A DNA stretch of 64,000 bases from an uncultured cyanobacterium (GCA_963744145.1 CAVUSO010000001.1:608001-672000), one strand, 5' to 3'; numbered from the stretch's first letter, positions 1-64,000 are shown. The notes: generated from the sequence alone by a model not told the origin. Program-made: numbers and translations.

Positions 1-744
1 GCGTGGTAGTCGATGATTATGACATTCATGAGCATCATCCATCTTTCCTAATTTACCCATAATGTGACTTAAAGGAGAGTAGACTTTAGTAGTATTTGGT
101 TCAATTCGTAATACTTGTAAATAGTTGATAATCGCTTGGTCAAATTTACCTTGATACTGGAAAACATCACCCAAATTTAAGTAAGCATCAGCAAAATTAG
201 GATTGTAAGCGATCGCAAGTTGATAATTCCTCACCCCTTCCTCGAATTGTTCCAGTTCAATTAAAGTATTACCTCGACTATAATAAGCTTGAGCAAAATT
301 TGGCTGAAGTGCGATCGCTTGATTATAATGATCCAGTGCTTCTACTAATTTACCTTGTTGACGATAGATAATCCCTAAATTCAAATAAATAGCTGCATCT
401 TGACATAATTTTAATGCTTGGTGATAGATGTCTAATGCTGGTTCTAATTTCTTTTGTGCAACCAGAATCCGACCTAAATTTAGATACCAAGCGATCGCAG
501 ACTCTAGACATCCTAATTGTTCATAAAGATGAGCAATTTGCCGATATAATGAGTGAGCATCAGGATTAAGCTCGACTGCTTTCTGATAAGCGCGAATTGC
601 GGGATAAATTACTTGCTGCGATCGCCAAATATTGCCTAATTTTTCGTAACCTTCTGGGGACTGAGGTTTAATTTTAATCTCTTCCATCCAGAGGAAGATT
701 TCTGGTTCAGTTCCTGGTTGATTTTCGGGAAATTTTGTCTTCAT
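1..744 (-). CDS. TPR-repeat protein, runs off the window (probable paralog of the adjacent TPR-GT61 gene)
   Basis: Not in ORF track; manual translation from ATG at 744: MKTKFPENQ...YEKLGNIWRSQQVIYPAIRAYQKAVELNP...AYYSRGNTL...ADAYLNLGDVF, open to position 1; multiple TPR motifs. Confidence 0.85.
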   Translation of the reverse strand, partial: MKTKFPENQPGTEPEIFLWMEEIKIKPQSPEGYEKLGNIWRSQQVIYPAIRAYQKAVELNPDAHSLYRQIAHLYEQLGCLESAIAWYLNLGRILVAQKKLEPALDIYHQALKLCQDAAIYLNLGIIYRQQGKLVEALDHYNQAIALQPNFAQAYYSRGNTLIELEQFEEGVRNYQLAIAYNPNFADAYLNLGDVFQYQGKFDQAIINYLQVLRIEPNTTKVYSPLSHIMGKLGKMDDAHECHNHRLPR

Positions 745-751
745 TGGTAAC

Positions 752-2115
752 TTAAATTATTCCTCCAGATTTCATCAATTTTAATAAGGAGTCAATTTTC
801 AGAAAAATATCTTCGATCGCGGGAGGATTAGGTGGTGGTTGTTCCTGATTAGTCCCAGTATAATACTCTTGTAAATTATCACCAATCAAGGCATAATAGT
901 CGAGATTAACATTATGACTAATTATTTTATAAGCTGGAAAACAACAACCAGGGGCAATAATTTCAATAATCTTAGTACCAGGATTACAAAAAACTATATT
1001 AGCAAGTCCTGCACCATGGGGTGCAATCACAATTTTAGCCGTAGATAATAATGCTACTTGTTCCAAAACTGAGAGAGATTCTAAACTTACAGATGTAAAC
1101 CCAAAATTATGTAAAAAATTAACAATTTCATCTTCATTAACAAGTTTACGATAGGATGCTTTTGCCCGACTGATAAAAATCCGCTCATCGCAAGGATCTT
1201 GCTTGATTTTTATTCGGTTTAAAAATTTATCTCTTAAGTAGAGACAGGATCGGTTAAAATTTTTAAATCCACCAATCATCGGGACAAATAAGTTTTCAGC
1301 TTGAATATGAGGAAATTGATCGCTATTAATAATTTTTTGGGTCGGAATACCTAAGATTTCTAAAATTTGTTGTTGAAAGGAGTAACCATAATCACTAAAT
1401 ATAAACCAATCAATCGAATCTAAATTGATATTAGCATAACTCAACACTCCCAAACGAGGTACACAATCGAATAACCAATGATAATAATTAAAGCTCCATC
1501 GAGTTGCTAAAAAAGCCATATTTCCTTTCCAATTATGAGGAGATGTTAATTGTTCAGAATAATGCAGAAAATAAGGGATATTCCCATCACAAAGATCAGC
1601 GACAACTTGATGATTTGAATTAATGATAGCGATGACTTTTTTTTGCACCCAAGCTCTTCCATTAATTAATCGCATGACAAAAGAATTTTCTGGTTGATTT
1701 TGAAGAAAAGTTACTCGGTTTTGTCCATCTGGAATTAATTCACAAAACAATTTTAATAAATTAGGTGATAATCTACTTCGATAACAGTAATTAGCATCGT
1801 CTACCTTATTTTGCTGAATCATAATATCTCTTAAACCAAAGAAAACACCTGGGTAATCAGGTTTAATCTTGATAATATTAAGGTAACAAATAATTGCTTG
1901 CTCAAATTGTTTTAAGTGAAAATATATCTGAGCTAATGCGTAATATGATGGGGCTAAATTAGGATTAATTTCTAATGCTTTCCAATAGGAACGAATTGCG
2001 GATGAAACTTTTTTTGAGAATACAAGCAATTTCCTAATGTATGGTAGAGAGATGCGGATTCAGGTTGAATTTTAATATTTTCAAAACAGGTAAGAATTTG
2101 TGAAGTAACTGTCAT
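752..2115 (-). CDS. TPR + glycosyltransferase family 61 (DUF563-type) protein; apparent -1 frameshift in the A-run at ~2009-2015
   Basis: NYYHWLFD, RIFISR...R.LVNE and APHGAGLAN motifs; N-terminus MTVTSQ...LGNCLYSQKK lies in another frame and joins VSSAIRSY if one A is added. Confidence 0.8.
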
Positions 2116-2243
2116 ATAATTAAGGTAATGCAGATGAGATTTTTTGGAGATAGTAGTTGGTAGAGAATGATAAGATCGCTGAAGCGCAACTATATACCTG
2201 TATTGTAGTATAACATATTTTTTACTCATGATCAACATTGAGC

Positions 2244-2274
2244 AAAAAAAAGCGCCTGGAATCACACAGACGCT
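2244..2274 (-). terminator. Intrinsic terminator of the atp operon
   Basis: Minus strand AGCGTCTG...CAGGCGCT hairpin followed by a T-run, just downstream of the gamma-subunit stop. Confidence 0.75.
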
Positions 2275-2302
2275 GAAACTTAATCGATAATTAAAGGCTA
2301 AA

Positions 2303-3253
2303 CTAACCTTCAAGAGCGTTAGCACCACCGACAACTTCCAGGATTTCCTGGGTAATCGCAGCTTGTCTTGCTTTGTTATAAGTGAGGGTGAGAGTACCAA
2401 TCAGTTCACTAGCATTATCACTAGCATTATTCATCGCGGTCATTCTTGCTGCTAATTCACTAGCTGCTGACTCTTGGAGAGCGCGGAGTAACTGATTATT
2501 CAGATATAGAGGTAAAAGAGCATCAAGAATTTGAGCTGGATCTTGCTCAAATATCATGTCTCGTGGTAGTTCTTTGACGGGAGTAGTAACCTTGTCCCGC
2601 GTTACCTCAAAGTGTCCTTCCCGAGAAGTAAGACGGAAAATTTCATCATCTTTTGCTTCTAATCCTTGTGGATCAAGAGGAAGCAGTGTTTGAATCGCTG
2701 GTTTAGAGCTAATCAAAGAAACAAATCTGGTATAAACCAATTCAATCCGATCGACACTTTCAGACAAAAATAGGGAAAGTAACTCATCTGCTACTTCCCT
2801 TGCTTCTGCTGCTGTGGGAATTTGTTCTAGTCCCGTATAAGTAGCATCAATCGGTTGTTGACGACGTTGGAAATATTGGATTGCTTTGCGTCCAACGATT
2901 ACATATCTATAATCGAGCCCTTCTGCTTTTATTTCTTTGGCGCGGTTTTCAGCCCGACGAATCACGTTAGTGTTATAGGCACCACACAAACCCCGATCGC
3001 CGGAAATTACTAGCAAACCAACGGTTTTTATTTCCCTTTTTTTTAACAAGGGCAGATCAACATCTTCAAACCGAAGACGAGTTTGCAATCCATACAGAAC
3101 CTGGGCTAATCGATCGGCAAAAGGACGAGTAGCAATTACCTGCTCTTGCGCTCTCCGCACCCGAGCAGCAGCTACTAGACGCATTGCTTCGGTAATTTTG
3201 CGAGTATTTTTGACCGACTTAATGCGATCGCGAATGATTTTTAGATTGGCCAT
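2303..3253 (-). CDS. atpG: ATP synthase F1 subunit gamma (cyanobacterial atpC)
   Basis: [40 protein letters not shown]. Confidence 0.98.
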
Positions 3254-3314
3254 AATATTTAGACTGGGAATGGGGATAGGAGAAAACAGAAGTCAGAGAC
3301 TTCTGTATTCTGAA

Positions 3315-4850
<1,536 letters not shown>

Positions 4851-4891
4851 TTAATAGTTGACTAATTGCTAATAGTTTGTGCAGCTATTAG

Positions 4892-5446
4892 CTAGGTGGC
4901 ACTACTTAAGCGCAGACTAATGCGACGCAGTTGTCCGCGTAAGCTCGCGTCAATGATTTGGGAACCAACTTTGACGATTACACCCCCAATTAATTCAGGA
5001 TCAATCGTAGTTCTGAATTCCACATTCTGAGCAGTTGTCAGTTGGAGAACTTTTTGCCGCACCGATTGTTCTTGCTCTTCACTTAAAGCGATCGCCGCAG
5101 TAATTTCGGCTAGAACTGTTTGATTTAGCTCGCGCAACAACACCAGATATTGTTCGCAAATTTCCGCTAGAAAGATAATCCGACGCCGATCTACTAACAG
5201 CTTTAAAAAGTTCAGCGAAAAATGATGAACTTGCTCACCAATAATGCGCTCAATTACAGCTTTTTTATTCTCTTCTGTCACGAAGGGATTAGCGAGTAAA
5301 ACATTTAGTTCTGGTGAACTTTTCAGCAGCTCAATTAATCCCCTCACATCATTACCAATTTGTTCAGTGATGTTGTGAGTTTTAGCAATCGACATGAGCG
5401 CTTGTGCGTAAGGTTCAGCTACCTCAGCACTAACTATTCCTTTCAT
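4892..5446 (-). CDS. atpH: ATP synthase F1 subunit delta (cyanobacterial atpD)
   Basis: PYAQAL N-terminus, IDPELIGG...IDASLRGQL C-terminus, operon position. Confidence 0.96.
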   Translation of the reverse strand: MKGIVSAEVAEPYAQALMSIAKTHNITEQIGNDVRGLIELLKSSPELNVLLANPFVTEENKKAVIERIIGEQVHHFSLNFLKLLVDRRRIIFLAEICEQYLVLLRELNQTVLAEITAAIALSEEQEQSVRQKVLQLTTAQNVEFRTTIDPELIGGVIVKVGSQIIDASLRGQLRRISLRLSSAT

Positions 5447-6012
5447 CGGCTATCTCCTAATAAAACTATGCTACGATCAATTAATTTTTGTTGAGCGTAG
5501 TGATCTAGCCGATCTTTGAGTTGAGTTTCTACTTTTTCTAGTGCTAAAGCACTTACCCTTTGACGCAGTTCGGCGATCGCTCGCTCTCTTTCTGAGTCTA
5601 AATCTTTCACCGCGTCTGCTTGTAAACGAATTACATCAGCATCAGCTTGAGCTAAAATTGCTTCTCTAGCTGCTTTTGCTCTTGCTTCTGCTTCCGTGCG
5701 AATTTTTTCTGCTTCTGCTTGAGCTTGAGTCAGTTTTTGTTGAGCATCAGATAGAGCTTCTGCTGCTTTCGCAACTCGATCTTCTGCTTCTTTAATTGCT
5801 GTTTCTATGTTGGTACGTCTTTCTGTCAATATCCTACCCAGAAAATCCCGTCCGAAGTAAATTAGGATACCTATAACTATGGCAAGGTTGATGATGTTAG
5901 TTTCAAAAATGTCAAAGTTTAAGCCAAACCCACCTTCGGACTCTTTTTCTGCTAATTCCGCAGCCGCAGCACTAGCTATTGCTAGCCATCCAAATGTCCC
6001 CATGTTCTCCAA
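5443..6012 (-). CDS. atpF: ATP synthase F0 subunit b
   Basis: GFGLNFDIFETNIINLAI then long coiled coil. Confidence 0.95.
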   Translation of the reverse strand: MENMGTFGWLAIASAAAAELAEKESEGGFGLNFDIFETNIINLAIVIGILIYFGRDFLGRILTERRTNIETAIKEAEDRVAKAAEALSDAQQKLTQAQAEAEKIRTEAEARAKAAREAILAQADADVIRLQADAVKDLDSERERAIAELRQRVSALALEKVETQLKDRLDHYAQQKLIDRSIVLLGDSR

Positions 6013-6076
6013 TTCCTAACTGCGTTTTTGCCCTAGTTGATGTTTTTTAAACATCAGACTATTGAACTTTGAACTT

Positions 6077-6565
6077 CTATCGGTTTACTAGTTCTGCACC
6101 CAATAGTTTTTCGAGAATTTGACGACTAAGTCCGTCTATTTGTTGTTCTAAATTACTCATTGCTGCTTGTTTTTGCTGTTCAATTTCTTGAGCAGCTATT
6201 TCTCTTTTTGCTTGAGCTTCTTGTTGAGCTTCGGCAATTTTTTGAGCAGCGATCTTTTGAGCTTCTGCTTGAGCAGTTGTAATTGTGGCTTGGGCTTGTT
6301 TCCGAGTTAGACCTAGTTCTTGTTCGTATTGTTCAGCTAATTTTTCAGCTTTAGACAATCTTTCTTTAGCATCTACTTTCTTGTGACGGACGTATTCAGC
6401 CCGATCATCGATCGCTTTGCTTAGAGGTTTGTACAAGAGCTGATTTAGCACGAACATCAAAACTAAAAACTGAATGGCCATGACGGGCAGAGTCGGACCG
6501 ATATCAAATAATCCTCCCTCTTTTTTAACTGCCTCAACAGCCAACAGAATGGTCGAGTCTATCAT
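6077..6565 (-). CDS. atpF2: ATP synthase F0 subunit b' (cyanobacterial atpG)
   Basis: GGLFD...[11 protein letters not shown] then coiled coil; lies between c and b. Confidence 0.93.
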
Positions 6566-6657
6566 TTTTGGTTCCCAATATGCTCTGGAACTATCAGATG
6601 GATGATTAGGGGGTAGAGACTCGATCGCTCTTGTCTCTACCTACATTAGTGTTGCTA

Positions 6658-7008
<351 letters not shown>

Positions 7009-7104
7009 CTAGCAATTACTGCTTTTGCCAATCTGAGCAAAACTACTGGCTAAGAAAACTAATTGTTAGTTATCAACCCTTAGCTAGTTTTTGCTTTTCT
7101 GAAT

Positions 7105-7866
7105 TTAGTGGTGTTCCTCATGCTCACCACCATGCCCCTCCATTGCTTCGCCAATATAGACGCCGGCTAAGGTGGAGAAAATCAGCGCCTGAATTGCACT
7201 GGTAAATAATCCTAATAACATGACTGGCAAGGGAATAAACAGGGGCACTAGCAATACTAAGACTGCGACCACTAGTTCATCCGCCAAAATGTTACCAAAT
7301 AGACGGAAGCTCAGGGAGAGGGGCTTGGTAAAATCTTCCAAAATATTGATGGGCAATAAAATCGGCGTGGGCTGAATATATTTGGCAAAGTATTCTAAGC
7401 CGCGTTTTTTAAACCCAGCATAGAAATAAGCCAAAGATGTCAGCAACGCTAGTGCCACAGTGGTGTTGATGTCATTGGTGGGGGCTGCTAGCTCACCCGC
7501 CGGTATATGGATCAACTTCCAAGGAATCAGAGCGCCCGACCAATTTGAAATAAAGATGAACAAAAACAACGTACCAATAAATGGCACCCAAGGGCGATAT
7601 TCTTTTTCACCAATCTGGTTTTTCGCTATATCTCGAATAAATTCCAGGGCAAATTCCATGAAATTTTGCATCCCGCTCGGAACGCGCTGGATGTTACGAG
7701 TCCCTGCGATCGTGGCGATGAGCAAGATGGTAATGACTAACCAAGAGGTAATCAATACTTGCCCATGTACTTTCAGGTTGCCGATTTGCCAGTATAAATG
7801 CTGGCCAAGTTCTAATTTGGCGAGGGGGAAAAAATTAATGGTGGTTAAACTGGTTAGCATTTCCAT
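7105..7866 (-). CDS. atpB: ATP synthase F0 subunit a (cyanobacterial atpI)
   Basis: [19 protein letters not shown]. Confidence 0.98.
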
Positions 7867-7909
7867 TCAAGAGGTTTCCCCAGGGTTCTAGGAGTGGCTT
7901 ATGCCCAAG

Positions 7910-8395
7910 CTACATCCCTGAGCGTGATGTAGGTGTAATGACAGTGCGGAGTAAATAAGCTAGGACTGTCACTTTATAGGTCAGAAAACCCAAAAATATG
8001 GGCAGAATCTGGAGCTGTTTCAATTGAGTTGAAGCTATAATCAACCCAACAAATAAAGCCAAGCGAGCTTTACTCAGATGCTGATTTTCTGTGCCGAGAC
8101 GCTCAACGTCTTTCGCCATCATTCTTAAGTAAATCACACCCGTGCAAGCCCCAAGCAAATAATTGAGAGCAACGCTTAGGGAATAAACGAGCCAAACAGA
8201 GATAAAAATTATCCCTATAAAAACAAGAGTGCCCAGCAATAAGAATTGTTGGAGTTGATAAAACTCTTGCAGAGAATGGTTTGGTTCTGACGAGAGAGAG
8301 CCAGATTGGGGCACAAGTCCCGTTTCTGGAATGGGTTGGATAGGTTCGTCTGGCGAGATCACCGAGTTTAGCTGGGATATGCAGGCCATTGGCAA
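7910..8395 (-). CDS. atpI: ATP synthase protein I (Atp1)
   Basis: Hydrophobic, GFLTYK motif, first gene of the operon; start uncertain. Confidence 0.85.
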
Positions 8396-8450
8396 TCATA
8401 TCATGGTGGTGTAACCATCCGAAACCAGACTTTTTCTACTAATTCCTTTT

Positions 8451-9638
8451 TTATTTTTTGCTGGGGCTAGGTGTGAGTAAAATTAGTTGTTGGGAAAAAA
8501 GCGATCGCACTACCCCCAATTCCAGGTTTAAATTACTGAGAATTGTCCCGACTGGTTTTGGCTCATTCTGGTCGATCGCTTGCATAAACTCGAATTCTGG
8601 TTCGGATAAATTGACGACTTGGTACTCATAATTAAATAGGCAACGGCTGGGCCATCCATTGATACAGGGATGAAGTTCTGCGATCGCTTGAAGTAATTCT
8701 TGATCATTTGACCAATCGGTTTTGGGGAGGGGAGAACGTCCCAGGAAAAATTCGTAATGGCTGATGTCTGGATCTAATAGTTCAATTAACTGATATCGTT
8801 CTCGATCGCTTAATTTTTCTACCCGTTCTAGTAAATCTGGTGCTTTCCCCAGTAATCGTTCGATTTGCCAATAGTTAGGGTTAGAAAAACCGATAAACTC
8901 TAATCCAGAAGCATCAATGAGGTCAAATAATGTGTTGATATTATAGTCAATCTCCTGGGGATGGACATACATATCGGCAAAATTAGCATCCTGATGATTT
9001 TCTAAGGACCAACGTTCTTTTTCTCGCTTGACAATACGGTTGTTTTCTGGTAAAGAAGCAAATATTTCCCGTCCGATTTTTACTCCCGCTTGGTAATCTC
9101 CTCGTTGATCACCTTGAAGGAGTGCGATCGCTTGTTGCATCAGTCGAATTTCCCAACGACCCAATTGAGCATAGACAAAGATGTGCATTAATCCACCCGG
9201 AGCTAATTTCGGAGCGATCGCTTGGATTCCTTTGAGTGGATCAGGTAAATGATGTAAGACCCCAACACAGTTGATCAAATCAAACTCACCAGGGATTTCT
9301 CCCACATCATAGAGACTGAGATGATGAAAACTGACCCGATTTGCACCTGAACGCTGACATCGTTCCCTAGCTATTTCTAAAGCACTACTACTTAAATCTA
9401 TTCCTGTAACTTCTGCTTGAGGGTTAAGATGAGCTAAATATTCAGTACCAACACCAGTACCACAACCAACATCAAGGATTTTAATATCTTGTTTAAGTGG
9501 TTTTTGACCCGTACAGAAACTATAAGCAGCTTGCCAATGCCAGCGCCAATTATAACCTGGAGGTGGTTCATCAAGCAAGGGTTCGGGTGGAAAAGGGTAA
9601 GTATCGTATAATTTTTGAACCGCTGAACTAATATCCAC
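8451..9638 (-). CDS. Class I SAM-dependent methyltransferase
   Basis: ILDVGCGTG, GVLHHLPDP; commonly found upstream of cyanobacterial atp1. Confidence 0.9.
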   Translation of the reverse strand: MDISSAVQKLYDTYPFPPEPLLDEPPPGYNWRWHWQAAYSFCTGQKPLKQDIKILDVGCGTGVGTEYLAHLNPQAEVTGIDLSSSALEIARERCQRSGANRVSFHHLSLYDVGEIPGEFDLINCVGVLHHLPDPLKGIQAIAPKLAPGGLMHIFVYAQLGRWEIRLMQQAIALLQGDQRGDYQAGVKIGREIFASLPENNRIVKREKERWSLENHQDANFADMYVHPQEIDYNINTLFDLIDASGLEFIGFSNPNYWQIERLLGKAPDLLERVEKLSDRERYQLIELLDPDISHYEFFLGRSPLPKTDWSNDQELLQAIAELHPCINGWPSRCLFNYEYQVVNLSEPEFEFMQAIDQNEPKPVGTILSNLNLELGVVRSLFSQQLILLTPSPSKK

Positions 9639-10097
9639 AGCAATTTCCTAAACAGATTGAGTGTTTTTGTTCCAGTAGTATATGATATTTTCAGCTCAGG
9701 CCGATCGCGCGTGAGAAAATATCAGACGATCACCTAGATCAATAAAATTAAAAGCTCGCGATCGCCTAACATCAATTATTTCTGTCTGTAAATATAGCGA
9801 TTGCTATTCAAAGTTCCCCAGTTATCCATATCTGGAGAAGTGCGATCGCTGTTGAGACGGGTGGAGAGCGATCGCCTTTTAACAAACAGATGTGGAAGAA
9901 ATGGGGACAGCCTTTGGGAAATGATTGGTGCGATCACTTTTAGGATGCTATTGGGAGACTGCGATCGCGATTAGTTTAATATTGGGAGACTGCGATCGCC
10001 CCGCAGTAGTTCCGCTAATTCCGCTTCAGTAAAACTCAGCAAATCTCCACTATGACAGCAATCTAACCAAACAATCTGCTTTGGTTGTAAGCAATAG

Positions 10098-10213
10098 ACA
10101 AGAAAGCAAAAGTCCTTATTGATCAATTGATTGACAGGCAAGATGCCTGTCCCACCAGGAAAAATCACTTTTGTGGGACGGGCATCTTGCCCGTCCTATT
10201 TATTTTTGCAAGA
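10098..10213 (+). repeat. ~115-bp REP/MITE-like element with two GACAGGCAAGATGCCTGTC-type palindromes (copy 1)
   Basis: Close match to the reverse complement of 11869-11983. Confidence 0.8.
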
Positions 10214-10389
10214 GGATTGTTAAGAAAGATGTGACTAATGGATAGCCTTTAGGTCGAGGCGTTGGGGGAGAGGTGTTCTGCTAGAATGAAACAGCACTGC
10301 TAAACTGGAGCAGTTCTGAGAAAACAATTCGCTGATTATCTAGAATTGCGATATTCTTAGTCCTTAGTCTTAATGGGTTGAGGGAACTG

Positions 10390-11862
10390 ATGAAAATTAA
10401 TAATTTTTTATTATTTAATTTCTTGATACCGGGAGGTTTTTTTATCTTTGTGTTGGTCTTTATGCCGATCGCACAAGTATTTCATTTTGATGTTAATGAT
10501 GAAGGGATTGAATTAATTAAAGCTGCTTTATATGCTAAAGGGTTTACTTTATATGAGGATATTTGGAACGATCAACCACCGCTTTTAACTGTTATTTTAG
10601 CATTTTGGCTGAGTAGTTTTGGCAAATCTATTTTCGCAGCCAGACTGTTAACTTTATGTTTTGCCACTATTCTGATCTGGTCTTTCTGTCAAACCCTGCG
10701 GATTTATGTAGGTAATCGATTAGCGATTATTAGTGTTCTGTTACTAATGATTTCTGGTAATTTTCTGAATCTGAGTGTTTCCGTTATGTTTGGTCTGCCC
10801 GCTTTAGCGATGGCAATGCTATCAGTTTATACTTTAATTATTTATCAACAAGAACAAAAATATGACTATTTGATTATGCTTTCAGGTATTTTTCTGGGGC
10901 TGTCTTTGCAAATCAAGTTATTTACAGCGTTGCTGATTCCTTTGATGTTATTGGAAATGATTAAACCGCGCTTAAGTCATAAATTGTTATGGCAGAAAAT
11001 TATCCTATGGTTAACTGCTTTATTGCTCAGTTTTATCTTGGTGGGTATTGCTTGTAATTCCTTCAATTATCAACAGTTAATTGATACTCATATGGGAGAT
11101 AATGTTAAAGCTGCGTTTGCCCAAGAAAATAGTCTCCAAATCACATTTACACTTTTATTGCAAGATTTTGATTATGTTCTTTTAGCAATCCTAGGAGCGA
11201 TCGCGATCTGGCAAAAAAGACAATGGGAGAAACTATTTCCCCTCTCTTGGTTACTTTTAGGGATAATTTTGTTAATCAATCATCGACCAGTTTGGTATCA
11301 CCATTATCTATTAGTTTCCATTCCCTTAACCTGGTTAGCTACCTATGGAATTGCCTTGTCTGCTGATTTTTTTCAACAAAATGGTTGGTATTTTAAATTT
11401 ACTTTAGCCAAATTTAAAAACTTAAGTTTATCTGGTGTTGCAGCTAGTTTGGTGATTCTTTCTCTCTTACTGATTCCGGTTAAAATCAGCGTAATTCACT
11501 GGCAAAATAATCAGTATGTAGCAGAAAGTAATAGTAAAAATTATGTTGTTAATCTTATGTTAGAGTATAAACCAGTTACCAAATGGGTATTTACAGACTG
11601 TCCGATTTATGCTTTTTATGCAGATTTACTTGTCCCACCCGAAATTGCTGTGCTTTCCAAAATTCGAGTCGAGTCAAAAACTATTACAGTTGATGAGATG
11701 ATCAGACTTTTGCAAACCTATCAGCCCGAACAAGCTTTATTTTGTAAGTTTAAACATCTTCATCGTGATTTAAGTAATTATCTCCAGGCACACTATACCA
11801 AAAATTATCAAGCGGATGGGATAACTCATTATTTGTTAAAAGGGTTAAATTTATCGAAATAA
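10390..11862 (+). CDS. Polytopic membrane glycosyltransferase (GT-C; ArnT/PMT_2-like)
   Basis: DEG and DQPPL motifs, many TM helices. Confidence 0.75.
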   Translation: MKINNFLLFNFLIPGGFFIFVLVFMPIAQVFHFDVNDEGIELIKAALYAKGFTLYEDIWNDQPPLLTVILAFWLSSFGKSIFAARLLTLCFATILIWSFCQTLRIYVGNRLAIISVLLLMISGNFLNLSVSVMFGLPALAMAMLSVYTLIIYQQEQKYDYLIMLSGIFLGLSLQIKLFTALLIPLMLLEMIKPRLSHKLLWQKIILWLTALLLSFILVGIACNSFNYQQLIDTHMGDNVKAAFAQENSLQITFTLLLQDFDYVLLAILGAIAIWQKRQWEKLFPLSWLLLGIILLINHRPVWYHHYLLVSIPLTWLATYGIALSADFFQQNGWYFKFTLAKFKNLSLSGVAASLVILSLLLIPVKISVIHWQNNQYVAESNSKNYVVNLMLEYKPVTKWVFTDCPIYAFYADLLVPPEIAVLSKIRVESKTITVDEMIRLLQTYQPEQALFCKFKHLHRDLSNYLQAHYTKNYQADGITHYLLKGLNLSK

Positions 11863-11868
11863 TAGACT

Positions 11869-11983
11869 TCTTGCAAAAATAACTAGGACAGGCATCTTGC
11901 CTGTCCCACAAGAGTTTTTTTGGTTGTGGGACAGGCATCTTGCCTGTCCAGTAAATTGATCAACATGACTTTTGCTTTCTTGT
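11869..11983 (-). repeat. ~115-bp REP/MITE-like element (copy 2, inverted)
   Basis: Two GGACAGGCATCTTGCCTGTCC palindromes; reverse complement matches 10098-10213. Confidence 0.8.
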
Positions 11984-12061
11984 TTAATGATCTGATTAAC
12001 AGCAGATATTAGCTATAATCGTTTCTGCCAAAAAGAAGATTTCTGCTAAAAATTATCTACC

Positions 12062-13066
12062 ATGACTACTATCCAACTCAGCGATCTCGAAGCCCAATTA
12101 GAAAATCTCCGTCAAGCAGCTGCCAGTGCGATCGCTCAAGCTAATACATTAGAAGAGCTGGAAGAACTCAGGATCGGGTATTTGGGCAAAAAAGGACAAA
12201 TATCCAAAGTTTTAGGTAGCATGGGAAAATTAGACCCAAGCGATCGCCCCCGCATCGGAGCCCGAGCTAATGAAGTCAAGGAAGCAGTCCAAACCGACTT
12301 AGAAACTAAACGTAACGATTTACAAACTGCCCAAATCCAAGCCAAGCTAAAATCAGAAACAATTGATGTTAGTATGCCCGGGGTATATTGTCCCCAAGGT
12401 CGAGTTCATCCTTTAAATGGTGTGATCGATCGAGTATTAGATATCTTTGTGGGACTTGGTTACACCGTGGCCACCGGCCCAGAAATGGAAACAGATTATT
12501 ATAACTTTGAAGCTTTAAATACTCCCCCAGATCATCCAGCGCGAGATATGCAAGATACCTTCTACCTACCTGATGGTAATCTGATGCGAACTCATACATC
12601 ATCAGTGCAAATTCGCTATATGGAAAGTCATCAACCACCAGTGCGAATTGTTGCTCCTGGACGTTGTTGTCGTCGTGATACAGTTGATGCTACTCATGCT
12701 GCGGTGTTCCATCAAATTGAAATTTTAGCAGTAGATGAAGGTTTAACCTTTACCGATCTCAAAGGTACGATCAAAGAATTTTTAAGACAAATGTTTGGTG
12801 AATTACCAATTCGGTTTCGGGCTAGTTATTTTCCCTTTACAGAACCTTCAGCCGAAGTAGATTTACAATGGAAAGGAAAATGGTTAGAAGTAATGGGATG
12901 TGGAATGGTTGATCCAAATGTTCTCAAAGCTGTCGGTTATGATTCCGAAAAATATACTGGATTTGCCGCAGGTTTTGGAGCTGAAAGATTTGCCATGGTT
13001 TTACACCAAATTGATGATATTCGTCGCGTATATGCCAGTGATTTGCGTTTTTTAAGACAATTTTAA
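12062..13066 (+). CDS. pheS: Phenylalanine-tRNA ligase alpha subunit
   Basis: [31 protein letters not shown]. Confidence 0.99.
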
Positions 13067-16000
13067 GCCAGTAATTTCCAACTGGTTAAGTCGGTGAATC
13101 AGAAAATTAGTAGCATTTTCAGTATTAAGAGGTTTACTAAACAAAAAACCTTGCATTTCTTTGCAGTTGAGATTTAGTAATAAGTCTCGCTGCGCTGCTG
13201 TTTCTACACCTTCAGCAACGACACTAAGATTAAGACATTGAGCTAAAGTGATAATGGCACGAATGATCGCAGCATCTTCGGAACTTTGTTCTAATTCCCT
13301 GACAAAGCTACGATCAATTTTGAGGGTGTGGAAGGGAAACTTTTTCAAATAGTTGAGGGAAGCATAACCAATCCCAAAATCATCCATTGATAAATGCACA
13401 CCCATTGCTCTTAATTCCCTGAGTACAGTTCGAGTAAAATCAACATCTCGCATGGCTGTTGTTTCGGTAATTTCTAATTCTAAAAGGTGAGGTTCTAAAC
13501 CTGTATGTGCTAAAATATTGGCGATCGTTTCAACTACATTAGGCTGCTGAAACTGTCGAGCTGAAAGGTTTACAGCTACACGGACTTTACCTAATTTCGC
13601 CTGTTGCCAAGCTTTATTTTGAGCGCAAGCTGTCTTTAATACCCATTCTCCAATGGAGAGGATTAAACCATTATCCTCAGCTAAGGGGATAAACTCATCT
13701 GGAGCAATTAAACCTAATTTTGGATGTTGCCAACGGACTAGGGCTTCCATTCTAGTAATCATCCCTGTCTCGACATTAATCTGAGGTTGATAATAAACTA
13801 AAAATTCTTCTCGTTCTAAGGCTGGGTGAAGATTATTTTCCAAGATTAATAACTCGGAAGCTTTAGAGTTCATCGCTTGATCATAAAGCTGAAAATTATT
13901 TCGTCCGTTGTCTTTGGCTCGGTATAATGCAAAATCAGCATTTTTGATTAAGGTTTCTGCATCAGTACCGTCACTGGGGTAAAGAGCAATCCCAATACTA
14001 CAAGTTATATAAAGTTGATTTCCTTCAATATAAAAAGCTGGTTGTAAAGATTCGAGAATCCGTCCAGCTACTTTGGCTGCATCTTCATGAGTGTTGACAT
14101 GGGGAAGTAGTAAGATGAATTCATCTCCCCCCCAACGGGCAATGGTATCACCTTCTCGCAGACAATGATGCAGTCGAGTAGCAGTATGTTGTAATAATTG
14201 ATCACCGATCGCGTGACCGAGACTATCGTTGATGAGTTTGAAGCGATCTAAATCTAAAAAACAAACAGCTAGTTTATGTCCTCGAGTTTTAGCATTTTCT
14301 AAAGCTATTGGTAAACGATGATCAAAAAGCATCCGATTGGGAAGATTAGTTAAGCGATCGTGAAAAGCTTGATGTCGCATCATTTCTTCCGCTTGATAAC
14401 GCTGGAGTGATCCACCAATACTAGCGGCGATCGCCATTAAAATTAGTTCTTCACCTTTAGTCCAATATCGATGATGATGACAATCATCAAAACCGACATA
14501 ACCCCAAAATTTCTGATTAACTAGAATTGGCACCATCAAAATTGACAGAATCCCATATTGTTCGAGAAATTGTCGGGTTAAGGGGGGAAAATCTCTAGTT
14601 AATCCATTCACACTTATTCCCATCGATAAAGTTTCATAAACAAAGGTCATCCCTAAATTATGATAGGGCTGATTTTGTCGGGATGGTTGATTAATTGTCG
14701 GTTCAATCAAATCCCTTGTCCACTCAAACCTCATGCTAGTGGCAATTTCTTGAGTGGGATGATGGGGATGAGTTTCACAGATATATACTCGGTCAACTCC
14801 CGCAGTTTTTCCGAGAGTCTCTAATGCTTTCATCACCGCTTGTTTATGATTGGAATCAGTCAAGAGATAATTCATTGCTTCCGCGATACCTTGTAATAAA
14901 ATATCGCGTTTAAATAGCTCATTTTCTGCTTCTTTACGCTGGGTAATATCTTCAACAGTACCTTCGTACCCCAGGAGCTGATTATGTTCATCGCGAATCG
15001 CTCGCGCATTTTCAGAAATCCAAATTATACTTCTATCTTTCCGATAAATTTGGGACTCAAAATTCCAAACTGCATCATTTTTTTGGAGGATTTTCATAAA
15101 CTCAATGCGTCGATTTGGATCGACATATAGTTGCTGTTCAATATCCCTAACAGTCGAGATTAATTCGCTGGGAGAATCATAACCATAAATCCGAGCTAAC
15201 ATCGGGTTAGCGATCAAATAATTACCATCAGTAGTGGTTTGAAAAATTCCTTCAACCGCATTTTCAAAAATACTGCGATATTTGGCTTCAGCTTGACGTA
15301 ATGCTTCTTCCGATTTTTTCCGTTCAGTAATATCTTCTTGCACCCAAATCCAATAATTATTACCAGATATCTCTAGCACACTAATATGAGCATAAGTAGT
15401 TAACAGTGTGCCATCTTTTTTCTGGTTATTTAACTCTCCAATCCAAGCTCCTTGTTGATTTAATTTTTTAATAATCTTAGCGATAATTTTAGCATTCTCT
15501 TCGGGTGGTTCAGCAGCTAAAATTGAGATGGGCTGACCTTTCAATTCATCTTTTTCATATCCAAACATCTGCTCAAAGGCTAAATTAGTAAAGCAGATGA
15601 CTCCATTCTCATCAGATACGGTGACACCTTCAACCATTTTCTCTAATACTCTAGCTTGAATTTTGAGAGATTCTTCTGCTTGTTTACGTTCAGTAATATC
15701 TGTAATAAATCCTTCTAAACCTAGCACTTTTCCTGTATGGTCAAATATCCCACTACCTTTTTCCCATAGCCATTTTTCTTGACCTATTTTAGTGAAAATT
15801 CTATATTCTACTATATATGGTTGTTGGTTCGCGATCGCCAGATCAATTGCTTGTAAAATTTTTGGTAAATCTTCTGGATGGGTAATTTCATGATAAGAAA
15901 TCAGCTTATTTTTGCCGACAAGTTCTTTACTTGTATATCCAGTTAAATGTAAGCAACCTTCGCTTAGATAGATAATTGACCATTCAGAATCATGAGTACA

Positions 16001-17194
16001 AGAGAAAACTATTCCCGGTAAAGAATCAACTAGACTTTTAAGTTTCCTTTGACTTTCACCTAATGCTAATTCTGCTTGTTTGCGCCCAATGACTTCTCCT
16101 AATTGATGAGCTACGGTGAGAACTAATTCAATTATATGCTGGTCTTCTGTCCGAGATGCAAACATAAAAAATACCAAAACTGCTAATACTTGTTCATTGG
16201 CAATGATGGGAATTCCTAGTGCAGATTTAAGCCCAATTTTTTTAGCAATTTTAGCTCGGAAAAAACTTTCATCCGGTTCTTGAGAAACATCTTGGTGCCA
16301 TTCTGGCTGTTTACAGAACCAAACTCTTCCTGGTATTCCCATATTGGAGGAGAAGGTTAAACTCTCACTCCAGGTTCTAAATTTTGCTAAGAGAAATTTT
16401 GGTGGTAAGGTAGCACAACAGATAGATGAATTTAGCTCATACTGTTCGCTAGCGATCGCTTGACGAAATATTTCCTGAGCTAAATCTGCTGCTAATTCAG
16501 AATTCAAGTTAGCACCCGACTGATCTTCGAGACCCGATCCATACCAAGCTGGACTACATTTCAGCAGATTATCCTTTGGAGATGGCACCCAAGCTTCTCC
16601 ATAATCCCAACCTGTAGCTTGACATACTTGAGCGATCGCCATCCCTAAAGTAGCATGAAAATCTGGTGCATTAGCGATCGCTAATGTAATATTTTGTAAT
16701 AATCTGATTTCTGCTTCGAGCCGCTTATGTTCAGTAATGTCTTGGCAAAATCCAATAATTTTCGATATATTACCATCTGGGGCAAACGCTGGAGTCAGAG
16801 TAGTTCGGAGCATATAACAGCCATGCTCTACTTTAAAATAGGCTTCATAAGTAATTGCTTGACGAGTTTGAATACAGTGAATTAAGTTTACCCTAATCGT
16901 TAAGAATGTATCTGAGCTAAAACACTCCTGAAGCGGTACATTTTGTTGATCTCGGTAGATAGACAGCATTTTTCTCGCCGCCAAATTAGCTGTATGTAAA
17001 TGAAAATCTAAAGACTTAACCGAAATACTTCCCTTAGAGATATCTCCAGATTCAATCCAATTAACGTCTATGATGAAGATTCCGTCTGAACTATGCTCAA
17101 AAACGGCGAACATGGCCATCACCTGTTCGCAAAGCACATCTTTACCACACCTACTTGGACTGATCACCTGCTCATTTTTATTTCTTGGTGGCAT
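13052..17194 (-). CDS. PAS/GAF sensor diguanylate cyclase-phosphodiesterase (PAS-GAF-3xPAS-GAF-GGDEF-EAL)
   Basis: Repeated DITERK PAC ends, [21 protein letters not shown]; 3' end overlaps pheS by 15 nt. Confidence 0.93.
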
Positions 17195-17493
17195 ATTTAT
17201 GATATTTTTTAAGTCAACTTTCTACGGTAAAGCGGAATCTAGCCAAGATTCCGCAACAAATTACACCAAAATTTCAGCTAGATCCCAAAAAAAAGCTGAA
17301 AACCCAGCCCAACCCTATTGTTTTTTGGCTATAACATGGAGATTACTCTTTTAATTCTTAAGATTTTTTTAAACTTGCTGTCAATCACGTTAAATTTATT
17401 TTTTACCTGCAAACCAATTTTGGCAAAAATTCGCCATACTGAAACTAAAGAGACACCGCGACCAATCCCTGCTACTTTAGCCCAGAAGTCCAA

Positions 17494-18000
17494 ATGAACC
17501 GTAAAACTAAGTCTTCCACTTTAAATTATACCTACCTGGCAATTATCGGTGGCGTTTTTATTTTGGGAATTGGGATCGGCATTGCTTTTAGTTCTAGCGC
17601 TAATTTAAGTGCAGAAAATGTTGCGTCCCGAGATTTTATTGACCGTACTGCCCCTAATCCTGAGCTTTGCGCTCAATATGGTGCTAGTGCCATGGTGATG
17701 GATACTCGCATTTTTGTCACTCTCAATCCTTTTAATGTTTATGTAGCTCAACCGAGTATGCGTCCAGGGTGTGTTTTGCGTAGCAATAACTGGGCGATTT
17801 TAGAACAACGACAACTGCTCACCTCTGATCAGGTGCGCGATTGTCGAAATCGGATGAATACTTTTGGTTTCACTGATGAGTTAAATAAACCAGGAGCGAA
17901 AGAGCAAATTAATTGTATTTACCAAAATAGTGCTGCTAAAAATTTCTTCCTTAATCAACCTGGAGCAGGTGCCCCACCATCGGAAAGTAATCAATTTTAG
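17494..18000 (+). CDS. Conserved cyanobacterial protein (DUF3172-like)
   Basis: N-terminal TM, C.QYGASA, LNPFNVYV.QP..RPGCV motifs. Confidence 0.7.
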   Translation: MNRKTKSSTLNYTYLAIIGGVFILGIGIGIAFSSSANLSAENVASRDFIDRTAPNPELCAQYGASAMVMDTRIFVTLNPFNVYVAQPSMRPGCVLRSNNWAILEQRQLLTSDQVRDCRNRMNTFGFTDELNKPGAKEQINCIYQNSAAKNFFLNQPGAGAPPSESNQF

Positions 18001-18019
18001 TTAGATGGTAGATGCTCTC

Positions 18020-18045
18020 AGGGGTGTATGAGTTCATACACCCCT
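18020..18045. terminator. Palindromic hairpin, probable bidirectional terminator
   Basis: AGGGGTGTATGA-GT-TCATACACCCCT between convergent genes. Confidence 0.6.
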
Positions 18046-18062
18046 ATTATTTTTATCTGCGA

Positions 18063-18380
18063 TTAAATTAAGGGTTGTAATTCCTGCACAATTTTGGCTG
18101 CAGGAACCACACCTTCAATCCGATGCTGTTCTTGAGCATTTTTAAATAAGACCAGAGTTGGTAAAGCTTGAATGCGATGTTGGGAAGCAATTTGCGGATA
18201 TTTATCAGTGTCAATTTTTACTACCATCAAGCGAGCGTTCATCTGACTATTCACCTGCTCTAAAATCGGAGCCATCATCTGACAAGGACCACACCAAGTT
18301 GCATAGAAATCTACTAATACCGGTGTTTCCGAATTTGCAAGTAAATCCTGAAAACTGGTGAATTGTTTTTTGACTGACAT
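18063..18380 (-). CDS. trxA: Thioredoxin (probably y-type)
   Basis: VLVDFYATWCGPC active site. Confidence 0.92.
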   Translation of the reverse strand: MSVKKQFTSFQDLLANSETPVLVDFYATWCGPCQMMAPILEQVNSQMNARLMVVKIDTDKYPQIASQHRIQALPTLVLFKNAQEQHRIEGVVPAAKIVQELQPLI

Positions 18381-18573
18381 AGTACAAAACCGGAGTTATT
18401 TGTGTACACTTAACTATTTTAATATAATTTTAAGGAAACACCACGCCATAATTATCCCAGCTAAATGTTTTAATTTCATTTTCTTGAGATATTATTACTT
18501 ACATTTCTTAATTACAGTGATCACATAAATCACTTACACTCTAGCTAGTTTAGAAATATCAGAGGAGCAATTG

Positions 18574-19338
18574 ATGGAAGTATTGCCAGAAAATCTGCAA
18601 AGATTACGGGGACAGGTAGCGATCGTGACTGGAGGAGCGCGAGGAATTGGTCGTGCAACTGCTTTAGCTTTAGCAACAGAGGGAGCGTATTTAGTTGTCA
18701 ATTATGCCAATTCTAGCACAGCTGCCCAGGAAATAGTTACAGAAATTAAAGCAGGGGGAGGAGATGCGATCGCCATTCAAGGAGATGTTTCCCAACCAGA
18801 ACAAGTAGAAGCTCTCTTTAGTGCGACAACTGCTAAATGGAATCGGGTCGATATATTAGTCAACAATGCTGGCATTACCCGTGATACTTTATTATTACGC
18901 ATGAAAACCGAGGATTGGCAAGCTGTAATTGATCTAAACTTGACTGGAGTTTTCTTTTGTACCAGAGCCGCTAGTAAATTAATGCTCAAGCAAAAATCTG
19001 GTCGTATTATCAATATTACCTCAGTTGCAGGACAAATGGGCAATCCCGGACAAGCTAATTATAGTGCAGCAAAAGCCGGAGTAATTGGATTTACCAAAAC
19101 TGTAGCTAAAGAACTCGCAAGTCGAGGAATTACTGTCAATGCTGTAGCTCCCGGATTTATTGCTACTGACATGACTAAAAATCTCAAGTCAGATGATATT
19201 CTGAAATATATTCCTCTCGGTCGTTACGGACAACCCGAAGAAATTGCTGGAATGGTGCGTTTTTTAGCTGCTGATCCAACCGGAGCATATATTACAGGAC
19301 AAGTCTTTAATGTCGATGGTGGAATGGTAATGGCTTAA
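18574..19338 (+). CDS. fabG: 3-oxoacyl-ACP reductase
   Basis: TGGARGIG, NNAGITRD, YSAAKAG; GAGGAG RBS. Confidence 0.96.
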   Translation: MEVLPENLQRLRGQVAIVTGGARGIGRATALALATEGAYLVVNYANSSTAAQEIVTEIKAGGGDAIAIQGDVSQPEQVEALFSATTAKWNRVDILVNNAGITRDTLLLRMKTEDWQAVIDLNLTGVFFCTRAASKLMLKQKSGRIINITSVAGQMGNPGQANYSAAKAGVIGFTKTVAKELASRGITVNAVAPGFIATDMTKNLKSDDILKYIPLGRYGQPEEIAGMVRFLAADPTGAYITGQVFNVDGGMVMA

Positions 19339-19340
19339 AT

Positions 19341-19364
19341 GTGGGACAGTCATCTTGACTGTCC
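19341..19364. repeat. Single REP-like palindrome of the GGACAGGCATCTTGCCTGTCC family
   Basis: GTGGGACAGTCATCTTGACTGTCC with a compensatory change, between convergent genes. Confidence 0.6.
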
Positions 19365-19367
19365 TCG

Positions 19368-20195
19368 TTATTTTTTCTTTATTTGCTGCCGTAATGCTGC
19401 TAAAATTTGTCGTTTATATGTAATAAATTCTGGTGTTAATTTCAGCTCAAGATGATGGGGCTCTGGTAAGTCAATCATCAAGTGATCTTGGAGGGAACCA
19501 GGATTACTTTGCATGATATAAATTCGCTGAGATAGGAAAATTGCTTCATCAACATCATGGGTAATCATTAATACAGTAACCTGCGTTTTTTCCCATAAAT
19601 CTATCAAAAATTCTTGCATTTGTTCCCGAGTTTGAGCGTCAAGTGCCCCAAAAGGCTCATCCATTAATAATACTTCCGGTTCATTTGCTAAAGCTCTAGC
19701 GATCGCAACTCGTTGTTTCATTCCTCCTGACAACTGTTTTGGATAAACATTAGCAAATTTAGTTAAACCAATAATTTCTAAATAGTATCTAATTCGTTCT
19801 TGACGTTCTTTTGGTGATAAAGCTTGAAGTTTATGACCAAATCCAATATTATTAGCTACCGTCAACCAAGGAAACAAATTAGAGGTTTGAAATACCATTC
19901 CTCGATCGGCACCGGGAGCAACTACCACCTCCCCATCTAGCAGGATCTCTCCCGATGAAGGAGGAATTAACCCAGCAATAATATTTAGTAAAGTTGACTT
20001 TCCACAACCTGAAGCACCAACAATAGAGACAAACTCATTAGTATATAAATCAAGATTTATCTGGTCTAAAACTAGGAGATTTTGCTTTTTTCTCCAAAAT
20101 TTTATTCCCCTAGCTGATAATTCAAAGGTTTTAGATAAATTATTAATTTGGAGTTTTGGTTGCTCTTGCTGTTGCCAAATTTCTGAATGTTCCAT
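19368..20195 (-). CDS. NitT/TauT-family ABC transporter ATP-binding protein
   Basis: GASGCGKST, LSGGMKQR, LLMDEPF. Confidence 0.92.
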   Translation of the reverse strand: MEHSEIWQQQEQPKLQINNLSKTFELSARGIKFWRKKQNLLVLDQINLDLYTNEFVSIVGASGCGKSTLLNIIAGLIPPSSGEILLDGEVVVAPGADRGMVFQTSNLFPWLTVANNIGFGHKLQALSPKERQERIRYYLEIIGLTKFANVYPKQLSGGMKQRVAIARALANEPEVLLMDEPFGALDAQTREQMQEFLIDLWEKTQVTVLMITHDVDEAIFLSQRIYIMQSNPGSLQDHLMIDLPEPHHLELKLTPEFITYKRQILAALRQQIKKK

Positions 20196-20237
20196 GATGA
20201 TTAATTATTGAGCAAAATTAGTAATTTTTTCCATTAC

Positions 20238-21062
20238 CTACAGAACTGTTTCACTCCAAGGTAAAGTCCAGCGTAAAATTAGTTTAAACAGATAATCTAA
20301 TATTAAACCAATTAGACCAATAATTATAATACAGAAAAGCACCTTATCTGTTTGTAAAAAACGCTGAGAATGAATAATTTTAAAGCCCAAGCCATTTTGA
20401 GCGGCAATTAATTCAGAAATAACCAAAAAATTCCAAGCTCCGGCAATATTAACTCTCAATGTATCTAAAATACTAGGAAGGGTAGCAGGTAAAATTACTT
20501 GAAATAACAGACCGAGACGGTTTATTCCTAAAGTATAAGCAGCATAAAGCATTTCCTTGGGAACAAATTTAACAGCATCAGCAATCATCAGGGCATTATA
20601 AAACACAATTCCTAGGAAAATAATGATAATTTTTGCCACTTCTCCTAAACCAGCCCAGAGGATAATTAAAGGCATAAAAGCAGCGATGGGCATATATCTT
20701 GCTATTCCCATTAATGTTCCAAATAAGCTATCCATACTATAAAAAGTTCCCATTAAAATTCCGATGGGAATCCCAACTATAGCAGCTAGAAAAAATCCAG
20801 CTAAAACTCTACTAAAGCTAGTCAAAATATCAACTGTTAAATCCTCTTCAGTAAACATTTTAATTCCTGCTTGGAAGACAGCTGTGGGTGTTGGTAAAAA
20901 TCTAGGATCAACTAATTGATTATAGCTGATCAGTCCCCATAAACCTATAGGTAAGAGGATAGCAATTATAGTTAATAGCCATTGTAACCAGATAGGAAAC
21001 CCCTCACGAATACTCCAAAAAGTTGAGGGTTTTAGATATCTTTTCTGAGGTAATTTGATCAT
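20238..21062 (-). CDS. NitT/TauT-family ABC transporter permease
   Basis: Multiple TM helices, EAA-like loop AAYTLG, ELIAAQNGLG. Confidence 0.9.
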   Translation of the reverse strand: MIKLPQKRYLKPSTFWSIREGFPIWLQWLLTIIAILLPIGLWGLISYNQLVDPRFLPTPTAVFQAGIKMFTEEDLTVDILTSFSRVLAGFFLAAIVGIPIGILMGTFYSMDSLFGTLMGIARYMPIAAFMPLIILWAGLGEVAKIIIIFLGIVFYNALMIADAVKFVPKEMLYAAYTLGINRLGLLFQVILPATLPSILDTLRVNIAGAWNFLVISELIAAQNGLGFKIIHSQRFLQTDKVLFCIIIIGLIGLILDYLFKLILRWTLPWSETVL

Positions 21063-22105
21063 GAGGAAATACTGGCTTTGACGAACTGAGGGTCTAATAA
21101 TTGACTTAAATCTGGTAATTTTTCAACTTGTTTTTGGCTAATCAGAAATTCACCGATCGCATTTAAAGAATTTAGCAGATATAATTTGCTTTGCGGATCT
21201 CCTAACATCTTCAGATTAGTATTAGGATCTGGTAATCTAATTCCTTTCAGATCGGTTGCTAAGTCTTCGGGTTTAGTTTGTAGTTCTTTTGCGGCGATCG
21301 CTAATGCTACTTGCGGCTGATCTTCTAAAAACTTAATCCCTTTAAAAATACCCTTAACAAAAGCTGTCACTGCTTGAGGATGAGTCTTAATAAATTCTGT
21401 ACTAAACACATACAAATCTGTAATTGCAGTAGGCATTTTGGTAGAATCATAGATAATTCTTCCATCTTTTTGAGCATGATTTGCTTGTGCTAAAAAAGGA
21501 GCGTAGGTGACAACAATATCAATATTACCAGCTTGATAAGCAGCAGCACCAGATGCAGGATCTGTATTTACTAATGTAACATCTGATGGTGATAATCCTG
21601 CTTCTTTAAGGATTTGGAGTAAAAAAGCGTGACTTACTGCTCCTATTTCTACCGCAATTTTTTTTCCTTTAAAATCAGCTATACTTTTAATTTTATTTCT
21701 GGCTAAAATACCATCACCACCAACCGAATTATCTTGGACTAATACAATCCGAAAATCTTTACCCTTAGATGCTAATAATACTGCTTCAGAAGTTACCGGA
21801 GAATTACCATCTAATTGTCCTGCTAAAAAAGCAGCATTTAGGTCAGTATTTGTCCCAAAAGTTTTCACATCTACTTGTAAATTTTGCTCTTGAAAAAAGC
21901 CCTTTTTCTGAGCAATAAATAATGGTGTTAAGCCAATCCAGCTAACTATACCCAGAGATAAAGCCATTTGTTGTTGATGATCAGAAGTTTGAGACGATCT
22001 TATTGATGGTTGACAAGCTTGTAAGAGGAAAGCTCCTGCTCCATATCCTAAAAACTGAAGTAGATGACGTCTTGACCATTGGTGAGGATTCTGAGGTAAA
22101 TTCAT
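21059..22105 (-). CDS. NitT/TauT (SsuA/THI5-like) ABC substrate-binding lipoprotein
   Basis: Twin-arginine SRRHLL, lipobox LQAC, S.GGDGI and KGKKIA motifs; substrate unknown. Confidence 0.85.
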   Translation of the reverse strand: MNLPQNPHQWSRRHLLQFLGYGAGAFLLQACQPSIRSSQTSDHQQQMALSLGIVSWIGLTPLFIAQKKGFFQEQNLQVDVKTFGTNTDLNAAFLAGQLDGNSPVTSEAVLLASKGKDFRIVLVQDNSVGGDGILARNKIKSIADFKGKKIAVEIGAVSHAFLLQILKEAGLSPSDVTLVNTDPASGAAAYQAGNIDIVVTYAPFLAQANHAQKDGRIIYDSTKMPTAITDLYVFSTEFIKTHPQAVTAFVKGIFKGIKFLEDQPQVALAIAAKELQTKPEDLATDLKGIRLPDPNTNLKMLGDPQSKLYLLNSLNAIGEFLISQKQVEKLPDLSQLLDPQFVKASISS

Positions 22106-22188
22106 AATTTGGGATAATTTCCTGGTTTAGTCTTGAATATTACTGTACCATCAACCTATTGATTTTCACCTTGATTTAGATGATCATA

Positions 22189-22578
22189 TTACCTATAATC
22201 TGCATGAAACCCAGCCAAGAGAATACCTACTGTTCCTTTGACAGACAATCCCATTACTTTGGCTACTCTTCTAGCTAATTTTTCATCGATAATTACCCAA
22301 TTTGGTTGAATTGAAATTGCTAAGAGAATAACTTCTAATTCTCCTCGATCCAATCCCAGTAACAGAGGTTCAATATTAGATAATAGTGTCACGGATTGGA
22401 CTTCAATCCAACTGGCATTATTTAGCTCAATTGCTCCAGGTTTACTAGCTCCAGAGATCACTACTTCTTGATATACCGCCGCCGGAATAATTACTTGATC
22501 AAATAACTGGTTTAAAAGCTCTAATTGATTAATCAAAGATAGAGCAATAAGCGGTGTAGAATTGACGACAATCTTCAT
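22189..22578 (-). CDS. PIN-domain toxin (DUF3368-type), probably C-terminally truncated
   Basis: [27 protein letters not shown] followed almost immediately by a stop. Confidence 0.75.
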
Positions 22579-22853
22579 TTTGGCTGAATTTTAGCAGCTA
22601 TTTCTCGGCTAGTTTGCACTTCTAATGTCCATTCTTCTTCTGTATAGTCAATGACCGAAAAACCATATTCAGATAAAAGAGTATAAAAAGTGTATTTATC
22701 GCATCCTAATACCTGTGCGCCAATACCTGCCGATATTTTACCTTCTTGATAAAGATGTCCCAAGGTGTAAATTATGACTTTGCGAGAAAATGTCTCTTTT
22801 TCTTCTCTAGCCGCAATTAATAATTCTTCGGGAAATGTCACGTTAATACTCAT
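22575..22853 (-). CDS. UPF0175-family antitoxin
   Basis: [14 protein letters not shown] motif; 4-nt overlap with the PIN gene. Confidence 0.8.
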
Positions 22854-23024
22854 GTTCGTTCCAGGATAATTGATGTTACTTGATTATAACTTTAAATTGT
22901 TAAAGTTACGATCAAATAACGTTACTTTCACCACTGTCAAGAGTATTGTTGCCATCCCTAGCTTTTCCCAACAGGCGATCGGTTAGGTCTGAGCATGGGA
23001 GCGACCTAGTATGAAACAGCCCTG

Positions 23025-23085
23025 TCTTAAAAAGGGGGAGCATGAATTAAAAGTCCCCCTTTTTAAGGGGGATTTAGGGGGATCT
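23025..23085. repeat. Cyanobacterial CCCCCTTTTAAGGGGG-type short dispersed repeat
   Basis: GTCCCCCTTTTTAAGGGGGATTTAGGGGGATCT; a degenerate relative lies at ~46921-46980. Confidence 0.6.
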
Positions 23086-23120
23086 AGAACTATGCAACTT
23101 CACATTAAATTGGGATCAGC

Positions 23121-24722
23121 TCAAATTTCTCCTAACATCCGCAGTCGAAAATTTAATAAATTTAGCACTTCTTGAAGCGCATCTTCCCAAAAAGGCTGAT
23201 CAGTTTTTAAAGAGATAAATTGCTCAGATATTTCTGCGATCGCTTCTAAATTTAGATGACAAGCAAATTGTTTCAAAGCTGATCTTAATTCCCAATCATA
23301 AGTATCTTTTTTGCCATTAATTATTCTGGCTTTAATGGTTTCAATCACAGCAATAGTTAATTTATGACTCCAAGGAAATCGATTTTGTGACAAAAGCGTC
23401 CATACTTTTTGTGATCCAGTTAAATCTTGCTGTGTTCTTTGTAATATATTAATTAGAAGATTGTCTCTCTGTTCAACATTTAAGACCGTTAATAATTTTG
23501 GCAATAGAGCTTCAGATAATAGATTGGGCCATAAATTTAATAAAGCTTCAGCCCAATCTTGATCCTGATGACGATCGGTTGCGATCGCCCATCCTTCAAT
23601 TAAAATAGAACTATAGTTATGATTAGCCACACTGGTAATAAAAAATTTAAGTGCATTTGGTTGAATATTCCATATTTTACTCCACCTTTTCGGTGGAATC
23701 ATGCCTAACATTTGCTGTAACCACCAAGCTCGATCGCTAATATGTCTAGGTGGAGTTGCTTCTATGCCATCATGAATCATATTTTTGTCACATATTTCTG
23801 GTAAAATGACATCTAGCTCGCTATTTTCAGATTTTAGGCTCAGTAAAGGTTGCACTCTTACCCACATCCTTTCACATAGTTGAGATTCAGGAAGTTTAGC
23901 TAATAAATCAGATGCAGTCCGTCTTACTTCTTTACGACGATCGCTTAATGCTGTTTCTAAAAATGGTTCATCTGCACTACTTAATCCGATCGCTAAACTT
24001 TCGATAAAAACGATCCGATCCTCAGAATTTTCTTTCTCCCAAGTTGATGCTAATAACTCACGAGCATAATTTGAATCTTGTGCCCGCAGTTTTTGTAACA
24101 TGGATCTTCTAGTTCCTTTAGTTCCGGTTTCCCAGATTGTTTGTGGATCAATTCCTTCATCATCTACCTGAACTCCATACACCCAATTTGGATTTTGTTC
24201 ACTTAACCATTTTCCGCGCTTACCTAATCCGGTCATAATATAGGGTTGTAACTTTTTATGTTGTCGTCCTAATTCTAATAATTCTGGTAAATATTGCTCT
24301 GGAACTCGTTTACCTGCTGTTGCTAATGCTGATAGCCATTCTATTAAAATTTCTAGTGGAGGAGTGTTATCTCTGTCTCCTCTTTTTAACATAAAAGCTA
24401 AATCATGAGCTGCACTTGGACTACAACATGGATGCTCATCTAAGGGACATGGTTCAGGTAGCTGCTGTTCAGTTTTATTTGGTAAAATACCCACAATTTG
24501 ATAAATCGCGATCGCACCAGCATGAGCAAGTAGATTACTTTCCGGATTACCCTGATCTAAACGGTGCAAAAATTCACCTAATTGATTATTTGGTAAATTC
24601 AGAGTTAAAGGTTGTCTTTGAGTTCCTACTAAAGCAGTAGTGATTACTTCTTGCCAAACTGAAATTTCATTCATAGGTTTAATTATTAAAAAAATATTGC
24701 TAAAATTGATAAAGGGTGCCAT
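23121..24722 (-). CDS. DUF5691-like protein (start may be ATG 24674)
   Basis: ALVGT, G.RG.WL..QNPNW, DEPFLE.AL.DRRKEVR; follows the SWIM gene. Confidence 0.7.
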   Translation of the reverse strand: MAPFINFSNIFLIIKPMNEISVWQEVITTALVGTQRQPLTLNLPNNQLGEFLHRLDQGNPESNLLAHAGAIAIYQIVGILPNKTEQQLPEPCPLDEHPCCSPSAAHDLAFMLKRGDRDNTPPLEILIEWLSALATAGKRVPEQYLPELLELGRQHKKLQPYIMTGLGKRGKWLSEQNPNWVYGVQVDDEGIDPQTIWETGTKGTRRSMLQKLRAQDSNYARELLASTWEKENSEDRIVFIESLAIGLSSADEPFLETALSDRRKEVRRTASDLLAKLPESQLCERMWVRVQPLLSLKSENSELDVILPEICDKNMIHDGIEATPPRHISDRAWWLQQMLGMIPPKRWSKIWNIQPNALKFFITSVANHNYSSILIEGWAIATDRHQDQDWAEALLNLWPNLLSEALLPKLLTVLNVEQRDNLLINILQRTQQDLTGSQKVWTLLSQNRFPWSHKLTIAVIETIKARIINGKKDTYDWELRSALKQFACHLNLEAIAEISEQFISLKTDQPFWEDALQEVLNLLNFRLRMLGEI

Positions 24723-26031
24723 TTACCCAAGCAGATAACGGTAAGAAAAACTCACCATTCCATTCACCAAATAATCCCATAGGATGACCACCACTTAGAG
24801 CTAGTAAATGCCATCCTTGCTCAAAATTTCTTGAGATTGGTAAAATATATTGAGATTGATCAGCGATCGCCCAACTATTTTTATCGAATATCGGAATAAC
24901 AGCAGTTAATGGAACTGGAAATATTTCGAGCCAAGGATAGAGTGCGATCGCGTTTGTATAAGCTGTATTCATGGCGACAATATTACTATATCCTAGCATA
25001 TTTTTAAACTCAACCATCCCATGACGAACTTTCACTAATGCTCTTAAGGAATAAGCACTGGGAAAAAATACTAATTCAGCATCGATACAAGTACCTACAG
25101 TTAAACTTAGATCTAATGCTTGATTCCCGTAGGTGAAATTTAGAATTAAGGCTGATTTACCACTTTCTTCTCCCCATAACCAAATTCGTTGTACTTTTAG
25201 CTTATCTTCTTGCTCAATTCGTTGTCCTAACACTAACCAGCGATCGCGAATTCCCTTTTCTATTAAAACTTCTTCCTGATTTATCGTCCAACCAATTAAG
25301 CTGCGAATATCTGCAACTGTAGTTAAGGGTAGCTTTTCTAACTGTTGATATCCTGTAATTAATAAATGTAACCGTCCGAGTTTTGTTAATAATTTTTCTG
25401 CCCAATTATCCAGGGAAGTAGGAATACTACCCAATTCGCGGACTAATCGGGCTAAACCAGGTGCTTGAGCATCTACCATTCTCGCTGCGGTTCCATCCCA
25501 AAAACTATAGGGTTGTTCTTTTGCTGTTGCTAATCCTTGACGAATTAAATCTTGGACCCAATAAGTCAATTCTTCAACTCCAGCAGCAACTTTTTCATCC
25601 CTTTGTGCTGCTGTTTTCGCTTGTTTAGCACTTCGTTTCGCTGCTGTTGCTGGATCAAGTGGTGTTTCTGACTTAGATTCAGTTTTTTTTGTCTGCTTTT
25701 GTAACCGCAAATTCATCCATTCTGATACCCAATCTGGTGGTGAAGTTTGGGTAAAAGCCGATGCTTGGTTATTATATAAAAGAAAAAGCCCTAAAGAATG
25801 CTTACAGGGAAATTTGCGACTAGGACAACTACATTTGAATGCTAATTCATTTAAGTCTATCTGCGTTTGGTATGGTTTGCTCCCACTACCTTTGCATTCT
25901 CCCCATAGCGCTGCTTGATTAGAACCTAGGGTCACCCAATGACCGACAACAGCTAATTCCTTGCCCTTTTTAGCTGAACTCGGGTCAGGTGCCATTGCTA
26001 AAATTTGTTCACTTGTCCAGGTTGGAAACAT
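24700..26031 (-). CDS. SWIM zinc-finger protein
   Basis: WGECKGSG..PY, CSCPSRKFPCKH, AARMVDAQAPG. Confidence 0.88.
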   Translation of the reverse strand: MFPTWTSEQILAMAPDPSSAKKGKELAVVGHWVTLGSNQAALWGECKGSGSKPYQTQIDLNELAFKCSCPSRKFPCKHSLGLFLLYNNQASAFTQTSPPDWVSEWMNLRLQKQTKKTESKSETPLDPATAAKRSAKQAKTAAQRDEKVAAGVEELTYWVQDLIRQGLATAKEQPYSFWDGTAARMVDAQAPGLARLVRELGSIPTSLDNWAEKLLTKLGRLHLLITGYQQLEKLPLTTVADIRSLIGWTINQEEVLIEKGIRDRWLVLGQRIEQEDKLKVQRIWLWGEESGKSALILNFTYGNQALDLSLTVGTCIDAELVFFPSAYSLRALVKVRHGMVEFKNMLGYSNIVAMNTAYTNAIALYPWLEIFPVPLTAVIPIFDKNSWAIADQSQYILPISRNFEQGWHLLALSGGHPMGLFGEWNGEFFLPLSAWVNGTLYQF

Positions 26032-26149
26032 CCGACATTTTCTCCCTTAGACTGATTTGATTAAATAACTTTAAACCACCATTTGCTGCTAAAGCCATTA
26101 GCTTGATGATCCAAGTACCCAGTAAGTTATTGTCCTGATACCAGTTCCG

Positions 26150-29100
26150 TTATTTAGTATGATTCTTTCCAGTGCCGATATCGTCGCAAAGATGCCTATC
26201 ACGCTCACTAGCATCAGAATCTGGATTGTGCAAATAAGGGTATAGCCAATTGCAACCCATTTCCAGGAGATGGTTTAAATCAAAATCTAAATTCCACAAG
26301 ATGATAGTTGTGTCACTACTACCAGAAGCTAAGGTTTTCCCATCAGGACTAAAACTTACACTATTGACCTTATCATAATGGCCAGAGAAAGTAATAAGTT
26401 CTTTTCCTGTACTTGTATTCCAGAGTTTTATGGTTTTGTCTAAACTACCAGTAGCCAAGATTTTTCCATCGGGGCTGAAACTTACGCTCCCAGCCGTATC
26501 GTCATGACCAGAGAGAGTGCGAATTTCTTTTCCTATCCTCACATCCCATAATTTTATAATACCGCCAAAACTACTGGTAGCCAAGGTTTTCCCATCGGGG
26601 CTGAAACTTATGCTATTGACCGGATTATTATGGCCAGAGAGAGTGAGCAATTCCTTTCCTGTCCTCACATCCCAGAGTTTGATGGTCTTGTCAACACTAC
26701 CGGAGGCCAATATTGTCCCCTCGGGGTTGAAACTTACACTCAAGACTTCAGCCCTATGACCAGAAAGAGTGGAAAGTTCCTTTCCTGTCCTCACATCCCA
26801 GAGTTTAATGGTCTTGTCTAAACTACCGGAGACCAAGGTTTTCCCATCAGGGCTGAAATTTATGCTCATGATCCCATTACCATGACCAGGGAGAGTGAGA
26901 AGTTCCTTTCCTGTCTTCACATCCCAGAGTTTGATAGTCTTGTCCCCACTACCGGAGGCCAAGGTTTTCCCATCGGGGCTGAAACTTATGCTATAGACCG
27001 GATTACTATGGCCAGAGAGCGTGAGCAGCTCCTTTTTTGTCCTCACATCCCAGAGTTTGATAGTCTTGTCTAAACTACCGGAGGCCAAGGTTTTCCCATC
27101 GGGGCTGAAACTTACGCTCCAGACTACATCATTATGACCAAAGAGAGTGGGAAGTTCCTTTCCTATCCTCACATCCCAGAGTTTGATGGTATCGTCTAAA
27201 CTACCGGAGGCCAAGGTTTTCCCATCGGGGCTGAAATTTACGCTCCAAACCCGATTATTATGACCAGAGAGAGTGAGAAGTTCCTGTCCCGTACCCACAT
27301 CCCAAAGTTTGATAGTCTTGTCCCCACTACCGGAGGCCAAGGTTTTCCCATCGGGGCTGAAATTTACGCTATTGACCGGATTATCATGACCAGAGAGAAT
27401 GAGAAGTTCCTTTCCTGTCCTCACATCCCAGAGTTTAATGGTCTTGTCATCGCTACCGGAGGCCAAGGTTTTCCCATCAGAGCTGAAACTGACACTCCCG
27501 ACCGCAGCACTATGGCCAGAGAGAGTGCGAAGTTCCTGTCCCGTACTCACATCCCAGAGTTTGATGGTCTTATCCTCACTACCAGATGCCAAGGTTTTCC
27601 CATCGGAGCTGAAACTTACGCTCCAGACTCCATTACTATGACCAGAGAGAGTGCGAAGTTCCTTTCCTGTCCTCACATCCCAGAGTTTAATGGTCTCGTC
27701 CTTACTACTGGTAGCTAAGATGTTCCCGTCGGGGCTAAAACTTACACTCTCCACCTTTGCTCTATGACCAGAGAGAGTAAGAAGTTCCTTTCCTGTCCTC
27801 ACATCCCAGAGTTTGATGGTCTTGTCCTCACTACCAGATGCCAAGGTCTTTCCATCAGGGCTGAAACTTACGCTCCAAACTTGATTATTATGACCAGAGA
27901 AAGTAAGAAGTTCCTTTCCTGTCCTCACATCCCAGAGTTTGATGGTATTGTCTTTACTACCGCTAGCCAAGGTGTTCCCATCGGGACTAAAACTTACGCT
28001 TCTCACATAATCACTATGCTTTACTAAACGGTTGTGTTCCGTAACATCAAAAATTGATTTTTGTAAAACTTTTGTCACTATTGAGTAAGGTTCTATCACT
28101 GCTGGGTCGTTCTTTTCTTCTTTCTTCAAGCTATTTCCCACAGTAATTGCGGAAATTAAAGCATCAAATATTTGACCATTATTCAGTAGTGATAAAGATT
28201 CTTGCCCTTGAGCTTTTATTAAATTAATGTTAGCTTTTTTCCTCTCTTGTAAAGCGTCGATGGTAGCCCCAATTGCGACGATCGCTACTACTGTCATTAC
28301 CCCTAGCAGTGAACGTAACATTACCACTCGCTGTTTTTCCTGTTTAGCAACAGCATTAATCCCATTGCGGCTAGAATTAATAAACTTAGTTTGCAGTTCC
28401 GTGACGTAGGGTTGCTTTTTGCCTTGATTTGCTTGTTTGAACCAGTCGTCTGCGATCGCAAATTCACTTCCATGCAGTAATAAATCACTATTATGATTCT
28501 CGCTTTCCCATTCAATTGCTCGACGCAACCATTTAGTATGACTATGAATATATTCTCTGTCTGTATCTAGGGTTCTGATCAATTGATTCAGATGATCATA
28601 AAAATCCCCTACCCTTTGTCGAAAATCAATCCACTGGATCTTGGCTAAGGCTGGATGTAAATCAGCAGTATTTATCTCTTGATGCAAGATCGTAATAAAG
28701 CGTTTGTTAAGTTTAGCTGCATATTCCACTTCATCCGCACAGTAGGGAGAATTAATTGAACGTGGTGACAGAATAAATAAAAAGTTGTCCGCACTCTCAA
28801 TTCCCAGATAAATCTCTTTCTGAAAATCAGCTCCTGATGCAATACTCTCCTGGTCAAACCAAGTTGTTTTTCCGCGCATATGCAATTCATCATTTAATGA
28901 ACGGGCTAGATCCGAATCAGATCTGGAGTAGGAGATAAATACATCTAGGGATGCGGCTGGTGGTTGGCGCAAACTTTCCCTAATAAACTCTTGCTGTAAT
29001 GGTGTAGGCTGATATTGGGTTTTCTGTTCCGCCCTCTTCAACCACACTTCTGCATGGCGTAAATTGTAGCCCTGTAGTAAAATAATCGGGTTGCGGTGCT

Positions 29101-30607
29101 GTTGTTCCCATTTGATCGCTTTGCTTAACAGCATTTTATGCTCTTCGTAATAGCTCTCCTCTTCCCGTAAAACCTTGAGCAAATCATCCAAATCCCGACG
29201 TAAATCTACCTCCGTTTGATTGTCAGTAAAGTCGATAAATTGTAATCCTCGGATGATGGGCGGAATTTCCGCCAAGTCGGTGGTTCGGATTAACAGGGGA
29301 ATAATCCGTTTATTCAGACTGAGGGCATAGTTAATCTCTTGCTGGCAATAATACGATGTCAGTGCATCGGATGAGATTAAATAGACAATGTTATCCGCTT
29401 GTTCAATTCCCCGATTGATTGCCTCCTCAAATACCTCCCCTGTTTTAATGTCTGTCTTATTTGTCCAAATTGTGATTCCTTCTCGCAACAAGATCTCGCG
29501 AATTTGGTGCATCCTAGCAATATCTACGTCCGAATAGGAGATAAACACCTGGGTCATTAAGTTATTCGCATTCTTGATGCTCTCGCACACTAACTCACAG
29601 TGCAGCAATGTTGGTTCACAGGGTGGTTGTTCTTCCTGAAACCGATATTTTAGCCATGCTTCTCCTGCTTCCCGTTCTTCTCCAATCAATAAATACCGAG
29701 TTTGTTTCTGCTGCTGTTCCCATTCGATCGCTCGATTTAAGAAAAATGTATGCTGGTGTACATAATCCTGATGACGATGAAATATGTCTATTAATCCGCT
29801 AAATCCTTTCTCAAAATCATCAATCTCTTCCTGAACATAGATCCAGTTGATTTTGCTAATCATGGGAGGCATATTCGGGAAACTGGAATGTAATCCCTGT
29901 TTTTGATAGCTCTCCCATTCTGACTCTGACTTGCTAGGATGACGCTGTTGCCAAGTCTCCTGGCTAATTTCTCCAACGTGCAGCAGTGGAATAATTCGTT
30001 TTTTAAGTTTGATGGCTAGTTCAATTTCTTTGCGACAATAGGGAGAGTTAATGGAATGAGGCGAAATTAGAAACAGAAAATTATCAGCTTTGGTGATCCC
30101 ATCATCAATTTGATTTTGATAATCAACCCCCAAGGGAATATCATTAAAATCAAACCACACTTTAAACCCATTATTATGTAGTCGTTCTTGCAGTTTGGCA
30201 GCAAAGGCTTTACTATCAGCTCGACCATAGGAAATAAAGGCATCGTAAAGATTGGTGTTGATGTTTCGACTCCCTTCGACTACCCCTTCGACTACGCTCA
30301 GGGCAAGGCTCAGGGCACGCTCAGGGCAAGGATCAGTGTCAAGATCAGTGTCAAGATCAGGGCAAGGCGTGCCCTGAGGGGAATCGAAAGGCACAGTTGA
30401 AACATCGTTACTTGGGAATTTAGAAATATCCATAGTATCCATGATAATTTTAAAAATGATATGAGGATTTATTTTAGAATAACTTATTAATTTACCAACC
30501 GAGTAAAAATTAGTAAAATATTGCGATCGCCAATCAAAGATTCGCACTAATGGACATATCCAAGATCTGGAAAAGAGGTGAGCTATACCTATTCTAAAGT
30601 TCACCAC
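26150..30607 (-). CDS. Triple TIR-domain, single-TM, 14xWD40 protein (start may be ~30442)
   Basis: Three FISY...S.YC..E TIR units, hydrophobic segment LLGVMTVVAIVAIGA, 14 GH...SVSFSPDG..LASGS.D.TIKLWD repeats. Confidence 0.9.
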   Translation of the reverse strand: MVNFRIGIAHLFSRSWICPLVRIFDWRSQYFTNFYSVGKLISYSKINPHIIFKIIMDTMDISKFPSNDVSTVPFDSPQGTPCPDLDTDLDTDPCPERALSLALSVVEGVVEGSRNINTNLYDAFISYGRADSKAFAAKLQERLHNNGFKVWFDFNDIPLGVDYQNQIDDGITKADNFLFLISPHSINSPYCRKEIELAIKLKKRIIPLLHVGEISQETWQQRHPSKSESEWESYQKQGLHSSFPNMPPMISKINWIYVQEEIDDFEKGFSGLIDIFHRHQDYVHQHTFFLNRAIEWEQQQKQTRYLLIGEEREAGEAWLKYRFQEEQPPCEPTLLHCELVCESIKNANNLMTQVFISYSDVDIARMHQIREILLREGITIWTNKTDIKTGEVFEEAINRGIEQADNIVYLISSDALTSYYCQQEINYALSLNKRIIPLLIRTTDLAEIPPIIRGLQFIDFTDNQTEVDLRRDLDDLLKVLREEESYYEEHKMLLSKAIKWEQQHRNPIILLQGYNLRHAEVWLKRAEQKTQYQPTPLQQEFIRESLRQPPAASLDVFISYSRSDSDLARSLNDELHMRGKTTWFDQESIASGADFQKEIYLGIESADNFLFILSPRSINSPYCADEVEYAAKLNKRFITILHQEINTADLHPALAKIQWIDFRQRVGDFYDHLNQLIRTLDTDREYIHSHTKWLRRAIEWESENHNSDLLLHGSEFAIADDWFKQANQGKKQPYVTELQTKFINSSRNGINAVAKQEKQRVVMLRSLLGVMTVVAIVAIGATIDALQERKKANINLIKAQGQESLSLLNNGQIFDALISAITVGNSLKKEEKNDPAVIEPYSIVTKVLQKSIFDVTEHNRLVKHSDYVRSVSFSPDGNTLASGSKDNTIKLWDVRTGKELLTFSGHNNQVWSVSFSPDGKTLASGSEDKTIKLWDVRTGKELLTLSGHRAKVESVSFSPDGNILATSSKDETIKLWDVRTGKELRTLSGHSNGVWSVSFSSDGKTLASGSEDKTIKLWDVSTGQELRTLSGHSAAVGSVSFSSDGKTLASGSDDKTIKLWDVRTGKELLILSGHDNPVNSVNFSPDGKTLASGSGDKTIKLWDVGTGQELLTLSGHNNRVWSVNFSPDGKTLASGSLDDTIKLWDVRIGKELPTLFGHNDVVWSVSFSPDGKTLASGSLDKTIKLWDVRTKKELLTLSGHSNPVYSISFSPDGKTLASGSGDKTIKLWDVKTGKELLTLPGHGNGIMSINFSPDGKTLVSGSLDKTIKLWDVRTGKELSTLSGHRAEVLSVSFNPEGTILASGSVDKTIKLWDVRTGKELLTLSGHNNPVNSISFSPDGKTLATSSFGGIIKLWDVRIGKEIRTLSGHDDTAGSVSFSPDGKILATGSLDKTIKLWNTSTGKELITFSGHYDKVNSVSFSPDGKTLASGSSDTTIILWNLDFDLNHLLEMGCNWLYPYLHNPDSDASERDRHLCDDIGTGKNHTK
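26290..28020 (-). repeat. 14 highly similar 126-bp WD40-coding tandem repeats
   Basis: Recurrent CACATCCCAGAGTTT and GGGCTGAAACTTA at 126-bp period. Confidence 0.9.
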
Positions 30608-30614
30608 TGACTCA

Positions 30615-33215
30615 TTATTGCCAATTGCCAGCTAAAACAAAGGCTGACCACTTCGCTGGATGACGACTGTTAGAATTAGCAATTATCTTCAGTTGTGCTT
30701 GTCGCAATGCTTCGGCTTTGGTAATTCCTGGTTGTCGTAGCATCTGGTAAAAGTTTGTCATTAATGGCACTGTATCGGCATCATTTACATACCAAAGACT
30801 GGCAAGAGTAGTTTGTACGCCCGCTCGCAAAGCGATCCCAGCAATACCAAGGGTAGAGCGATCGTTTCCCGCAGCAGTTTGACAGGCACTTAAGGTTAAT
30901 AAGTCTATCGGTTGTTTGCTCTGACGTAGGATATTTTCAAAGTCATTTAGGAATAATCTTTGGTCAAATATTTGCAAAAAGGTATCATTAGCATCTGCGC
31001 CAAATTTGCCGTGAGTTGCTATGTGAATGATGGCATAATTGTCGCTATAGATTTGCTTTTGTAAATTGGCTAAAGTGAAGTCTTTATCCAAAAATATATC
31101 TCCCCCAATAATCTTCTGAATGCCCTTAGTTTCGTCCAAAACATTAGGTAATGCAGAAAAAGGAGGCTTGGCCACGCTTAAACCAAAAATGAGGGCTTTC
31201 GCGTTGGCTAAAGTTGGTTTTTTCCTAGTAGTTAAGTTTAATCCTAGTGTTGTGGTTATGGCATATTTTTCTATCAAAAATTGTTTGCCATCGTACAAAG
31301 CTGCCATTGGTACTTTTCTTAATGATCCATCATTAATAAACAGCAAAGTCCTGGGTTTAGCTTTTTCTAAATCTGTTACCATTGGTTTAATTATCCAGTC
31401 ATAAACCTTCTGACTTTCTGTGAGATACGCATCACTAGATATATCTTCTAAGGTAACCCGGAGTTGGTCAATTTGTTCTTCAATTTCCTGACGCGATCGC
31501 TGAACTGGATATTGTTTAAGGGAACCATCTGGTAAATGTAAGATCAGGTAAGTGCGATCGCCTAAAATAATTGAGTTGATTACAGCAGTATTAGTTTTTG
31601 CCAGTTCGCTATTCGGGTTGATGCGATCGCGAGCTATTTCTACACATTCGTCACCAAAAAAGTTCTGGATTTCATTCAATTGCAACGATTCTAAAACCTG
31701 AAGCGCTTCTTCTATTTTCGGTTGAGAATTACTGGATTGGCTTTGACTAAGCAATAAATCAATCTGTTCCCGATAGACTGATTCCACTGAATCACGCAAC
31801 TCAAATTGTAAGTCTTTACTAGCAGCAACCACATCCCTCCGAATATTCTGGAGTGTGGCGATCGCTTCTTCATAAGATAAAACTGCTAATTCAGTTTGTC
31901 CGTTAGCTTTATAAATACGTCCTATTTGGGCTTGCCAGCGATAAAGACTATCTCCGGCATTAGCTTGTTGAGCAGATAATATAGCTTGTTGAGTTAGTTG
32001 TAAAGCTATTGCCAAATTTCCGGTTTGTTCATAAATTTTTCCTAAACTTCCTAATCCAAAAGATTCACCGCGTTGATCACCTATTTTTCTAGCAATAGTG
32101 ATCGCTTTTTCCAAGATTTTTACTTTTTGTTGCACCGTTAAGACGGAATTGTTAGATGTTGAGGTTGAGTTCCCTACTTCTGTAGCACTAATTAAAGTAT
32201 ATGCTTTGGCACGAGAATCGGGTGCTGCTTCTATTAGTTTTATTGCTTGGGAGGTATAACCAACGAGTTGATCCTGTGGTAGTGATGGTAATTGACTAAA
32301 AACGAGTTTATCCTGTGGTGGTGATGGTAATTGACTAGAAAAGAGAACTAAATTCAATAATGCTTTGGCTTGCCATATTCCACCTAATGCTTGACTTTGC
32401 TGGATCGTAAGTTCGTAGTATGAACGAGCTTTGGCTGCATCTTTTTGGGCTAAATCCATCAAACGACTTTCTTCTTTCTCCTCTCCCTCCTTTGCCGCAG
32501 ACTTAGCTTCTTGTAAATACCGCTTATAGCGACGCTGGAAAACATTTCCCAAATTATTTGAGTTTATACTCATGAGACTAGAATTCTTTAAGCCTGTGGC
32601 TAAATTCAAACTCCGATCATAAGCAACGATCGCTTTTTCTAAGTCTCCCCCAAGGTAATAAGCATTACCTAATACCCCTTGTGCTGCGGCTTCTATGCTT
32701 TGCTTTTGCTCTTTACGCGCTAACTCTACTACTGACTGCAAAATTGGCACAGCAACCCGAAATTGCCCCAATGCGTTGTAAGTCTGTGCTTGTTCCATCA
32801 ATACTTGCGCGAGGATTTGATGGGATTCCCGATCTGAGAGCAATTGATAAATTTTTGCGGCTTTTTTCCATTGGGCGATCGCTTCTCCTAAATTCCCTAT
32901 TTGACGATATGCTGACCCCAAGTTACTGTAGATTGTGGCTTTTTCTTTTTGGTTGGATGTTTGGGACAGCATTGATAACCAAATCCCGATCGCTTCTTGA
33001 TACTTTCCAGCATTATAGCGATCGCTACCTTCATCTCCCAAACTAATCTGAGCAGGTATTTCGAGCTTATAATCAGATTTTTCACTAATTAATTGACCAG
33101 ATTTTATTGCAGGAAGTCGCTCAGTAGCGTTCACAATTTCTAACCAATTTAACCCCCCGATAATTAATGATAATATACAGATGTAAACTTGTTTTTCTTG
33201 CATGTTCAAGCCCAA
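30615..33215 (-). CDS. TPR-CHAT (caspase-HetF family) protein
   Basis: N-terminal hydrophobic leader, TPRs, HIATHG and LSACQT catalytic His/Cys, ASLWYVND, HP..W..FVL.GNW. Confidence 0.92.
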   Translation of the reverse strand: MGLNMQEKQVYICILSLIIGGLNWLEIVNATERLPAIKSGQLISEKSDYKLEIPAQISLGDEGSDRYNAGKYQEAIGIWLSMLSQTSNQKEKATIYSNLGSAYRQIGNLGEAIAQWKKAAKIYQLLSDRESHQILAQVLMEQAQTYNALGQFRVAVPILQSVVELARKEQKQSIEAAAQGVLGNAYYLGGDLEKAIVAYDRSLNLATGLKNSSLMSINSNNLGNVFQRRYKRYLQEAKSAAKEGEEKEESRLMDLAQKDAAKARSYYELTIQQSQALGGIWQAKALLNLVLFSSQLPSPPQDKLVFSQLPSLPQDQLVGYTSQAIKLIEAAPDSRAKAYTLISATEVGNSTSTSNNSVLTVQQKVKILEKAITIARKIGDQRGESFGLGSLGKIYEQTGNLAIALQLTQQAILSAQQANAGDSLYRWQAQIGRIYKANGQTELAVLSYEEAIATLQNIRRDVVAASKDLQFELRDSVESVYREQIDLLLSQSQSSNSQPKIEEALQVLESLQLNEIQNFFGDECVEIARDRINPNSELAKTNTAVINSIILGDRTYLILHLPDGSLKQYPVQRSRQEIEEQIDQLRVTLEDISSDAYLTESQKVYDWIIKPMVTDLEKAKPRTLLFINDGSLRKVPMAALYDGKQFLIEKYAITTTLGLNLTTRKKPTLANAKALIFGLSVAKPPFSALPNVLDETKGIQKIIGGDIFLDKDFTLANLQKQIYSDNYAIIHIATHGKFGADANDTFLQIFDQRLFLNDFENILRQSKQPIDLLTLSACQTAAGNDRSTLGIAGIALRAGVQTTLASLWYVNDADTVPLMTNFYQMLRQPGITKAEALRQAQLKIIANSNSRHPAKWSAFVLAGNWQ

Positions 33216-33286
33216 TCCCTAGCAGACGCTATTAATTAATTTTAGTGATTAACTTAGAAATGAAAATTAAATAACATGATGGTTCA

Positions 33287-33335
33287 GGATCGCCGTGAGT
33301 GCCCTGAGCATAGTCGAAGGGCGCTCACGGCAATC
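33287..33335. repeat. REP-like hairpin containing CCCTGAGCATAGTCGAAGGG
   Basis: GGATCGCCGTGAG...CTCACGGCAATCC stem; same core as at ~30270-30390 and 60380-60500. Confidence 0.6.
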
Positions 33336-33382
33336 CTAAGCAAATTATTTAATTTCTATTTCTTATCTGACTATTCCCTCTA

Positions 33383-34192
33383 CTAATTGCTCGCTAGAGA
33401 TTGTGGTTGGGAAATATCGATGTTAGATAAACCCTCTTGATCTAGTAGAAAGCGGAAATATTGGGCACTTAATTTATCTCCAGGGTTTGTTAAATAGGCT
33501 GCTTTAGAAATATTGGCAATTGCATCATACCAAAAGCCCGACTTGGCATAAATAGCAGCAATTTGGTACAACTTCTGTGCAGAGGATTGATCTCTGGGAT
33601 CAAGTTTAAGTTGAGGATTTTTTTGAGTAGAATTATCAATCCGTTTAATTAAACCCTGCACATAGATATTTTTGGAGGGATGTTTAGCATTGCAGATTAG
33701 GGAAACAGTCCAGCGATATTCTTGATCAGCGGACAAGCCCTGCACATTATTGGGTAGTTCTAGTTGAAAAATACCATTTTTGACGTTGGAGAATTGTTTA
33801 ACTAGTAATGGTTTTGATACTCCAGGTTGTGTTAGCTCAAATTTCATTACATTTGATGGTGTTTTGGAGACATACCAAAAGAATGTAGGATGATCCGTAG
33901 ATGTTAAGCCAATGTGATCACTGGGAATTAGTAATGAAAGTGAACCAATGGAGTCTGATGGACAGCCTTCTCCCCGCGAACCTGCTGATTCTTGACGTTG
34001 AATTTGAGATTTACTGGTTGGAGGAACGTACTTTTCAAAATCCTCGGCTAAAGCTTTGGTACTGAAAACATTTGGCTGTCCAAAAAAGTTTACAGGGGAG
34101 TATTTGCTCCAGAAATTAAAGGCACCTGTGGATTGCAGTAGGGTAAAAAGAACTGCCCCAGTAAGGATTGTCGTAAATTTAGGGTTAGTCAT
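33383..34192 (-). CDS. DUF928-family protein
   Basis: AGSRG..C, GLT...HPTFFWYV, YRWTVSLIC, YAKSGFWYDA. Confidence 0.85.
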   Translation of the reverse strand: MTNPKFTTILTGAVLFTLLQSTGAFNFWSKYSPVNFFGQPNVFSTKALAEDFEKYVPPTSKSQIQRQESAGSRGEGCPSDSIGSLSLLIPSDHIGLTSTDHPTFFWYVSKTPSNVMKFELTQPGVSKPLLVKQFSNVKNGIFQLELPNNVQGLSADQEYRWTVSLICNAKHPSKNIYVQGLIKRIDNSTQKNPQLKLDPRDQSSAQKLYQIAAIYAKSGFWYDAIANISKAAYLTNPGDKLSAQYFRFLLDQEGLSNIDISQPQSLASN

Positions 34193-34312
34193 GGATTTAG
34201 AAAAAAAGCTTATAACGAAGATACCATATTGATATATTTATTTACAATATTTCGGAGAGTTTTTGATTGCCAATGGTAAAATAGAGTTTAATCAACTTAG
34301 TGTTCTCGATCT

Positions 34313-36991
34313 ATGAAATTGCATTTTTACTGGTGTGGGTGGTCAGTAGCTTTTTTTTGGTATTTGTTAGCGACACCTAAACCTACATTGGCCCAAAGTA
34401 TTGTTCCAGATCGGACTCTTCCAGTTAATTCCATTGTGACAAACCAAGGGAACACTAATCTGATCACTGGTGGAACTACGGCAGGTAGCAACCTATTCCA
34501 CAGTTTTACTCAATTTTCTGTTCCGACAGGCAACACTGCTTATTTTAATAATTCTGCAACTATTCAAAACATTATTACTAGAGTTACAGGTAGTTCTGGT
34601 TCCGCGATCGATGGTGTACTCAAAGCTAACGGTACTGCCAACCTATTTTTGATTAATCCGAATGGCATAGTTTTCGGTCAGGATGCCAGTTTGAGCATTG
34701 GTGGTTCATTTCTAGCCACGACCGCAAATAGTTTAAAATTTTCCGATGGGATGATATTTAGCGCCACAAATCCTCAGACTCCAGCCCTATTAAGCATCAA
34801 CGTTCCCATTGGCTTGCAGTTCGGTTCAACACCACAACCAATCTCAAATTCTTCTCAAACTATTAGCAATTATCAACAAGTAGTTGGGCTGGAAGTGCCA
34901 TCAGGCAAAACCCTAGCTCTGATTGGTGGGAACTTAACCCTAACAGGTGGAACTCTGACCGCACCAGAAGGACAAATCGAACTGGGCAGTTTATCTGGTG
35001 CTGGAACGGTTAACTTCAATCAAACAGGAGCGATCGGAAAGACTTATGTTTTTGACTATACAGGGATACAAAATTTTGGCGATATCCAACTATCCCAGGG
35101 TGCTGTAGTCGATGTGAGTGGAGATGGTGGGGGTAATATCAATGTTCAAGGAAGAAATTTGAGTCTTACCGATGGTTCTCAGATTAGGTCTAACACCTTC
35201 GGCACAAAGTTGGGAGGTAGCTTAACAGTAAACGCTTCTGATTCGGTCACCATAACTGGACAAGCTGCGGGTGCTAATCCCATTTCGAGTGCCTTATTAG
35301 CTAATGTGAACGGAAATGAAGTTAGTGGACATGGTAGCAATTTGACCATTAATACAAGACAATTACTGGTTCAAAATGCTGGATTTATATCAACCGCAAC
35401 TTCCAGTTCGGGAACAGCAGGTGACTTAACCGTAAACGCTTCTGATTCAGTGGAACTAACGGGGAATGGTGCGTTTTTGGACGGTTCGACATCTGGTAGT
35501 GGACATGGTAGCAATTTGACCATTAATACAAGACAATTACTGGTTCAAAATGCTGGATTTATATCAACCGCAACTTCCAGTTCGGGAGCAGCAGGTAACT
35601 TAACCGTAAACGCTTCTGATTCAGTGGAGCTAACGGGGGATGGTACGTCTTTGGTCGGTTCGACATATGAAGGTAGTAGTGGACATGGTAGCAATTTGAC
35701 CATTAATACAAGACAATTACTGGTTCAAAGTCCTGGATTTATATCAACCGCAACTTTTAGTTCGGGAGCAGCAGGTGACTTAACCATAAACGCTTCTGAT
35801 TCAGTGGAACTAACGGGAGATCATGCGTTTTTGATCGGTTCGACATATAAAGGTAGTGGACATGGTAGCAATTTGACCATTAACACGAAAAACTTACTGC
35901 TCCAGAATGGTGCCCAAGCAATATCTGTTGTTGAGGGTACTGGCAAAGGTGGAAATTTAATTATCAATGCTACAAATTCCGTAGAATTAATCGGTACTAC
36001 CACAACTGGAAAGGATGGTAGTGCTCTGTTTACTGCCGTTCAGAATCAGGGGTCAGGAAATAGTGGCAATGTGATAATCACCACAAAACAGTTAAGTATC
36101 CAGGATGGCGCTGGGGTCTTTAGCGGAGCTAATTCTGGTACTAGTGGTGCGGGAGGAAATACTATTGTGCGGGCTTCTGATTTTGTGAAAGTCACTGGCA
36201 CAGATATTAAACAGGGTTTGAGGAGTACATTGCATGTCGGAAGTTATGGTAGTGGATCAGCAGGCAATTTAATCATCGACACAGGAAAGTTAATCATTGA
36301 TCACGGAGCAAACATTTTTGCTGTATCTGCTAGTGTTAATGCTGGTGACATAACCATAGACGCTCAACAGTTACTTTTGCGTCACAACAGTAGTTTATCT
36401 GCTAAATCTGGTGGTGCTGGGGATGGTGGCAATATTAAACTGAACTTGCCTACAGGTACTATTACAGCCTTGGAAAATAGCGAAATTACGGCTAATGCAG
36501 ATCAAGGTTCAGGTGGTAAAATTATGATTGAAACTCAATCGGTTTTTGCTCCTCTAGTCGATAAACAAATCACCGCTGCTTCAAGTGGTGGTCTTCAAGG
36601 TCTGGTCGAGATCACAACTCTTGGTGTTGATCCGACTAACGGAATTGTTAATTTAACTCAGCAAGTTTTTGAGCCTAGCAATCAAATTGCTCAACGTTGT
36701 TCTAGAAATTTAGCTAAAACCCAAGATCAATTTGTAATTACGGGCAATGGTGGTTTACCCGAAACACCTTCTAGTATATTGATTCCCTATAAAATACTCC
36801 CGATCATGGCTGTGCATCAAGGAAGAGCGATTGATAATAAAGCACCACAACCAGCGATCGCAAATACCTGGCAGTCGGTCGATCCAATTCAAGAAGCAAC
36901 CGGATTTACCTCTACCCCAGATGGAAAAGTGACCCTCGTTGCTAAGGTAACGCAACCATCAAACTCTGATTATTCAATCTGTTTTCACTAA
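34313..36991 (+). CDS. Filamentous haemagglutinin N-terminal (TpsA-like) exoprotein
   Basis: Signal peptide, NLFHSF, NLFLINPNGI, beta-helix repeats, C-terminal C...F..TG.GGLP and EATG motifs. Confidence 0.92.
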   Translation: MKLHFYWCGWSVAFFWYLLATPKPTLAQSIVPDRTLPVNSIVTNQGNTNLITGGTTAGSNLFHSFTQFSVPTGNTAYFNNSATIQNIITRVTGSSGSAIDGVLKANGTANLFLINPNGIVFGQDASLSIGGSFLATTANSLKFSDGMIFSATNPQTPALLSINVPIGLQFGSTPQPISNSSQTISNYQQVVGLEVPSGKTLALIGGNLTLTGGTLTAPEGQIELGSLSGAGTVNFNQTGAIGKTYVFDYTGIQNFGDIQLSQGAVVDVSGDGGGNINVQGRNLSLTDGSQIRSNTFGTKLGGSLTVNASDSVTITGQAAGANPISSALLANVNGNEVSGHGSNLTINTRQLLVQNAGFISTATSSSGTAGDLTVNASDSVELTGNGAFLDGSTSGSGHGSNLTINTRQLLVQNAGFISTATSSSGAAGNLTVNASDSVELTGDGTSLVGSTYEGSSGHGSNLTINTRQLLVQSPGFISTATFSSGAAGDLTINASDSVELTGDHAFLIGSTYKGSGHGSNLTINTKNLLLQNGAQAISVVEGTGKGGNLIINATNSVELIGTTTTGKDGSALFTAVQNQGSGNSGNVIITTKQLSIQDGAGVFSGANSGTSGAGGNTIVRASDFVKVTGTDIKQGLRSTLHVGSYGSGSAGNLIIDTGKLIIDHGANIFAVSASVNAGDITIDAQQLLLRHNSSLSAKSGGAGDGGNIKLNLPTGTITALENSEITANADQGSGGKIMIETQSVFAPLVDKQITAASSGGLQGLVEITTLGVDPTNGIVNLTQQVFEPSNQIAQRCSRNLAKTQDQFVITGNGGLPETPSSILIPYKILPIMAVHQGRAIDNKAPQPAIANTWQSVDPIQEATGFTSTPDGKVTLVAKVTQPSNSDYSICFH
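35323..35883 (+). repeat. ~3.2 near-identical in-frame repeats of 174-180 bp inside the haemagglutinin gene
   Basis: TAGTGGACATGGTAGCAATTTGACCATTAA starts at 35323, 35497, 35677 and 35854. Confidence 0.9.
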
Positions 36992-37043
36992 CTGGAATTT
37001 GGAATTAAGCTGAATTTCTCCTCATTTTTTCCTCTACTAGCCA

Positions 37044-39290
37044 TTAGCTTGTGGCTCCTATTACCGTATCTGTTCCCAGTAAATTATTGTCCTGATACCA
37101 GTTTCCATTACTATCTAATTGTGCAAATGCTCCTACTCCAGTAATAATATCAGCCGCACCAGATGCGAGAAGATAATTATGATTTGTGGCGTCTACAAAT
37201 GGAGCATTACCAGACCAATCATTATTGCTTTGGGAGATAGTTTCAACAGTATCGTTACCAAAATTTGTGGCAATATTACTATCCAATTGTATCCCATCCG
37301 TGTTTGAACCACCAACACCTATTATGCCATCTACGGTATTGTTATAGACATAGCGATCGCCACTGCTATTTGATAATATAAAAATCCCCTGAGCTGAAGT
37401 ATTCCACACTACATTGTGGTCAAAAACAAAGTTTTTAGTATTAATATCGGCATAAATTCCATGAGAGCCAAAGCGCTTTAAACTTAGATTATTTTCACCT
37501 AGCAAATCATGGACATAGTTATAAGCAACTTCTGCTCCCTTCCCATCTGTATTTGGATTTATGCTAATGGCACCGCTATCAGTTGCCTGAAGATGGGTAT
37601 TGTAGACATCATTGTATTTAACGTCTAATCCTGAATCAACCATTATGCCATTGTAGCCACTGTTAAAGACGGTATTTTGAATAAACTGGTTTTTATCAGC
37701 ACCACCTGGATTAGTATGATTACCAGAGATCGCACCCTGATCGACACCTCCATCATAATCAACGTTGGAAATTATGTTGTTATAAATCAATGTCTTTTTA
37801 GCACCATCTAAAAAGAACATACTACCGGAACTACCATTAAACTGGCTATTGGTGAATTGATTTCCAGTTCCTTGAATATCAATTGTTCTAGGAGTCCGAG
37901 CGGTATCAAGAGCAATAGCATTATCCATGCTGTGGCCAATGTAACTGGCATTAACATGATCAATGATGTTATTGTTGCTATTGCTATCAAATTCAAAAGT
38001 GCCAGCTACAAAATTTATTCCTTTGATGGTGATATTTGACCGACCATTCAAAACAAACCAATAATCACGCGCTTTTGCTTCGACTTGCTGGGTATTAGGA
38101 TCGCTACCGTTGGGACTCCAAAAATATAAGTTATTGTTATTTGGATCTTTGAAATATTCTCCAGGAGCATCTAATGCTTGATATTTACCCCACAGATAGA
38201 AATAGTCGTGACTACCAGGCGTATTAGCAGCTTGACTCAGCGTCCCACTTGGTAAACTAAAATCTACCTCATCGGGATTAGAATTGGTAACGTTGCCTGT
38301 AAAATTATTCCACAGATAACCTGGAGCAAAAGTAATTTTACCTCCTTGCCAATTTCCTCCGGCATTCGCTAACGCGCTATCAGTATACCATCCGGCTGTA
38401 TCACTAATGTTACCACCTGTATCACTTACAGCTTTATCGCTATTAGTAAGATTAGTCACTTGATCAATAGAAATATTGGGCCAACGAGCTTCGCTCATCA
38501 TTTGTCCATTATCAATCACTTGATTTTGGCCCAAACCTAAATCCCAATTTTGGTTAGCAACATAAATTTCTTTTCCTCCACTTAGATCATAGGGAACCCA
38601 TCCAGTCACTAAATCGGCACCTGTTACTGTTACTTGTTCGTTGTTATAATTCGTGTAAGTTACGTTATTGTTACCAGGAGTGACTGTTTCGCGATAAGTT
38701 CCACCACGAATGAAAACAGTAGATCCGCTAGGTGCTACACTAGCTGCTTCCTGAATAGTTTTAAAGGCTGTTTGCAAAGTTTCACCATTATTTTGGTCAT
38801 TACCGTTGGTTGCATCTACAAAGTATTGAAAATTATTGGGCGTACTATTAACTTGAGGTGAACTGTAGGGAGTATTTATGTAACCGGGGGCACTCGGTGT
38901 GGGGACTGGACTCGGTGTGGGGACTGGACTCGGTGTGGGGACTGGACTCGGTGTGGGGACTGGACTCGGTGTGGAAATACACATACCAGTAATTGGGTCA
39001 GTAGTCGTACAAGTGGTGCTACCTGGAACTGTTGTTACTACCTGTGAAGTTGAGTTGATGGATAATATCCCAGCAGGCAAACTAGCAAATAGCGAATCGT
39101 TAGTAAGAGCATTATTAACATTTTGTAATAAATTCTGGAAGTCCGCATAGTCAACCATAGTTTGACTATTGGTTTGATTCAACGGAGCTAAGGAATTTGA
39201 GCAACTTGACGAAGATACAATTACACTTGTTGCCAGTGTGTGATTATTGTTATGACCTACAGATGGGATTAAATCAGTATTTACCGTCAT
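37044..39290 (-). CDS. Right-handed parallel beta-helix protein (DUF1565-like N-terminus, possibly carbohydrate-active) with Pro/Thr linker
   Basis: YFVDATNGND.N.G....FKTIQ.A, GGTYRE, ARWPN, YN.VHD/HNVVWN beta-helix repeats. Confidence 0.7.
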   Translation of the reverse strand: MTVNTDLIPSVGHNNNHTLATSVIVSSSSCSNSLAPLNQTNSQTMVDYADFQNLLQNVNNALTNDSLFASLPAGILSINSTSQVVTTVPGSTTCTTTDPITGMCISTPSPVPTPSPVPTPSPVPTPSPVPTPSAPGYINTPYSSPQVNSTPNNFQYFVDATNGNDQNNGETLQTAFKTIQEAASVAPSGSTVFIRGGTYRETVTPGNNNVTYTNYNNEQVTVTGADLVTGWVPYDLSGGKEIYVANQNWDLGLGQNQVIDNGQMMSEARWPNISIDQVTNLTNSDKAVSDTGGNISDTAGWYTDSALANAGGNWQGGKITFAPGYLWNNFTGNVTNSNPDEVDFSLPSGTLSQAANTPGSHDYFYLWGKYQALDAPGEYFKDPNNNNLYFWSPNGSDPNTQQVEAKARDYWFVLNGRSNITIKGINFVAGTFEFDSNSNNNIIDHVNASYIGHSMDNAIALDTARTPRTIDIQGTGNQFTNSQFNGSSGSMFFLDGAKKTLIYNNIISNVDYDGGVDQGAISGNHTNPGGADKNQFIQNTVFNSGYNGIMVDSGLDVKYNDVYNTHLQATDSGAISINPNTDGKGAEVAYNYVHDLLGENNLSLKRFGSHGIYADINTKNFVFDHNVVWNTSAQGIFILSNSSGDRYVYNNTVDGIIGVGGSNTDGIQLDSNIATNFGNDTVETISQSNNDWSGNAPFVDATNHNYLLASGAADIITGVGAFAQLDSNGNWYQDNNLLGTDTVIGATS
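38892..38974 (-). repeat. 18-bp tandem repeat x4.6 coding PVPTPS
   Basis: ACTCGGTGTGGGGACTGG perfect copies. Confidence 0.95.
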
Positions 39291-39414
39291 TGTCCTTCCG
39301 GATTTATTAACATAACGTCACACTTAGTATAAGGTAATACTTAATATAACTCCATAAATCACTAAGAATTTTCAGCATCGAGGAAAAATGTAATCATTGC
39401 TGGTCAAAATTTGT

Positions 39415-39930
39415 TCACTTGTCCAGGTGGGAAACATAGCTGTGGATATTTTCTAACTCAAATTGACGTAAAAGTTTTGTCGCTTGGTAAGTCAAAGCTT
39501 CGGAACCTTTGACAACGATTAGATATTTGCCAGCATTGAGACGATCGCGATAGGGTAAAGATTCAGCTCGGTTAAAGATCAAACTAACATCACCACCCAC
39601 AAATATACTACCCATGGCTCCAGCGATCGCACCAAGGACACCACCAAGTAAATGATTACCCCATTCACCAGCCCAAGCAAAAGTATCTAATTTAGTAATC
39701 AGACTAAAAGTACAGCCCGCTGCAAACCCAAACGGGACTAACCAAGTGGCCATGAATTTAGCTCTTTGACCAGCTTGGGCAAATGGGTCTACTAGACCAT
39801 ATTCATCAATATTTTGATAACCTTGACCGAGAATCGTAATTTGATTGATCGGTAGACCGGCTTGTGCCAGAGTAGAATAGACAGATTCAGCTAACAGGCG
39901 ATCGCGAAGCACAGCAACTAGATAATTCAT
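39415..39930 (-). CDS. Conserved cyanobacterial membrane protein
   Basis: MNYLVAVL, WLVPFGF.AG, YR.RL.AGKYLIVV. Confidence 0.7.
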   Translation of the reverse strand: MNYLVAVLRDRLLAESVYSTLAQAGLPINQITILGQGYQNIDEYGLVDPFAQAGQRAKFMATWLVPFGFAAGCTFSLITKLDTFAWAGEWGNHLLGGVLGAIAGAMGSIFVGGDVSLIFNRAESLPYRDRLNAGKYLIVVKGSEALTYQATKLLRQFELENIHSYVSHLDK

Positions 39931-40114
39931 AACTCATCAATGGTAAAATCAACAGGGGTATCAAGTCTGGGATCTGGGGAATTGACAGAGAACCAACCAT
40001 AATTGATGCCCAGATTCTCAATCCTCCAAGAGGTGATCATATTTAATCCTTTCTTTTTAAAGCACTCATGTTAGGGAATATATACTGTTTCTTGGTTTAA
40101 ATGAGCTAATAATC

Positions 40115-41695
40115 ATGTCAAAAGTTCTCGTCTCTGATCCAATTGACCAAGCTGGCATAGATATACTGTCCCAAGTTGCCCAAGTTGATGTCAAACTAGA
40201 GCTAACTCCGGCAGAACTGATTCGGATTATGCCAGAATATGACGCGCTGATGATCCGCTCTGGAACTCGCGTCACTAAAGAAATCATCGAAGCTGGGACT
40301 CAATTAAAAATTATTGGACGCGCTGGGGTAGGTGTCGATAATGTTGATGTACCTAGTGCAACTCGCAAAGGAATTATCGTTGTTAATTCTCCAGAAGGCA
40401 ATACTATTGCTGCGGCTGAACATGCGCTCGCGATGATGTTATCCCTGTCTCGTCATATTCCAGCAGCAGATCAATCAGTTAAAAAGGGTAAATGGGAACG
40501 TCAGCGTTTTACCGGAGTCCAAATCTACAAAAAAACCCTAGGAATTGTCGGACTAGGAAAAATTGGTTCCCATGTGGCTACTGTAGCCCGGGCCATGGGG
40601 ATGAAACTCCTAGCTTATGATCCTTTTATTTCCAGCGAGAGAGCCGAACAACTGGGTTGTCGTTTAGTGGAAATGGATTTACTCCTACGGGAAGCTGACT
40701 ATATCACTCTGCACATTCCCAAAACACCAGAAAGCGCCCATTTAATTAATGCAGAAGCTTTAGCGAAAATGAAACCAACAGCCAGGATTATTAACTGTGC
40801 TAGGGGCGGAATTATTGATGAAGCAGCTTTAGCGACAGCATTACAAACAGGGCAAATTGCTGGTGCAGCTTTAGATGTTTACGAAAAAGAACCACTGGGA
40901 GAATCGCCCCTTCTCAATTTTGAGAAAGAGATCGTGCTTACCCCACATCTGGGTGCTTCGACCACCGAAGCCCAAATTAATGTTTCCATTGATGTAGCTG
41001 AACAGATTCGAGATGTATTGTTGGGATTACCTGCTCGCTCCGCAGTTAATATTCCTGGACTCAATCCTGATGCTTTGGAAAAACTCAGACCATACTTGAG
41101 ATTAGCAGAAACTCTGGGCAATTTAGTTGGTCAACTAGCTGGTGGCAGAATTGATCTACTAAATGTGCAAATGCAAGGAGATTTAGCGAATAATGAAAGC
41201 CAACCAGTAGTAGTGGCATCATTAAAAGGATTACTTTCTCAAGCCTTGCGAGAGCGCGTTAATTATGTTAATGCCACGATCGAAGCAAAAGAGCGGGGAA
41301 TTCGTGTCATTGAAACCCGAGATGCTTCTATTCGAGATTATGCGGGATCGCTACATTTAAAAGCCAAAGGTTCATTAGGTGAACATTCGGTCACAGGTGC
41401 TTTATTAGGAGATGGAGAAATTCGGATCACCGATATTGATGAATTTCCGATCAATGTTCCTCCTACTAATCAGATGCTGTTTACCCTCCATCGAGATATG
41501 CCCGGATTAATTGGCAAGATCGGCTCTTTTTTGGGCGGTTTTAATGTCAATATCGCCAGTATGCAGGTCGGACGTAAAATCGTGCGTGGGGATGCAGTGA
41601 TGGTGTTAAGTCTTGATGATCCTTTACCAGAAGGTGTCCTGGATGAAATTCGGAAAGTTCCAGGCATTCGGGATGCTTACACAGTGGTACTTTAA
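40115..41695 (+). CDS. serA: D-3-phosphoglycerate dehydrogenase
   Basis: GRAGVGVDN, GLGKIG, TPHLGAST, C-terminal ACT domain. Confidence 0.98.
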   Translation: MSKVLVSDPIDQAGIDILSQVAQVDVKLELTPAELIRIMPEYDALMIRSGTRVTKEIIEAGTQLKIIGRAGVGVDNVDVPSATRKGIIVVNSPEGNTIAAAEHALAMMLSLSRHIPAADQSVKKGKWERQRFTGVQIYKKTLGIVGLGKIGSHVATVARAMGMKLLAYDPFISSERAEQLGCRLVEMDLLLREADYITLHIPKTPESAHLINAEALAKMKPTARIINCARGGIIDEAALATALQTGQIAGAALDVYEKEPLGESPLLNFEKEIVLTPHLGASTTEAQINVSIDVAEQIRDVLLGLPARSAVNIPGLNPDALEKLRPYLRLAETLGNLVGQLAGGRIDLLNVQMQGDLANNESQPVVVASLKGLLSQALRERVNYVNATIEAKERGIRVIETRDASIRDYAGSLHLKAKGSLGEHSVTGALLGDGEIRITDIDEFPINVPPTNQMLFTLHRDMPGLIGKIGSFLGGFNVNIASMQVGRKIVRGDAVMVLSLDDPLPEGVLDEIRKVPGIRDAYTVVL

Positions 41696-41892
41696 TTTAA
41701 GTTGCAGCCAAGGATAATCAACAGTCAGCAGCGAATCGGAAAAAATAAGAGTGACTCAGGAGCAATCCTGGCAAAAACTAGATTTTTCCTGCTTGGGCTT
41801 TTCACACCTTATTTTTCGCCTTCGCTGTCTGCTATTAATTTTATCTTCGGATGATAGCAGAGCAATTTTATTATCTACTTTGAGCATTTTGA

Positions 41893-42786
41893 ATGGCATA
41901 TAGCTGGTGGGAAATTTCAATTCTCTGCGATCCAGCTCTAGAGGATTTAATCTTCTGGCGGCTTGATAAGTTTGGCGCTAAAGGTACTTCTAGTCAAATT
42001 AGAGGTAATTCCTGCTTGATCTGTGCCTATTTACCCCAAGAACAAGCTCAATTGCTGGACTTGGCTGCTTTGTCTTTGTGGCTCTATCAAGATGCGTTAA
42101 TTGCGGGTCAGTCCATCCCCGGGATGCAATGGAATTTAATTGATGAAGAAGATTGGGCTAGTAGTTGGAAAAAATATTGGTATCCCCAAAACATTGGCGA
42201 TCGCTTGTTAATTTGTCCTTCCTGGCTATCTGTACCAGCGGATTCTGATCGGTTAGTGATGCGTTTAGATCCAGGTGTGGCTTTTGGGACTGGTACTCAT
42301 GCGACCACTCAGCTTTGTTTAGAAGCATTAGAAATGCGTCTAGGTTTTGAGGAGACTACAGCAATAATTGCTGATATTGGCTGCGGATCGGGTATTTTAT
42401 CCATCGGTGCGGTTTTATTAGGCGCACAAAAGGTTTATGCGATCGATACTGATCCCTTAGCTGTCAGATCAACCATCAGTAATCGCGATGTGAATCAGGT
42501 CAGTAAAGAGCGTTTACTAGTTGGGCTGGGTAGCATCGAGAGCTTGATCCCAATGGTAGATCAACCTCTTGATGGGATCGTTTGTAATATTTTAGCTGAA
42601 GTAATTATTGACTTAATTCCCCAGATGGATGCTTTAGTTAAGCCTAGCACTTGGGGAATCATCAGCGGTGTTTTGTTAGAACAAGCCAAACCTGTAGCTG
42701 ACACTTTAGAACAACATGGTTGGATCGTCGCTACCCTCTGGCGCAGACAAGACTGGTGCTGTTTTAATATTCGACGATCTAATTAG
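41893..42786 (+). CDS. prmA: Ribosomal protein L11 methyltransferase
   Basis: [27 protein letters not shown]. Confidence 0.96.
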
Positions 42787-42792
42787 GGCCTG

Positions 42793-43218
42793 TCAATCAT
42801 CATCAGGGCGATTTTGGTTGGACTGATTAACATCGCCCGGACTTTTTTCCATCCAAACGATCTGACGTTGACTCGGATCAACCCGATCGCTTTGTTCTTG
42901 CATAATAGTTGGTGTTTGCTGAGGATCGAATAAACGACTAAATTCAGCTTGTAAACGATTAACGCGTCCTTCAGTGATTTTTACTTCTGCACGGATTTCT
43001 CGCAACTTTTCCTGTACTGATAAGTAATGAGGCAGATATTGTCCCAATGCCGAAATAGCTGCCCCTGATAAGACCAGATTCACCGTCAGCTTAGTCATAG
43101 TTTCCACCGCTAGAGCGAGACTGGGCTGACGTTGATGACGCTTTTTGTGACGGGGAGTAACTCGTTGTCTGGGTTGAGTTGGGGACAGCGAAGGGGTTAA
43201 GGGTTGAATTGCGTTCAT
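42793..43218 (-). CDS. Conserved cyanobacterial single-TM coiled-coil protein
   Basis: MNAIQP start, KL.VNLVLS..AI.AL, F.R.FDPQQ...MQEQS; ORF track extends to 43347. Confidence 0.65.
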   Translation of the reverse strand: MNAIQPLTPSLSPTQPRQRVTPRHKKRHQRQPSLALAVETMTKLTVNLVLSGAAISALGQYLPHYLSVQEKLREIRAEVKITEGRVNRLQAEFSRLFDPQQTPTIMQEQSDRVDPSQRQIVWMEKSPGDVNQSNQNRPDDD

Positions 43219-43504
43219 GAAAAAGCCGTTAGTGAGTTCGACAATGCCTGTTGGGAAAGCATAGCTGTCTGTATGGCTGTTTGATTTAAAAGACGAGAAT
43301 ACCTGACTTCTACAAAAATCAATTAAACCGATCCGGAAGTTAAACATAGTTTATTCCGGGAATTATTGGTTTGTCGCTCTTTAATTTACCATTGTTGGTC
43401 TGCTGTAACAGCAAGAGTACATTAGCCTGATCTGTCTAGAAAAGATAGATGGCCAAAATTGCACTCTTGCTGAATCGGGTAGAGGTGAGCTAGATCAGGG
43501 GATC

Positions 43505-43600
43505 TTACTTGTATAGTTCTGTAGCTAGCCGGAAAGCTAAGATTCCAGGAATCAGTGCTATGACTAAAGCCACAAAAACTTGAGTATCAGATAAAGACAT
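43505..43600 (-). CDS. psaM: Photosystem I reaction centre subunit XII
   Basis: Manual translation [40 protein letters not shown] upstream. Confidence 0.97.
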
Positions 43601-43672
43601 GGTAGAAAAACTCCTCTCTTATCAGGGGTAATCGTTCACCAATTTCGTCTAAATTGGTTTTTTTGGGAATAC

Positions 43673-43690
43673 CTTGTAACAAGATGCAAC
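43673..43690 (-). promoter_or_regulatory. Possible HLR1 (RpaB) site upstream of psaM
   Basis: Minus strand GTTGCATC-TT-GTTACAAG, 10-bp period, imperfect match to the HLR1 repeat. Confidence 0.35.
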
Positions 43691-43877
43691 AGAAAGGGGA
43701 CAAAATTCAACTCCCCACCAAAAATTACTTGCCTGATGAGCAGGAGTTTTTATGTGGGTGATCGCAGAAAGGTAACATAAAAATGTTACCCTAGGTTAAG
43801 GTTGGTAACTGCCGCAAGGCCAGAAATAATTTGCTCACTCCTGTTTTATTGAAGATGATTAGGCTCAAACACAGTTA

Positions 43878-44606
43878 ATGCTGGATCAATTTACTGATTT
43901 TTACCCCAGTCTAGGGATGGATGCTCTATTCCTACTGGTCATTTTAGTGGCTTTAGAAGCAGTTCTATCTGCTGATAATGCGATCGCTTTGGCTTCGATT
44001 GCCCAAGGTCTAGAAGATGAGAAACTCCAGCGTCAAGCCCTAAATCTGGGTTTGCTGGTAGCTTTTGGACTACGAATTACTTTGATTTTGGCTGCTACCT
44101 GGGTGATCCAGTTCTGGCAGTTTGAGCTATTAGGGGCACTCTATTTGTTATGGTTGGTATTCCAACACTTTAAATCTAATCCAGGTGCCGATGGAGAACA
44201 TCACGGGCCACGCTTTACGTCCCTGTGGCAAGCAATTCCTCTGATTGCGTTGACAGATTTGGCCTTTTCTCTGGATAGTGTAACTACAGCGATCGCCATT
44301 TCTGACAAAACCTGGCTAATTTTAACAGGGGCAGGAATTGGCATTATTACGCTCCGGTTTATGGCTGGGTTATTTATCCGTTGGTTAGATGAATACCTAC
44401 ATTTGGCCGATGCTGGCTATATTACAGTTGGTTTCGTGGGAATGCGATTGCTCCTCCGGGTAATTGCCCCGGAACAAGTGCCCCCAGAATGGCTGATGAT
44501 CGCTGCGATCGGTTTATTATTTGTCTGGGGATTTTCCAAACGTACTCCTCCTAAAGCTAATGAGAATAATGACTCACCCGAGCCAATGAGCGATCAAAAA
44601 TCATGA
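43878..44606 (+). CDS. TerC-family membrane protein
   Basis: LEAVLSADNA, DLAFSLDSV. Confidence 0.92.
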   Translation: MLDQFTDFYPSLGMDALFLLVILVALEAVLSADNAIALASIAQGLEDEKLQRQALNLGLLVAFGLRITLILAATWVIQFWQFELLGALYLLWLVFQHFKSNPGADGEHHGPRFTSLWQAIPLIALTDLAFSLDSVTTAIAISDKTWLILTGAGIGIITLRFMAGLFIRWLDEYLHLADAGYITVGFVGMRLLLRVIAPEQVPPEWLMIAAIGLLFVWGFSKRTPPKANENNDSPEPMSDQKS

Positions 44607-44615
44607 GTTGAGATT

Positions 44616-44643
44616 GAACTTTTTTGCTCTCCCTTTGGTCTAA
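44616..44643 (+). promoter_or_regulatory. Putative ECF-sigma promoter (autoregulatory)
   Basis: GAACTT-N16-GTCTAA upstream of the sigma gene; same boxes and spacing at 46399. Confidence 0.7.
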
Positions 44644-44684
44644 ATAATCAGCAATGACAAATCGGTCAGGGAGAGCCTCAAAAA

Positions 44685-45299
44685 GTGTTAACGGTGTCAG
44701 CTGATTTATCTATAAATGACCATTCCCAGCACCAACCAGATTACTCCGACTCGGCTTTGGTGCAACAGTGTTTAAAAGGCGATCGGCAAAGTTTTCGTCA
44801 CCTTTATCGCCGTTATCAGTCTAAAGTTAGATCTACTCTGTACCAGTTATGCGGAATCTCGGCTTTAGATGACCTAGTCCAAGAAGTATTTTTGCGAGTT
44901 TGGAAAGGTTTGCCCAATTTACGGGAAACCGGGAAATTTTCCACCTGGATTTATCGAATTACTTGGAATGTAGCCACAGACAAAAGACGAGAGTTTGCTC
45001 AACAGCGTTTTCAACTAGAAACCCTTTATAGTAAAGACGCGATCGCACAGGTTTCTCATCTTTCCCAGGTCACAGATTTTGACCTGATGTATTTGCATTA
45101 TCAAGATTTAGTTCAGCGAGGACTAGCTCATCTCAGTTTAGAGCATCGTAGTGTTCTAGTTTTACACGATTTAGAAGAAGTTCCCCAAAAAGAGGTAGCC
45201 GAAATTTTGAGTATTCCTGTTGGTACGGTCAAATCTCGGTTGTTTCGGGCTCGTGCTGCGCTGCGAGAATTTCTTCAGCAGGAAGGGGTACAACTTTAA
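44685..45299 (+). CDS. ECF RNA polymerase sigma-70 factor
   Basis: DDLVQEVF, FSTWIYRI, EVAEILSIPVGTVKSRLFRAR. Confidence 0.95.
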   Translation: MLTVSADLSINDHSQHQPDYSDSALVQQCLKGDRQSFRHLYRRYQSKVRSTLYQLCGISALDDLVQEVFLRVWKGLPNLRETGKFSTWIYRITWNVATDKRREFAQQRFQLETLYSKDAIAQVSHLSQVTDFDLMYLHYQDLVQRGLAHLSLEHRSVLVLHDLEEVPQKEVAEILSIPVGTVKSRLFRARAALREFLQQEGVQL

Positions 45300-45438
45300 T
45301 GAAGTGGAAATGTTAAATTTGGTGTTTGGGTTGAATTTTTAACGAATTTGATTTAAGATATTCTATTTTAATTGCCACTACAGTTCCTTTGGAGTTAAGG
45401 CTACTACAGATCAACAAGGTATTCAGGAGGTTTAACAG

Positions 45439-45846
45439 GTGACTAAGTTTTCTAACGATGATGAACCTTTAGTTGAGTTTTTGCAAAAGCATCGTCCCCA
45501 TATTCCAGAGGGAAAAGCTGATTTAGAAGCGCAAATTATGGCTGTAATTAGTAATTCGGAAACTATCTTACAGCTAAATCAGTCAAATCGATTTATGCAG
45601 AACGTGGGAAGAGGTTTTCATTGGTGGTTGTGGTTTATCCCCGCAGCGATCGCGGCGGTTGTCCTGATGACTTGGGGAGGACAGCGTTACTTAAGTGCAT
45701 CTAAACCTAATCCAGCTCAATTAGCAAGTTTAGAAGCTTTCATAGAAAGCAACTGGGATGGTTCCGGAGTTGATACTGAACCAATGGATAATGATTCTGA
45801 CTCGACCGTTCCTTCCCCATTCCAAATCCGTCATTTGCAGAGGTGA
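45439..45846 (+). CDS. Putative single-TM anti-sigma factor
   Basis: Follows the ECF sigma; L..FL..HRP...LE.QIM N-terminus, one TM helix. Confidence 0.6.
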   Translation: MTKFSNDDEPLVEFLQKHRPHIPEGKADLEAQIMAVISNSETILQLNQSNRFMQNVGRGFHWWLWFIPAAIAAVVLMTWGGQRYLSASKPNPAQLASLEAFIESNWDGSGVDTEPMDNDSDSTVPSPFQIRHLQR

Positions 45847-46364
45847 GTTTCATGTATTTGCGGAGATTTTCGATTTTAGTAGTTGTGGTATTAGCAATTG
45901 CTAATTCTTCGGTTGCGAGCGCAACCCAAATCAATAAACCAGATAATATTATCCCACCAACAACTTTGAAATCGTCAGATTTCCAACTAGAAATTTCTCA
46001 GATTATTGCTGATGAAAGTACCAGTCGTACTCATCCTCAATGGATTCAAAAACTAAATCTGACGGAAGAGCAAACCCAGAGAATGCAGGAGATCCAGAAC
46101 CAATACAAAGGTCAAATTGCTGAAAAACAAAATTCATTTCATCGCGCACAGCAAGAGTTACGAGAAATGATTGCTAGTTCGGCTTCACCGACCCAAATTC
46201 GCGCCAAACATCGGGAAGTGCAATTGTTAAAGGATCAGCTAGAACGATTACATCTAGAAAGTATAATTGCGATTCGAGAAGTCTTAACTCCTGAGCAACG
46301 TCGTCAATTCGATCAAATTATGGAAGAACGTCGAGAAAATGCCCACTCTAAAGCAGGACAGTAA
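45843..46364 (+). CDS. Spy/CpxP-family periplasmic chaperone
   Basis: Signal peptide, LNLTEEQ and VLTPEQR (LTxxQ) motifs. Confidence 0.88.
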   Translation: MSFMYLRRFSILVVVVLAIANSSVASATQINKPDNIIPPTTLKSSDFQLEISQIIADESTSRTHPQWIQKLNLTEEQTQRMQEIQNQYKGQIAEKQNSFHRAQQELREMIASSASPTQIRAKHREVQLLKDQLERLHLESIIAIREVLTPEQRRQFDQIMEERRENAHSKAGQ

Positions 46365-46398
46365 TAATATTTTATGAAAATTTTTAATCCTGGAATTG

Positions 46399-46426
46399 GA
46401 ACTTTTATTGACAGTGATGAGTCTAA
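46399..46426 (+). promoter_or_regulatory. Putative ECF-sigma promoter
   Basis: GAACTT-N16-GTCTAA upstream of the small secreted protein gene. Confidence 0.7.
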
Positions 46427-46501
46427 AGTTATAGGATAAATACATATCCAGGGAAATGTAGTAGCTGATTCAGTAATTCTAATTTTGAGGTCAAAATAAT
46501 C

Positions 46502-46790
46502 ATGCGTTTGTCCAAAAATTTGATGATTCCTGTTGGTGTAATTAGCTTGGCTCTAGTAGCTGGTGCTGCTGCTATTTCTCCTCTAGCTGCTCAACAAACT
46601 AAAGCGGAAACTAAGGCATATTCATGTCCAAATATGCTAGGAGCAAGAAACTTATTACTTCAAGCTCGCATTCGATTACAAGATGCGTCCCATGATTTCG
46701 ATGGTCATCGGACAGGCGGCGTTAGACCATGTTAACCACGCTATTGAGGAAGCAAACGCAGCTTTGAAAACAGACGATTGTAAAAGATAG
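46502..46790 (+). CDS. Small secreted helical protein with HDFDGHR motif; apparent frameshift at ~46711
   Basis: Signal peptide; after HDFDGHR the shifted frame reads QAALDHVNHAIEEANAALKTDDCKR*. Confidence 0.6.
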
Positions 46791-47032
46791 CCCTAATCAA
46801 AAGGTAAGTCTTTTAGATATTTTCTGTTACAGATAATTTGTCAGTGTTTTTATCCCATACCTTGATGGTATGGGTGTTAGTACCTAAGAGATCACTAAGT
46901 CCGATCGCAATACTTCGAGGTCTATCCCCCTAAAAAAAAGAAATAACTTACTCCCTTGATCAGAGGTGCTAGGGGTGATCAAAACTATAAAGCATTTTAC
47001 CTTTAACTAGGGCACCTAACCAGGTTAATTTT

Positions 47033-48545
47033 ATGAATTTAACTCAAAAAATTTCCTTAGTTTCAATATTATTAGGCATAGGTCTCCTGGGTTCAGTCAA
47101 AGTTGCTAAATCCTCCATTGATGCCCAAATACCAATTGTCATTAATCGTCTTACTTTTGGAGCTAAACCAGGGGAAATAGAAAAAATTCAATCCCTGGGA
47201 GTAGAACAATATATCCAGCAGCAACTTTCACCAGAGTCTATTCCAGAATCAGAAGAACTAAATCAACAACTGAATGCTTTACCAACCTTGCACAAAACTC
47301 CCGTAGAAATTTTTAAAGAATATAGTATCCAAGCATCGAAAAAAAATGGAACCGCAAGTCAGGAAGATAAAAAAGCAGCCCGTGAACGGATGAATCTTCC
47401 CACCAAAGAAGCGATTCAAGCCAGATTTTTGCGGAATCTGGAAAGTAACAGACAGTTACAAGAAATCATGGTTGACTTTTGGTATAACCATTTTAATGTT
47501 TTTTCTGGTAAAGGGTTAGATGTTCTCTGGGTAGGAGCTTATGAAGAACAAGCAATCAGACCCTATGCTTTGGGAAAATTTCGGGATTTATTAGGTGCTA
47601 CAGCCCATCATCCAGCGATGTTATTTTATTTAGATAATTGGCAAAATGTTGCTCCTAATAATAAAAAACAACCAAGGGGAGGTAAGTTACAGGGATTAAA
47701 TGAAAATTATGCTCGTGAATTAATGGAATTACACACTTTAGGTGTAGATGGTGGTTATAATCAATCAGATGTAATTGCATTAGCTCGGATTTTGACTGGT
47801 TGGGGATTAAGACCTGGTCAGCAGGCTAATGATAGTGATGGCTTTTATTTTAATGCTAAACAGCACGATTTTAGTGACAAAGTGTTTTTGGGTAAAACGA
47901 TTAAAGGAGCAGGAATTTCTGAAGGAGAAGCAGCTTTAGATATTTTAGCTCGACATCCGGCTACTGCTCATCACATTAGTTATCAATTAGCCCAGTATTT
48001 TGTTGCGGATCAACCACCCAAGTCTTTAGTAGATACTTTAACGAAAAAGTTTTTAGAGACAGATGGGGATATTCGTGAGGTGTTAAATACCTTGTTCCAC
48101 AGTCAGGAATTTTGGGATACAAAAACCTACAATGCTAAGTTTAAAACCCCCTTACAATATATTATTTCTTCTGTGAGAGCAACGGATTTAAAGGTTAATA
48201 ACTTTCGACCGCTTTATGGATTTTTAGACCAGTTAGGAATGCCATTATATGGTTGTCAAACACCTGATGGTTATAAAAATACTCAGGATGCTTGGCTCAA
48301 TCCCGACGCAATGACAAGACGTTCTGAGTTTTGCGACCGGATTAGCGAGCGGTCGGATGCCATTATGGATTGAAAATCCTGAGAATAATGGACGTCCTGT
48401 CCCTCAAAAACCTGTAGATTATAACCAGTTATCTAATACTTTAGGTAATAATTTTTCAACCAAAACCAATCAAACGATCGCTTCAAGTCCTGTCCAACTG
48501 CGATCGGCTTTGATTTTAGGTAGTCCGGAATTTATGTACAAGTAA
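47033..48545 (+). CDS. DUF1800-family protein; apparent +1 frameshift at ~48322
   Basis: RLTFG, FWYNHFNV, HPAMLFYLDN, NENYARELMELHTLG; removing one T gives RRLSFATGLASGRMPLW...LGSPEFMYK. Confidence 0.88.
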
Positions 48546-48595
48546 GTGGAAGTGATCAAATATCCCGATTAACTAACAAACTAGGAATCATCATT

Positions 48596-49822
48596 ATGAA
48601 AAGACGCAAATTTTTACTCCAAGCAGGATTATTTTCAACCGGATTCCTCATTCCGATCGGTGTGCGTGGTTGGGCTACAACTGGATTAGCGATGGGAAGT
48701 AATCCTAAACGTTTAATTGTCATCTTTTTACGTGGAGCTGTCGATGGATTAAATGTGGTGATTCCCTATCAAGAAGCAGCTTATTACCAAACTCGACCAA
48801 GAATTGCGATTCCACATCCGGGTCAACCGGGAGGAGCGATCGATTTAGATGGAAGTTTTGGATTACATCCAGCTCTATCTCCCCTAATGTCTGCTTGGAA
48901 ACAAGGTAATTTAGCTTTTGTCCATGCTTGTGGTTCACCTGATCCGACTCGTTCTCACTTTGATGCTCAGGACTATATGGAAAGTGGTACTCCTGGGGTG
49001 AAATCAACTAAAGATGGGTGGATGAATCGTTTATTAGGAAATTTACCAGGGCGATCGCCTGTTCAAGCAGTTAATTTAGGGGATACTACTCCGCGTATAT
49101 TAACAGGAAGAATGGCTGTGGCTAGTTTACCATTAGGTAAAGCCGGAGCTAATCCGTTACCATTAGATCGACCAAAAGTTGGTGCTGCCTTTGATCGTCT
49201 TTATAGTGGTAATGATCAGATTAGTACAGTATACCATGAAGGAAGGATGGCACGTCAGACTCTCTTGAGTGATTTAGACGCAGAAATGAAAGCTGCTAAT
49301 CATGGTGCCCCTCTACCTAATGGTTTTCCTGCTGATGCTCAACGACTCGGAAAATTAATGGCTAGAGATCCTAGTATTCAACTGGCTTTTTTAGCCTTGG
49401 GTGGTTGGGATACTCATGTGAATGAAGGTGGTACTCAAGGACAATTAGCCGGACGGTTGTCGAATTTGGGACAAGGTTTAGATACTTTAGCTAAATCATT
49501 AGGTCCAGTTTATCAGAATACGGCGATCGTCGTCATGTCCGAATTTGGGCGTACTGTCCATGAAAATGGTGATGGTGGTACGGATCATGGTCATGGAAAC
49601 GTCATGTGGGTTTTAGGTGGTGGAATTAAAGGGGGTCAAATTTATGGCCAATGGCCAGGTTTAGGGGACTCTCAACTTTATCAGAAACGGGATTTAGCCG
49701 TAACTACCGATTTTCGCGATGTAATTGCTAGTTTGTTAGCAGGACATTTGCAGTTGGAGCCGGAAAAAATTAGTAAGATTTTTCCTAATTATGCCATTAA
49801 TCAAAAAATTCAGCTAGTTTAG
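48596..49822 (+). CDS. DUF1501-family Tat-exported protein
   Basis: MKRRKFL, LRGAVDGL, RSHFDAQ, GGWDTH, SEFGRT, GTDHG. Confidence 0.92.
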   Translation: MKRRKFLLQAGLFSTGFLIPIGVRGWATTGLAMGSNPKRLIVIFLRGAVDGLNVVIPYQEAAYYQTRPRIAIPHPGQPGGAIDLDGSFGLHPALSPLMSAWKQGNLAFVHACGSPDPTRSHFDAQDYMESGTPGVKSTKDGWMNRLLGNLPGRSPVQAVNLGDTTPRILTGRMAVASLPLGKAGANPLPLDRPKVGAAFDRLYSGNDQISTVYHEGRMARQTLLSDLDAEMKAANHGAPLPNGFPADAQRLGKLMARDPSIQLAFLALGGWDTHVNEGGTQGQLAGRLSNLGQGLDTLAKSLGPVYQNTAIVVMSEFGRTVHENGDGGTDHGHGNVMWVLGGGIKGGQIYGQWPGLGDSQLYQKRDLAVTTDFRDVIASLLAGHLQLEPEKISKIFPNYAINQKIQLV

Positions 49823-49884
49823 GTTTTGAATTTTTGGATTGAGTAGAACTACAGCACCTCTATTTGGAGATTTTCTATTGCTTT

Positions 49885-50061
49885 ATGAACAAATTAATTA
49901 TCAGTATTGGTGCTTTTGTAGGTTCTACAATTGGAGGCTATATCCCCCTGATTTGGGGAGGAAGTTTGTTATCAGTTACATCCATATTTTTGGGGATGAT
50001 TGGTGGTATTTTGGGCATCGTGATCGGGTATGTTATTTCCAAACGGATGGGGTTTATTTAA
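49885..50061 (+). CDS. Small Gly-rich membrane protein
   Basis: MNKLIISIGAFVGSTIGGYIP, two hydrophobic segments. Confidence 0.55.
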   Translation: MNKLIISIGAFVGSTIGGYIPLIWGGSLLSVTSIFLGMIGGILGIVIGYVISKRMGFI

Positions 50062-50086
50062 TCTAGCTCCTCGCTCAAGATCAGAC

Positions 50087-51754
50087 TTATTTCCCTCCCG
50101 TTGATTCCCCCTCTTTTTTAAGTTTGACAAAAATATCATAGCGAGTGGTGCGATCGCTAGTCACTGCTAGGGTTAACCCCATCACATGGATTGAATTGAT
50201 CCAGTCTTTTTGATTAGGAGGTAATTGGAATAAACTATATTTACCGTTGTTAATCATCTGGTCAACATCAATGAAAAAGTTACCATTATTGGGATTAAGT
50301 TGATTAGGGACTGATGTTTGCCAGACTTTATTTGTCGTTAATGTGTCGGTCGGTTTGGGAACAATACTATTAGCTACTGGTCCGCCAATGGTTAAGTAAG
50401 CAATATTATGATCTAACCATCCATGAAAGAAATTTACGCCACCTTGCGGAGATGTCCAAGCGATCGCAGGTTGTTCGTTTAATTTAGTTTCAGTTACTTT
50501 AAATTTGTATTTAATCTTCATTACCTCATCTAGTTGACCGAGGAATTTTTCGGCTGCACGACGATTGTTGCTTTGCACCATCAATACCATTCCTAAGGGC
50601 AATTTTTCGGGACTATTGTCACTTCCAGGAATCAAAGATAAAGAAAATTCCCCAGCCATCCATGGGATGATATCCTGATCAATATCTGTACCTGTAGTAG
50701 ATGCAATTGCTTTTCTCAACCAATCAGGGCTAACTGTATTGAGTGGATTATAATTAGCATCTTGCTGATAATCTTGCCATAAGCGTTGTAAATTACCACC
50801 AGAAAGCATCATGAGGGTATTTGCTGGTAGAAGTGTGGGCATAATCTTGGCATTATTTTCCACGACCAAGGTTTTGGTACTATGGGGTTTGAGCCAAGAA
50901 ATACTCTTCCATAACAGCCCTTCCGGTTCTAATATTACTGTTGTGGCTAAACCCTGCCAATTTTGTTGAAATAATGCTAAGTTTTGTGGTGGTAGGGGTT
51001 GCACTGACTGCGCTGAAGCGATCGCCGCAGCAATTGGTAAGTTTAAGTATAATTTAGCCAGAGAAGAAGTAGAGTCTTGAATTTGACTGAAAGCATCCAT
51101 ATATCCCGGAGTAATTGCTAAAGATGCTCCTCCTTGAGCTGTATCAATTGTCCGTTCGATCACCTTGGGATCTTCGGTTACCACTAAATAAGGTCCATCC
51201 AGAACTGCGATCGCATAATTATGGTCAGGAAGTCCTTGAGTTTCTTTAATTGTGATCCCTTTATAGGTATGTTCCACCCATTTACCGGTGGAGAGAGGTT
51301 TAGGTTTTTCTAGGATCTGTTTAGCTAAACTAGGATTTTCGATCGGTAACACCACCAGAATGGAGTTTTGTCCCACTGGGACTTGATTGGTGTTAGCACT
51401 CGGAGGAGGTAATATGGCAATAGTTATTTCTTTACCTACCCAGGGTTTAATGTCTGTTTGGAAGTCGTAACCTTGAGCATTCAAAAAGCGATCGCGCCAT
51501 TCTCCGAATTTTTGCGCTAAACTCGCTTGTAGTTCTGGAGTCCCAAATTGTTGTAGTTTTTGCCATTGTTCTGGATTGGTAGAAACAGAAATAGTACCTA
51601 AAACATCCTGGGGAATAATACTAGCACCGACTTGGATATGGTCTAAACGTCCTTTTTGACTCAAAATCCAATAAATAAAAATCCCACCACTAATTAGTAA
51701 AATCGCAGCTCCGATGTTAATTAATCGGGATTTTTTCTTTTTTTCCAATATCAT
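50087..51754 (-). CDS. DUF3352-family protein
   Basis: N-terminal TM, two DI.PW..G.E repeats. Confidence 0.78.
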
Positions 51755-52902
51755 GCACTTAACCTAATATCCTCTAATCGCTGATAAAGAGTATCCCGTT
51801 GTTGAGCGGGACGTCCCAAAGAATGAATTGCAGCTTGTAAACTTTCTGCTTCCATACAACTACCACCTTTTGCACCAGCCATGGTGGTAATATGTTCTTC
51901 CATTAACGTCCCACCCAGATCATTACAACCCCACTTCAATGCTTCTATTGCTCCAGCTAGACCAAGTTTAACCCAGCTCGGTTGATGATTAGGAATCCAA
52001 TTTCCTAAAAAAATTCTTGCTACTGCTGTAATTAAAAGTACATCTTGCAGAATTGGTTGATCTCGTCCCACTCGACGACGTAAGGGAGCAGGAGCCATTT
52101 CTCCGACAAAAGGTAATAAAATAAATTCGGTAATTCCCCGATTTCCTTGATTTTTGGCGATTTTTTGGAGCGATCGCAATTTCTCTAAATGTCCCATGAT
52201 TTGGATAGGAGTCTCAATATGTCCACAAAGCATGGTACTGGTGGTAGGGATTCCCTGTTGATGAGCGATTCCCACAATTTCTAACCAGGTGGCGCTATTA
52301 ATTTTTTCTGGACAAATAATTTTCCGCACAGCATCATCAAGAACCTCAGCTGCGGTTCCGGGAAGAGAATCGACACCTGCATTTTTTAGGGTCTGGATTA
52401 CTTCTTGATAACTTAGTTGATCTTCTCTAGCAATAAATTGGACTTCTTGGGGAGAAAAAGCATGGAGGTGTAACTGGGGAAATTGATCTTTAATGGAGCG
52501 GATTAATTTGACATAATAAGATAAGGAAGAACCATTAATTTTTGCTTTCTGATTTAATCCTCCTTGCATACAAATTTCTGTAGCTCTTCTCTTGACTGCA
52601 TCAGTAGCTTTGTCCAAAATTTGGGACCAATCTAGCCAAAATGCACCAATTTCACCCTCATCTCGTCGAAAAGCACAAAAACTACAGTGTTGTTCGCAGA
52701 TATTGGTAAAGTTAATATTCCGATTAATTACATAGGTGACAGTTTTTCCAACTTGGCGATCGCGAAGTTGATCTGCGGTTTCTTGAATGGCAATTATCTG
52801 ATTTGGTTCGGTTTGTTCGAGTAGCACTATTCCATCTACTGAGTTAATATCATCATTAGCTAGGGCGCGATTAAGGATATCTTCAACAATTTTACTTTTC
52901 AT
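51751..52902 (-). CDS. cofH: FO synthase subunit 2 (radical SAM)
   Basis: [37 protein letters not shown]. Confidence 0.93.
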
Positions 52903-52964
52903 GTTAACTCTGGGATCAACCTAATTTTTTGTTAATCCTAACACATCTAATTGCTACTCATCGG

Positions 52965-55356
52965 TTAAAAAATTGGTAATAATAAGGTTTTTTCAATTTC
53001 CTGACGCACTAATGGATTAATATCACCATCACTATAGAGACAATCTACTAGTAATTTATTCGCATCATAATATTGTTTAAGAATTTGCTTTTGTGATTGA
53101 TCAAATTGCCAATAATATTTTTTCTGAGTATGGATTCTCAACAGATTTTTTAATTGTTCAATCCAGTCTAAACCAGAGTTTTGCCACCAATGATTAATTA
53201 AATTTGCATCTCCTGAAAAATCAGGAACTTGCGCGTTTAGTTGGTTCAGCGATCGTTGTAATTCCAGTGCTTGGTCATCATCCAAAATTAAATTAAACTG
53301 AATTGCATAATCAATCGTTTGGGCTATAATGTTAATTCGACTCAGAGCTTTACTCAAGATCTGGTCAGGCATATTTTGGTCATAGTCACTCGGAAAATTA
53401 AAGTTAATTACACCTTGATTAACTGCAAAATCTCGATCAATAGTATAAGCTAGAGACAGATATAATGGCAAGGGAAAGTAAGCAAAATTGGGAAAGGGCA
53501 AATTAGCAGGACCAAGATTAAAGCTACTACTTAAGTGATGATCGATCGCGCGAACTAGAGAAAAGTAAAATGCTCGAAGTGCTGCTGGTTTAGCACTGAT
53601 TCCGCTAGTTTCAGCTTTCGAGTTAATCCAGATCAGTAACTGCTGTAATTTTTCATCTTCCTTAGCGATCGCATCAATATTTTCTTTCATTAATAACAGT
53701 AGTTCATCCGCTGGAATTAACATAGCTGTAGCTAGTAAAAATACCTCTCTCCAGCGGTTTTCAGTAACATGACTTGCCAATTTTTTGAGAGTGTTAATTC
53801 CCCCAGTAGTCATTTGTTTAGCTGTAAAATATTCCTGAAAAGTTAGATGAGAAAAAGAATAAATACGTCGCGCTCTTTCTACCATTAATCCATGCTGGGA
53901 TTCTAGGGATTTTAGCACTGCTTTACTTTCTATTTGCCATCCTACTGAGGTATTATTATAATTTTGTTTCTCTTGAAAATAGTCGGCAATTAATTTCTGA
54001 ATTTTTGTTTGCTCAAAGAAATATTCTCCCGCTTCAAAGGTATAAGCTGCTAAATAACTGAGTAATTGAATTTTATCTGCTTGAGATAAATCTTGATAAT
54101 AATCATCGCGCTCTATTCCTCTAGTTTTATCCCATTTTACTAATAAAATATCCAGTCCTTCTTCATAAAGTTTCACTCGTTGGGAGGGAAAATCAGTTTT
54201 TGCTCTAAATACTAAACAGGTTAAATTCAGTAATAAGGGAGTCACCGCTAATTCGCGAATTTGCTGGTTTTCTGGAACGTTTTAATTTTTCCATAAACTG
54301 AGATGCTTGTGCTAATCCTTCGGTCACCGATTGTCCAGCTACTGCCACAAACCATTTTTGGGCAAAATGTTCAATTTGTTCAATGGTAAAATCTGCTATT
54401 TCTACCTCAGTAAATCCAGTAAATCTGTATTCTTGGGCTGCAATCCGACAGGTGATAATAAATTTATTTTTGTGATATTTTTCCGAAAATTTGCGAATTT
54501 GTTTGATAATTTCTTCCTGATTTTTTTCGGTAACTTCATCTAGCCCATCTAATAAAATTAATCCTCTTCCTTGATTGAGGATGGTTTCAATGTCGCTTAA
54601 TTTTACGCCCGAATTCTCAAATTTTTGTTCGATATAGTTAAGAAAATTAAATTTTTCGCTCTGATCGCCATCTTCAGCAAAATCTTTAAGTATAATAAAA
54701 ATCGGTAATAAGTTAGGGACTAATTTACCTTGAATACATTCAATGGCGAGGTACTGTAAAAAAGTAGTTTTACCTGCTCCTGGTTTACCCAATACTTTTA
54801 ATTTGGGAAATTTCAAGAAAGCATTTAATGCCAATACTTCTTTTTGCAACACTTTCCCTAAACCAAAACGGTCAAATTCATCTTGCTCCGGATTGAAGGT
54901 TTGGCGCAGATCAGCTAGTTCGATCCAGCGATGACTAGAGATTTCTTCCAGAATGTTAACATGAACATAAAGATCATTAAGTTGAATTGGTTGAGCTACA
55001 TCTAATAAACGCAATGTGCCACACTGATCTTGGATCTGCGCTTGACACAGAGTCCGTAACTGTTTAACCAGACTGTCGATCTCAAGGTCGGTGTCCATGG
55101 CTGAAATTTTTAGTTCGGTTATATCATTATCCTTCGGTTGCTCGGCTATTTCTTCCCAATCAAGATCCAACTGAAAACAAATTTCGGTAAAAACTCGACG
55201 ATCAACCGGTTGACAGGCAAAAAAACGGCCAATTGCCTGACGAGTTTTTAGTCCCACTTCGTAGGCTAATTGTTCTTGAGTCCACGCTTTGCGATTAAAA
55301 GCCTTCCTCGCTTTCTGGATACCTTCTAGAGATGCCTGAAGCGATCGCTTGGCCAT
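52965..55356 (-). CDS. XRE-HTH + NACHT NTPase + helical C-terminus; apparent +1 frameshift at ~54277
   Basis: MAKRSL...WTQEQLA.EVG HTH, GKPGAGKTT, LILLDGLDE, ITCR; the shifted frame continues PENQQIRELAVTPLLL...FSHLTFQEYFTA. Confidence 0.85.
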
Positions 55357-55659
55357 TCCTCTTCTGCCTCCTTTTTTGATATAATAAGACAAATAATACA
55401 ATTTACACCGGATTAAAACGCTTAACCAAACTTGATCTAAATCATGCACCTGGCATAATTGTAATTATTACAACTAGACAGACGGCATCAATCATGCTGT
55501 ACCAAGTGGTCACTGACTTGATTAATTACGACAATGTCTGATAAAAACAGCAGTTAAGGCTAGCTGAGTATCTCAGCTAGTTCATCCTTTTTACTCTGAC
55601 ATTAATTAATCTGCCAATTATTCAGCAAAATTAAACTCTTGTAGTTACGGAGAAATATC

Positions 55660-55942
55660 ATGGCACAACATTTAAGACTCAATTTAAGTGGTGAACAACG
55701 TCTAGAATTGGAAAACGCTCGCGCTCAACATCAACGTCCTTATGTCCGCGAACGGGCTGCTGCCCTTGTTGAAAATTGCTGATGGTCTATCTGGTCGTCA
55801 TGTGGCCCTCTACGGGCTGCTCAAGCGTCGCAAGCCAGATACAGTTTATGATTGGGTACATCGTTATGTCAATCAAGGATTGAATGGATTGTTAGTCCAA
55901 CCAGGACGTGGTAGACGTCCACGTTATTCCCGCAAATCCTAA
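55660..55942 (+). CDS. IS630-type transposase N-terminal HTH only; apparent +1 frameshift at ~55763
   Basis: MAQHLRLNLS..QR.EL...RPYVRERAAA + LLKIADG...DTVYDWVHRY..GL.GL..PGRGRRP; no DDE ORF follows. Confidence 0.7.
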
Positions 55943-56038
55943 TTAAGTATAGGGGCAATTAATGCCCCTACTTTTTGATCAATCAAAAAACTGAGTAAAT
56001 GCAGCTAACCCGAAAAATTCCCAAATCGGGGAATGTAG

Positions 56039-57136
56039 GTGGTGAGAAACCGAGTTTTAATTATTGGGGGTAGGGGTCGGATTGGTCGCAGTGTTGCGGC
56101 TGATTTGGCTAAATATACAGATGCAGAAATTACGATTACTAGTCGCGATCGCCTCACCCAGAAAAATCCCAATTTTCCAGTGCAATTGATCTGTTTAGAT
56201 ATCCAGGATCAAGCTAAATTAGCAGAAGCGATCGCATCTCATCACCTGATTATCAATTGTGCTGGTCCTTTTCATGATCGTCAGCCTCAAGTTTTAGAAA
56301 TCTGTATCCAAACGGGTGTTAACTATTTAGATGTTAGTGATGATCGTGCTTTTACAATTAAAGCTATTTCTCACCAAAAAGCAGCGCAATTAGCCGGGAT
56401 AACTGCGATCATAAATACGGGAATTTTTCCCGGTATATCTAATAGTATGGTGCGTCAGGGAGTGGAAAAATTCGATCAACCGGAACTCATTCATCTCAGC
56501 TATGTAGTCGCAGGATCTGGGGGTGCAGGAGTAACAGTGATGCGAACTACATTTTTAGGTTTACAACGACAATTTTCTGCTTGGATAGATGAAAAATGGC
56601 AAGAGATCAAACCCTATAGCGATCGAGAAATAATTTATTTTCCATCTCCCTATCATCATCTAGGAGTTTACTGGTTTGATCTCCCCGAAGCTTTTACCTT
56701 ACGAGAAACATTTCCTGTGAAAACTGTGATTACTAAATTTGGTTCAGTTCCAGATTTTTATAATCAGATGACTTGGATGGTTGCTCATTTATGTCCTCGG
56801 AGTTGGTTACAAAATCCGCAAGTAATTGAATTTTTAGCTCAGGTTAGTTATGGAATGACTAATATTACCAATTATTTTACTGGAATTGGGGTGGCGATTC
56901 GGGCGGAGGTAACTGGCAAAAAAGATGGTAAAACTGCTACTTTTTGTGGAACTTTAGTACATGAAAATACTGCTATTGCTGCGGGAATTGGTACTGGTAG
57001 TATTGCTGAACTGCTCCTAGCTGGGAAAATAGCTCAACCAGGAGTCTGGTCAGTTGAACAAGCACTCCCTAGTGATTTATTTGAGCAAGCGATGCACAGA
57101 CGTGGTATAAATATTCAACAATCATGGCAATCTTAA
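56039..57136 (+). CDS. Saccharopine dehydrogenase-like oxidoreductase
   Basis: VLIIGGRGRIG, INCAGPF, GIFPGISN. Confidence 0.85.
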   Translation: MVRNRVLIIGGRGRIGRSVAADLAKYTDAEITITSRDRLTQKNPNFPVQLICLDIQDQAKLAEAIASHHLIINCAGPFHDRQPQVLEICIQTGVNYLDVSDDRAFTIKAISHQKAAQLAGITAIINTGIFPGISNSMVRQGVEKFDQPELIHLSYVVAGSGGAGVTVMRTTFLGLQRQFSAWIDEKWQEIKPYSDREIIYFPSPYHHLGVYWFDLPEAFTLRETFPVKTVITKFGSVPDFYNQMTWMVAHLCPRSWLQNPQVIEFLAQVSYGMTNITNYFTGIGVAIRAEVTGKKDGKTATFCGTLVHENTAIAAGIGTGSIAELLLAGKIAQPGVWSVEQALPSDLFEQAMHRRGINIQQSWQS

Positions 57137-57187
57137 TTTTGATTATATTCTTACCATCTAACGCAACATCGAAAATATAATTTTAGA

Positions 57188-57604
57188 ATGGAATTAATCA
57201 ATTATCTGCTCACGCACTATGGTGGTGAATATGATGACAAAATGGAGATTTATGCTAAGTTAGGTGTTTTGTATTATGTCATCTATAATCCTTACTATTG
57301 GCAGCGCGATCGCCATCAACCTTTAGAAATTTATCGGTTAGTAAATCAAGTCTATCAACTGCAAAGTGGGGAACCATTTTGGATGTCAGAAATTGGGTTA
57401 GGAATTGGGAGAGGTAGCTATATAGATGGAGACTCTGAACTAGAGGTACTATATTGGTTTGATCAGCAAGGTAATCGCTATTTGACTACAGCAGAAAGAG
57501 CAATCCAAGCTGAACAAAAAGCTACCGAAGTGGAACAAAGAGCTAGACAAGTGGAAGAATTACTGGTTAAATATCGAGACAGATTTGGAGAATTACCTGA
57601 ATAA
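57188..57604 (+). pseudogene. N-terminally truncated Uma2 (DUF820) family endonuclease
   Basis: YGGEYD.K..YA.LGVLYY.IYNP C-terminal half only; catalytic PD segment absent. Confidence 0.65.
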
Positions 57605-57672
57605 AAACAATCTAATTCAATCAATCAATAACTACTACATCATTCAATCCTGTAGACAAGATGACAAGATGT

Positions 57673-60303
57673 CTAATCTAAATAGGACTTAATTGTTTCA
57701 GCTATAAATGCTACAGTTTGCCCCTTCAATATATCAAAGTGATATTCATCAATATAGTGAATTTTCACTTCTTTCCCTACGATTTCACCCCAACCTAAAT
57801 CAGGATTAAAATAGTGTTTTACATGTTGAGATTCACAACGAAACAGCACTAGAGAACCTGGGTAAACCTTAGCAGTATAATCTCTATGTGCTTGCATATT
57901 GATATCTAAAATTTTTAATAGGAAATCAGGGGTAGAAACTTCATTTTTCGATAACTCTCCCATTAGATGTTTTTTGTAATCATAGTTAGTTAGTCGATAG
58001 ACAGTTCTCTCCCATACATAATTTAACTTTTCTTTGATTCCTTTAATTCGCCAAATATTTCCCAGATGAAGTTTGACAAATCCAGCTAGTGACTTTTCCA
58101 CTTTGACCGAATTAGGAGAATCTTGATCACACACTCCTAAAAAGCTAATTTTTTCTCCTTCAGCATCTAGTTGTTGTGCTATTTCAAATGCGATAATTCC
58201 CCCAAAAGAATAGCCAAACAAAAGATAAGGACCATAAGGTTGAATAGTGCGGATCTCCTTCAGATAACAATTAGCCATATCCGTTACTCGAGTTAAGGGT
58301 TCTTGTTTACCATCTAAACCAACTGATTGGAGACCATAAATCGGTCTATCTTCACTAAGTTGACGAGCTAATTCACCATATTCTAAAACATTGCCACCGA
58401 TCGCATGAATTAAAAATAAAGGTGTTTTTGAACCTTGGGTGTGAATTGGTACTAATGATGACCAAGATGGTGCCCATTCCGCTTGAGCCATTACCTCGGC
58501 AAATTCGGCAATTGTTTGTTTTTGAAATAAGATAGCTAGTGGAAAGTTCTTTCCCCAAACTTTTTCGATTTCATTAAACAACCGAACTGCAACAAAAGAC
58601 TGTCCTCCTAATTCAAAAAAATTATCTGTAACTCCAATTGGTTTAACCCCTAAGACCTTTTCCCAAATTTTTGTTAGTTCAATTTCTAATTCATTTCGAG
58701 GAGCAACAAAACTATCTTCTAAATCTGACCGACTATAATCTGGTGCTGGTAAAGCGTGACGATCAATTTTGCCATTTAAGGTGAGTGGTAGAGACTCTAA
58801 AATTACCAAAGCTGAAGGTATCATGTAGTCGGGTAATTTAGACTGAAGTATGGAACGGAGATCAGCAATCTTAGGTGGGTTAGATCCATGAAGTACCACA
58901 TAAGCAACTATTCCTGGTTCACCACTACTAAGTTTCCGTTGAATTACTACACTTTCACGGACTCCAGGAATCTGACGTAAACAGCTTTCAATTTCCCCTG
59001 GTTCAATCCGCATCCCATTTAATTTAATCTGAAAGTCAGTTCGACCGAGAATTTCTAGGTTACCATCAGGATCAAAACCACCTCGATCGCCTGTTCGATA
59101 AAATCGCTGTTGATCAATAGTAATGTATCTTTCTGCGGTTAATTCCGGTCGATTTAAATATCCTTGGGTAACTCCTGGTCCACTGATATAAACTTCACCA
59201 CTAGTACCAATGGGAACTAGATCCTGTTCTTCGGGATCATAGAGACGAATTGTCACATTAGAAAAAGGTTGTCCAACCAGAGTTTTAGTTACAGGTTGTT
59301 CTCTGGAGACAAAATAGGAGCAACCCATACAACTAACTTCAGTACAGCCATAAATAACATAAATCTCGGCATTAGGGAAGAACTTTTGCATTCCCACCAA
59401 AACATTTACCGGAGCTAGATCACCACCAGTGGAAACATGACGTAGTCCAGCAAATTTAGCAATATCGATCTGATTCTCTTCGATATAATTAAATAGTTTT
59501 TTAAGCAGATTAGGGGAAGCATGGATCACTGTGATCTGCTCTAAGATTTGACACATTCGTCGAAAATCTAGAATTTGTTCCCGGTCTAAAAGGATTAGAG
59601 TACCACCCGCGACTAGAGGGGAGAGAAGTTCAAAGAAAGTAATACTGAAACTGAAACGGGCGATCGCGGGCATGATCATGGTCTGATCAAAACCAAATCT
59701 TTTTTGAGCTACACTAATATAGTATTGTAAATTCCCATAACTGGTCATGACTCCTTTGGGTTTACCAGTAGTTCCTGATGTGTAAACAATGTAAGCAGTC
59801 TGGTTTAAGTTAATTACATGATTGGGATTGTCGGTGGAGCAATGCTCAATCGTAGACCAATCCCGATCGCAACAAAAAATCTTGACCGTTAGGGTGGATA
59901 ATTTTGGTAAGAACTCGGCTTGAGTCAGGATTACCTGCGGTTGGTTGTCTTCTAAAAGCGTAGTGAGTCGATCCTGGGGATAATTGGGATCGAGGGGAAT
60001 ATAAACTCCTCCTGCTTTGAAAATACTCAGTAAAGCTATTCCAACTTCCAAAGATGGTTTGAAAAAAACACTGACCCGAACTTCAGGACCTACTCCCACA
60101 TTGATGAGGAAGTGAGCTAGTTGATTAGCTTGTTGATTTAGTTCCAGATAGGTGAGAGCGCGATCTTCAAACCTTAAAGCAATTGCTGTTGGTTGTTGTT
60201 TAGCATGATTTTCAATTGCTTCATGGAGCATAAAGCGATCGCAGCTATTAACAAAGCTAACCGCTTCCTGAGCATCTGACATAAAATCTTTACCCTGACT
60301 CAA
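57673..60303 (-). CDS. Stand-alone NRPS-like enzyme (adenylation-thiolation-thioesterase)
   Basis: YTSGTTGKPKG, YGCTE, YRTGD, NGKIDR; FFELGGQS carrier Ser; GYSFGG thioesterase. Confidence 0.93.
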   Translation of the reverse strand: MSQGKDFMSDAQEAVSFVNSCDRFMLHEAIENHAKQQPTAIALRFEDRALTYLELNQQANQLAHFLINVGVGPEVRVSVFFKPSLEVGIALLSIFKAGGVYIPLDPNYPQDRLTTLLEDNQPQVILTQAEFLPKLSTLTVKIFCCDRDWSTIEHCSTDNPNHVINLNQTAYIVYTSGTTGKPKGVMTSYGNLQYYISVAQKRFGFDQTMIMPAIARFSFSITFFELLSPLVAGGTLILLDREQILDFRRMCQILEQITVIHASPNLLKKLFNYIEENQIDIAKFAGLRHVSTGGDLAPVNVLVGMQKFFPNAEIYVIYGCTEVSCMGCSYFVSREQPVTKTLVGQPFSNVTIRLYDPEEQDLVPIGTSGEVYISGPGVTQGYLNRPELTAERYITIDQQRFYRTGDRGGFDPDGNLEILGRTDFQIKLNGMRIEPGEIESCLRQIPGVRESVVIQRKLSSGEPGIVAYVVLHGSNPPKIADLRSILQSKLPDYMIPSALVILESLPLTLNGKIDRHALPAPDYSRSDLEDSFVAPRNELEIELTKIWEKVLGVKPIGVTDNFFELGGQSFVAVRLFNEIEKVWGKNFPLAILFQKQTIAEFAEVMAQAEWAPSWSSLVPIHTQGSKTPLFLIHAIGGNVLEYGELARQLSEDRPIYGLQSVGLDGKQEPLTRVTDMANCYLKEIRTIQPYGPYLLFGYSFGGIIAFEIAQQLDAEGEKISFLGVCDQDSPNSVKVEKSLAGFVKLHLGNIWRIKGIKEKLNYVWERTVYRLTNYDYKKHLMGELSKNEVSTPDFLLKILDINMQAHRDYTAKVYPGSLVLFRCESQHVKHYFNPDLGWGEIVGKEVKIHYIDEYHFDILKGQTVAFIAETIKSYLD

Positions 60304-60379
60304 GTTATGAGAAAACCTATTACATTATTATATTTCAATATGGTTCAGGAACTCGGCGCAGAAGAAGGGTTTACCCGCT

Positions 60380-60545
60380 CGCGTAGTCGAAGGGTGAAGC
60401 ATTCGGATCTAATATTACTGCCCTTCGACTACGCCCCCTTCGACTACGCTCAGGGTAAACTTCGACTACGCTCAGGGCAAGGCTCAGGGTAAACTCAGGG
60501 TAAAGTTTAATCGCTCAATTGTCGCCCGAATGCTTCACCCCTACA
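60380..60545. repeat. Nested REP-like repeat cluster
   Basis: Outer inverted pair GGGTGAAGCATTCGG / CCGAATGCTTCACCC enclosing several CTTCGACTACGCTCAGGG units. Confidence 0.75.
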
Positions 60546-60575
60546 CTTAAATTAACCCAATTATATTATATTTTG

Positions 60576-61664
60576 CTAAAGATTGCCGCGCAGAGCTTGT
60601 TCTTTTTCTAGAGCAATGAATAAAGATTTGAAATTTCCAGCTCCAAAACCTTTACACCCATGTCGCTCAATAATTTCAAAAAATAAGGTGGGGCGATCGG
60701 CAACTGGTGTTGTAAAAGTTTGCAATAAATAACCATCTTGGTCACGATCAATCAAAAGTCCTAATTCTGCTAGATCCTCAATCGGTACATCAATTTCTCG
60801 GACCCAGTCTTCGAGATGATCATAGTATTTTTGGGGAATTTTTAAAAATTCAACTCCACGCTCTTTCATTTCCCGAACTGTTTGGAAAATATTATCAGTA
60901 TTCAAACCTAAATGCTGAATTCCCGGTCCATTGTGATAATCTAAATATTCTTGAATTTGAGACTTTCGTCTTCCGGGTGCAGGTTCATTGATGTTAATAA
61001 TTGTACCGGCGCTATTTTTTAGCACTTTTGACATTAGGGCAGAATATTCTGTAGAAATAGCATTGTCATCATAATGTGTTCGCATCTCAAATCCCAAAGC
61101 TTTGACAAAAATGTTAACCCAGCGATCCATCTCTCCTTTTTCCACATTCCCAACTGTATGATCGATGGATTTTAATCCGACCGAATTACTTTGGGTTGAT
61201 TCTTGCTGTACAAACCCCGGTCCAAATTTATTCGCGTAATGACGGCGATCGATAAATTTAACTAAGGTATCACCAAAAATCTTAATTACTGCAAACTCCA
61301 AGATTCCATTCTCATCTTCTTGTTTAGTTGGTGGAATTGCTGCGATCGCACCCTCAGCTATAGCTTGGGTATAGGTAGTCGTTACATCTGTAACTTCTAA
61401 AGCGACGATCGCGATCGTATCTCCATGCTGAAAAACACTTTGAGAAATTGGATGATCTGAATTTAAAGCCGAACTTATAACAAAGCGAATTTCTCCTTGC
61501 TCCAGCAAATAAGAAGACACCTTACGTTCGCCCGTTTTTAGTCCTTTATGTGCGGTATTGGTAAAGCCAAAATATTTAGTATAAAACCCGCAAGTTTGTT
61601 TAGCATTTCCCACATAAAACTCTAAATGGTCTAGTCGTTTAATTAGATTGTTATTGTTCGTCAT
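60576..61664 (-). CDS. hppD: 4-hydroxyphenylpyruvate dioxygenase family enzyme
   Basis: DHLEFYVGNAKQ, DHTVGNV, SQIQEYL...GPGIQH, FFEIIER, GFGAGNFKSLF. Confidence 0.92.
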   Translation of the reverse strand: MTNNNNLIKRLDHLEFYVGNAKQTCGFYTKYFGFTNTAHKGLKTGERKVSSYLLEQGEIRFVISSALNSDHPISQSVFQHGDTIAIVALEVTDVTTTYTQAIAEGAIAAIPPTKQEDENGILEFAVIKIFGDTLVKFIDRRHYANKFGPGFVQQESTQSNSVGLKSIDHTVGNVEKGEMDRWVNIFVKALGFEMRTHYDDNAISTEYSALMSKVLKNSAGTIININEPAPGRRKSQIQEYLDYHNGPGIQHLGLNTDNIFQTVREMKERGVEFLKIPQKYYDHLEDWVREIDVPIEDLAELGLLIDRDQDGYLLQTFTTPVADRPTLFFEIIERHGCKGFGAGNFKSLFIALEKEQALRGNL

Positions 61665-62157
61665 ACTCTCTTATCCTAACCTCGGTATCCTCAAAAAACA
61701 TTCTAGAAATGCTAGAAATGTTAGTAACATCAGTTCGACAGCATCTAAAAAACCAGGAAAATATAAGGTTATTGAATTTAAGCATTTATTAATGGGAAAG
61801 TTTTTACCTAAACTCCCACTAAGCAATCACTTACATTTCCATTCAAATGAAGAGGGTAATTTAGTCAATTGTGGATGAAATACAACTCAAACAAGGAGTA
61901 ACGCCCGATTAATTTTTATGGCATTTTCAACAAATATAAGGTTTTACAGTCTTTTTTTCTTCTTTGCTAGGCTGCTTCTATTCTAATCAGCCATAACTGG
62001 TTTGTCAAGTTAATATCCAAAAATTTTATCCAGGTACTTTTTATACCATTTTAATTACTGAACTAAACTTAAGTTTTATTGGTGTAATTCAATGGTCAGA
62101 ATAATTATTGGTAATACCATTAATAAATTTATGAATTTTTTTATGATTTATTGGTGC

Positions 62158-62186
62158 AAAAAAAACTCCTTAGTAATACCAAGGAG
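62158..62186 (-). terminator. Intrinsic terminator after ndhD
   Basis: Minus strand CTCCTTGGTATTACTAAGGAG followed by T8. Confidence 0.7.
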
Positions 62187-62216
62187 CCATTAAACTATAA
62201 CCAAAAACGATGAGAA

Positions 62217-63803
62217 TTAATGAATCATGGGGGCACGTAAATGCTGTAAAGCCACAGGAGAGAGCTGAGGATTTTTGGCTAAACTAGGCAAGGAATCCCG
62301 CAATCGCTCGGTTAACTGTACAGTGGTCCTATCATAAATCTGAGTCACAATCTTGGGATAGAAACCAATCCCAATTATCGGTACTAACAAGCAAGCAATA
62401 ATAAACACTTCGCGAGGTTCAGCATCAATCAAAGCTTGATGCTCCAGCAATTCCTGATTTTCCGGACCATAGAAAATCTCGCGTAACATGGAAAGTAGAT
62501 AAATGGGAGTTAAAATTACCCCTACTGCGGCGAGGAAAATCACAATGACCTTAAAAGTGGGATTGTAAGCATCACTAGTGGCAAAACCAACAAATACCAT
62601 CAACTCAGCCACAAAACCACTCATACCGGGTAAAGCTAAGGACGCTAACGAACAAGTAGTCCACATCGCAAAAACTTTTTGCATCTTTTTCCCCACACCC
62701 CCCATTTCATCCAACATCAGGGTATGAGTCCGGTCATAAGTACAACCGACCATAAAGAATAGACTGGCTCCAATCAAACCGTGGGAAACCATTTGCAACA
62801 TCGCCCCACTCATGCCCAGATCAGTAAAAGAAGCCATTCCAATTAGCACAAAACCCATGTGGGAAATGGAAGAATAGGCAATTTTCCGCTTCAGATTACG
62901 CTGGGCAAAAGAAGTTAGTGCTGCATAGATAATATTCACAACACCAAGAATTACCAAAATTGGCGCAAACACAGCATGAGCATCAGGTAACATCCCAGCA
63001 TTCATGCGTAACAGTGCGTATCCCCCCATTTTTAGGAGAATACCTGCTAGTAACATATGTGCTGGTGCTGTTGCTTCACCATGAGCATCCGGGAGCCAAG
63101 TATGGAGAGGAAAAATTGGTAACTTTACCCCGTAAGCAATCAAAAAGCCAGCATAGAGTAACAATTGGACATTCAATGCGAAATCCTTATTCGCGATCGC
63201 TCTCATGTCAAAAGTAACTGTATCGCCAGAAAACGCCATTGCCAAAGCAGCTAACAAAATAAACAGCGATCCACCTGCTGTATAGAGAATAAACTTAGTC
63301 GCTGCATATAGACGTTTTTTCCCGCCCCAGATCGCCAGAATTAGGTAAACTGGAACCAATTCCAGTTCCCACACCAGGAAAAAAAACAGCATATCCTGGA
63401 CTGCAAACACGGCGATCTGGCCTCCATACATGGCCAGCATTAAAAAGTAAAACAGTTTCGGCTTGAAAGTAACTGGCCAAGCAGCCAAAGTTGCTAGGGT
63501 AGTAATAAAGCCTGTCAAAATAATCAGGGGCATGGATAAGCCATCTGCCCCTACTGTCCAGTTCAAATCCAACTGGGGCACCCAAGTGTAACTTTCTACC
63601 AGTTGCAAATTGGGATTATGGAAGTCGTATTGGGTATAGAAAGCACCAATAATCAAGGCAAAATCAATTAGCCCCACAATTAGTGCATACCATCGTACTG
63701 TTTTTCCTTCCCGATCGGGGATGAGCGGAATTAAGAGCGCCGCGGCGATCGGAAACAAGATAATGGTAGTTAGCCAGGGAAAATTAGCGATATTCATGGC
63801 CAC
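62217..63803 (-). CDS. ndhD: NAD(P)H-quinone oxidoreductase (NDH-1) subunit 4, NdhD1-like
   Basis: [42 protein letters not shown]. Confidence 0.96.
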
Positions 63804-63942
63804 TTTAATTTTCTTTAAGCAATCACGTTGCAGTTTAACGCTAATTAATCAGACCAAAGTTGATTTTCGATGAAAAATTTAAGATTTTGTGACGCTGACC
63901 AAGAAATTGGTTTCTCTGAAAATCCTCATTTGTCTATACAAA

Positions 63943-63992
63943 AACCCGGTTTCTCCTCTGTTCGCGATCGTCACGCTCTCAGAAACCGGGTT
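63943..63992. repeat. AACCCGGTTTCT/AGAAACCGGGTT inverted repeat (REP-like)
   Basis: 12-bp perfect inverted arms. Confidence 0.6.
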
Positions 63993-64000
63993 ACTTCACC

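Follow-up and report, generated by a model that had tools for sequence, protein, structure and literature searches.

4-Hydroxyphenylpyruvate dioxygenase (HPPD) is among the best-studied non-haem iron enzymes and is a target of both herbicides and drugs. Enzymes of this family require a free alpha-keto acid bound at the iron. Hydroxymandelate synthase (HmaS, 2R5V) shares fold and substrate with HPPD and is marked by TLIEP-type motifs (TLIEP, SIVEP, VLVEP). RalA and the atromentin synthetases are A-T-TE enzymes, i.e. proteins with adenylation, thiolation and thioesterase domains, that activate aryl-pyruvates. In glycopeptide clusters HmaS, accompanied by a prephenate dehydrogenase, is described as feeding a C6-C2 aromatic acid skeleton into NRPS chemistry (PMC12060904). 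A further described system is the cyanobacterial NRPS OA858_03905 of P. galeata CCNP1313, an A-PCP-C-A-PCP-TE protein whose second module was assigned Arg and whose first module, with Lys517 kept, was predicted to load a non-amino 'hydroxy/carboxy-acid'; that paper names no product for it (PMC11356792). The terms 'hydroxyphenylpyruvate', 'dioxygenase' and 'homogentis-' have no occurrence in it, and a link to HPPD thus goes unremarked there. Our literature search for HPPD or homogentisate in combination with NRPS, which left subscription journals and supplements outside its scope, found no paper linking the two.

A dioxygenase gene beside an A-T-TE synthetase gene

The window, a stretch of 64,000 nucleotides from an uncultured cyanobacterium, carries two co-directional genes on the minus strand, as the first-pass annotation had claimed: an hppD-like gene (60576-61664, 362 aa, protein P0002) and an A-T-TE NRPS-like gene (57673-60303, protein P0001). 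P0001 has 876 aa when read from TTG, but its probable start is the ATG at 60282, which gives 869 aa; an identical database protein, 869 aa long, has its start at this ATG. The spacing is 272 nt from ORF to ORF, or 293 nt given the ATG start, and the two genes are read as an operon because of this spacing only. No terminator-like site was seen between them. A promoter-like site with 11/12 matches lies upstream of hppD (61980-62008, minus strand) and a terminator-like hairpin 3' of ndhD (62164-62188, minus strand); both are weak, and the totals of promoter-like and terminator-like sites did not exceed those of shuffled controls. On either side the pair is flanked by housekeeping genes unrelated to it, namely ndhD, ndhF, a Uma2 fragment and NACHT genes. 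We propose that hppD and the synthetase gene form one biosynthetic unit, a pared-down version of a cassette that many filamentous cyanobacteria have in conserved form, and we give this reading, jointly with the pathway steps proposed below, a probability of about 0.6.

P0002 resembles HPPDs such as 1T47 of S. avermitilis and human HPD in being full length, in scoring above the family cut-off (TIGR01263, 4HPPD; 393 bits, cut-off 277), in its 2-His-1-Glu site and in the Asn of the PINEP motif. The closest solved structure is 1T47 (E 6e-96), and H169, H251 and E330 align with its iron ligand positions, so the His/His/Glu ligands noted at the outset are indeed kept. HmaS 2R5V is far more distant (1.9e-47). 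Among 146 aligned HPPD-family representatives the HmaS-like motifs TLIEP, SIVEP and VLVEP replace the PINEP Asn; P0002 retains it and thus lacks the hydrophobic residue that a hydroxymandelate synthase has at this site.

Unlike HPPD, however, P0002 is changed at two active-site positions. Its NINEP motif (residues 224-228; 60981-60995, minus strand) aligns to PINEP of 1T47 with N224 in place of the conserved Pro of this strand (human P239, 'P214' in S. avermitilis mutagenesis work), while the motif Asn (human N241) is present. The sequence QHLGL, which holds the second iron-ligand His H251 (60903-60917, minus strand), has G253 at the Ala site (human A268). Human Ala268 is described as an active-site residue next to the metal motif, and the P214T variant of S. 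avermitilis HPPD as yielding oxepinone in an uncoupled reaction (PMC13260116). Of the 146 representatives, 100 have Pro and 6 have Asn at the start of the motif, which bears out the remark that NINEP departs from the usual PINEP, and in none of the 146 is this Asn paired with a Gly two positions past the second His ligand; P0002 has both. All 17 synthetase-linked HPPDs have Asn at the first motif position and Gly at the G253 site. In unlinked cyanobacterial HPPDs the former is Pro (9/9 type-1 and 9/9 type-2) and the latter Ala (18/18). Gly at this site is also seen in 18 of the 19 additional NINEP genes from a sample of 400 cyanobacterial genomes. The linked HPPDs form a single clade of 17 rows with a support of 100/100, and P0002 lies inside it.

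The context of P0002 also differs from that of usual HPPDs in being biosynthetic and not catabolic or tocopherol-related. A check for a second, housekeeping hppD gave none: the gene is the sole HPPD-family gene in the 7.7 Mb host genome, yet partners for the usual roles were not found there either. Tocopherol cyclase, present in 48 of 60 same-order relatives, was not found in the host genome, nor was homogentisate 1,2-dioxygenase (HmgA). None of the five host UbiA-family genes matched a homogentisate phytyltransferase model; four exceed the thresholds set for other functions, and the remaining one is weak and atypical. A tocopherol role and a role in tyrosine catabolism were rejected on these results. 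The first-pass annotation would have been refuted by an hppD that is the sole tocopherol-pathway copy and is not linked to the synthetase elsewhere; the gene is a sole copy, yet not one of the tocopherol pathway, and the linkage is conserved.

The synthetase and its substrate pocket

Pfam assigns to P0001 the domains AMP-binding (31-383), AMP-binding_C, PP-binding (543-603) and Thioesterase (628-872). Condensation gave no match in Pfam, in agreement with the earlier observation. The adenylation (A) domain (residues about 31-512; 58768-60213, minus strand) scores 344 bits against TIGR01733, the model for amino acid adenylation domains (cut-off 317), and has its core motifs intact (YTSGTTGKPKG, YGCTEVS, YRTGD, GRTDFQIKLNGMRIEPGEIE, NGKIDR). 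In the thiolation (carrier) domain (PF00550, residues 543-603; 58495-58677, minus strand) the phosphopantetheine Ser569 of GGQSF is invariant in alignments A1 and A3. The thioesterase domain (PF00975, residues 628-872; 57688-58422, minus strand) contains GYSFGG, its best solved relatives are the NRPS, FAS, EntF and Pks13 thioesterases, and its residues Ser699, Asp726 and His855 are invariant among the six closest homologues.

The A4 region FSFSIT (59638-59655, minus strand) belongs to the string FSFSITFFE at residues 217-225. In alignments with LgrA A1, LgrA A2 and Tcp9 A1 the FD of the FD.S motif coincides with F219-S220, which puts a Ser in place of Asp235 and turns the motif into FSIT; the Asp to Ser replacement had been recognized correctly, and the residue concerned is the second Ser of the string, S220. 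I221 and F224 correspond to positions 236 and 239, and position 278 is H261 according to both the 8GIC alignment and the published table. Asp235 is described as binding the amino group of the substrate in amino-acid A domains (PMC13643306, PMC11356792). P0001 lacks this residue and retains Lys517 as K512 in NGKIDR. Its pocket code S-I-F-H-S-G-I-C-M recurs in 49 of 60 A-family segments, and all 57 family segments that cover the Asp235 site have Ser there; the second-module A domains of the same proteins retain Asp235. With Ser235 set in a nearly invariant family code, the prediction that the enzyme loads a non-amino acid holds. The code is also identical at 9/9 positions to that of module 1 of OA858_03905 (PMC11356792, Table 1), which likewise keeps Lys517, although P0001 is an A-T-TE protein.

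For the A4-A5 segment the best solved match is 8GIC (E 2e-9), described as the L-Hpg-bound A1 core of the teicoplanin NRPS Tcp9 (PMC12060904), with F239, H278 and G301 in common. From Tcp9 A1 to P0001, Asp235 and Leu299 each change to Ser, and Leu-Cys at 330/331 changes to Cys-Met. Tcp9 A1 is reported to adenylate the keto-acid analogue of Hpg as well (PMC12060904). The literature searched gave no printed Hpg code, and the likeness to the Hpg pocket is therefore based on the 8GIC alignment; when the complete A domain is compared, higher scores than that of Tcp9 A1 go to other NRPSs (LgrA). An arylglycine-like pocket of this kind would fit an aryl-C-COOH skeleton.

Linkage of the two genes across genomes

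A single-sequence locus search with P0001 found no relative in genome contigs, and sub-alignment A2 was used instead. Searching via the A domain alone gave 58 genome loci, 24 of them cyanobacterial. An HPPD 62-70% identical to P0002 adjoins the A domain at 17 of the 58 loci, all cyanobacterial, and a different HPPD lineage lies beside it at three non-cyanobacterial loci. Three cyanobacterial genomes without HPPD at the A locus have a NINEP HPPD elsewhere. Among 400 evenly drawn cyanobacterial genomes (A-family threshold ≥ 199 bits) the NINEP HPPD occurs in 19 and the A family in 18, all 18 within the 19; the two are less than 5 kb apart in 13 of the 18 genomes holding both, and in the lone NINEP-only genome the HPPD lies 360 nt from a contig end. 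The search for the gene pair in other genomes, which had been suggested as a check, thus showed widely conserved linkage, and the pairing is not chance. In metagenome contigs an HPPD-family gene adjoins 7 of 9 family loci (four NINEP and three of a third lineage, ANNEP). The metagenome scan did not recover the homologues P0004, P0005 and P0008 (56-68%); the best full-length match was 48%, with one partial match of 55%.

The linkage has exceptions. The closest synthetase homologue (Kamptonema, 64%) has no adjacent HPPD, and its genome holds only a distant PINEP-type HPPD. The same pocket code is present at 31 non-cyanobacterial loci without HPPD nearby, which would mean that the acid is a common metabolite or that an HPPD acts from elsewhere in the genome. 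A near-full-length HPPD-family gene was found in 35 of 39 genomes searched, a count taken without a matched control; 36 of the 39 hold a family locus beside which no HPPD was seen, and the other three are the genomes of L039, L061 and L065, where HPPD is adjacent. Trees of the A core and of the HPPDs agree only in part. In the A-core tree, the A domain of locus L060 groups with non-cyanobacteria and the A domain of the window with Kamptonema. At least three HPPD lineages have been recruited beside the same A family.

Fuller cassettes also carry a DAHP synthase (AroFGH-type, at three loci), a chorismate mutase/prephenate dehydrogenase (at seven loci; NF008400, 288 bits, cut-off 273) and a family-2 glycosyltransferase. 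DAHP synthase and chorismate mutase/prephenate dehydrogenase together are a supply toward 4-hydroxyphenylpyruvate. Neither the prephenate dehydrogenase nor the glycosyltransferase is present at the window locus, and no orthologue of either was found in the host genome. In other phyla the same A family occurs in polysaccharide loci, sometimes with other HPPD lineages. The same A domain also serves as the loading unit of two-module NRPSs (A-T-C-A-T-TE) and of A-T-C proteins, and some members of the family have no Pfam thioesterase.

Proposed pathway and competing readings

In the pathway we propose, the NINEP/Gly HPPD would oxidatively decarboxylate 4-hydroxyphenylpyruvate to homogentisate or to a C6-C2 aromatic acid close to it, and the Ser235 A domain would adenylate this product and load it onto the carrier domain. 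The thioesterase (Ser699, Asp726, His855) would then release the acid, most likely onto a hydroxyl or amine acceptor, for which a sugar or glycan is our leading guess; lactone formation or hydrolysis are alternatives to such a transfer. That the HPPD variant makes such an acid and that the A domain loads it appears probable. Intact genes, the motif states, the conserved linkage and co-occurrence, the substitutions specific to the clade and the absence of the usual homogentisate fates from this genome are observations, whereas which acid is loaded, what accepts it and what the end product is are inferred; the substrate is suggested by gene neighborhood and pocket likeness only. The earlier prediction of an aromatic metabolite derived from hydroxyphenylpyruvate, homogentisate or a related acid is, as a prediction, supported by the conserved linkage and the Ser235 code.

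The A domain might instead load some other hydroxy or carboxy acid, with the HPPD product joining later or the HPPD tailoring a released intermediate, so that the two enzymes would share a pathway without being supplier and user. The many loci with an identical pocket code and no HPPD nearby speak for this, as do Kamptonema, which holds the synthetase without a NINEP HPPD, and the P. galeata prediction, which goes no further than 'hydroxy/carboxy-acid' (PMC11356792). However, the unit in the window consists of two genes only and has no other acid supplier, HPPD-family enzymes require a free alpha-keto acid on the iron, and at least three HPPD lineages were recruited beside one A family; we consider this reading unlikely. 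Less likely still is direct loading of 4-hydroxyphenylpyruvate by the A domain, with the thioesterase coupling two such units to a terphenylquinone or furanone, in the manner of the atromentin and polyporic acid synthetases and RalA. P0001 does share with these enzymes the A-T-TE layout without a C domain, the absence of Asp235 and a predicted aromatic, shikimate-derived substrate, and the fuller cassettes supply 4-hydroxyphenylpyruvate. In contrast, code position 1 is Ser in P0001 and Val or another hydrophobic residue in keto-acid A domains (PMC10316625, PMC13643306), Val being the residue of the atromentin and polyporic acid synthetases, with which P0001 was compared by description only (PMC10316625). 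Moreover, the HPPD would consume the proposed substrate, the closest match to the pocket segment is an arylglycine A domain, and unlike the aryl-pyruvate dimerisers the P0001 family also works as a loading module, at the head of two-module NRPSs and A-T-C proteins, with some members lacking a Pfam thioesterase. Of the comparison with RalA and atromentin synthetases made in the first-pass annotation, the layout and the loss of Asp235 therefore stand, whereas dimerisation to a quinone or furanone is the least likely of the chemistries it listed, given the Ser code, the use as a loading unit and the Hpg-like pocket.

It is very improbable that a housekeeping hppD (for tocopherol, tyrosine breakdown or pyomelanin) lies by chance beside an unrelated NRPS-like gene. 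The single copy in the genome and the unrelated housekeeping flanks would agree with this, but adjacency and genome-level co-occurrence are conserved, the linked HPPDs are a separate clade with active-site changes of their own, and tocopherol cyclase, HmgA and a recognisable phytyltransferase were not found in the host genome. We give equally little credence to an amino acid substrate. The TIGR01733 score (344 vs 317 bits) would allow it, but against it stand the amino-group-binding role described for Asp235 (PMC13643306, PMC11356792), the Ser at this site in 57/57 covering segments and the Asp kept by the second-module A domains of the same proteins.

Returning to the supply of a C6-C2 acid by the HPPD to the synthetase, the recurring pair points to an undescribed aromatic product. 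The synthetase family is widespread and has a nearly invariant pocket, and a substrate assignment for one A domain could extend to the roughly 70 loci collected here from several phyla. Should the acceptor be a glycan, exopolysaccharides of cyanobacteria and other bacteria would carry an aromatic decoration of a new kind, for which a part in pigmentation, redox protection or UV screening is speculative. We tentatively suggest, as a broader idea with the odds against it, that nature has switched the product of HPPD in the NINEP/Gly enzyme, from homogentisate to an arene-oxide-derived oxepinone, a quinol-acetate or a mandelate-type acid, because the changed Pro is the residue whose mutation diverts the laboratory enzyme, and that the Ser235 family is a cross-phylum activator of HPPD-family products, attaching them to sugars or exopolysaccharides, or to an amino acid in the two-module forms. 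If so, aromatic glycan decoration of this sort would form a class not recognised before. The NINEP HPPDs are a natural clade altered at a residue that mutagenesis has shown to control product partitioning and tied to a dedicated downstream enzyme, and they offer a direct handle on the natural tuning of the HPPD reaction outcome. Pantanalinema carries both forms: its canonical PINEP copy has neighbours that look catabolic, whereas its NINEP copy adjoins the NRPS.

The variant dioxygenase and the A-T-TE synthetase

Two co-directional genes on the minus strand encode the synthetase P0001 (57673-60303, 876 aa) and P0002, a 362 aa dioxygenase of the HPPD family (60576-61664). An identical database protein starts at ATG 60282, seven codons inside the P0001 open reading frame. 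P0001 carries the Pfam domains AMP-binding, AMP-binding_C, PP-binding and Thioesterase, and no Condensation domain was found by Pfam, in agreement with the first-pass annotation. With the TIGR01733 NRPS adenylation model P0001 scored 344 bits (cut-off 317). Its core motifs, carrier serine S569 and thioesterase triad (Ser699/Asp726/His855) are intact and were invariant across the six closest homologues. It had further been claimed that the Asp binding the amino group of amino acid substrates is replaced by Ser, which was borne out by alignment: the F-D of the FD.S motif in both A domains of the reference NRPS LgrA and in Tcp9 A1 falls on F219-S220 of FSFSIT, so that position 235 is Ser in P0001. 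The nine-residue pocket code reads S-I-F-H-S-G-I-C-M, followed by Lys517 (K512 in P0001). Position 278 was set by alignment to 8GIC, the L-Hpg-bound core of Tcp9 A1, whose His237 is described as a substrate-contacting residue in the available part of PMC12060904. One earlier record of the Ser235 code was found, in Pseudanabaena galeata, where the published code of NRPS module 1 is identical to that of P0001; that paper gives no substrate or product and does not mention HPPD (PMC11356792, Table 1).

P0002 scored 393 bits with the 4HPPD model (cut-off 277) and aligned end to end with the Streptomyces avermitilis HPPD of structure 1T47 (E 6e-96). In this alignment H169, H251 and E330 occupy the iron-ligand positions and the PINEP motif of 1T47 falls on NINEP, as had been read from the sequence. 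According to the available part of PMC13260116, the first Pro of PINEP is human P239 and corresponds to 'P214' in mutagenesis work on the S. avermitilis enzyme, in which P214T uncoupled the reaction to give oxepinone, and F337I yielded hydroxymandelate, homogentisate and oxepinone. Going by that account, the Pro-to-Asn change of P0002 (N224) is at the exact site where a laboratory mutation uncouples the HPPD reaction.

A tree was built from 38 HPPD sequences, namely 17 linked ones (encoded beside a gene of the A family, i.e. adenylation domains like that of P0001 with Ser at the Asp235 position; window included), 18 unlinked cyanobacterial ones of two types, one odd cyanobacterial sequence and two linked non-cyanobacterial ones; the partial gene of locus L013 was excluded. 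All 17 linked HPPDs of the first group came out as a single branch (support 100/100). Their differences from the nearest unlinked type are confined to two diagnostic alignment columns: residue 224 is Asn instead of Pro, and residue 253, two residues past the second His ligand, is Gly instead of Ala. The latter is the position of human A268, located in the active site beside the metal motif according to the available part of PMC13260116. Gly at this position is not absolute, since Ala is kept in one genome of the 400-genome sample described below and on one metagenome contig. The combination of Asn at the first and Gly at the second site was found in none of 146 HPPD-family representatives.

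Both kinds of HPPD occur in Pantanalinema, with the NINEP copy adjoining an NRPS and the PINEP copy adjoining a weak HgmA-like gene, an acyl-CoA-synthetase-like gene and an aminotransferase. In P. rosaneae (L026, 34-6707) the order is canonical PINEP HPPD, HgmA_N-like gene (TIGR01015, 55 bits, far under cut-off), an unannotated 307-aa gene, an acetyl-CoA-synthetase-like gene, the aminotransferase and then NINEP HPPD and NRPS, a stretch that may represent a larger aromatic-acid gene cluster. A same-order relative of the window's host (L077; G019:C13, ~7000-8100) encodes a long-branch HPPD homologue with SIVEP at the PINEP site, which looks hydroxymandelate-synthase-like; no A-family gene was linked to it within the fetched stretch.

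Linkage of the two genes in cyanobacteria

A profile of the A4-A5 segment alone, searched against species-representative genomes, gave 58 loci, 24 of them cyanobacterial. In 17 of these 24 the synthetase gene has an HPPD neighbour with 62-70% identity to P0002, a result that answers the earlier suggestion to look for the gene pair in other genomes. The linked HPPD is usually divergent from the synthetase gene; two Pseudanabaena loci share the co-directional arrangement of the window. Among the seven loci lacking an adjacent HPPD, three have the same HPPD type elsewhere in the genome, two are Phormidesmis loci whose pocket code diverges, one lies on a short MAG contig and one is Kamptonema, the source of the closest homologue of P0001 (64%), in whose genome the sole HPPD is of a distant PINEP type. 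The two Phormidesmis MAGs (L044, L054) form a divergent A-family branch with the code S-I-F-H-F-G-L-S-L; a rhomboid protease gene comes after the A-family gene, and only a PINEP type-2 HPPD is present in their genomes.

Independently of the A gene, each protein was searched separately in 400 evenly sampled cyanobacterial genomes. HPPD was detected at E <= 1.9e-155 in 19 genomes, all 19 reading NINEP, and the next ten HPPDs fetched below this set all read PINEP. The A family was found at >= 199 bits in 18 genomes, every one of them among the 19 with NINEP; in the nineteenth, only 360 nt separate the HPPD from the end of its contig. In 13 of the 18 genomes the two genes are at most 5 kb apart; two others have them far apart on the same replicon, and the remaining three have them on separate contigs. 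Weaker A matches (125-190 bits) occurred in eight more genomes, none with a NINEP HPPD. Some of the 58 loci come from genomes that are also in this sample, and related genomes do not count as independent cases; we therefore give counts and no probability.

Homogentisate in the host genome and the proposed pathway

A second, housekeeping hppD, which the first-pass annotation had suggested checking for, was not found in the host genome, P0002 being its only HPPD-family match. The assembly of this genome consists of four contigs and reaches 96.3% completeness; negative results stand for 'not found' and not for proof of absence. In this sense neither tocopherol cyclase, detected in 48 of 60 same-order relatives (E ~1e-150), nor a homogentisate 1,2-dioxygenase domain was found. 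Its five UbiA-family genes encode heme O synthase, 4-hydroxybenzoate prenyltransferase, chlorophyll synthase, phylloquinone MenA and one weak atypical member. HPPD was detected (E <= 1e-40) in only 28 of the 60 relatives compared with 48 for the cyclase, so that in many relatives the cyclase seemingly occurs with no HPPD that can be recognised. Elsewhere in the host genome, NRPS modules with condensation domains and 34-41% identity to P0001 are encoded in at least three more regions (G000:C1, ~488-501 kb, 933-936 kb and 4.437-4.448 Mb).

The most economical reading is that P0002 and P0001 form a short pathway from 4-hydroxyphenylpyruvate to a loaded C6-C2 acid. The variant HPPD would convert 4-hydroxyphenylpyruvate, the resulting acid would be activated by adenylation and attached to the carrier domain, and the thioesterase would release it. 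That the loaded acid is instead a C6-C3 keto acid appears improbable to us. Position 235 is Ser and not Val or another hydrophobic residue, as described for keto-acid A domains (PMC10316625 and PMC13643306, in their available parts), the pocket segment finds its best solved match in the Hpg-bound core of Tcp9 A1, sharing F239, H278 and G301 with it, and HPPD would in that case consume the synthetase's own substrate.

No paper joining HPPD or homogentisate with NRPS or adenylation was found in a search whose scope left out most subscription journals and supplements. We rate as new the HPPD subfamily and the NRPS-like loading enzyme with its conserved partner, the parent kinds of which are already known.

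Gene neighbourhoods within and outside the cyanobacteria

Fuller gene sets (cassettes) surround the pair in other cyanobacteria. By Pfam and NCBIfam, a chorismate mutase/prephenate dehydrogenase gene adjoins HPPD in seven loci, a family-2 glycosyltransferase gene directly follows the synthetase in seven, and an AroFGH-type DAHP synthase occurs in three. The gene trpD was found in three loci, namely near the cassette in two Leptolyngbyaceae (L018, L019) and directly upstream of the Kamptonema synthetase gene (sp. UHCC 0994; L010, 8136-12031), where it lies 60 nt away on the same strand (TIGR01245, ~382 bits). The synthetase itself is A-T-TE in the window, in Kamptonema and in one Pseudanabaena. 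Other forms are the two-module (remnant)-A-T-C-A-T-TE, A-T-C, and A-T-TE extended at the N terminus by ~220-350 aa; this extension has no HHxxxDG and resembles a condensation domain in its C-terminal part only. The cassette is at its most reduced in the window, and no orthologue of the cassette dehydrogenase or glycosyltransferase was found in the host genome.

The A family also occurs in Polyangiaceae, Burkholderiales, Verrucomicrobia, Acidobacteria, Bacteroidetes and others, and 49 of 60 A-family segments overall share the same pocket code. Polysaccharide genes surround it in five of seven annotated non-cyanobacterial genome loci (a further 27 are outside this count), encoding a Wzc-like kinase, Wza-like exporter, CpsB phosphatase, priming sugar transferase, GT4 and GT2 glycosyltransferases, polysaccharide deacetylase, UDP-glucose dehydrogenase, and NeuB with a CMP-transferase. 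Given the glycosyltransferase in cyanobacterial cassettes and these polysaccharide loci elsewhere, a sugar-type acceptor may be proposed as our leading guess.

In three of the genome loci (L039, L061, L065) an HPPD-family gene of a different lineage lies beside the A-T-TE gene, and the two that were scored (L061, L065) pass the 4HPPD cut-off. When these three genomes were searched together with 36 that have a family locus and no HPPD seen beside it, 35 of the 39 contained a near-full-length HPPD-family gene, a figure without matched background. On metagenome contigs, an HPPD-family gene adjoins the A family in seven of nine loci, four reading NINEP and three ANNEP. The ANNEP genes (L149, L150, L151; soil or rhizosphere) constitute a third lineage (28% identity; 254 bits, just under the 4HPPD cut-off) and are divergent from an adjoining A-T-TE gene with the same pocket code. 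The one annotated ANNEP locus, L149, is EPS-like, with GDP-mannose dehydratase and EpsA-, EpsC- and EpsD-like genes.

The genes flanking the pair in the window are unrelated (ndhD, ndhF, a Uma2 fragment, NACHT genes and cofH). A 138-aa open reading frame directly downstream of the synthetase gene (57188-57604, plus strand) scores just under cut-off with the Uma2 'putative restriction endonuclease' profile, of which it covers the C-terminal part alone, and is probably a gene remnant. Two overlapping minus-strand reading frames (52965-54245 and 54205-55449) represent two halves of one STAND NTPase and may be a frameshifted or split gene; the upstream frame encodes the NACHT domain, the downstream frame the NACHT C-terminal helical domain 2.
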